From: an uncultured virus (IMG/VR IMGVR_UViG_3300042445_003239)
Lineage: Duplodnaviria; Heunggongvirae; Uroviricota; Caudoviricetes
DNA: 20,000 bases
Reading direction: 5' to 3' (one strand)
IMG/VR virus record: IMGVR_UViG_3300042445_003239
Under the pieces are notes generated by a model, which made no database searches, was not told where the DNA came from, and was given only the letters and a program-made list of their open reading frames with translations. The first letter of the stretch is position 1; every line of letters starts with the position of its first letter. The position numbers and the translations under genes were made by a program. Of this stretch, positions 1-20,000 are shown piece by piece.

Positions 1-3
1 GAT

Positions 4-354
4 TTGAATGATAAGAACTTTATGCTTTATGCAGCTAAGCATTATAATAATCCAAAGTGTTTGGACTTTGACGAATTTAGTGCTGACCTCGCACATTTAA
101 AGTATGCACGTAAGTTACTAAGGCGATATACTGAAAAAGACATACTACAAGAGCGGCTCATACTTAATCACCTTATCATATTTTATAATATGTTTTATCC
201 TGAAGCTGCAACACGCATGTGCTTTTATCGTATTGATGAAGAATGTTGGCCTGCACTAAAAACATTCCTACTCTACCTAAATTACATTCCAAAAGGAGAA
301 TATATAAATATACCTATTGATCTATTGATCGTAAAGAAATTACAAACACTCTAA
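4..354 (+). CDS. conserved T4-like phage hypothetical protein (true start may lie upstream of the window)
   Basis: ORF track; YA-K-Y-NP...ERLILNHLII-YN-F pattern recalled from T4-like myoviruses; TTG start at the window edge. Confidence 0.75.
   Translation: MNDKNFMLYAAKHYNNPKCLDFDEFSADLAHLKYARKLLRRYTEKDILQERLILNHLIIFYNMFYPEAATRMCFYRIDEECWPALKTFLLYLNYIPKGEYINIPIDLLIVKKLQTL
303..310 (+). promoter_or_regulatory. T4-type late promoter
   Basis: Exact TATAAATA about 50 nt upstream of the 359 ORF. Confidence 0.55.
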
Positions 355-358
355 ACTT

Positions 359-943
359 ATGGGACTATTCACACGCGCCGCCGATACATTTTATGCATTT
401 CGATTTCTTCGTTTGCTTACTACACCATGGCAAAAAATGGGTGCATATAAGTTGGGATTGATAGATGCACAAGGTAATATATTACGCAAGGCTGAAACGA
501 GTGAAGAGCGCAGTAAATATAATGTATTTCATAAGCTTGTATTTAATGTTAAGCGCTTACTAAATAAGCTACCTTTTGGCAAAACAACAATTGCATCATA
601 CCTAGCTGCATTATATCTTATTAAAGAAAAGACAGGATTATCGGATGAAGCGCTATCAAAGGCGCTTTTAGAAGTTACTGGATTTGATATCAATACTGCG
701 CCGTTAAATGAATCACGTTGGTACCTGACAGAAGATCAACATTTACGTGCAGGGCGCTATACATTACGTCATGACGTTGCGCTGCCACTTACAGGCGAAG
801 TCCTAGCTCTTAAAAAGTCACTGGTAACAATAAGTGAAAATGTTGCACCATGCGGAACTATTTTTGGCGTACCTGTATATACAGCAACACACAATAAAAC
901 ACATCAACGGATCCTAATTACTCAACATGATATTGTTCAATGA
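359..943 (+). CDS. conserved T4-like phage hypothetical protein
   Basis: 194 aa ORF; D-FY-FRFLRLLTTPW...A-KLGLID-G motif typical of a T4-like hypothetical family; tight packing with neighbours. Confidence 0.75.
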   Translation: MGLFTRAADTFYAFRFLRLLTTPWQKMGAYKLGLIDAQGNILRKAETSEERSKYNVFHKLVFNVKRLLNKLPFGKTTIASYLAALYLIKEKTGLSDEALSKALLEVTGFDINTAPLNESRWYLTEDQHLRAGRYTLRHDVALPLTGEVLALKKSLVTISENVAPCGTIFGVPVYTATHNKTHQRILITQHDIVQ

Positions 944-1233
944 AAACTGAAGACACGACAACCGCATCGGTAGCGATGCCACCATCAGATTACCCAAAGA
1001 CAGGCGCTACATGGCGCTTGTTTAATGTACCATCTGAAATATTCCGACGCTTCGAAACAGGTCGTAATAAGTTTGAGCGCTGGGGTAAATACCTAGACTT
1101 GGCTGATGACGAGCAACAGAGCTTGTATAATTACGCAAAGAAAAATCCAAAACATACCGTCATTTTGAGAGATTCAAATAATGGCGCATTGCGTAGCATA
1201 CGCCGTCGGGCTATGAATGAAAATCGTAAATAA
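940..1233 (+). CDS. hypothetical protein
   Basis: 97 aa ORF with ATGA overlap with the upstream stop. Confidence 0.75.
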   Translation: MKTEDTTTASVAMPPSDYPKTGATWRLFNVPSEIFRRFETGRNKFERWGKYLDLADDEQQSLYNYAKKNPKHTVILRDSNNGALRSIRRRAMNENRK

Positions 1234-1237
1234 TCTT

Positions 1238-1266
1238 GTTTACATTTTACTTTATTAGTATATAAT
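1238..1266 (+). promoter_or_regulatory. sigma70-like (T4 early-type) promoter for nrdB-nrdA
   Basis: GTTTACA 1238-1244, 16-nt spacer, TATAAT 1261-1266. Confidence 0.65.
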
Positions 1267-1290
1267 AATAGTATACACGCTTTACGATTT

Positions 1291-2295
1291 ATGAATAACG
1301 AGACAAAACAACACAGCATTTTTGAAGAACAAATTTCACGAAAACCAAACCATTATCCATGGACTGAACAATTCATTGAGGCCATGCATAATGGTTTTTG
1401 GACAGATAAAGAATTTAACTTTAGTGCAGATGTTCATCAATTCAAGACCGTATTAACAGATCAATATCGTGAGATTATTGTACGCACATTGAGTGCTGTT
1501 GGTCAAATTGAAGTTGCGGTAAAAACATTCTGGGCAAAACTTGGAGAAAACTTGCCGCATCCTGCACTACAAGACTTGGGTTATGTAATGGCCAACATTG
1601 AAGTTATTCATAACAGCGCATATGAGCGGTTGCTATCTGTTCTTGAACTTGAAGATATCTTTGAAGAGAACCTCAAGCTGGAATGGATTCAAGGACGAGT
1701 TAAGTATCTTAAGAAATATACACACCGTTTTTATAAGGATAGCAAAAAGCAATACCTATATGCTCTTATCTTGTTTACTCTATTTGTTGAAAACGTAAGT
1801 CTCTTTAGCCAATTTTATGTAATTAATTGGTTTGCTACATTTAAGAATGTGCTTAAAGATACTGACCAACAAGTTAAGTATACTCGCAATGAAGAAAATA
1901 TTCATGCACTTGTTGGTATTAAGATTATTAATACCATACGTGAAGAGCATCCTGAACTCTTTGACGCTGAACTTGAAGAGCGCATTGCAAGTGAAGCAAT
2001 CGAGGCATTTAAAGCTGAGAGCAAGATTGTTGATTGGATGGTTAACGGCGTAAACGAACACGGACTAAGTGCACCAATTCTTAAAGAGTTTATCAAGAGT
2101 CGTATAAATGAAAGCATGGTTGCAATTGGATTTGCACAACCTTTCACATGCGATGAGACACTGCTAAAAGATACTCTTTGGTTTGACGAGCAGTTGCATG
2201 GTAATAACATGACCGACTTTTTCCATAGCCGCCCAACGGAATATAGCAAAAAAGGCCAAAGCTTTAGCGAAGACGATTTGTTTGATTTGTTTTAA
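1291..2295 (+). CDS. nrdB: ribonucleotide reductase class Ia beta subunit
   Basis: Ferritin-like di-metal motifs EVIH-x3-Y (radical Tyr), VENVSLFSQF, EENIH; C-terminal DFF...TEY. Confidence 0.96.
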   Translation: MNNETKQHSIFEEQISRKPNHYPWTEQFIEAMHNGFWTDKEFNFSADVHQFKTVLTDQYREIIVRTLSAVGQIEVAVKTFWAKLGENLPHPALQDLGYVMANIEVIHNSAYERLLSVLELEDIFEENLKLEWIQGRVKYLKKYTHRFYKDSKKQYLYALILFTLFVENVSLFSQFYVINWFATFKNVLKDTDQQVKYTRNEENIHALVGIKIINTIREEHPELFDAELEERIASEAIEAFKAESKIVDWMVNGVNEHGLSAPILKEFIKSRINESMVAIGFAQPFTCDETLLKDTLWFDEQLHGNNMTDFFHSRPTEYSKKGQSFSEDDLFDLF

Positions 2296-2315
2296 GCGAT
2301 ATATAAATTTAGATT

Positions 2316-3968
2316 ATGAATGAACAAATACATTGGTTGAATGCCGATTCAAGAAAATTCCTTGAACGTGGCTATTTGGTAGAAGGCGAAACGCCTGAGG
2401 CGCGCATGGCTGATATTGCGGCGCATGCAGAGAAATTATTAAATCTTAAAGGCTTTGGCTCAAAATTTTTAGGTTACTTACATGCTGGTTATTATTCTTT
2501 AAGCAGCCCAATCTGGAGCAACTTTGGACGTAAGCGCGGGTTACCTATTAGTTGCTTTGGCAGTTATATTAGCGATTCGCTTGAAGAAATTGCTGGCAGT
2601 AAATATGCTGAGATTGCAATGATGACAAAGCATGGCGGAGGAACAAGCGCATACTTTGGTGATGTACGTGGACGCGGCGCACCTATTAACAGCGGAGGAA
2701 CAAGTACTGGTGCAGTCCATTTTATGGAGCTGTATGAAGGACTTATGGATGTTGTCTCGCAAGGCAATGTACGACGTGGCTCCTTTGCGGCATACCTACC
2801 AATTGATCATCCAGATATTGAAGAATTTTTAAAAATTCGAGGTGAAGGCCATAAGATACAAAATATGAGTATTGGCGTTACTGTTAGTGATGAATGGATG
2901 AATTTAATGAAGGCGGGCGATAAAGAAAAACGTTCGGTATGGGGCAAGGTTATCAAGAAACGATTTGAGAGTGGATATCCATACATTTTCTTTAGTGATA
3001 ACGCAAACAATGCTGCACCGCAGGTTTATAAGGATAAAGGTAAAACTATTCATGCCAGTAACTTATGCAGTGAAATTTTCCTAAGCACAACGGCCGACGA
3101 AAGTTTTGTATGCAATCTTAGCAGCCTCAACCTTGAGCTGTGGGACGAACTTGCGCAGACAGATGCCATACAAACACTCGTATATTTCTTGGATGCCGTT
3201 ATGACGGAATTTATAGACAAGACCGAAGGTATGGCTCACATGAGCGCGCCACGTAATTTTGCAATACGCCAACGTGCATTGGGCGTAGGAGTACTAGGTT
3301 GGCATAATTACCTACAAAAGAATGATGTTGCATTTGAGAGTATTGAAGCACAAGCACGTAACATTCAAATTTGGAGTAAGATACGTGAAGACGCCGATGC
3401 AGCAACAACGGAACTTGCCACACTATATGGAGAGCCTGAGTTGCTTGTTGGTTATGGGCGCCGTAATACAACAACACTGGCGGTTGCACCTACAACAAGC
3501 AGCAGCTTTATCTTAGGACAAGTAAGTCCAAGTATTGAGCCGCTTAATAGTAATTACTTTGTTAAGGATCTTGCCAAAGGTAAATTCACATTTAAGAATC
3601 CTTATCTTAAAACATTGCTGCAGCGCAAAGGATTGGATAAATCTGATGTTTGGAAAGATATACTTGTTCATGGTGGCAGCGTGCAACACTTAACAACACT
3701 AACTCCTGAAGAGCGCGCTGTATTTAAAACGTTTGGCGAAATTTCTCAGAAGGATATTATTATTCAAGCTGCACAACGCCAACCATACATTGACCAAGGG
3801 CAGAGTTTAAACATCATGATTTCATCTGATGCAAAGCCAAAGCTTGTAAATGAACTTATGATCTTTGCCTGGGAGAACGGCATTAAGAGCTTGTATTATC
3901 AACGTGGTACAAATCCTTCACAAGAACTTGCACGTTCAATTACAACCTGCACTACATGTGAAGCATAA
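2316..3968 (+). CDS. nrdA: ribonucleotide reductase class I alpha subunit, short form without ATP cone
   Basis: SSP-W-N-G, ISCF, GGGT, SNLCSEI active site, VCNLSS, APTTSSS, KSLYY, C-terminal CTTCEA redox pair; 550 aa. Confidence 0.97.
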   Translation: MNEQIHWLNADSRKFLERGYLVEGETPEARMADIAAHAEKLLNLKGFGSKFLGYLHAGYYSLSSPIWSNFGRKRGLPISCFGSYISDSLEEIAGSKYAEIAMMTKHGGGTSAYFGDVRGRGAPINSGGTSTGAVHFMELYEGLMDVVSQGNVRRGSFAAYLPIDHPDIEEFLKIRGEGHKIQNMSIGVTVSDEWMNLMKAGDKEKRSVWGKVIKKRFESGYPYIFFSDNANNAAPQVYKDKGKTIHASNLCSEIFLSTTADESFVCNLSSLNLELWDELAQTDAIQTLVYFLDAVMTEFIDKTEGMAHMSAPRNFAIRQRALGVGVLGWHNYLQKNDVAFESIEAQARNIQIWSKIREDADAATTELATLYGEPELLVGYGRRNTTTLAVAPTTSSSFILGQVSPSIEPLNSNYFVKDLAKGKFTFKNPYLKTLLQRKGLDKSDVWKDILVHGGSVQHLTTLTPEERAVFKTFGEISQKDIIIQAAQRQPYIDQGQSLNIMISSDAKPKLVNELMIFAWENGIKSLYYQRGTNPSQELARSITTCTTCEA

Positions 3969-3973
3969 AGACA

Positions 3974-4171
3974 ATGAACGAAAATAATAGATGCCCAAAA
4001 TGCAAGTATGTATATGAAGTTATTTGGGACGATGATGACGACAAATACTATTGTGACGATGAAGACGATTTTGGCGACCTAGAACGCGATGAATTATATC
4101 CAGAGTTTTGCCCGTTTTGTGGTACACACCATTTGTATGGCACCGAAGGCGACTCAGAAGACGATGAATAA
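3974..4171 (+). CDS. small acidic zinc-ribbon protein
   Basis: CPKC and CPFC knuckles around an Asp/Glu-rich linker. Confidence 0.75.
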   Translation: MNENNRCPKCKYVYEVIWDDDDDKYYCDDEDDFGDLERDELYPEFCPFCGTHHLYGTEGDSEDDE

Positions 4172-4180
4172 ATAAATCGT

Positions 4181-4615
4181 ATGAGTCCATGGACGTATCA
4201 AAATAACACTTTTACTAAAGAAGATGCCGAACTAAAAATTGCAGAAGGCTGCATTGGATTCATCTATGAAATTACAGATGTATTAAACGGCAAAAAGTAT
4301 ATCGGCAAAAAGCTGTTAATTACAAAAAGAAAACGTCCACCGCTGAAAGGCCAAAAACGAAAGCGTATTGACATTATTCAAAGTGATTGGGCAAAGTACT
4401 ATGGCAGCAGTGAAAAAGTTAAGCTTTTGGTTGATGAACGTCCAGCTGATTTTCGGCGTGAAATACTTGAGTTTTGTAAAGCAAAAGGTGAACTATCTTA
4501 TATTGAAGCAAAGTGGCAATTCACTAAAGAAGTGCTATTGACAGATGATTATTACAATGAGTTTATCGGTGTGAAAATACACAGCGCTCATGTGAAAAAT
4601 TTATGGAAAAAATGA
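4181..4615 (+). CDS. denA: GIY-YIG endonuclease, T4 endonuclease II (DenA)-like
   Basis: GFIY...KKYIGKK, W-KYYGSS, FRREIL, E, YYN motifs; 144 aa single domain. Confidence 0.8.
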   Translation: MSPWTYQNNTFTKEDAELKIAEGCIGFIYEITDVLNGKKYIGKKLLITKRKRPPLKGQKRKRIDIIQSDWAKYYGSSEKVKLLVDERPADFRREILEFCKAKGELSYIEAKWQFTKEVLLTDDYYNEFIGVKIHSAHVKNLWKK

Positions 4616-4644
4616 TTTACAAACTAGGCAAATTAGTATATAAT
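4616..4644 (+). promoter_or_regulatory. sigma70-like promoter for rnh
   Basis: TTTACA 4616-4621, 17-nt spacer, TATAAT 4639-4644. Confidence 0.7.
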
Positions 4645-4651
4645 AAACCGT

Positions 4652-5521
4652 ATGCAAATTGTAGACTATAGCGGAATTGCTATTGCGGGAATCTTCTCTC
4701 AATCAGCGCGGGGAAATATTACTGAAGATTTTATGCGTCATATTATTCTCAATAGCTTGAGAATGTATAATGTCAAATACCGTGATAAGTATGGACGCAT
4801 GATTCTCGCTGTTGACAGTGGAAGTTGGCGCAAAAAATATTATCCTGAATATAAGGCATCACGCAAAAAGAATAGAGACTCATCTCCATTAGATTGGGAT
4901 ATGATCTTTGGCATTATTAATACAGTACGTGATGAGATTATAGAGCATATGCCATATAGTGTTGTTGGTGCACCACACGCAGAAGCCGATGATGTTATTG
5001 CAACACTTGTTGAAAATACACAAGAGTTTGGTTCTTATGAACCAGTCATGATCATTAGCGCTGATAAAGATTTTATCCAGCTGCAAAAGTATGATAATGT
5101 AACTCAATTTAGTCCAATGACTAAAAAACTAATTACAGACTCAAATCCACATCGTTACCTATGTGAACATATCTTCCGTGGGGACAGCGGAGATGGTGTA
5201 CCAAATGTACTCTCTGAAGATCGCGTGTTTGTTGACGGTGGACGTCAAAAACCATTAAGCGCTAAGAAGATTGATGAATGGTATGCTGCACTGAAAAAAG
5301 GCAACCTTAGGGACGTTATGCCAGATGACGTCTATCGTAACTATTCTCGCAATTCACGTGTCATTGACTTATCGTGTATACCTGATGAAGTGGTACAAAA
5401 AATCAATGAAGCTTATGCCGCGGCACCAGCAAAATCCAACAGTAAGGTATTAAATTATCTTATCTCCAAAAGATGTAATATGTTGGTAGATTGTGCCGAA
5501 GAATTTTTCACATATAAATAA
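4652..5521 (+). CDS. rnh: T4-type RNase H / 5'-3' exonuclease (FEN1 family)
   Basis: IVD-S, SWRK-YP-YKA-R, EADDVI, ISADKDFIQL, GD-GDGVPN motifs. Confidence 0.93.
   Translation: MQIVDYSGIAIAGIFSQSARGNITEDFMRHIILNSLRMYNVKYRDKYGRMILAVDSGSWRKKYYPEYKASRKKNRDSSPLDWDMIFGIINTVRDEIIEHMPYSVVGAPHAEADDVIATLVENTQEFGSYEPVMIISADKDFIQLQKYDNVTQFSPMTKKLITDSNPHRYLCEHIFRGDSGDGVPNVLSEDRVFVDGGRQKPLSAKKIDEWYAALKKGNLRDVMPDDVYRNYSRNSRVIDLSCIPDEVVQKINEAYAAAPAKSNSKVLNYLISKRCNMLVDCAEEFFTYK
5513..5520 (+). promoter_or_regulatory. T4-type late promoter
   Basis: TATAAATA 12 nt upstream of the 5533 ATG. Confidence 0.55.
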
Positions 5522-5532
5522 GAATGTAGATT

Positions 5533-5976
5533 ATGAAAACAGCAAAAAATAATGTAAATAAATTACCGTTTGAGGTATTTGAAGCCGTGCAGACTGCTGA
5601 TAAACAGGCAGATAGAATTGCGCTGCTACAAGAGAATGAGAGTTATGAATTAAAAACAATCTTACAAGCAGCCTTTAGAGCTGATATTGTTTTTGACTTG
5701 CCGGCAGGCGCTCCTCCATATACGGTTAATCCATCGCCAGCTGGTATGATGCACATGTCAATGAAAAAACATGTTAATATGCTGCCATTACTACTTGTAG
5801 GAAATCCACGTTGGCCTAAAATGAAAAAGGAGATGTCCTTTATTCGTCTGCTTGAAGAGGTATGTGAAAAGGATGCTGAGATTTTTATTGCTATGAAAGA
5901 TAAAGCGTTGACTAAAAAATATTCGACGCTTACGCCTTCATTGGTTAAAAAGGCATTCACGGACCTAGGAATTTAA
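5533..5976 (+). CDS. conserved T4-like hypothetical protein
   Basis: LP-G-PPY and K-E--FI-LLE motifs; commonly found after rnh in T4-like phages (recalled, not searched). Confidence 0.75.
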   Translation: MKTAKNNVNKLPFEVFEAVQTADKQADRIALLQENESYELKTILQAAFRADIVFDLPAGAPPYTVNPSPAGMMHMSMKKHVNMLPLLLVGNPRWPKMKKEMSFIRLLEEVCEKDAEIFIAMKDKALTKKYSTLTPSLVKKAFTDLGI

Positions 5977-5979
5977 AAT

Positions 5980-6237
5980 ATGACATATTCATATAACTGC
6001 AAGAGTTGTGCCGCCGTATGGGATCTAAGGCTACCTTTGGATTCTCGTGACGCGCCGTGCGCAGATTCTTGTCCACATTGCAAATGCGTCGATTGTGTAA
6101 TGCGAACTATAGCCGCACCGGCGCTTTCATATGCTGGTGGGTTGACTGTATTGCAACGCGCAGGGAGCGGATGGAATGATGTATTAAATAAGGTTAAGAA
6201 GAGTAGCGGAAGACAAAGTAAAATTGAAACACGATAA
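5980..6237 (+). CDS. FmdB-like zinc-ribbon protein
   Basis: Y-Y-C-SC ... CPHC motifs, GW--VL-K-K tail. Confidence 0.8.
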   Translation: MTYSYNCKSCAAVWDLRLPLDSRDAPCADSCPHCKCVDCVMRTIAAPALSYAGGLTVLQRAGSGWNDVLNKVKKSSGRQSKIETR

Positions 6238-6245
6238 AAGTACTT

Positions 6246-6398
6246 ATGAAAAAAGGTAAAAAAAATCGAGATCGTAATAAACGTAATGTAGATGAAGGTG
6301 CGCGTAAATATAAGCAAAAGAATAGCCGCTTTGAAGATGCACGCAAAAACAAAGAAACACACCGTAATATCTTTACTGAATGGGACTATTTAAAATGA
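6246..6398 (+). CDS. small basic hypothetical protein (50 aa), not in ORF track
   Basis: Manual translation MKKGKKNRDRNKRNVDEGARKYKQKNSRFEDARKNKETHRNIFTEWDYLK; fills the gap and its TGA overlaps the next ATG (ATGA 6395-6398). Confidence 0.65.
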   Translation: MKKGKKNRDRNKRNVDEGARKYKQKNSRFEDARKNKETHRNIFTEWDYLK

Positions 6399-7096
6399 AG
6401 ATAGCTCGCAAATGTTTCAAGCACACTCCTGTTAAGCTAGATTATGACGATCTTGATGCAGTCACTGGAAAAACTGGACGCCAATATGTTACACCAGACG
6501 GACGTCGTTATCCTAGCATTACAACAGTATTAAGTGTACTTAGCAAGGATGGTATACGTGAATGGCGCGCACGTGTAGGCGAAGAAGAAGCAAATCGTGT
6601 TATGCGGCATGCTGCAACACGTGGTACTGCAATGCATACCATTGCAGAGCGTTATCTTAATAATGAAGAGCACTATTTTGATCCTCAAGAAATGCCTCAC
6701 GTGAAGGGTATGTTTGGCGCAATACAAACTATCATTGACGCAAACATTGATGAAGTTGTGCTACAAGAATGTCCTCTTTATAGCAATCATCTTGGCGTTG
6801 CAGGTCGTGTGGATCTTGTTGCAAAATTTAATGGTAAACATAGTATTGTTGACTTTAAGACAAGCTCTCGTGTAAAGACACGTGATCATATACAGAGCTA
6901 TTTCATGCAGGCTGCAGCATATGCAATCATGTTTGAAGAACGCACTGGTATACCTGTGCCACAACTAGTAATACTTATGGCCGTTGAAAATTCAACAGAG
7001 CCTCTCGTTTTTGTTGAGAAGAGAGACACCTGGGTTCCTGGGTTGATAGATACAATAAATGAATACAATAAAAGTAAACTATTCGGACATGCATAA
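6395..7096 (+). CDS. PD-(D/E)XK exonuclease (Cas4/RecB/lambda-exo-like)
   Basis: YPSITTVL, RGT-MH, E-PL, AGRVD, IVDFKTS, Q-AAYA; start moved to ATG 6395. Confidence 0.9.
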   Translation: MKIARKCFKHTPVKLDYDDLDAVTGKTGRQYVTPDGRRYPSITTVLSVLSKDGIREWRARVGEEEANRVMRHAATRGTAMHTIAERYLNNEEHYFDPQEMPHVKGMFGAIQTIIDANIDEVVLQECPLYSNHLGVAGRVDLVAKFNGKHSIVDFKTSSRVKTRDHIQSYFMQAAAYAIMFEERTGIPVPQLVILMAVENSTEPLVFVEKRDTWVPGLIDTINEYNKSKLFGHA

Positions 7097-7742
7097 AAAT
7101 AATAAAAATAAAAATAACGCCGAACTATTCGGCAAACTATTCAAACCTGACAATACGCATTCATATGCAAATGACTATGGAGCAGTAAAGGAATATTACC
7201 TTAGTGATACTATTGGTGACCCATCAGAATATGTTGATTGGTTTCATGATATACGTAATAGCCGCCCAACTGATGTAATTAAACTTCACATTAATTGCCC
7301 AGGCGGTAACATCTTTACAACCATTCAATTCTTACAAGCACTATCTGAAACGGAAGCGCATATCATTGCAAGTGTTGAAGGAGCATGCATGAGCGCAGCA
7401 ACTCTTATCTTCCTTATGGCAGATGAATATATGATTACTGATCATAGTGTATTCTTGTTTCACAACTATAGCTCACAAACAATGGGCAAAGGTGGCGAGA
7501 TGTATAGCTGCTTAATTCACGAGCGTGGATGGAGTGAACGTCTCTTTAAGGATATGTATACGGACTTCTTGAGTGAAGCTGAAATTAAAGATATGATTGA
7601 AGACCGTGACATTTGGATGACTGCAGCCGAAGTAATGACACGTCTTGAGGCACGCACTGCAGCACGTGAGGCTGCAGAAGCTGCCTCAGCGGCACCACAG
7701 CCTACTCCTAAGACTGCCAAAAAATCTAAGAAAGACTCATAA
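7089..7742 (+). CDS. clpP: ClpP-like serine protease
   Basis: INCPGG, G-CMSAATLI (catalytic Ser), FLFHN (His), RDIWMTA; start moved to ATG 7089. Confidence 0.85.
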   Translation: MHKNNKNKNNAELFGKLFKPDNTHSYANDYGAVKEYYLSDTIGDPSEYVDWFHDIRNSRPTDVIKLHINCPGGNIFTTIQFLQALSETEAHIIASVEGACMSAATLIFLMADEYMITDHSVFLFHNYSSQTMGKGGEMYSCLIHERGWSERLFKDMYTDFLSEAEIKDMIEDRDIWMTAAEVMTRLEARTAAREAAEAASAAPQPTPKTAKKSKKDS

Positions 7743-7760
7743 GGTCATCTCATATTTCAT

Positions 7761-7799
7761 AAAAACCGCATCTGGCCGCGTGCTTAGATGCGGTTTTTT
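7761..7799 (+). terminator. intrinsic terminator, potentially bidirectional
   Basis: AAAAACCGCATCT (7761-7773) pairs with AGATGCGGTTTTT (7786-7798); U-run follows. Confidence 0.85.
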
Positions 7800-7830
7800 G
7801 CGTCTTTTACACCATATACAATATAGGAAT

Positions 7831-7896
7831 ATGCATTTTTTTGCATAAAGTTATTTACATTGCGCAAAAAATAGTGTATAATAATCTCGTAACGAA
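7831..7896 (+). promoter_or_regulatory. sigma70-like early promoter at the start of the RNA locus
   Basis: TTTACA 7854-7859, 17-nt spacer, TATAAT 7877-7882; near-identical to the promoter at 19045-19110. Confidence 0.8.
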
Positions 7897-7954
7897 CGGC
7901 AACGGTAAATAAATCGAAGCTGTTCCGATCAAGAAAAAAGTTGAAAAAAAGTTA

Positions 7955-8002
7955 TTTACTTTCATAAAAAAGTATATATAATATCTCAACAATATATAAA
8001 TA
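7955..8002 (+). promoter_or_regulatory. second sigma70-like promoter plus late promoter for the RNA locus
   Basis: TTTACT 7955-7960, 16-nt spacer, TATAAT 7977-7982; TATAAATA 7995-8002. Confidence 0.65.
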
Positions 8003-8132
8003 GTAATTCAAGGTTCATGACGAGGGAGTACCTGAAACGCCCAAGCGAGCACAAATAGGTGTCATCATAAACGAGGTTTTTATGAGTAGTCAATAATTTT
8101 ACTCGTTTGCATATATCGTATAATATGCACGC

Positions 8133-8175
8133 CATCAGGGTGTCGGTCGCCTGATGTAAAAGAAAAGACCGAACA
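8133..8175 (+). ncRNA. H-type pseudoknot RNA, copy 1
   Basis: S1 CATCAGG/CCTGATG; S2 TCGGTC/GACCGA; A-rich loop TAAAAGAAAA; TATAAT at 8119-8124 just upstream. Confidence 0.7.
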
Positions 8176-8241
8176 TTTTCAACAGTATGGGTAGTCCCAT
8201 CGGAGCATGACTGTGATACCGTTACAGTTAAGATTTTCAAT

Positions 8242-8316
8242 CGCGGGGTAGAGTAGAGGTAACTCAACGGTCTCATAAGCCGTGCACGTGGGTTCGAATC
8301 CCACCCGCCGCAACCA
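8242..8316 (+). tRNA. trnfM: tRNA-fMet(CAT), atypical
   Basis: C1:A72 mismatch, CTCATAA loop, TTCGAAT T-loop, CCA; one extra G in the acceptor 3' strand. Confidence 0.8.
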
Positions 8317-8428
8317 ATTTAATCTCAATATTCATATTGAGAGAATACCAACAGCATGCCAGTGTATCGTGCGTTGATAGTGGCTTACAAACCCATGTTG
8401 CAGTAGAAGGTTCTGCGTACACTCCCAT

Positions 8429-8456
8429 TTCAACTCCCCCGTGGCAGTACTAATTT
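8429..8456 (+). repeat. orphan copy of the 3' end of tRNA-Glu
   Basis: TTCAACTCCCCCGTGGCAGTACTAATTT vs TTCAACTCCCCGTGGCAGTACCAATTT at 8870-8896. Confidence 0.75.
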
Positions 8457-8508
8457 CGTTACTATTGTAACTGTGGTTAACGCTGCAGCTATTACGAATG
8501 CAATGATT

Positions 8509-8551
8509 ATTCAGAATTTCGGTGATCTGAATCCAAAGAAAACACCGTACA
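8509..8551 (+). ncRNA. H-type pseudoknot RNA, copy 2
   Basis: S1 ATTCAGA/TCTGAAT; S2 CGGTG/CACCG; loop CCAAAGAAAA; same geometry as copy 1. Confidence 0.7.
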
Positions 8552-8562
8552 ATTTTTCAATC

Positions 8563-8641
8563 CTCCGTGTACGCAAACTGGCAAAGCGACTGCCTTCAAG
8601 GGGCGGTGATATTGTGAGTTCGACTCTCACCTAGGAGACCA
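8563..8641 (+). tRNA. trnL: tRNA-Leu(CAA), short variable region, two acceptor mismatches
   Basis: CTGCC-TTCAAGG-GGCGG anticodon arm; GTGAG-TTCGACT-CTCAC T-arm; ACCA. Confidence 0.7.
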
Positions 8642-8667
8642 ATTTTGAGAGCTGCAACTCTCGTTAA

Positions 8668-8807
8668 GTGAACATCGAGACTCTGAGAAGAGAGGCTTGC
8701 AGGCCTTGAGTCAAAGATGGCAATTATTGTGTAATGGCTTGCGCGCCCGTCGTGAAAACGGGAGGGACGGTTCGATTCCGTATTTTGCTTCGCTTGATGT
8801 TCATCTA
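8668..8807 (+). ncRNA. structured RNA with a nested degenerate tRNA-like domain
   Basis: Outer stem GTGAACATCGAG/CTTGATGTTCAT; inner CCCGT-CGTGAAA-ACGGG arm and ACGG-TTCGATT-CCGT T-arm. Confidence 0.55.
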
Positions 8808-8817
8808 ATTTTCCAAC

Positions 8818-8892
8818 GCTGCCATCGTCTATCGGTTAGGACAAATGGTTTTCAACCATTAGAGCGGGGTTCAACTCCCCGTGGCAGTACCA
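8818..8892 (+). tRNA. trnE: tRNA-Glu(TTC)
   Basis: GCTGCCA/TGGCAGT acceptor, AATGG-TTTTCAA-CCATT, CCA. Confidence 0.93.
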
Positions 8893-8902
8893 ATTTTCAA
8901 AA

Positions 8903-8991
8903 GTACGTGAGGCTACTGTTGGTTGTGTGGCGGCAGACTGTAACCCTGCTCATCAGAAACATCGTTGGTTCGATTCCAACCGCGTACACCA
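8903..8991 (+). tRNA. trnY: tRNA-Tyr(GTA)
   Basis: GTACGTG/CGCGTAC acceptor, CTGTAAC loop, long variable region, ACCA. Confidence 0.85.
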
Positions 8992-8997
8992 TTTTAT

Positions 8998-9073
8998 TCC
9001 GAGGTTAGCATATGTAGTAATGTCCTGCCTTGTGACGGCAGCGAATATGGTGCAAGTCCATGACCGCGGACCA
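8998..9073 (+). tRNA. trnH: tRNA-His(GTG) with U-1:A73
   Basis: CTGCC-TTGTGAC-GGCAG; T-loop TGCAAGT; ACCA. Confidence 0.8.
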
Positions 9074-9075
9074 TT

Positions 9076-9172
9076 TTTGAGCAGCGAGAACTCGGACTAA
9101 GTAAAAGGAGGTTCAACTCCTCCATTCTCTGGCTAGTCACTATCAGGATGACAACCTGACTGCTCAAATCCA
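9076..9172 (+). ncRNA. rearranged tRNA-like RNA
   Basis: 9-bp terminal stem plus TCCA; T-arm GGAGG-TTCAACT-CCTCC lies 5' of an anticodon-like hairpin TCAGG-ATGACAA-CCTGA. Confidence 0.6.
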
Positions 9173-9183
9173 CTTTCTTTAAT

Positions 9184-9260
9184 GCCTCCTTAGCTCAATT
9201 GGCAGTAGCAGCTCATTTGTAATGAGCAGGTTATCCGTTCAAGTCGGATAGGAGGCTCCA
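9184..9260 (+). tRNA. trnT: tRNA-Thr(TGT)
   Basis: GCCTCCT/AGGAGGC, GCTCA-TTTGTAA-TGAGC, TCCA. Confidence 0.93.
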
Positions 9261-9265
9261 ATTTC

Positions 9266-9430
9266 AATTATGATACTATTCGGTGAGTTAGGTGCATATG
9301 TGTATGCATACAGGCTTGAAATTCCGTGCTGAAGATAATGTCAGTGTATCATAATTAAAGATCGCTACGATCTTCAGTAGCTAGCTTCAGTCCTAAGTGA
9401 GTCGTAGGCCGCAATGCTATGGACATACCA
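9266..9430 (+). ncRNA. putative structured RNA(s)
   Basis: 11-bp stem AATTATGATAC/GTATCATAATT, several internal hairpins, ends ACCA before the spacer. Confidence 0.45.
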
Positions 9431-9439
9431 ATTTTCAAC

Positions 9440-9515
9440 TCCCGAGTAGCTCAATGGTAGATGCGCTGAGCTGTTAACTCAGATGTTGCACGTTCGAGTC
9501 GTGCCTCGGGAGCCA
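9440..9515 (+). tRNA. trnN: tRNA-Asn(GTT)
   Basis: TCCCGAG/CTCGGGA, CTGAG-CTGTTAA-CTCAG, GCCA. Confidence 0.95.
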
Positions 9516-9524
9516 TTTTCAAAA

Positions 9525-9598
9525 GCGCTATAAGTGTTACGGTAGCACGTGATCCTTCCAAGTTCGAGGCGTGGGTTCGACTCCCACATGGCGTACCA
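9525..9598 (+). tRNA. trnG: tRNA-Gly(TCC)
   Basis: GCGCTAT/ATGGCGT, CTTCCAA loop with a weak anticodon stem, A73 instead of the bacterial U73. Confidence 0.8.
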
Positions 9599-9602
9599 AT
9601 TT

Positions 9603-9766
9603 TGACACAGACGGTCTAGCTGATGTAATTTACGAGACCATAAGAGAGGGTGACTGCGAGTGCGGATTTACGGAGTAAGTCTTTTAGACCGAAACAAAAC
9701 AATATCTCGACAAGACCGGATACTTGAACAAATTTCTGCCTCTCAAACTTCAGCGTGTGTCATCCA
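9603..9766 (+). ncRNA. putative multiply pseudoknotted RNA with an acceptor-like end
   Basis: TGACACA/TGTGTCA terminal stem followed by TCCA; four crossing complementary pairs inside. Confidence 0.5.
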
Positions 9767-9770
9767 ATTT

Positions 9771-9847
9771 ACTAGACTTCGTCTAAGCGTTAAGGACCTC
9801 ACGACAGTACGTGAGAAGTGTAGGCTTCAATCTACAGTCTAGTTCTA
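9771..9847 (+). ncRNA. tRNA-shaped cloverleaf with non-canonical loops
   Basis: ACTAGAC/GTCTAGT, GTCT/GGAC, CTCACG/CGTGAG and TGTAG/CTACA all pair; no canonical anticodon loop or T-loop; ends TCTA. Confidence 0.6.
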
Positions 9848-9866
9848 ATTTACCTAAACGGGCTCA

Positions 9867-9950
9867 TGAAACATAGGGACGGGCTCTTCCACCAGCGTGA
9901 TGGCTGAAGTCTTCGGACGAAGAGTATGTATATCTTGCAGAAGTGTTTCA
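9867..9950 (+). ncRNA. putative three-way-junction RNA with a cUUCGg tetraloop
   Basis: TGAAACAT/GTGTTTCA, GCTCTTC/GAAGAGT, CAGC/GCTG, GTC-TTCG-GAC. Confidence 0.5.
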
Positions 9951-9963
9951 ACTTAATTTTTAT

Positions 9964-10041
9964 CAGAGGGTGGTGGAGCGGTCTAACACACCTAGTTTGG
10001 AACTAGGAACAACGCAGGTTCAAATCCTGCCTCTCTGACCA
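9964..10041 (+). tRNA. trnP: tRNA-Pro(TGG)
   Basis: CAGAGGG/CTCTCTG, CCTAG-TTTGGAA-CTAGG, ACCA. Confidence 0.92.
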
Positions 10042-10049
10042 TTTTCAAT

Positions 10050-10128
10050 GGTTGTGTGAATTTCGACTTGGTAAGAAGTAGATTTCATAAGTCTAAGTAT
10101 ATAGGTTCAAATCCTATCACAACCACCA
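10050..10128 (+). tRNA. tRNA with CAT anticodon (Met or Ile2), irregular D-arm
   Basis: GGTTGTG/CACAACC, TAGAT-TTCATAA-GTCTA, ATAGG-TTCAAAT-CCTAT, ACCA. Confidence 0.8.
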
Positions 10129-10137
10129 AACTTCAAA

Positions 10138-10210
10138 GGGGATGTAGCTCAATTGGTAGAGCGCTTGCCTTGCACGCAGGATGTTGCAGATTCGAGTTCT
10201 GTCATCTCCA
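10138..10210 (+). tRNA. trnA: tRNA-Ala(TGC), CCA not encoded
   Basis: GGGGATG/CATCTCC with G3:U70, CTTGCAC loop. Confidence 0.93.
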
Positions 10211-10220
10211 CTTTTTTAAT

Positions 10221-10297
10221 ACGACTATAGCTCAGATGGTCAGAGCACAGCTTTGATAAAGCTGGGGTCGAAGGTTCAAATCCTTCTAGTCGTACCA
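10221..10297 (+). tRNA. trnI: tRNA-Ile(GAT)
   Basis: ACGACTA/TAGTCGT, CAGCT-TTGATAA-AGCTG, ACCA. Confidence 0.95.
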
Positions 10298-10301
10298 TAA
10301 C

Positions 10302-10376
10302 GGACGTTAAGCTTTAATAGTGAAGCACATGGCTTTTAACCATGAGAACTGGGAGCATTACCCAGAACGTCTACCA
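10302..10376 (+). tRNA. trnK: tRNA-Lys(TTT), variant T-loop
   Basis: GGACGTT/AACGTCT, CATGG-CTTTTAA-CCATG, T-loop AGCATTA, ACCA. Confidence 0.9.
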
Positions 10377-10383
10377 ACTTTCT

Positions 10384-10458
10384 CCACACTTAGCTGAGAT
10401 GGATTAGCACAAGACTGAAAATCTTGAGAGGACCGATCGTTACGGTCAGTGTGGACCA
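10384..10458 (+). tRNA. trnF: tRNA-Phe(GAA), variant T-loop
   Basis: CCACACT/AGTGTGG, CAAGA-CTGAAAA-TCTTG, T-loop ATCGTTA, ACCA. Confidence 0.9.
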
Positions 10459-10462
10459 TAAT

Positions 10463-10542
10463 GCTCCTGTAGCTCAGTCGTGGTCAGAGCACCCGCCTTA
10501 TAAGTGGGAGGTCATGGGTTCAATCCCCCATCAGGAGTACCA
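10463..10542 (+). tRNA. trnI: tRNA-Ile(TAT)
   Basis: GCTCCTG/CAGGAGT, CCCGC-CTTATAA-GTGGG, 8-nt T-loop, ACCA. Confidence 0.85.
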
Positions 10543-10552
10543 ATTTTCAAAT

Positions 10553-10629
10553 ACGCCTATAGCTTAGCGTTCCAAAGCAATCCACTCATAATGGATAGAT
10601 CCTCGGTTAGAATCCGAGTGGGCGTACCA
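10553..10629 (+). tRNA. tRNA with CAT anticodon (Met or Ile2)
   Basis: ACGCCTA/TGGGCGT, ATCCA-CTCATAA-TGGAT, T-loop TTAGAAT, ACCA. Confidence 0.85.
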
Positions 10630-10650
10630 TTTTATTATAAATATGATTAT

Positions 10651-10726
10651 GCGGAGGCATGTCCCAAGGCTGGCGAACGAGACTCCAAATCTTGTTGGGT
10701 GAGTTCGATTCTCACTCTCCGTGCCA
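10651..10726 (+). tRNA. trnW: tRNA-Trp(CCA)
   Basis: GCGGAGG/TCTCCGT, CGAGA-CTCCAAA-TCTTG, G73 then CCA; TATAAATA at 10636-10643 upstream. Confidence 0.88.
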
Positions 10727-10760
10727 AAAATCAATTATTATAAATAAACATATAACTATT

Positions 10761-11453
10761 ATGAAAGACGGTCTAATTAACATCGCAAAGAATTTCTTGC
10801 TATCTGAAGCAGCAGTGAAAGAATATACACTCAATGACGCTTCAACACTCTCTGACTTTGAGAGTGAAACTGAAATCATTACGCATCTTGTGAAGGATCC
10901 AAAGATTAAAGCTGCTACTGGCGGTTCAAAAAATCTTTACTTTGACGGTTCCGAACTTGTATATAAAGACAAGACTGTAAAGGGTGGATTAATTGATAAA
11001 GATGGTTTTAGTGCTAAGGTTAAACTTGGTGATCTTAAGAAAGCTATTTTGGCAATGCCTGGGCTACACGAAGCAAGTGGCCAATCTGATCCAAATATTA
11101 CAGTTTGGACTAAAAAGGGACCACACAATTATGATAGCTTTTTAGCTGCAAATGAAGATCGTATTGGCGAGCCAATGATTGACGGCGGTCTTAAAGCAAA
11201 TAATAAAGATGCTGAAGCAGTAAACGGTCAGCCAGTTAATGACATGATCTATTGTGGTTCTGGTTGCGTAGTTTATAAAGATGGTGCAAAGAGATTTGTC
11301 AAGTTACCATCTGGTCTCATAAACACAGGTGATGGCAGTACGCCTTGGTCAAAATATTCTTCATTTAGTTCTGAAGGTGTGCTAATTAAAGCAGATGATA
11401 ACAATAAATTCAAAGATATTGCTAAAGCAGTACAAGTTGCCGCAAAATTTTAA
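10761..11453 (+). CDS. hypothetical late protein, putative internal head protein
   Basis: Start reassigned to ATG 10761 because the longer frame overlaps tRNA-Trp; TATAAATA at 10739-10746; LLSE/A and LHE/A gp21-like sites. Confidence 0.75.
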   Translation: MKDGLINIAKNFLLSEAAVKEYTLNDASTLSDFESETEIITHLVKDPKIKAATGGSKNLYFDGSELVYKDKTVKGGLIDKDGFSAKVKLGDLKKAILAMPGLHEASGQSDPNITVWTKKGPHNYDSFLAANEDRIGEPMIDGGLKANNKDAEAVNGQPVNDMIYCGSGCVVYKDGAKRFVKLPSGLINTGDGSTPWSKYSSFSSEGVLIKADDNNKFKDIAKAVQVAAKF

Positions 11454-11478
11454 ATCTTAACAAGAATAACTTTAACGG

Positions 11479-11508
11479 AAAGAGGCTGCATCTTGCAGTC
11501 TTTTTTTT
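11479..11508 (+). terminator. intrinsic terminator
   Basis: AGAGGCTGCA-TCT-TGCAGTCTTT hairpin with a T8 tail. Confidence 0.85.
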
Positions 11509-11510
11509 AT

Positions 11511-11569
11511 GCACTCTTAGCTCAGCTGGATCAGAGCACACGGCTACGAACCGTGAGGTCCGGGGTTCG
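11511..11569 (+). pseudogene. trnR: 5' part of split tRNA-Arg(ACG)
   Basis: GCACTCT acceptor 5' strand, D-arm, CACGG-CTACGAA-CCGTG and CGGGG-TTCG, then an abrupt break. Confidence 0.88.
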
Positions 11570-11597
11570 TAAAGTTCACATTTGTATAAATACATTT

Positions 11598-12371
11598 ATG
11601 AACTACCAACGTATTTACGATAATCTAATTTCATATCGACAAAATAATCCGGCAACTGGATATACTGAAAAGCACCATATCTTGATGAAATCAATGGGCG
11701 GATCTGATGATACTTCTAATCTAGTAGTTTTAACTGGAAGAGAACATTGGATCGCCCACATCCTTCTTTATAAGATTCATAAGAATAGTCAAACAATTCA
11801 TGCATGCCATATGATGGCGATGCGATGTGAAGAGCGCAGTATATCCTATATTAAGAATTCTCGTCTGTATGAAGAAATTCGAAAACATCACTCTAAATTG
11901 GCATCAAAACGTATGAAAATTTCTCAAAGTGGTGAGTGCAATTCACAATATGGAACTCGTTGGATGTGCAATATTGAATTACAAGAAAATAAAAAAATAT
12001 TAAAAGAAGACAAAATACCAGAAGGATGGATTTTAGGAAGAAATAAGTGGAAAAATATAGAAATAATTTTTACATGTGTTATATGTAATTGTACTTTTTT
12101 AAAGCTTAAATGTTCTAAGACATATAAAACGTGCTCATCTGAATGTCTTCATTTATTAAAAATAAAAAATAGAAAAGGTAAAACACTAGATAAAAAAACT
12201 AGAAAAAAACTTTCTGATTCGGCTAAAATTCGAATGCGTAAACAAATTGATTCTGGTAATATGAAATTTTCAAGTGTTGATACTGTTTGGATTAACAATG
12301 GAACAAAATCTGCACGTATTGAAAAAAATGAATTACCTCCTGATGGATGGAAATTTGGAAGACATAAATAA
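11598..12371 (+). CDS. HNH homing endonuclease (MobE-like) with zinc finger and NUMOD-like DNA-binding modules
   Basis: MNYQRIYD...TEKHHI--K-MGGSDD-SNLV-LT-REH-IAH; CVIC...CSSEC; WINNG/GW-LGR repeats; TATAAATA at 11585-11592; start reassigned to ATG 11598. Confidence 0.92.
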   Translation: MNYQRIYDNLISYRQNNPATGYTEKHHILMKSMGGSDDTSNLVVLTGREHWIAHILLYKIHKNSQTIHACHMMAMRCEERSISYIKNSRLYEEIRKHHSKLASKRMKISQSGECNSQYGTRWMCNIELQENKKILKEDKIPEGWILGRNKWKNIEIIFTCVICNCTFLKLKCSKTYKTCSSECLHLLKIKNRKGKTLDKKTRKKLSDSAKIRMRKQIDSGNMKFSSVDTVWINNGTKSARIEKNELPPDGWKFGRHK

Positions 12372-12376
12372 AAAAA

Positions 12377-12451
12377 GGCCTGTTGGTCCAATGGATAAGA
12401 CGAGAGTTTACGAAACTCCAAATTGAGGTTCGATTCCTCAACAGGCCACCA
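12377..12451 (+). tRNA. trnR: tRNA-Arg(ACG), cassette-borne replacement copy
   Basis: GGCCTGT/ACAGGCC, D-loop GGA (A20), GAGT-TTACGAA-ACTC, TGAGG-TTCGATT-CCTCA, ACCA. Confidence 0.9.
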
Positions 12452-12505
12452 TTTTGTATTATATAATTTAAAATAAATGTACATAATATATAATAAACTG
12501 ATGAA

Positions 12506-12519
12506 TTGAGAGTGCACCA
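12506..12519 (+). pseudogene. trnR: 3' remnant of split tRNA-Arg(ACG)
   Basis: AGAGTGC (12509-12515) is the exact complement of the GCACTCT that opens the split tRNA, followed by ACCA and the usual TTTT spacer. Confidence 0.82.
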
Positions 12520-12523
12520 TTTT

Positions 12524-12607
12524 TGCGAGAGGGTGTCTAAACCGCTTGGCCCGTCGGTTGAACTCGCATGTCAATATCTCCAAAGTGTTGATGTTAACGG
12601 GCCTTCA
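12524..12607 (+). ncRNA. pseudoknotted RNA displaying a Trp-type anticodon loop
   Basis: TGCGAG/CTCGCA, AACCG/CGGTT, crossing GGCCCGT/ACGGGCC; hairpin closing CTCCAAA. Confidence 0.55.
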
Positions 12608-12619
12608 AATTTTTATAAT

Positions 12620-12693
12620 GGGGGATTAGTTCAAAAGTAGAACGATTGCTTTACACGCAATATACGAGGGAGCGTTACCTTCATCCCTTACCA
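12620..12693 (+). tRNA. trnV: tRNA-Val(TAC), variant T-loop
   Basis: GGGGGAT/ATCCCTT, ATTGC-TTTACAC-GCAAT, T-loop AGCGTTA, ACCA. Confidence 0.9.
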
Positions 12694-12696
12694 TAC

Positions 12697-12786
12697 GGAG
12701 ATATGACAGAGTGGTAATGTAGCTGTTTGCTAAACAGTAGTCAACCTTGATCGGTTGCGCAGGTTCAAATCCTGCTGTCTCCGCCA
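12697..12786 (+). tRNA. trnS: tRNA-Ser(GCT)
   Basis: GGAGATA/TGTCTCC, TTGCTAA loop, long variable arm, GCCA. Confidence 0.95.
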
Positions 12787-12791
12787 TTTTT

Positions 12792-12866
12792 GTTGCGTAA
12801 GCCAAATGGTTAGGCGCGAGATTGCAAATCTCGTCTTGGTGTGTTCGATTCACACACGCAACTCCA
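12792..12866 (+). tRNA. trnC: tRNA-Cys(GCA)
   Basis: GTTGCGT/ACGCAAC, CGAGA-TTGCAAA-TCTCG, U73 then CCA. Confidence 0.93.
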
Positions 12867-12868
12867 AT

Positions 12869-12942
12869 TGCCCATTAGCATAAAGGTAATGCACACGGCT
12901 TTGACCCGTGAGAAGTTGGTTCGATACCAGCATGGGCTACCA
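12869..12942 (+). tRNA. trnQ: tRNA-Gln(TTG)
   Basis: U1:U72 mismatch, CACGG-CTTTGAC-CCGTG, ACCA. Confidence 0.92.
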
Positions 12943-12968
12943 ATTTTTATAAATAGATAAATAACAAT

Positions 12969-13259
12969 ATGACTGAAAACTTTACAAACATTAAAAACGA
13001 TCCGCTTGTAGCCGCCGCCGCAAAAATCATAGGCAGTCAATTGCATGAAGCTGATTCACGTATAGCAAAAACACCAGCTGCAGTTAAATTACTATCTGGA
13101 ATTACAAAGCTTGACGCCAAGGAATTTGAAGATTTGTTATATGGTCTTGAATATATGACTCAATGGAATGGCCAACGCGACGGAGATGATGATTATATTG
13201 AAACTGCGCTATTTCTTAAAAAAGCAGCAGAACGTTTTTCTAAAAGACCAAATAAATAA
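12969..13259 (+). CDS. hypothetical late protein, putative internal head protein (paralogue A)
   Basis: TATAAATA at 12948-12955; leader MTENFTNIKNDPLVAAAAKII then QLHE/A. Confidence 0.8.
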   Translation: MTENFTNIKNDPLVAAAAKIIGSQLHEADSRIAKTPAAVKLLSGITKLDAKEFEDLLYGLEYMTQWNGQRDGDDDYIETALFLKKAAERFSKRPNK

Positions 13260-13267
13260 ATACAGAT

Positions 13268-13831
13268 ATGAAAGAAAACTTCACAAACATTAAAAACGAT
13301 CCGCTTATAGCTGCGGCCACAAAGATCTTAACAGGATGCACTCAATTAGATGAAACAGTTGAGCTCCAAGAAATGTCCAACACTAAAATTGCAAAAGACA
13401 TTAAGAAGGGCGACTCTTTTAAAGCAAATCTAAAAATCCCAGGAAAAGGTGTAGACATCTCAAAAGCATATACTGTTATTGCGACAGATGACGCAATGGA
13501 TTCAAAAACTCATCCTGGGAAACTGGTAAACATACGTGTAAAAGCTGGAAACTATACAACCGTAGTTCCTTTTGAAAAAAATCAGAAAGTAGATCTTGTT
13601 GAAGAAACAATTGATGAAGCTCTTAAAACTCCAACATATCCACTTGTTCGTAAAATAATGGCAGCTGCAGAAGATATAGATGAAGATGAATTGGAAGAAT
13701 TGTTTTTCACACTATCAAACTATATGATTTATGGCGGGTTTGGTGGAATGGGATTTGATGATCGTCTGCATGATGAAGTTGGAGCACATCTTTTCCGCGC
13801 GGCAAAAGTTTGGAAAAATCGAAATAATTAA
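13268..13831 (+). CDS. hypothetical late protein, putative internal head protein (paralogue B)
   Basis: Same leader MKENFTNIKNDPLIAAATKIL; several (L/I)xE sites; C-terminal helical domain resembles paralogue A. Confidence 0.8.
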   Translation: MKENFTNIKNDPLIAAATKILTGCTQLDETVELQEMSNTKIAKDIKKGDSFKANLKIPGKGVDISKAYTVIATDDAMDSKTHPGKLVNIRVKAGNYTTVVPFEKNQKVDLVEETIDEALKTPTYPLVRKIMAAAEDIDEDELEELFFTLSNYMIYGGFGGMGFDDRLHDEVGAHLFRAAKVWKNRNN

Positions 13832-13838
13832 TTTTAAT

Positions 13839-14158
13839 GGGGATGTCATGGTTTCGACATGACATGAGAGATTATATTGCAACACACGGGTGACTCCCTT
13901 CGTCAAAAAACTAAACGGCAAAAATACACTTGCTCTCGCTGCTTAAGTGAGTCGAATGACATGACTCCTATATTGTCATTCGCACGGCATAGGATAGTTG
14001 ATACCACGAACGGTATCTATTTGTACAGCATTGTGAATAACGCTGTCGTGACACAACGATAAGTGTCTAAGAGTCTCGTCTGAATAAATGAGAATAAGTT
14101 GTAGATTGTATAATCGCACACGTCATGGACACGGGTTCAACTCCCGTCGTCTCCACCA
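13839..14158 (+). ncRNA. ssrA: tmRNA; tag (A)GKNTLALAA at 13917-13946
   Basis: GGGGATG/CGTCTCC-ACCA with G3:U70, GGTTTCGAC 5' motif, GGAC-ACGGG-TTCAACT-CCCGT 3' end, tag ORF ending LAA-stop. Confidence 0.95.
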
Positions 14159-14160
14159 AT

Positions 14161-14237
14161 GCACAGGTGACGGAATTGGTTTACGTACTTGCCTTAGAAG
14201 CAAGGTTTTGTGGGTTCGAGTCCCACCCTGTGTACCA
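14161..14237 (+). tRNA. trnL: tRNA-Leu(TAG), short variable loop
   Basis: GCACAGG/CCTGTGT, CTTGC-CTTAGAA-GCAAG, 5-nt variable loop, ACCA. Confidence 0.9.
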
Positions 14238-14246
14238 AAATTTTAT

Positions 14247-14335
14247 GGAAGTAGTCCGGCTGGTCGAGGACACTGTCTTGAAAACAGCTGGGGCCTATAA
14301 AGCCCTCGGGGGTTCGAGTCCCTCTGCTTCCGCCA
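14247..14335 (+). tRNA. trnS: tRNA-Ser(TGA)
   Basis: GGAAGTA/TGCTTCC, CTTGAAA loop, GGGC/GCCC variable arm, GCCA. Confidence 0.9.
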
Positions 14336-14351
14336 TTTAAGTTGCATCTAT

Positions 14352-14359
14352 TATAAATA
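14352..14359 (+). promoter_or_regulatory. T4-type late promoter
   Basis: TATAAATA upstream of the 14396 ORF. Confidence 0.7.
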
Positions 14360-14395
14360 GATTATTACGAGTAAAGTTATTGGCTACAAAATCAC

Positions 14396-15496
14396 ATGAA
14401 ATCATTTAAACAATATATTCTTGAAGGCGGAAATTTAATGTTGGGCGACCAAGGTGCAGATCGCATTGACCTAACAAAGATTAACCGTGATAGTGTAACG
14501 GTGCAAATTGACCGCACACTAGATGCAGTTAACAAAGCATACAAGAAAAAGTATGGACTACCATTATGGAGTGGCGAACTCTTTAAGAGCAAGGAGTTTC
14601 TTAGCGGCAGCGCATTCCACTTTTTTAACCGCGCAATTCCTACAGCCGAATTTACTAAGTATAAGAATACAGTAGGCGATGTAGATACTCAGGTTGATAA
14701 GATACAAGATGAAAACCTTGGCGAGTTTCTTAAAGCCATAACTGGTAAAACTTTTGGTGATGCTTCACTCATTGGATTTAAGAAAAGCGCGGGGCAATAT
14801 ATTACGCTTTGGGCTTTCCCAGAGTTTGGCATTAACATTCAAGTAGATATGGAACTTGTTGACTTTGCTTATGGCAAACCAACAGCATGGAGCATGTTCT
14901 CGCATTCATCTGCATGGAATGATATTACAGCAGGTATTAAAGGTGTGTTTCATAAATACATTATGAGAGCAGCATCTGCAAAAACACTGCGTGATATTAT
15001 CATTCTTAAAGGTAAGAAAGAAACACCTACGAAAATTAAAGCATCTGATCTTGCATTTAGTGTACAGCATGGATTGCGCACCAAAATAGCACCAGTCCTA
15101 GATGGCGTAGGTAAACACATGATGCAGGATGGATTATATGTCTATCGTGAAATACCAACAAGTGAATCAACATATATTACGGATCTTAAAGTTATCTTTA
15201 AAGTACTCTTTGAGCGTACGCCATCAGATGCGGATATGAAGATGATGGATTCGTTTATTGGCGCAGCGGAACTCATTAAGAAATATATTGCACCAGCAGA
15301 ACAAACACGATTAATCAATGCATTTGCAAATATATTATTTGAAAAAGGCGCACAAGGATTATATCGTGGTGATGCTGAACGAGATAATGCCGAAAAGATG
15401 GCAGCATTCTTAAAACTTACCGAAATCATTGGAGCACAATATGACCGTGCTGCTATTGATGATATGCGTGCAGAATATTACAAAGGATACAAATAA
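14396..15496 (+). CDS. pol-beta-superfamily nucleotidyltransferase with a capsid-targeting-like leader
   Basis: hGS (LSGSA), GDVD, third Asp in IQVDM; N-terminus MKSFKQYILE. Confidence 0.75.
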   Translation: MKSFKQYILEGGNLMLGDQGADRIDLTKINRDSVTVQIDRTLDAVNKAYKKKYGLPLWSGELFKSKEFLSGSAFHFFNRAIPTAEFTKYKNTVGDVDTQVDKIQDENLGEFLKAITGKTFGDASLIGFKKSAGQYITLWAFPEFGINIQVDMELVDFAYGKPTAWSMFSHSSAWNDITAGIKGVFHKYIMRAASAKTLRDIIILKGKKETPTKIKASDLAFSVQHGLRTKIAPVLDGVGKHMMQDGLYVYREIPTSESTYITDLKVIFKVLFERTPSDADMKMMDSFIGAAELIKKYIAPAEQTRLINAFANILFEKGAQGLYRGDAERDNAEKMAAFLKLTEIIGAQYDRAAIDDMRAEYYKGYK

Positions 15497-15497
15497 A

Positions 15498-16967
15498 ATG
15501 TTATCATTTAAAAGATACTTAACTGAAGAGGTTGTCGCTACAACGCGTCAAAATATGTTGCATCTGCAAAAGATGAACGACCTTGAATTTATTGAATTTG
15601 TACGCAGCATATCAGGTGCAATGCGGGGCAAGCTAAAGAACCTAAAGGTTGCATTAAAGATTGATGGATTGGGTGCACGCTTTGGACGCGACGCAAACGG
15701 CAAACCGTTTTTTGAGAGTTCACGCAGCGGACCAGTCTTTGATCGTGGCGCATTCTCAACATATGCACAAGGACGCGGCTCATCTGGTGAGACACTCCTA
15801 AGAGCACAGCAATATGATAACTTGTTTGATGACATCATGAGTTCGGCTGCAATGAAGGCTGTACCAAATGATGTTAAAGTTATTACAGAAATTTTCTATA
15901 ATCCGATGGCAGCATTGGATGATGATGGTATTACATTTGTAACTGTAAAGTATGATAAGAATAAGTTGGGCTCGCACCTAACACTATTTCCGCATGCTGT
16001 TGTATATTCTTCCAACGGTGCTCCGCATCCAGATGAAGAGAGAATACTTTCTGATATTATAGCCACTTCAAATGAACGCATACGCGTCATGAGTCCTTCG
16101 CTTTCAATGAAAGGCGACATTGATATCTCTGGCATGATTGATCCTATTCTTAGCTTGGGCAAAGAAGCTAAAGAGACTCTAAAATCGCTTAAGCGAGATG
16201 ATCGTGAAGCTAAGGCAAACCTACGTGCAATTATACAGAGTGTTAAAGATGAAGTTGCAGAATACATATTGGATCACGAGTCAATCCTTGATAAGTTTAA
16301 GCTAGGTCCTGAAATTGAAGGATTGGTACTTACCATAAACGGGAGAGATATTAAAGTAACTACTCCAGCATTCAAAGCAAGTAAGGTTAAAGATCGTTTG
16401 GCTGAAGCACAAAAGAAAGAAATAGTAATGGTGTTTGGACGTTTTCAGCCACCAAATACTGGACACGAAAGCCTCTTTAAGAAACTAGAGCAGGTTGCTG
16501 CTGGACGAAAGTTTCTAATCTTTTCTTCACAAACACAAGATCCCAAAAAGAATCCGTTGCCTTATGAAGTTAAGATGGATTTTTTACGTAAGATTTTTCC
16601 AAAGTATGCAAAGAATATTGTAGAGGATCCTAACATCAAAACAGTTCTTAATGCTGTGGTATACCTACATAAGAAAGGTTATACTGCATTAACACTTGTA
16701 TGTGGCAGTGACCGTGTTGAAGGATTTACAGAACTCCTAAATCGTTATAACGGCAGCAATAAGTATCATTTTGTTGACGGTATTACTGTTGTAAGTAACA
16801 CTGAACGCGATCCTGACTCTGATGATGCAACAGGTATGAGTTCAACAAAATTGCGAGATGCTGCAAAAGCAAATGATATGGCAACATTTAAAAAAGGTGT
16901 GCCAAGCAGCTTTAAAGATACAACTGCGCTGTTTGATGCAGTGCGAGTTGGCATGAAAATAAAATAA
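15498..16967 (+). CDS. RNA-ligase-like domain fused to an HxGH cytidylyltransferase-like domain
   Basis: KIDG, TEIF, EGLVL, IKVT ligase-like motifs; FGRFQPP-TGH, KNPL, GSDR, SSTKLR; start reassigned to ATG 15498 (MLSFKRYLTE). Confidence 0.78.
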   Translation: MLSFKRYLTEEVVATTRQNMLHLQKMNDLEFIEFVRSISGAMRGKLKNLKVALKIDGLGARFGRDANGKPFFESSRSGPVFDRGAFSTYAQGRGSSGETLLRAQQYDNLFDDIMSSAAMKAVPNDVKVITEIFYNPMAALDDDGITFVTVKYDKNKLGSHLTLFPHAVVYSSNGAPHPDEERILSDIIATSNERIRVMSPSLSMKGDIDISGMIDPILSLGKEAKETLKSLKRDDREAKANLRAIIQSVKDEVAEYILDHESILDKFKLGPEIEGLVLTINGRDIKVTTPAFKASKVKDRLAEAQKKEIVMVFGRFQPPNTGHESLFKKLEQVAAGRKFLIFSSQTQDPKKNPLPYEVKMDFLRKIFPKYAKNIVEDPNIKTVLNAVVYLHKKGYTALTLVCGSDRVEGFTELLNRYNGSNKYHFVDGITVVSNTERDPDSDDATGMSSTKLRDAAKANDMATFKKGVPSSFKDTTALFDAVRVGMKIK

Positions 16968-16977
16968 ATAATATGGT

Positions 16978-17259
16978 ATGAGCGAGTCATCTACTAAATC
17001 TTGGAGTTATTTTACGCCTGAAGAAATCACTATGATTAACGAATCGCTAGACAGCGCCGATAAGCGCGAATATGGTTCACGATTGGTTAAGATTAAACTA
17101 CGTCTTAAAGAACTCGTATCTCAAATTGAAGATCGCGGTGGCTTTGAGACAAGCAATGGTATTTTTAAAGTTAATACCGACTCTAAAAAACTAGGAGTTG
17201 AATATGAAACATTAAAGGCTGAAGAAAAGCGTATTATTGATATCTTGCACGAAAAGTAA
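16978..17259 (+). CDS. hypothetical protein
   Basis: 93 aa helical ORF in operon context. Confidence 0.7.
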   Translation: MSESSTKSWSYFTPEEITMINESLDSADKREYGSRLVKIKLRLKELVSQIEDRGGFETSNGIFKVNTDSKKLGVEYETLKAEEKRIIDILHEK

Positions 17260-17267
17260 CTTTTTTA

Positions 17268-17295
17268 TTTACATTCTTCTAGTTTATGTTATAAT
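17268..17295 (+). promoter_or_regulatory. sigma70-like promoter
   Basis: TTTACA 17268-17273; extended TGn-TATAAT with TATAAT at 17290-17295. Confidence 0.7.
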
Positions 17296-17301
17296 AATTT
17301 T

Positions 17302-19041
17302 ATGCATAAACTCGAATACCGCCCGTTGCAGCTTGCAACAGTTGAGGCAATCTTTGACGCAATAGCCAAAGGCAAGACCGACATTTTTATTTGCGCACCT
17401 ACAGGTAGTGGCAAAGGATTGCTTGCACTAGAAACCGCAAAGAGAGCAGCACAAGAACATAACATGCTGTCATACTTATTGACAAGTGAAAAATCACTGC
17501 AAGCACAATATGAAGAAGACACCATAAAGTATAGTGATGTTCATGGAGATGCTGCCAGTGTTTGTGGCGTTGATACATATAAGTGCCACGTGAATGGCGA
17601 AAAGTTCTCATTAGGATTGTGTAAGATTATGCGCAAGACAAACAGCGAGGCGCTAAGCATGCCGTGTGCAAAGAATTGTGAATACCTACAGCGTTGGCTT
17701 GCGGCACAAGCGAGTCCACGCGCAATCTTTAACTACAGCTATTACTTGCTGCAAATGAATTATGTTTACGAGAAGATGAGCGAATCTGGAGCTAATCCAC
17801 CATTTCATCCACGTGATCTTGTAATATGCGATGAAGCGCATAAGCTGCCTGACATTATTGAAGATCATTTTGCATGCACTGTCGAGCTAGATTATATCGA
17901 GCGGCTGCGCAATACAAACATGATGCTGTCTGCAGCTCACTATGAAGAAATACAATATCGTGATGTTGAAGCTGCAATACGAAAGGTATTTAGACTCTCT
18001 AACAGTCAAGATAAACAGGCTCACTTAAAAGCATTAACAGAATATGAAGGCTCATTACGCGAGCTAAAGAAACAAATAACGACACTTATTGGTGGTACAA
18101 TATCACGACTATTTGATGCTGATGAAGCAGATGTTGCTAAGCTTAAAAAACAAATGAACAAGCTGCCGCGTGAAGTGAAAATGCTATTCCGATTGGGCGA
18201 TGGCGTTAAAGATCGCCATTGTAAAGTAGAAGATTATATAGCTATCATAAGTGAAGCAGGCGATGATTGCATGGTGGTTGACGGTTCGCAAGATGGTGCA
18301 ATGCGTTATCATAACCTTAATGATGCGCACTTATTTCAGCGACACTTTAAGAAATTTTCCAAGGTAAGAATCTATATGTCCGCTACCTTACAACCTCATC
18401 TGCTTATACAGCGGTTTGGCTGCGAACAGGAAAAGAGTGTTGTGTTTAATTTACCTAGCGCTTGGGATCGTCGCCGCAGTCCAATTGTATGTCTTGATGT
18501 TGCTAACCTAACATATAAGAATCAGGATGAAGGATTGGCTGCATGCATTGCTGAGATTGATCGTATACTTGATGAACACAAAGGTGTACGCGGTTGTATA
18601 CACACCACAAGTAATGTTATTATGGATAGGATCGCACGTGAATCACGACATTACTTTAGGCTTGTACCATATCGTGGCACCGTTGAAAAGATGAGCATAC
18701 TTAGTGATTGGGATAATAGCGCGCCTGATGCGGTTCTTATTGGACCTAGCTTGACAACAGGAATTGACCTATCAGGTGATGCTGCGCGCTTTAACATCAT
18801 CGTGAAAATATCGTATCCTAGCATGGGTAGTGCATTAAACGCTAAGCGGTATGAAACTGCATATCATGTTTATGTAGGAGAAGCTGCATCAACACTCGAG
18901 CAAGCATGCGGACGAACAACACGTTCCGCTGATGATTGGAGCATAACATACATTCTTGACAGCCGTGCCGAAGGGTTTATCAGCAGCAATAAGACCTTAT
19001 TTTCACCATCATTTATGGATCGAATCGTAAAAAAATCATAA
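17302..19041 (+). CDS. DinG/Rad3(XPD)-family SF2 helicase
   Basis: Q motif YRPLQ, APTGSGK, Cys cluster (putative Fe-S), DEAH, MSATL, TGID, QACGRTTR. Confidence 0.9.
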   Translation: MHKLEYRPLQLATVEAIFDAIAKGKTDIFICAPTGSGKGLLALETAKRAAQEHNMLSYLLTSEKSLQAQYEEDTIKYSDVHGDAASVCGVDTYKCHVNGEKFSLGLCKIMRKTNSEALSMPCAKNCEYLQRWLAAQASPRAIFNYSYYLLQMNYVYEKMSESGANPPFHPRDLVICDEAHKLPDIIEDHFACTVELDYIERLRNTNMMLSAAHYEEIQYRDVEAAIRKVFRLSNSQDKQAHLKALTEYEGSLRELKKQITTLIGGTISRLFDADEADVAKLKKQMNKLPREVKMLFRLGDGVKDRHCKVEDYIAIISEAGDDCMVVDGSQDGAMRYHNLNDAHLFQRHFKKFSKVRIYMSATLQPHLLIQRFGCEQEKSVVFNLPSAWDRRRSPIVCLDVANLTYKNQDEGLAACIAEIDRILDEHKGVRGCIHTTSNVIMDRIARESRHYFRLVPYRGTVEKMSILSDWDNSAPDAVLIGPSLTTGIDLSGDAARFNIIVKISYPSMGSALNAKRYETAYHVYVGEAASTLEQACGRTTRSADDWSITYILDSRAEGFISSNKTLFSPSFMDRIVKKS

Positions 19042-19110
19042 AAAATGCATTTTTCTTCATTTTTAGTTTTACAAGTGTGCTTTTTTAGTGTATAATAATC
19101 ACGTAACCAA
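19041..19110 (+). promoter_or_regulatory. sigma70-like early promoter with an upstream palindrome
   Basis: AAAAATGCATTTTT 19041-19054; TTTACA 19068-19073, 17-nt spacer, TATAAT 19091-19096. Confidence 0.8.
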
Positions 19111-19114
19111 TACT

Positions 19115-19507
19115 ATGAAGGAAATCAAATCAAAAACAGCTGCTGCTCGTAAGGCAGAACAGCTCGAAAAAAAGAAGGCAATTGCAATTAAAAAAGCAGC
19201 ACGTCGTGAACGCCTTAAAGCAGCTGTAACCAAGCGAAATGAAAGAGCTGCTAAAAAAGCAGCAAAGGTCAAAGGAGTTAAGCTTAAGAAAGCAGCACAC
19301 CTTGAACGACTCAAAGCAGCGGTAGCTAAGCGAAATGAAAGAGCTGCTAAAAAAGCGCCTCGTGCCGCTAAGCGTGCAAAGAAAATGTCGCTGAAAGATG
19401 CGGCTGCACTGCCATTACAGCTAAACGCTGGTGAGCGTATATTGGAATTTGATGATGGCGATTCTCCTACATTTGTAGGCGATTATGTTGGACGTAAATG
19501 TGAATAA
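19115..19507 (+). CDS. Lys/Ala/Arg-rich histone-H1-like basic protein with an internal repeat
   Basis: Start reassigned to ATG 19115 (downstream of the promoter); KKAAxxERLKAAVxKRNERAAKKA occurs twice. Confidence 0.75.
   Translation: MKEIKSKTAAARKAEQLEKKKAIAIKKAARRERLKAAVTKRNERAAKKAAKVKGVKLKKAAHLERLKAAVAKRNERAAKKAPRAAKRAKKMSLKDAAALPLQLNAGERILEFDDGDSPTFVGDYVGRKCE
19190..19357 (+). repeat. 72-nt imperfect coding direct repeat, 96-nt period
   Basis: 19190-19261 vs 19286-19357 share AAGCGAAATGAAAGAGCTGCTAAAAAAGC. Confidence 0.85.
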
Positions 19508-19513
19508 AAGATT

Positions 19514-19759
19514 ATGAAAATTAAAGGAGAAATAATTGTTGAAATTGGAGAGTCTGAACGAATGCGAATTGCTCGTGAATCATTTTATACTGCACTTAAA
19601 AAATGTGGTTATGATTGGAGTTGTTCACACTTTATTAGTGATGACAAAGTATATGTTACACAGACATATACTAGTTCTCATACATGGTCAACCGATGAAC
19701 TTAAACGTGATGCAACAGAAACGGATCTTTTCATTGTAGAGTTGCTAAAGTCGCTATAA
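19514..19759 (+). CDS. hypothetical protein
   Basis: 81 aa ORF directly downstream of the basic protein. Confidence 0.7.
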   Translation: MKIKGEIIVEIGESERMRIARESFYTALKKCGYDWSCSHFISDDKVYVTQTYTSSHTWSTDELKRDATETDLFIVELLKSL

Positions 19760-19770
19760 ATAAAACACAT

Positions 19771-19857
19771 GCCAATGTGGCGGAATTGGTAGACGTCGCG
19801 GATTTAAAATCCGTTGTCCTTATGGGCGTGTGGGTTCGAGTCCCACCATTGGTACCA
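19771..19857 (+). tRNA. trnL: tRNA-Leu(TAA)
   Basis: GCCAATG/CATTGGT, TTTAAAA loop, long variable arm, ACCA; TATAAATA at 19755-19762. Confidence 0.95.
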
Positions 19858-19862
19858 ATTTT

Positions 19863-19942
19863 GCCCTGATACCGGAACTGCCTTCTAAGCAGTAGTACCG
19901 TAATCGGAGTCAATGGAGGTTCGAGTCCTCTTCAGGGCGCCA
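19863..19942 (+). tRNA. trnR: non-canonical tRNA-Arg(TCT) lacking a D-arm, with an enlarged variable region
   Basis: GCCCTGA/TCAGGGC-GCCA, 7-nt connector, ACTGC-CTTCTAA-GCAGT, 21-nt variable region, GGAGG-TTCGAGT-CCTCT. Confidence 0.75.
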
Positions 19943-19952
19943 ATTTTTTATT

Positions 19953-20000
19953 ATGATTACCGAAGAAAAAATATTGAACTCTGTTAGGAACTCTGTTTGG
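19953..20000 (+). CDS. start of an ORF truncated by the window end
   Basis: ATG at 19953 reading MITEEKILNSVRNSVW with no stop before the edge. Confidence 0.4.
   Translation, partial: MITEEKILNSVRNSVW

Follow-up and report, generated by a model that had tools for sequence, protein, structure and literature searches.

A Phage tRNA Array Interleaved With Conserved RNA Families and Lineage-Specific tRNA-Shaped Units

Organization of the Array

The DNA analyzed here (the window, a single stretch of 20,000 nt) belongs to an uncultured freshwater phage and carries a tRNA array on the + strand at positions 8243-12942, with 22 tRNA genes and 11-12 non-tRNA units. According to ARAGORN and Rfam annotation, the array tRNAs serve 19 of the 20 amino acids, strain L094 adds Asp, and a tmRNA is also encoded. 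The non-tRNA units fall into three kinds: conserved RNA families, lineage-specific tRNA-shaped units, and scars. An earlier note on this DNA had counted about ten structured non-tRNA RNAs among the tRNAs; some of the pieces are tRNA fragments, real tRNAs or coding DNA. In particular, three stretches left empty by ARAGORN (10055-10122, 10302-10373 and 12620-12690) are real tRNAs by Rfam and the 1650-nt stretch 10727-12376 is protein-coding; none of the non-tRNA units matches the RF00005 or tmRNA models at E 1.

The array is preceded by two tandem sigma-70-like promoters (7854-7982, + strand), promoter 1 being TTTACA-17-TATAAT at 7854-7882 and promoter 2 TTTACT-16-TATAAT at 7955-7982 (11/12 and 10/12 consensus matches, respectively), with a terminator-like hairpin at 7761-7798 ahead of both. 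Promoter-like sites overall are no more numerous in this region than in shuffles, and therefore the case for these promoters rests on their position. The segment 7952-8075 shows 77% identity in relatives L090 and L091. The leader of the array transcript (7989-8134, + strand) has no significant fold (z -0.43 vs shuffles), an RNA-library contig covers 7908-8075, and no + strand terminator-like sites occur within the array. A spacer unit at 9852-9955 (+ strand), for which no specific fold is supported (z -0.24) and a search for relatives found none, lies within RNA contig 9764-9961.

The gaps between tRNAs had been described as lacking credible ORFs, which was borne out: the only + strand ORFs of at least 40 aa in them are those running through tRNA genes, and strain variants show 2-nt and 4-nt indels as well as whole-unit deletions there. 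The ATTTT punctuation is common to tRNAs and gap units, as had been proposed. The motif CCAWTTT occurs 24 times vs 11.3 +/- 3.3 in shuffles (24 being reached in 0/200), 17 of the 24 copies are on the + strand between 8314 and 12946, and (A)(A)TTT, read by eye, follows 15/22 tRNA ends and 11/14 non-tRNA unit ends. The tRNA-like tails quoted in the note are present as UCCA at 9172 and 9766 and as UCUA at 8807 and 9847, whereas the ACCA at 9430 is not such an end, having no terminal stem before it and not being retained in relatives of module B (see below). When a strict finder was applied, which requires a closing stem of 7 bp (one G-U allowed), a tail of 4-6 nt ending in CYA and then TTT, four non-tRNA units were detected in the gaps vs 0.13 +/- 0.36 expected from 300 in-place dinucleotide shuffles, none of which reached four.

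That the gaps can fold holds only in part. Of the 17 segments analyzed, just two folded clearly better than shuffles, namely 8668-8808 (z -3.59) and 9078-9172 (z -3.16); z values of -1.8 to -2.3 were obtained for five others, and ten, modules A, B and C among them, fold no better than shuffles. The structures of the three modules rest on covariation instead.

Conserved RNA Families

Modules A, B and C, a pseudoknot element and a two-hairpin element are the units conserved in relatives; these families are absent from Rfam 15 and from 50,697 GenBank phage records. Module A (9268-9353, + strand) forms a three-way junction whose strands (CGGUGAGUU and AGGCUUGARAUUCCGUG) are invariant while the hairpins vary; its motif was found at 22 IMG/VR loci representing 16 distinct sequences. 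Paired cells amount to 94.7% vs 85.9% in shuffles, both sides change in 10 of 21 pairs and the covariation score is reached by 0/500 shuffles; no Rfam match was found. Module B (9358-9431, + strand), compared in 14 sequences (window plus 10 loci), consists of a variable hairpin, the conserved UAGCUAG..CCAGUCCUG, inner hairpins and CUAUGGAC. Its fold is partly resolved (z 0.03 vs shuffles); the hairpin sequences vary while pairing is kept, and the closing pair changes from G-C to A-U in L054.

Module C (12524-12609, + strand) is a pseudoknotted RNA supported by covariation among 68 matching IMG/VR loci (51 distinct sequences), likewise with no Rfam match. It comprises hairpin 1 with a 12-nt loop (GCUUGGCCCGUC), hairpin 2 with the loop CUCCAAA, and the 3' strand ACGGGCC; pairing of this strand with loop 1 forms a pseudoknot and yields a 7-bp acceptor-like helix followed by the tail UUCA and AAUUUUU. 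In the stem around the loop the inner four pairs are 100% paired, with GC, CG, UA and AU all occurring; overall, 11/18 pairs change on both sides (observed score reached by 0/500 shuffles), and the pseudoknot helix occurs in two variants with four doubly compensated pairs. The G-U pairs in modules A and C indicate that the fold belongs to the + strand RNA. The tail of module C is GCCA in 24/47 members and UUCA in 14/47, a true CCA being missing in 23/47. The window copy has UUCA, not GCCA, which together with those 14 members weakens readings that need a true CCA end. Module C is mostly found away from tRNAs (no tRNA within 400 nt at 38/49 loci). In the window it is covered by RNA contig 12535-12687.

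The pseudoknot element occurs twice on the + strand, at 8140-8182 and, immediately 5' of tRNA-Leu(CAA), at 8510-8562 (z -1.79 for each). In the copy at 8140-8182 the hairpin loop, TCGGTC, can pair with GACCGA past an A-rich linker, followed by ATTTTCAA. Three distinct copies, a small sample, were compared (two in the window and one in relative L089): the stems differ yet stay paired, and one loop/tail pair is swapped from C-G to G-C. The second window copy shares 91% identity with L089rc 9217-9267 and is reached at 8517-8555 by the loose end of an RNA contig from run X8. The two-hairpin element (8184-8241, + strand, z -1.85), just 5' of tRNA-Met, shows 87% identity in L090/L091 and has a paralogue in L094 whose second hairpin differs by two compensatory pair changes. 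The pseudoknot and two-hairpin elements each rest on 3-4 sequences.

Lineage-Specific tRNA-Shaped Units

Five units known only from this phage (8361-8427, 8668-8807, 9078-9172, 9603-9766 and 9771-9847, all on the + strand) are tRNA-shaped, with a closing stem of 7-8 bp, or 12 or more in the case of 8668-8807, and an NCCA or NCUA tail. Compared with 161 distinct tRNAs, all except 9078-9172 show no significant similarity (z -0.3 to 1.8), and no anticodon-loop mimic is kept among them, the arm loops of 9771-9847 having 6 nt and a loop of 8668-8807 changing from 7 to 9 nt between strains.

The 67-nt unit 8361-8427, detected by the strict finder, has a 7-bp closing stem and a CCCA tail ahead of TTT; searches found no relatives and its tRNA similarity is nil (z -0.3). 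The 140-nt unit 8668-8807 is closed by a stem of at least 12 bp and ends in UCUA followed by AUUUU. None of 200 shuffles folds as well, and it holds a T-arm-like hairpin, ACGG-UUCGAUU-CCGU. In comparison with L094, pairs are kept at 4/4 substitutions and the two indels are located in loops or bulges. A model search found no homologue in 787 kb of relatives, and none of the listed RNA contig pieces covers this unit. ARAGORN calls a tRNA-Ser(tga) at 8719-8791 inside it, but Rfam shows no tRNA match there and ARAGORN makes no tRNA call in the L094 copy.

The 95-nt unit 9078-9172 is cloverleaf-like, with an 8-bp closing stem, a short D-like arm, a long arm (GGAGG-UUCAACU-CCUCC end), a T-like arm matching a tRNA at z 3.4, and a tail ending in UCCA; an equally good fold appeared in 1/200 shuffles. 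It is identical in L094, the sole other strain, and thus yields no covariation evidence. An RNA contig covers 9007-9179 with one difference, and no homologue was found by model search in 782 kb of relatives.

The 164-nt unit 9603-9766, also detected by the strict finder, has the 7-bp stem UGACACA/UGUGUCA and the tail UCCA followed by AUUU, around an interior that folds no better than shuffles (z -0.27). It is missing from a strain variant that occurs in three RNA runs, where 9600 is joined to 9795. By sequence search alone it has no relatives beyond this strain cluster; relatives carry units of the same design, unrelated in sequence. Lastly, the 77-nt unit 9771-9847 (z -1.99) is cloverleaf-shaped, with an 8-bp closing stem, three arms and a UCUA tail; neither Rfam nor ARAGORN calls it a tRNA and a model search of relatives found no homologue. 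A variant in RNA runs X1, X2 and X8 has two closing-stem pairs changed on both sides and the tail changed to GCCA. The closing stems of the five units are under selection, a conclusion that for 8668-8807, 9078-9172, 9603-9766 and 9771-9847 rests on very few substitutions.

Scars and Cassette Turnover

Two features are scars of recombination and homing-endonuclease insertion. One is a tRNA-Glu 3' half remnant at 8428-8463 (+ strand) in the gap 8316-8562 (z 8.9 vs 161 distinct tRNAs), with 93% identity over 8429-8456 to the tRNA-Glu 3' end of relative L092. The other is a tRNA-Arg(ACG) split in its T-loop (11511-12519, + strand), with the 5' part at 11511-11569 and the 3' end at 12507-12519, of which 12517-12519 is the CCA; a weak Rfam tRNA match covers 11511-11578 (25.1 bits). 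The 937-nt insertion contains an HNH homing endonuclease gene (~11600-12371; PHROG homing endonuclease match, E 2e-42), a second tRNA-Arg(ACG) at 12377-12451 and, in addition, an A/T-rich stretch in which promoter-like sites occur. In an RNA contig from run X8, only six other letters separate 11569 from 12507.

Cassette turnover is evident between strains. L094, which is 97.7% identical over 7.6 kb, has other units in place of gap 1 and tRNA-Leu, an 818-nt insertion with four tRNAs and a module A, and a tRNA-Asp at the position of the window's module A; variants in the RNA runs lack either 9601-9794 or the HNH cassette.

Presence in RNA Libraries

Contigs from four metatranscriptome runs (four studies) extend over 7855-11650, 12462-13000 and the tmRNA, while the coding stretches 7042-7854, 11920-12461, 13275-13816 and 14359-14600 have a contig depth of 0. 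Such contigs show neither RNA ends, strand nor abundance, and DNA can occur in RNA libraries; they do not demonstrate discrete stable products.

Proposed Processing and Role of the Units

The units with their punctuation, the covariation, the cassette turnover and the presence in RNA libraries are probably best explained by a phage tRNA operon assembled from cassettes, from which the non-tRNA units are processed out as discrete small RNAs. The location of the units on the tRNA strand, the shared punctuation and the RNA contigs spanning neighboring tRNAs make a co-transcribed and co-processed set the natural reading, as the earlier note had it. Two strong promoters would produce one long transcript in which 22 tRNAs and 11-12 non-tRNA RNAs are parted by short A/U-rich spacers (AUUUU, often AUUUUCAA). 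Host tRNA-maturation enzymes may then separate the units, an RNase E-type enzyme cutting within the AUUUU spacer right behind each CCA and RNase P at the base of each acceptor-like stem. This would free the non-tRNA units as discrete, presumably stable small RNAs, by analogy with RNAC and RNAD of the phage T4 tRNA cluster, and the freed units might act in trans.

Modules A to C, together with the pseudoknot element and 8184-8241, are true RNA genes. Many uncultured phages preserve both their sequences and their pairings, and these genes move between arrays as cassettes; module C most likely acts through binding by a putative factor that reads tRNA acceptor ends. The five lineage-specific units are tRNA-shaped or acceptor-framed and unable to decode, and their closing stems most likely make them clean, self-contained processing units. 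The earlier observation largely holds, although not in every part, and its interpretation as tRNA mimics is partly right: acceptor-like closing helices and NCCA, NCUA or NYCA tails are present in the five units and module C, but the best conserved ones (modules A and B, the pseudoknot element and 8184-8241) are not tRNA-like and some "tRNA-like ends" are merely pieces of real tRNA genes.

Slightly short of an even chance is given to the units, above all the lineage-specific ones, being function-free structured filler, self-closed so that neighboring tRNA folding is spared, clipped by tRNA-processing enzymes and discarded. Among relatives, long acceptor-framed units have the frame (7-bp stem, UCCA/ACCA, TTT) in common but enclose unrelated interiors; moreover, 9603-9766 is dispensable in the strain variant and its interior folds no better than shuffles, and ~780 kb of related arrays contain no homologue of 8668-8807, 9078-9172 or 9771-9847. 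Filler leaves modules A, B and C unexplained, however, as their unpaired junction and loop sequences are near-invariant across dozens of phages and module C mostly stands apart from tRNAs. Decay of tRNA genes, with the tRNA-shaped units as pseudogenes being lost and their stems as unselected leftovers, would fit the two clear scars, the T-arm of 9078-9172 and the degenerate tRNA read by ARAGORN within 8668-8807; it is rather unlikely because the other four units are unlike all 161 tRNAs, compensatory changes preserve the closing stems, and perfect closing stems of 7 bp combined with the right tail are 30 times commoner than in shuffles.

It is doubtful that the leader, the two pseudoknot elements and 8184-8241 are instead cis-acting, attenuator- or riboswitch-like regulators of downstream tRNA transcription or processing that are not released. 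All three pseudoknot copies are upstream of tRNAs, two directly and 8140-8182 separated by nothing but 8184-8241 from an initiator-like tRNA-Met, and the H-type pseudoknot built by the hairpin, the A-rich linker and the pairing of the loop is a shape that small riboswitches use; against this, no Rfam riboswitch or leader family is detected at E up to 1, no + strand terminator-like site lies downstream and just three distinct copies are known. Quite unlikely is a role of the tRNA-shaped units and module C as putative decoys that absorb tRNA-attacking host defense enzymes (anticodon nucleases, acceptor-end enzymes) and protect the real tRNAs, as the earlier note suggested. Acceptor-like helices with NCCA-type tails agree with it, a tRNA set for nearly all amino acids fits a phage replacing host tRNAs, and phage tRNAs are reported to counter PARIS, a tRNA-cleaving system (PMC11455837). 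On the other hand, there is no conserved anticodon-loop mimic, several units, the window's module C included, end in UCUA or UUCA, and no defense or counter-defense gene is linked.

Comparison With Known Systems

The closest known case is that of phage T4 RNAC and RNAD (species 1/species 2 RNAs, rnaC/rnaD), of 139 and 119 nt, which as here are non-tRNA RNAs on the tRNA strand within a tRNA cluster; they are annotated as small stable RNAs beside tRNA-Arg and adjoin a homing endonuclease gene, as in this array, and their roles are described as unknown (PMC3014915, PMC9697503). Like 8668-8807, RNAC folds far better than shuffles (z -4.57) and carries a T-arm-like hairpin close to the 3' end. The two cases resemble each other neither in sequence nor by model search (model R3 gave no match in the T4 region), and the array contains about a dozen units vs two in T4, several of them, unlike those of T4, in families across many phages, with family C mostly outside tRNA arrays. 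The 8495 "DNAVirus" candidate structured RNA motifs from IMG/VR, some tRNA-like, described in PMC10690425 share with the units their data source and their nature as short covarying intergenic RNAs of uncultured phages; no motif of module A, B or C occurs in the six supplementary files searched, a search covering files other than the alignment and model supplements.

With canonical tRNA (RF00005) and the tRNA-like domain of tmRNA the units share the 7-bp closing stem, the unpaired 3' tail, 7-nt T-loop-like loops and the position in a tRNA operon, but arm and loop sizes are wrong for decoding and no unit reaches E 1 against either model. The pair G3-U70 is the identity mark of tmRNA and tRNA-Ala; module C has C3-G70 instead. 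In the 3' tRNA-like structures of plant RNA viruses (turnip yellow mosaic virus type) the acceptor helix is formed via a pseudoknot. Although module C differs from these in being a small RNA gene of DNA phages, with 23/47 members devoid of a true CCA, it resembles them in that a pseudoknot between its 3' strand and a hairpin loop builds an acceptor-like helix that usually ends in NCCA.

Genome Context and Layout of the tRNA Array

The window belongs to a 43-kb IMG/VR virus record estimated to be 24% complete. Its genes (ribonucleotide reductase, T4-type RNase H, SegE-like GIY-YIG endonuclease, PD-(D/E)XK nuclease, ClpP-like protease and helicase) form, judging by sequence, the gene set of a large lytic phage. 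A near-identity search of cultured phages returned no match, and a distant search of cultured phages gave tRNA-sized matches only (502 records). ARAGORN predicted 23 tRNA genes and a tmRNA in the window, to which Rfam added four tRNAs (10055-10122, 10302-10373, 12620-12690 and 19863-19939). Two of the genes missed by ARAGORN depart by eye from the UUCRANY T-loop: tRNA-Lys(UUU) at 10302-10373 has AGCAUUA and a D-loop without GG, and tRNA-Val(UAC) at 12620-12690 has AGCGUUA. An unusual T-loop, AUCGAUA, was also seen by eye in tRNA-Asp(GUC) of the sister strain L094 (9328-9400).

The array extends on the + strand from tRNA-Met (8243) to tRNA-Gln (12942). Upstream of it, a terminator-like hairpin lies at 7761-7798 and strong promoter-like sites lie at 7854-7882 and 7955-7982; no terminator-like site was found within it on the + strand. 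Seven gaps exceed 50 nt: 7983-8242, 8316-8562, 8642-8817, 9074-9183, 9261-9439, 9599-9963 and 12452-12619. The absence of credible ORFs asserted by the earlier note holds for these seven, but not for 10727-12376, which codes for two proteins, one unknown (230 aa) and one an HNH homing endonuclease. The ORF of the former (10761-11453), inside the array and without family match, is found in RNA-library contigs of three of four runs, unlike the other coding stretches compared. Downstream, a full-length tmRNA (13839-14158; Rfam 93.8 bits; tag GKNTLALAA) abuts tRNA-Leu(UAG) directly. Between the tRNA block and the tmRNA lie two adjacent ORFs, 12969-13259 (96 aa) and 13268-13831 (187 aa), which have their N-terminal ~20 residues in common and no Pfam or PHROG match.

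Common Ends and Transcription of the Units

The punctuation of the non-tRNA units is that of the tRNAs, as the earlier note had stated. The motif CCAWTTT is present 24 times, where 11.3 ± 3.3 copies were expected, and 17 of the 24 are on the + strand within the array. By our reading, (A)(A)TTT stands behind 15 of the 22 tRNA ends and 11 of the 14 ends of non-tRNA units. A strict unit finder, demanding a 7-bp closing stem (at most one G-U), a 4-6-nt tail ending in CYA and then TTT, recovered four non-tRNA units (ends at 8427, 8807, 9766 and 9847), compared with 0.13 ± 0.36 in 300 gap shuffles; 9078-9172 is of the same design, but has CTTT after its tail. The 7-bp acceptor-like stems are present in the units, with UCCA, CCCA, UCUA or AAUCCA as tails. 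The tRNA-like tails named in the earlier note are there, except that ACCA at 9430 is not conserved among relatives of module B (9358-9431). The CCA at 12517-12519 proved to be the orphaned 3' end of a tRNA-Arg(ACG) split by the HNH cassette. Better folding than in shuffled controls was clear only for 8668-8808 (z -3.59) and 9078-9172 (z -3.16) among 17 segments, while five had z of -1.8 to -2.3 and ten were no better than shuffles; folding energy alone is the weaker evidence.

Small shares of the region were found in 12 metatranscriptome runs, four of which, from four studies, were compared. Their contigs cover 7855-11650, 12462-13000 and the tmRNA, and pieces spanning both tRNA and non-tRNA units include 8118-8322, 9007-9179, 9305-9589, 9600-9853, 9764-9961 and 12535-12687, with depth 0 on the coding stretches 7042-7854, 11920-12461, 13275-13816 and 14359-14600. 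Most units are covered and the coding flanks are skipped, in contigs that carry no ends, strand or level, a pattern more in keeping with abundant stable RNA than with contaminating DNA. The depth table does not rank the units, and the apparent non-coverage of 8668-8807 is no finding.

RNA Families Shared with Other Phages

With the neighboring ClpP-like protein as query, 38 IMG/VR loci were retrieved: two are identical to the window, and in the other 36, where protein identity is 67-73%, the tRNA arrays are heavily rearranged. Searches of the seven gaps with nhmmer against these 36 loci gave matches only for gap 4, which holds modules A and B, and BLAST against 15 related contigs gave none for 8642-8817, 9074-9183 and 9599-9963; the recurring families were uncovered by motif scans and closer contigs (G001-G004). 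A metagenome scan with the same protein provided L094 as one informative strain; its other matches were again the relatives at ~70% identity. Conservation in relatives was found for two small elements and for modules A, B and C, which recur, whereas 8668-8807, 9078-9172 and 9771-9847 had no homologue in ~780 kb of related arrays. Rfam 15 assigned only tRNA, tmRNA and chance-level matches in window 7800-14500 (E up to 1), and only tRNA, tmRNA and one group I intron in 14 related loci with modules A, B and C (E up to 0.1). Neither modules A plus B nor a module C member gave a match in specific searches of cultured and GenBank phages.

Module A (9268-9353) was found through its invariant junction strands at 22 IMG/VR loci. 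Across the 16 distinct sequences, compensation maintains the outer stem, a variable hairpin and the third hairpin: 94.7% of cells are paired versus 85.9% in shuffles, both sides have changed in 10 of 21 pairs, the covariation score was reached by none of 500 shuffles, and pairing falls to 26-53% when partner columns are slid. In all 16, the outer stem is preceded within a few bases by ATTT(T) or ATTG. Module B follows A directly in the window and three relatives, is located elsewhere in others and forms a tandem repeat in two. Its conserved strands are UAGCUAG..CCAGUCCUG and CUAUGGAC, and its first hairpin varies in sequence with pairing kept, the closing pair changing from G-C to A-U in the relative L054. 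Membership of modules A, B and the pseudoknot element in a self-cleaving ribozyme or riboswitch class was rejected for want of an Rfam match, and CUGAAGA in the module A hairpin of the window is not conserved among relatives.

Other elements accompany these modules in related arrays. In many relatives (e.g., L051, L062 and L049) an extra motif, AAAAAGCCAUAUGAAGGUUACGGGCUUCCUUC, recurs between modules A and B; it is also found in an 818-nt insert of L094 and is absent from the window. The relative L089 carries a group I intron (9172-9356, - strand of the locus; Rfam 68.5 bits) immediately following modules A and B; on inspection by eye, it lies within the anticodon loop of a tRNA. In four relatives (L050, L093, L011 and L036) a tRNA-like gene of ~103 nt has an ordinary acceptor stem and T-arm, a ~35-nt insertion at the position of the variable arm and no ARAGORN call.

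The exact pattern of module C (12524-12609) was found in 68 IMG/VR contigs, corresponding to 51 distinct sequences of which two are apparently chance matches. The first hairpin bears a 12-nt loop, GCUUGGCCCGUC, and its inner four pairs are paired in 47 of 47 distinct rows, with GC, CG, UA, AU and GU all used; in the second the loop is almost invariant, UUCCAAA (CUCCAAA in the window). With the first loop the 3' strand ACGGGCC forms a helix (GGCCCGU/ACGGGCC); this acceptor-like helix is a pseudoknot, and the enclosing stem covaries. Because the first pattern had fixed the pseudoknot helix, a second scan was anchored on the second hairpin only, and returned GGCCUAU/AUAGGCC (3 loci) and GGUUCG/CGAACC (2 loci), which together provide four doubly compensated pairs; in both variants the helix is still followed by GCCA. 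The tails of the 47 distinct rows, at the DNA level, are GCCA in 24, UUCA in 14 including the window, GUCA in seven and other in two. Kissing between UCCAA of the hairpin loop and UUGG of the 12-nt loop was discarded, since both pseudoknot variants are without UUGG.

At 38 of 49 loci there is no tRNA within 400 nt of module C, so it is a free-standing phage RNA gene whose place in this array is incidental. It is absent from Rfam and, among 185,579 bacterial and archaeal species genomes, its pattern gave 51 loci with one real member, on a 5-kb contig; the remaining 50 lack the hairpins and are chance matches in DNA rich in G+C. The gene context is mixed. A DnaC-like helicase loader was identified upstream in one of seven proteins scanned, and the same protein was seen by eye at several further loci. 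In L129, L122, L133 and L160, a single group of small phage contigs, the module is ~30 nt downstream of this gene on the same strand; upstream genes in other groups are unrelated. An SSB-like assignment for another upstream protein was dropped, as it had no family match.

Two smaller elements are also conserved. The pseudoknot element, consisting of a hairpin, an A-rich linker and a loop-pairing tail, occurs at 8140-8182 and 8510-8562 and once in L089; two copies stand directly before a tRNA, and 8140-8182 is parted from tRNA-Met by 8184-8241 alone. The latter is a two-hairpin element that recurs in the relatives L090 and L091, and in L094 with two compensated pairs; few sequences underlie each of the two elements.

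Lineage-Specific Units

Cloverleaf-like folds are predicted for 9078-9172 and 9771-9847, and a long closed multi-arm structure with a T-arm-like hairpin for 8668-8807. They are not standard tRNAs, in agreement with the earlier note: none of 12 non-tRNA units matched RF00005 at E up to 1, and the only ARAGORN call inside a unit (Ser-tga, 8719-8791) is without Rfam support and is lost in L094. Compared with 161 distinct tRNAs, the units gave nothing beyond a T-arm-sized match, except for a fragment at about 8428-8465 whose sequence clearly marks it as a tRNA-Glu remnant. Single-sequence covariance models of 9078-9172, 9771-9847 and 8668-8807 found no member outside the strain cluster in ~780 kb of related arrays, and the only contigs that matched a pattern of 9771-9847 were the two that are identical to the window. 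Relatives contain long units with the same acceptor frame and unrelated interiors; as homologues of 9603-9766 these were rejected, as they do not align.

Within the strain cluster, a variant of 9771-9847 in three RNA runs has two closing-stem pairs changed on both sides and its tail changed to GCCA, and in 8668-8807 four of four substitutions relative to L094 keep pairs, the two indels falling in one loop and one bulge. These strain data point to selection on the putative stems of the lineage-specific units.

Cassette Turnover and the HNH Insertion

L094 is 97.7% identical to the window across 7.6 kb of flanking genes, and its array differs by whole cassettes: gap 1 and tRNA-Leu are replaced by other units, the 818-nt insert between tRNA-Glu and tRNA-Tyr brings four tRNAs, a module A and a further motif, and tRNA-Asp(GUC) sits exactly at the position of module A in the window. 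The difference in cassette order (L094 7623-7858 and 8131-8948 versus window 8316-8641 and 8893-8902) suggests recombination at shared CCA-AUUUUCAA junctions. Variants in RNA runs are without 9601-9794.

One RNA run contains a variant joining 11569 to 12507, that is, an allele without insertion; the HNH gene, the adjoining tRNA-Arg(ACG) and an A/T-rich stretch thus constitute a 937-nt insertion. Its site is the T-loop of another tRNA-Arg(ACG) (11511-12519). The tRNA-Arg(ACG) of the insertion (12377-12451) is quite different from the one it splits, and the function that the insertion destroys is thereby replaced.

Interpretation and Comparison with Known Systems

The best reading of these data is a tRNA operon built of cassettes, in which non-tRNA cassettes would be cut out by tRNA enzymes and comprise widely shared RNA genes (modules A, B, C and the two small elements), lineage-specific acceptor-framed RNAs and scars. 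In proteobacteria, tRNA maturation involves RNase E-type and RNase P cuts; on this basis, an RNase E-type enzyme would cut in AUUUU and RNase P at the acceptor-like stems. The usual annotation of a phage tRNA cluster is tRNAs with empty spacers; here about one third of the operon units are other RNAs, at least three of which (A, B and C) represent families common to dozens of uncultured phages and missing from Rfam. Strain comparisons reveal how such arrays evolve, by whole-cassette swaps at shared A/U-rich junctions and by a homing endonuclease cassette with its own replacement tRNA.

As to function, the earlier note had proposed decoys. No anticodon-loop mimic is conserved in the units, which speaks against decoys for anticodon nucleases. 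A tRNA has a 7-nt anticodon loop on a 5-bp stem, at a fixed distance from the acceptor end; 9771-9847 has a 6-nt loop on a 6-bp stem, 9078-9172 has an arm of ~50 nt, and the loop of 8668-8807 has 7 nt in the window versus 9 nt in L094. The acceptor mimics, especially module C, may act as decoys. A bolder proposal, which we regard as improbable, is that module C is the DNA-phage counterpart of the plant-virus tRNA-like structure: a free-standing RNA of ~85-125 nt that would be handled as a tRNA through its pseudoknotted acceptor arm and GCCA end (RNase P cut, repair by the CCA-adding enzyme, perhaps charging) and would occupy or mislead a host factor reading tRNA 3' ends, e.g., an acceptor-end-modifying defence toxin. 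If true, the array would be a general launch pad for a small-RNA toolkit (A, B, C and tRNA look-alikes). Module C in particular provides a defined candidate acceptor-arm mimic, accessible to synthesis and to assays with RNase P, the CCA-adding enzyme, aminoacyl-tRNA synthetases and defence enzymes that target tRNAs.

The 8495 candidate structured RNAs catalogued from IMG/VR (PMC10690425) may already include modules A-C, nameless. Module C resembles the plant-virus tRNA-like structures in that its acceptor helix is also made by a pseudoknot. The 3' end typical of those structures is NCCA; read from DNA, module C has GCCA in 24 of 47 rows and UUCA in the window. RNAC and RNAD of T4 are small stable RNAs of the T4 tRNA cluster with roles still unknown (PMC3014915, PMC9697503). 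Half a century after their discovery, families with many members and clear conserved loops are testable objects in this respect. The model of 8668-8807 has no match in the T4 region (L113), and modules A plus B matched no T4-like record. RNAC and RNAD are the closest known case; the units described here likewise lie within a phage tRNA cluster, on the strand of the tRNAs, and are not tRNAs.

Follow-up and report, generated by a model that had tools for sequence, protein, structure and literature searches.

Homing endonucleases usually spare their host by residing between genes or within self-splicing introns and inteins. The closest known system to the locus described here is SegB of phage T4, a GIY-YIG enzyme that recognizes the T-loop. 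In the excerpts of the literature on which this comparison draws, T4 SegB recognizes the T-loop motif GGTTCRANTCC, cuts tRNA genes and drives the inheritance of the flanking tRNA genes, and the segB stop codon coincides with the start of tRNA-Arg (PMC2330249). As in our case, SegB of T4 and T6 is encoded by a free-standing gene in a phage tRNA array, the ORF ending at the 5′ end of a tRNA; its homing takes neighboring tRNA genes along and erases the markers of the recipient, and it is widely associated with tRNAs across phages (PMC2330249; PMC13096335). It differs in its fold (GIY-YIG versus HNH here) and in its position (between tRNA genes versus inside one here). SegB also has a relaxed specificity and cuts many tRNA genes, whereas the cassettes found here are each paired with one anticodon, and the same excerpts describe neither a dead stump nor a same-anticodon replacement (PMC2330249; PMC13096335).

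The T4 enzymes MobA–E, of which MobE is the studied case, are likewise free-standing and have a homologous N-terminal HNH part, T4-like Mob proteins being 39% identical to the protein described below. They also have a late-promoter-like box directly upstream and spread by intronless homing with co-conversion of the flanks (PMC2790892; PMC2988022), but the T4 endonuclease table lists them between protein-coding genes, none in or beside a tRNA gene (PMC2988022). F-TflI, F-TflII and F-TflIV of phage T5 are also HNH-type enzymes encoded among phage tRNA genes, and tRNA processing of the transcript has been proposed to restrict their expression; the layout of stump plus replacement is not mentioned in the excerpt (PMC2330249). 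Group I introns homing in tRNA genes are, in the part of the source used here, selfish endonuclease-bearing inserts with which tRNA function is kept, by RNA splicing of anticodon-loop inserts, whereas here there is no ribozyme and a second gene copy would serve instead (PMC3984707). Our literature search found no description of a stump, a nuclease and a replacement tRNA in this arrangement.

An HNH gene and a tRNA gene inside a resident tRNA-Arg(ACG) gene

The window (the whole stretch of 20,000 nucleotides analyzed, from IMG/VR record IMGVR_UViG_3300042445_003239) contains an HNH gene with its own tRNA-Arg(ACG) gene inserted in the middle of the resident tRNA-Arg(ACG) gene of a lake phage, which confirms the earlier observation. 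The insert comprises 934 bases between the resident tRNA halves and contains, in order, a TATAAATA box, the HNH gene, the complete tRNA-Arg(ACG) and a 52-base tail (Table 1).

Table 1. Features of the interrupted tRNA-Arg(ACG) locus (window coordinates)
Feature	Position	Strand	Remarks
Hairpin GGCTGCA-TCT-TGCAGTC, then T8	11484..11508	+	5′ of resident tRNA; resident flank, outside the insert
Resident tRNA-Arg(ACG), 5′ fragment	11511..11569	+	59 bases, about tRNA positions 1–57
Cassette left end and leader	11570..11597	+	TAAAGTTCACATTTG, then TATAAATA (11585–11592), then CATTT, then ATG
Mob-like HNH homing endonuclease gene (by homology)	11598..12371	+	257 aa plus stop
Complete cassette-borne tRNA-Arg(ACG)	12377..12451	+	Starts 5 nt past HNH stop; ARAGORN, Rfam
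AT-rich cassette 3′ tail	12452..12503	+	Missing from empty allele L009
Resident tRNA, 3′ remnant	12504..12519	+	AAT-TG-AGAGTGC-A-CCA; 16 nt
Resident downstream flank	12520..12618	+	Common to empty allele; 93.75% over 112 nt to L009

The resident tRNA breaks off at GGTTCG, in the T-loop (11569), where the earlier note had placed its end. The 5′ fragment contains the acceptor 5′ strand, the D arm, the anticodon arm (CTACGAA loop), the variable region, the 5′ strand of the T-stem and TTCG of the T-loop. ARAGORN made no tRNA call on this fragment, and its Rfam score of 25.1 bits is under the 29-bit gathering score. The 3′ remnant is built of AAT (T-loop, 58–60), TG (T-stem, 64–65), AGAGTGC (acceptor 3′ strand), A and CCA. 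The 3′ end had previously been assigned to 12509–12519; the acceptor strand and CCA do lie there, but the full remnant is longer, beginning at 12504. The few T-arm bases thought to be lost could be identified as CCC of the T-stem (61–63), the exact three missing from the window with respect to the intact allele of a related viral contig, L009 (...GGTTCGAATCCCTGAGAGTGCGCCA). G12503, the last base of the tail, is equally assignable to resident G57. Reduced to a 5′ stump and a 3′ scrap, the resident gene is, as judged from its sequence, dead.

The hairpin upstream of the resident tRNA was missed by a simple terminator scan; L009, the empty allele, retains it (92.7% across 124 nt that also take in the tRNA's 5′ part). 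The fold of the ~100 nt conserved downstream (12520–12619) is not significant (z −0.52), and two sigma-70-like matches in the cassette tail do not stand above shuffled sequences. The window has nine copies of TATAAATA, every one on the + strand, versus 2.18 expected, and the copy 5′ of the HNH gene is promoter-like, resembling a late promoter. Leaders homologous to that of the window's cassette are present at four other loci (L105, L107, L110 and L111).

The protein encoded in the gap, described before as MobE-like, matches PHROG 655 “homing endonuclease” (E 3.8e-42). Its matches to the Pfam families HNH_5 (E 8.8e-4) and HNH (E 0.011) fall short of the curated cut-offs. A tblastn search matched 972 phage records, among them Mob genes of T4-like phages (39% identity, E 6e-19); there is also a weak local match to the HNH of McrA, and searches of PDB and NCBIfam gave no informative match. 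The EKHHILMKSMGGSDDTSNLVVLTGREH block aligns with the HNH motif, residues H26, H27, N41 and H50 being invariant in five homologues, and in alignment A1 the HH..GG..N..EH columns are invariant. The N-terminal ~150 aa form the conserved catalytic part; the C-terminal region varies and contains a Cys cluster as well as two W..N...P.GW..GR-like repeats. On these grounds the protein can be assigned by its H-N-H motif to the HNH (His-Me finger) endonucleases and by homology to the Mob-like free-standing homing endonucleases of T4-type phages. The Pfam and PHROG matches are all HNH-type, and no GIY-YIG domain is found among them, so the protein is an analogue of SegB and not a member of its family. 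A second HNH homologue in the same record (L002, 39% identity) has no tRNA nearby.

The tRNA that follows the HNH gene has the same anticodon and is divergent, as claimed previously: only 45 of 77 aligned bases (about 58%) are the same as in the resident allele, and the acceptor, D, anticodon and T stems differ. It is called by ARAGORN, scores 54.8 bits in Rfam, above the gathering score, and conforms to a tRNA cloverleaf in which the acceptor, anticodon and T stems are paired and the anticodon loop is 7 nt long. A tRNA scan of the 43-kb record found no other intact ACG tRNA. Its anticodon-arm 17-mer gave chance matches inside protein genes and matches to the same phage, its D-arm 18-mer matched, apart from the same phage, just an unrelated tRNA-Arg(TCT), and the tRNA together with the tail had no blastn match among phages.

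Both resident tRNA ends remain in the window, as they would if tRNA-Arg were rejoined as RNA by self-splicing, by protein or by assembly in trans, but such an intron or split tRNA is highly improbable. Rfam gave 38 matches at E ≤ 1 in 8000–15000, none of them an intron family, and no ribozyme core flanking or containing the ORF, which bears out the earlier claim that an intron core is absent; an HNH homologue at locus L122, by contrast, adjoins Intron_gpI matches. The ORF fills the insert except for the 28 nt before it, the tRNA, set off by just 5 nt, and the tail. Because the 3′ remnant is without three T-stem bases, a rejoined product would be unable to form a normal T arm, and in most other instances the 3′ remnant is wholly missing.

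Empty alleles and recurrence of the layout

Misassembly had been named in the earlier note as a danger to its interpretation. Both junctions are unchanged in three other IMG/VR contigs, 100% identical to the window over 4,856–8,690 bases, and are crossed by Logan contigs from runs X12, X17 and X22 with 0 differences in the bridging pieces; in run X16 no contig crosses either junction. Among the contigs of the four runs, which drop rare variants, no joint skipping the insert was found. Integration into tRNA genes is well known, and arrays rich in repeats assemble poorly, but these identical junctions in contigs and independent runs make it extremely improbable that the locus is an assembly chimera, or an integrase-type island with the tRNA as its attachment site; moreover, there is no integrase, the insert has one ORF, and its end does not reconstitute the disrupted tRNA, unlike an att site.

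The empty allele that the earlier note had proposed to look for, an intact GCACTCT...AGAGTGC tRNA, is present in L009, where an uninterrupted tRNA-Arg(ACG), called by ARAGORN, has the same immediate flanks; the locus is therefore an insertion. The 5′ fragment of the window is identical to this intact tRNA at 58 of 59 positions, and beyond about 100 nt the two sequences diverge on both sides. Against 50,697 phage records the region had no megablast match, and blastn against phages matched just the N-terminal part of the HNH and generic tRNA-Arg sequences.

Including the window's own, three lineages display presence and absence of the HNH gene at one locus, a polymorphism typical of free-standing homing genes. 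At L110 a stump is followed by the HNH gene (61% identity), tRNA-Tyr(GTA) and the rest of the resident element, which is uninterrupted, in the same flanks, in L184 and L185; neither ARAGORN nor Rfam called a tRNA in this resident element. The cultured Vibrio phage SRILMA contains bases 1–38 of one tRNA-Thr allele (allele a, 37/39 to phage pv27), the HNH gene and a second allele (allele b, 70/75 to phage phiKT1024). At the same locus and without the HNH gene, Vibrio phage pv27 has an intact allele a and Vibrio phage phiKT1024 an intact allele b; the downstream flank of SRILMA is of the phiKT1024 type. Allele b being present in phiKT1024, the stump of SRILMA could be regarded as foreign and its complete tRNA as resident, but this was dropped as the sole reading because pv27 has an intact allele a at the same locus.

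The phiKT1024 allele shows that the cassette-type tRNA is not exclusive to the cassette, and its lack of HNH fits either co-conversion or HNH loss. A replacement tRNA at this position without HNH had been considered contrary to the earlier interpretation; in the lineage of the window no copy of the 12377 tRNA without HNH was found. Because the cassette-type allele of the Vibrio group also occurs alone at the same locus, the cassette tRNA is better seen as the probable home flank of the endonuclease, carried by co-conversion, rather than as purpose-built cargo.

If a unit of tRNA plus endonuclease had been amplified locally in the manner of SegB, and part of it then deleted and decayed, the stump and the complete tRNA would be old paralogues within one genome. 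Tandem amplification of tRNA-Tyr plus segB via microhomology is documented for SegB in an excerpt of PMC13096335, but the window's stump is undecayed with respect to the relative's working allele, it differs from the complete copy in all the stems mentioned above, and both Vibrio alleles are intact and separate in phages without the HNH gene. We therefore regard such a duplication as very unlikely.

With the window protein alone as query, 68 loci were obtained. In the closest non-self lineage (L025–L030, 55% identity), the 5′ part of a tRNA-Val(TAC) is broken at the same T-loop spot, the leader is the same as in the window, and a complete tRNA-Val(TAC) abuts the HNH stop. No empty allele was found for this lineage, which was the only one matched (4 loci) by a degenerate cassette-leader pattern in the metagenome collection. 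A second search, with alignment A1, yielded 80 loci, 36 of them amid tRNA genes; 31 loci were kept after removal of exact duplicates and self. At 19 of the 31, an ARAGORN tRNA starts ≤10 nt past the HNH stop or overlaps it, and 11 of these 19 have a free upstream (orphan) anticodon-type hairpin with the same anticodon (ACG, CGT, TAC twice, GTA, TCC twice, TGT, TGC, TTG and GTT). Shuffled pairings gave a mean of 0.95 matches, and 0 of 100,000 reached 11. Hand parsing added five fitting loci: L096 (TGT), L119 (CTT), L120 (CTA), L105 (TCT) and L123 (TTC). Eight of the 19 failed the automated same-anticodon test; among them, L128, L131 and L132 have a complete upstream tRNA of another anticodon and no stump, and L133 and L097 only an anticodon-loop-like 9-mer inside a hairpin. 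The same-anticodon layout spans at least 13 anticodons. Linked tRNAs matching a disrupted flank, suggested earlier as a check, were encountered many times.

The 3′ remnants were searched within 400 nt as the reverse complement of each stump's acceptor, with at most 1 mismatch. They are retained only in the window and L110, the other matches being starts of other tRNAs or noise, and the right junctions of the two differ (a 3-nt deletion in the window versus a 13-nt direct repeat in L110).

This recurrence bears on whether the HNH gene is a mere passenger or an inactive relic. The HNH–tRNA block would then have come by illegitimate recombination in a shuffled tRNA array, and selection against unreplaced isoacceptor loss would account for the same-anticodon pairs. 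Phage tRNA arrays are indeed mosaic, as the divergence of L009 and the window beyond the shared flanks illustrates, and the Pfam HNH score is under the cut-off. However, the same T-loop break position and a homologous leader are found across different tRNAs and different phages, the ORF is intact with invariant catalytic HH..N..H columns in A1, and anticodons agree far more often than chance would give. Since the tRNA genes of phage T4 are dispensable in the laboratory, so strong a match would hardly arise from purifying selection alone. Overall, a passenger or relic is unlikely.

Proposed homing mechanism and its implications

The reading we consider probable is that of a homing cassette, composed of the HNH gene and an immune tRNA allele, that displaces sensitive alleles of that tRNA. 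The HNH gene would reside directly upstream of a tRNA allele spared from cutting by its product. In mixed infections, the enzyme would cut those alleles of this tRNA that are sensitive, within the tRNA body or close to it; the predicted cut is in the T-loop for the clade of the window and just past the anticodon loop for the Vibrio clade. Repair of the break would copy the HNH gene and the linked allele into the cut locus, and joining of the left side without resection would leave the 5′ part of the old tRNA as a stump marking the cut site. In the window, the mobile unit of ~934 bases lies in the T-loop of the phage's tRNA-Arg(ACG) gene after its 59th base (about position 57), and the cassette tRNA would have taken over as the source of the ACG isoacceptor. 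The cassette tRNAs have ordinary T-loops, TTCGATT in four, so the T-loop alone cannot tell sensitive from immune alleles. As a whole, the interpretation given in the earlier note is partly supported; loss of the recognition site through the insertion and a linkage that serves to offset a cost are predictions of that note. From these comparisons we infer that the HNH protein is the cutter, that the cut lies where the stump ends, that the cassette tRNA works and is immune, and that homing spreads the unit.

More tentatively, HNH-plus-tRNA units might form a distinct, self-contained class of mobile elements, each nuclease lineage being specialized on the body of a single tRNA species and able to insert into the gene for that tRNA in unrelated genomes with no need of flanking homology, always with a resistant isoacceptor, so that host decoding capacity would never be lost. 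If that were true, tRNA alleles would turn over rapidly in phages, and tRNA variants escaping host anticodon nucleases could be spread.

Besides intergenic positions and self-splicing introns or inteins, the homing cassette would represent a third route by which an endonuclease spares its host, in which the target gene is broken and a working, differently spelled copy is supplied. The three-allele set of SRILMA, pv27 and phiKT1024 is cultured, so crosses can test the idea directly, and nucleases reading tRNA-gene bodies could serve as sequence-specific tools. Many annotated phage “pseudo-tRNA” fragments would be explained as scars at endonuclease cut sites, and the recurrence of the layout with 13 or more anticodons points to a general force behind the highly mosaic tRNA arrays that large phages carry.

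The interrupted tRNA-Arg(ACG) gene and its empty counterpart

The resident tRNA-Arg(ACG) gene of the window is split by a cassette of 934 bases (11570–12503; one G at the right edge is ambiguous), composed of a short leader, an HNH endonuclease ORF, a complete tRNA-Arg(ACG) and an AT-rich tail. The 5' fragment of the broken gene, or stump, receives no ARAGORN call and scores 25.1 bits in Rfam, against a gathering score of 29. The 3' remnant comprises the rest of the T-loop, two T-stem bases, the acceptor 3' strand, the discriminator and CCA; its acceptor strand AGAGTGC is complementary to GCACTCT of the stump, and the resident T-stem is without CCC (61–63). Of the nine copies of TATAAATA in the window (2.18 expected), every one is on the coding strand and one belongs to the leader. 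As these copies usually lie 12–14 nt upstream of an ORF start, the motif is probably the T4-type late promoter box of this phage; the cassette copy is only 5 nt before the ATG.

Features of the window and hand-parsed same-anticodon loci
Locus	Feature	Position	Details
Window	tRNA-like gene	10055–10122	Rfam 36.3 bits; no ARAGORN call
Window	tRNA-like gene	10302–10373	Rfam 44.4 bits; no ARAGORN call
Window	Resident tRNA-Arg(ACG) stump	11511–11569	From base 1 as far as the T-loop TTCG, where the tRNA sequence ends
Window	Cassette leader	28 nt between stump and ORF	TATAAATA at 11585–11592
Window	HNH ORF	11598–12371	Mob-like homing endonuclease
Window	Complete tRNA-Arg(ACG)	12377–12451	5 nt after HNH ORF; ARAGORN; Rfam 54.8 bits
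Window	AT-rich tail	52 nt, 3' of complete tRNA-Arg(ACG)	
Window	Resident 3' remnant	12504–12519	AAT TG AGAGTGC A CCA
Window	tRNA-like gene	12620–12690	Rfam 49.7 bits; no ARAGORN call
Window	tmRNA gene	13839–14158	Inside tRNA array; Rfam RF00023 93.8 bits; tag GKNTLALAA (ARAGORN)
L096	Same-anticodon layout, TGT		Stump ends just past anticodon loop; hand parse
L119	Same-anticodon layout, CTT		Hand parse
L120	Same-anticodon layout, CTA suppressor		Hand parse
L105	Same-anticodon layout, TCT		Downstream tRNA by Rfam only, 34.3 bits; odd shape
L123	Same-anticodon layout, TTC	Downstream tRNA 48 nt past stop	Downstream tRNA by Rfam only, 29.5 bits

The earlier note had called for an empty allele among related contigs, and one was found. 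The related viral contig L009 has the upstream hairpin and T-run of the window, an uninterrupted tRNA-Arg(ACG) detected by ARAGORN, and then the shared downstream sequence TTTTTGCGAGAGGGTG. The stump is identical to this tRNA at 58 of 59 positions. The cassette tRNA keeps the ACG anticodon and has only 45 of 77 aligned bases in common with the L009 allele, departing from it in the acceptor, D, anticodon and T stems, which bears out the divergence described in the same note. Contig L006, whose end overlaps the start of L009 and which comes from the same metagenome, is probably part of one genome with it; it carries another tRNA-Arg(ACG) (915–989), whose sequence is of a third type.

A misassembly at either junction had been named as a possible objection. 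Both junctions recur in three more IMG/VR contigs from other samples, with 100% identity over 4.9–8.7 kb, and both are bridged by Logan contigs in three sequencing runs: X12 (11300–12080 and 12096–12692, 0 differences), X22 (11318–11736 and 12395–12603) and X17 (11537–11691 and 12480–12630). Neither was crossed by any contig of the fourth run, X16. The junctions are real and not an assembly error. No contig of these four runs skips the insert, rare empty alleles being beyond the reach of such contigs.

The window derives from a large lake-water phage. The IMG/VR record containing it has 43,270 bases at an estimated completeness of 24%, and all 24 sequencing runs that contain the stretch are lake or freshwater metagenomes. 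Genes for a ribonucleotide reductase, exonucleases and a helicase lie nearby, and ARAGORN and Rfam reveal a long tRNA array with a tmRNA gene. tmRNA genes are also found at several related loci, such as L138 (cyano_tmRNA match, 121.6 bits). Read by eye, the tRNA-like gene at 12620 shows the anticodon loop of a TAC (Val) tRNA; its T-loop, AGCGTTA versus TTCRANT, is unusual. Between the ribonucleotide reductase and exonuclease genes, a 144-residue ORF (4181–4612) matches two homing-endonuclease PHROGs (E 7e-18 and 3e-10) as well as PHROG 447 ("NAD synthetase", E 5e-33); it may be another small mobile nuclease.

The HNH endonuclease

Its sequence places the cassette ORF in the Mob-like HNH family. 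It matches PHROG 655 (E 3.8e-42), gives weak Pfam HNH matches below the cut-off, and shares 39% identity over its first ~150 residues with Mob-type genes of T4-like phages. In an alignment of five homologues, the HH..N..H columns are invariant. Conservation among homologues is limited to the N-terminal ~150 residues. The variability of the C-terminal part agrees with its being the DNA-binding, target-defining portion, as we infer. At another locus, L122, two group I intron matches (275–468 and 2202–2464; 60.9 and 75.9 bits) adjoin a homologue of 37% identity, so the same nuclease family also occurs in the classical intron-associated setting.

Recurrence of the stump, endonuclease and tRNA layout

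A first search with the window protein alone returned 68 loci, three of them self, with tRNAs in the vicinity of 7 of the remaining 65. A single lineage (L025–L030, 55% identity) accounts for six of these seven; in it, the first ~57 bases of a tRNA-Val(TAC), ending at GGGGGTTTG, are followed by a homologous leader (AAAGTTCGCAAATATATAAATAACCTT ATG) and an HNH gene whose stop abuts a complete, different tRNA-Val(TAC). A profile-based search yielded 80 loci (two self), 36 of them with at least one tRNA within 1.5 kb. The set used for counting contains 31 loci, including the window and three GenBank phages (L096–L098), after removal of self loci and exact duplicates (L106, L108, L112, L124, L125, L163 and L164).

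At 19 of the 31 loci, an ARAGORN tRNA lies no more than 10 nt past the HNH stop or overlaps it. The search of homologues for a linked tRNA matching the disrupted flank, suggested previously, was positive: 11 of the 19 have a free upstream anticodon-type hairpin with the anticodon of the downstream tRNA, "free" meaning outside every called tRNA and the hairpin being a 5-bp stem with a 7-nt loop bearing T33 and R37, 45–66 nt upstream of the ATG. Random re-pairing produced a mean of 0.95 matches and reached 11 in none of 100,000 shuffles. Hand parsing added the five loci in the table, which carry less weight because the downstream anticodon was known beforehand. Five loci do not fit: at L128, L131 and L132 there is no stump, the upstream element being a complete tRNA of a different anticodon; L133 and L097 (Rhizobium phage LG08), each before a tRNA-Asn, have only a ACTGTTAA-type 9-mer. 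This 9-mer is one hairpin arm, the opposite arm covering the start codon.

The acceptor stems of stump and complete tRNA differ in all parsed cases, so in none of them is the complete copy simply the former 3' half with a new 5' half attached. T-loop breaks are seen in the window, L105, L107, L109, L110, L111, L113, L114, L117 and L123; that of L115 is near the T-loop, and those of L096 and L118 come at or just past the anticodon arm. The T-loops of the cassette tRNAs are normal. No consistent microhomology was found among the left junctions compared. A second T-loop pentamer copy lies two bases after the first in L105 (1470–1485, GTTCG TA AGTTCG) and L107 (1468–1485, GCTCG TA AGCTCG), and these copies co-vary.

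Two further filled and empty pairs were identified. L110 contains a stump ending in GAGTGGATCG, the leader AAAGTTTCACATTTGTATAAATAC, an HNH gene (61% identity), a tRNA-Tyr(GTA), six bases and GAGTGGATCGAAACCACACGGCCGCACCA; in L184 and L185 the resident element is uninterrupted within the same flanks. This Tyr-like element has a GTA loop, a T-arm-like hairpin and an ACCA end, and is called by neither ARAGORN nor Rfam. The L110 insert is flanked by a 13-nt direct repeat of the target, instead of the 3-nt loss in the window. In the cultured Vibrio phages VB_VaC_SRILMA and TDDLMA, GCCCGATTAGC...CTTGTAA is followed by TC TATAAATAG and an HNH gene (47% identity) that runs into a complete tRNA-Thr(TGT), the first 10 nt of which hold the final codons and stop of the nuclease gene. 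At the same locus, phages pv27 and phiKT1024 have intact tRNA-Thr genes and no HNH. The first 39 bases of the pv27 gene (allele a) match the stump at 37 positions, the phiKT1024 gene (allele b) matches the SRILMA complete copy at 70 of 75, and the downstream SRILMA flank is of the phiKT1024 type. Because of these matches, SRILMA appears to have arisen when allele a was cut and the break was mended from a donor carrying the HNH gene plus allele b.

Several other features were observed at these loci. In the tRNA downstream of the L105 HNH gene (2152–2229, missed by ARAGORN), the acceptor strand leads straight into the TCT anticodon arm, and a D-arm-like stretch comes after that; the tRNA is either rearranged or defective. 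Suppressor-type tRNAs (CTA, TTA) occur in phage arrays at L105 (3197–3271), L120 (1461–1534) and L141 (442–516), the CTA tRNA of L120 being itself the cassette tRNA. The tRNA array of L129 has Pistol-ribozyme matches at 249–309, 484–555 and 2162–2240 (39.8, 34.4 and 42.5 bits; gathering score 34.5), one beginning right at the HNH stop, the position of the tRNA at other loci. In L119 (53–107), L097 (2466–2503) and, upstream of the ATG, L133, L138 and L098, a hairpin has the anticodon-loop remnant of the stump as its 5' arm and a TATAAATA-like box in its loop; its 3' arm covers the HNH ribosome-binding region or start codon. This arrangement resembles the control of translation reported for endonuclease genes of T4 (PMC2330249).

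Proposed homing between tRNA alleles

Free-standing homing endonucleases are reported to cut a conserved sequence in genomes without them, repair then copying the gene and its flanks in, and the donor is shielded by sequence differences at the target site (PMC2988022; PMC2790892). T4 SegB is described as acting in the tRNA array, where it recognises the T-loop sequence GGTTCRANTCC and cleaves tRNA genes in their 3' parts; in T4 x T2L crosses it is passed on at nearly 100% and the T2L tRNA markers are lost, and its stop codon lies at the tRNA-Arg processing site (PMC2330249). segB genes are reported to be widely linked to tRNA genes (PMC13096335). SegB is a GIY-YIG enzyme whereas the window element is an HNH one, which makes the latter an analogue and not a family member. 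No description of such a layout was found in full-text searches of the openly readable literature. Relative to that literature, the insertion inside a tRNA gene, the dead stump and the strict pairing with a tRNA that has the same anticodon but a different sequence are new, this pairing spanning many anticodons and phage groups.

By analogy, we propose that this HNH clade works like SegB with a narrower target. Each HNH, directly upstream of one tRNA allele, would cut other alleles of the same tRNA, and the pair would travel as a block. The stump would represent a left end of the break that escaped resection, its end thereby marking the cut. Under this proposal, target specificity, and not selection alone, would account for the same-anticodon rule.
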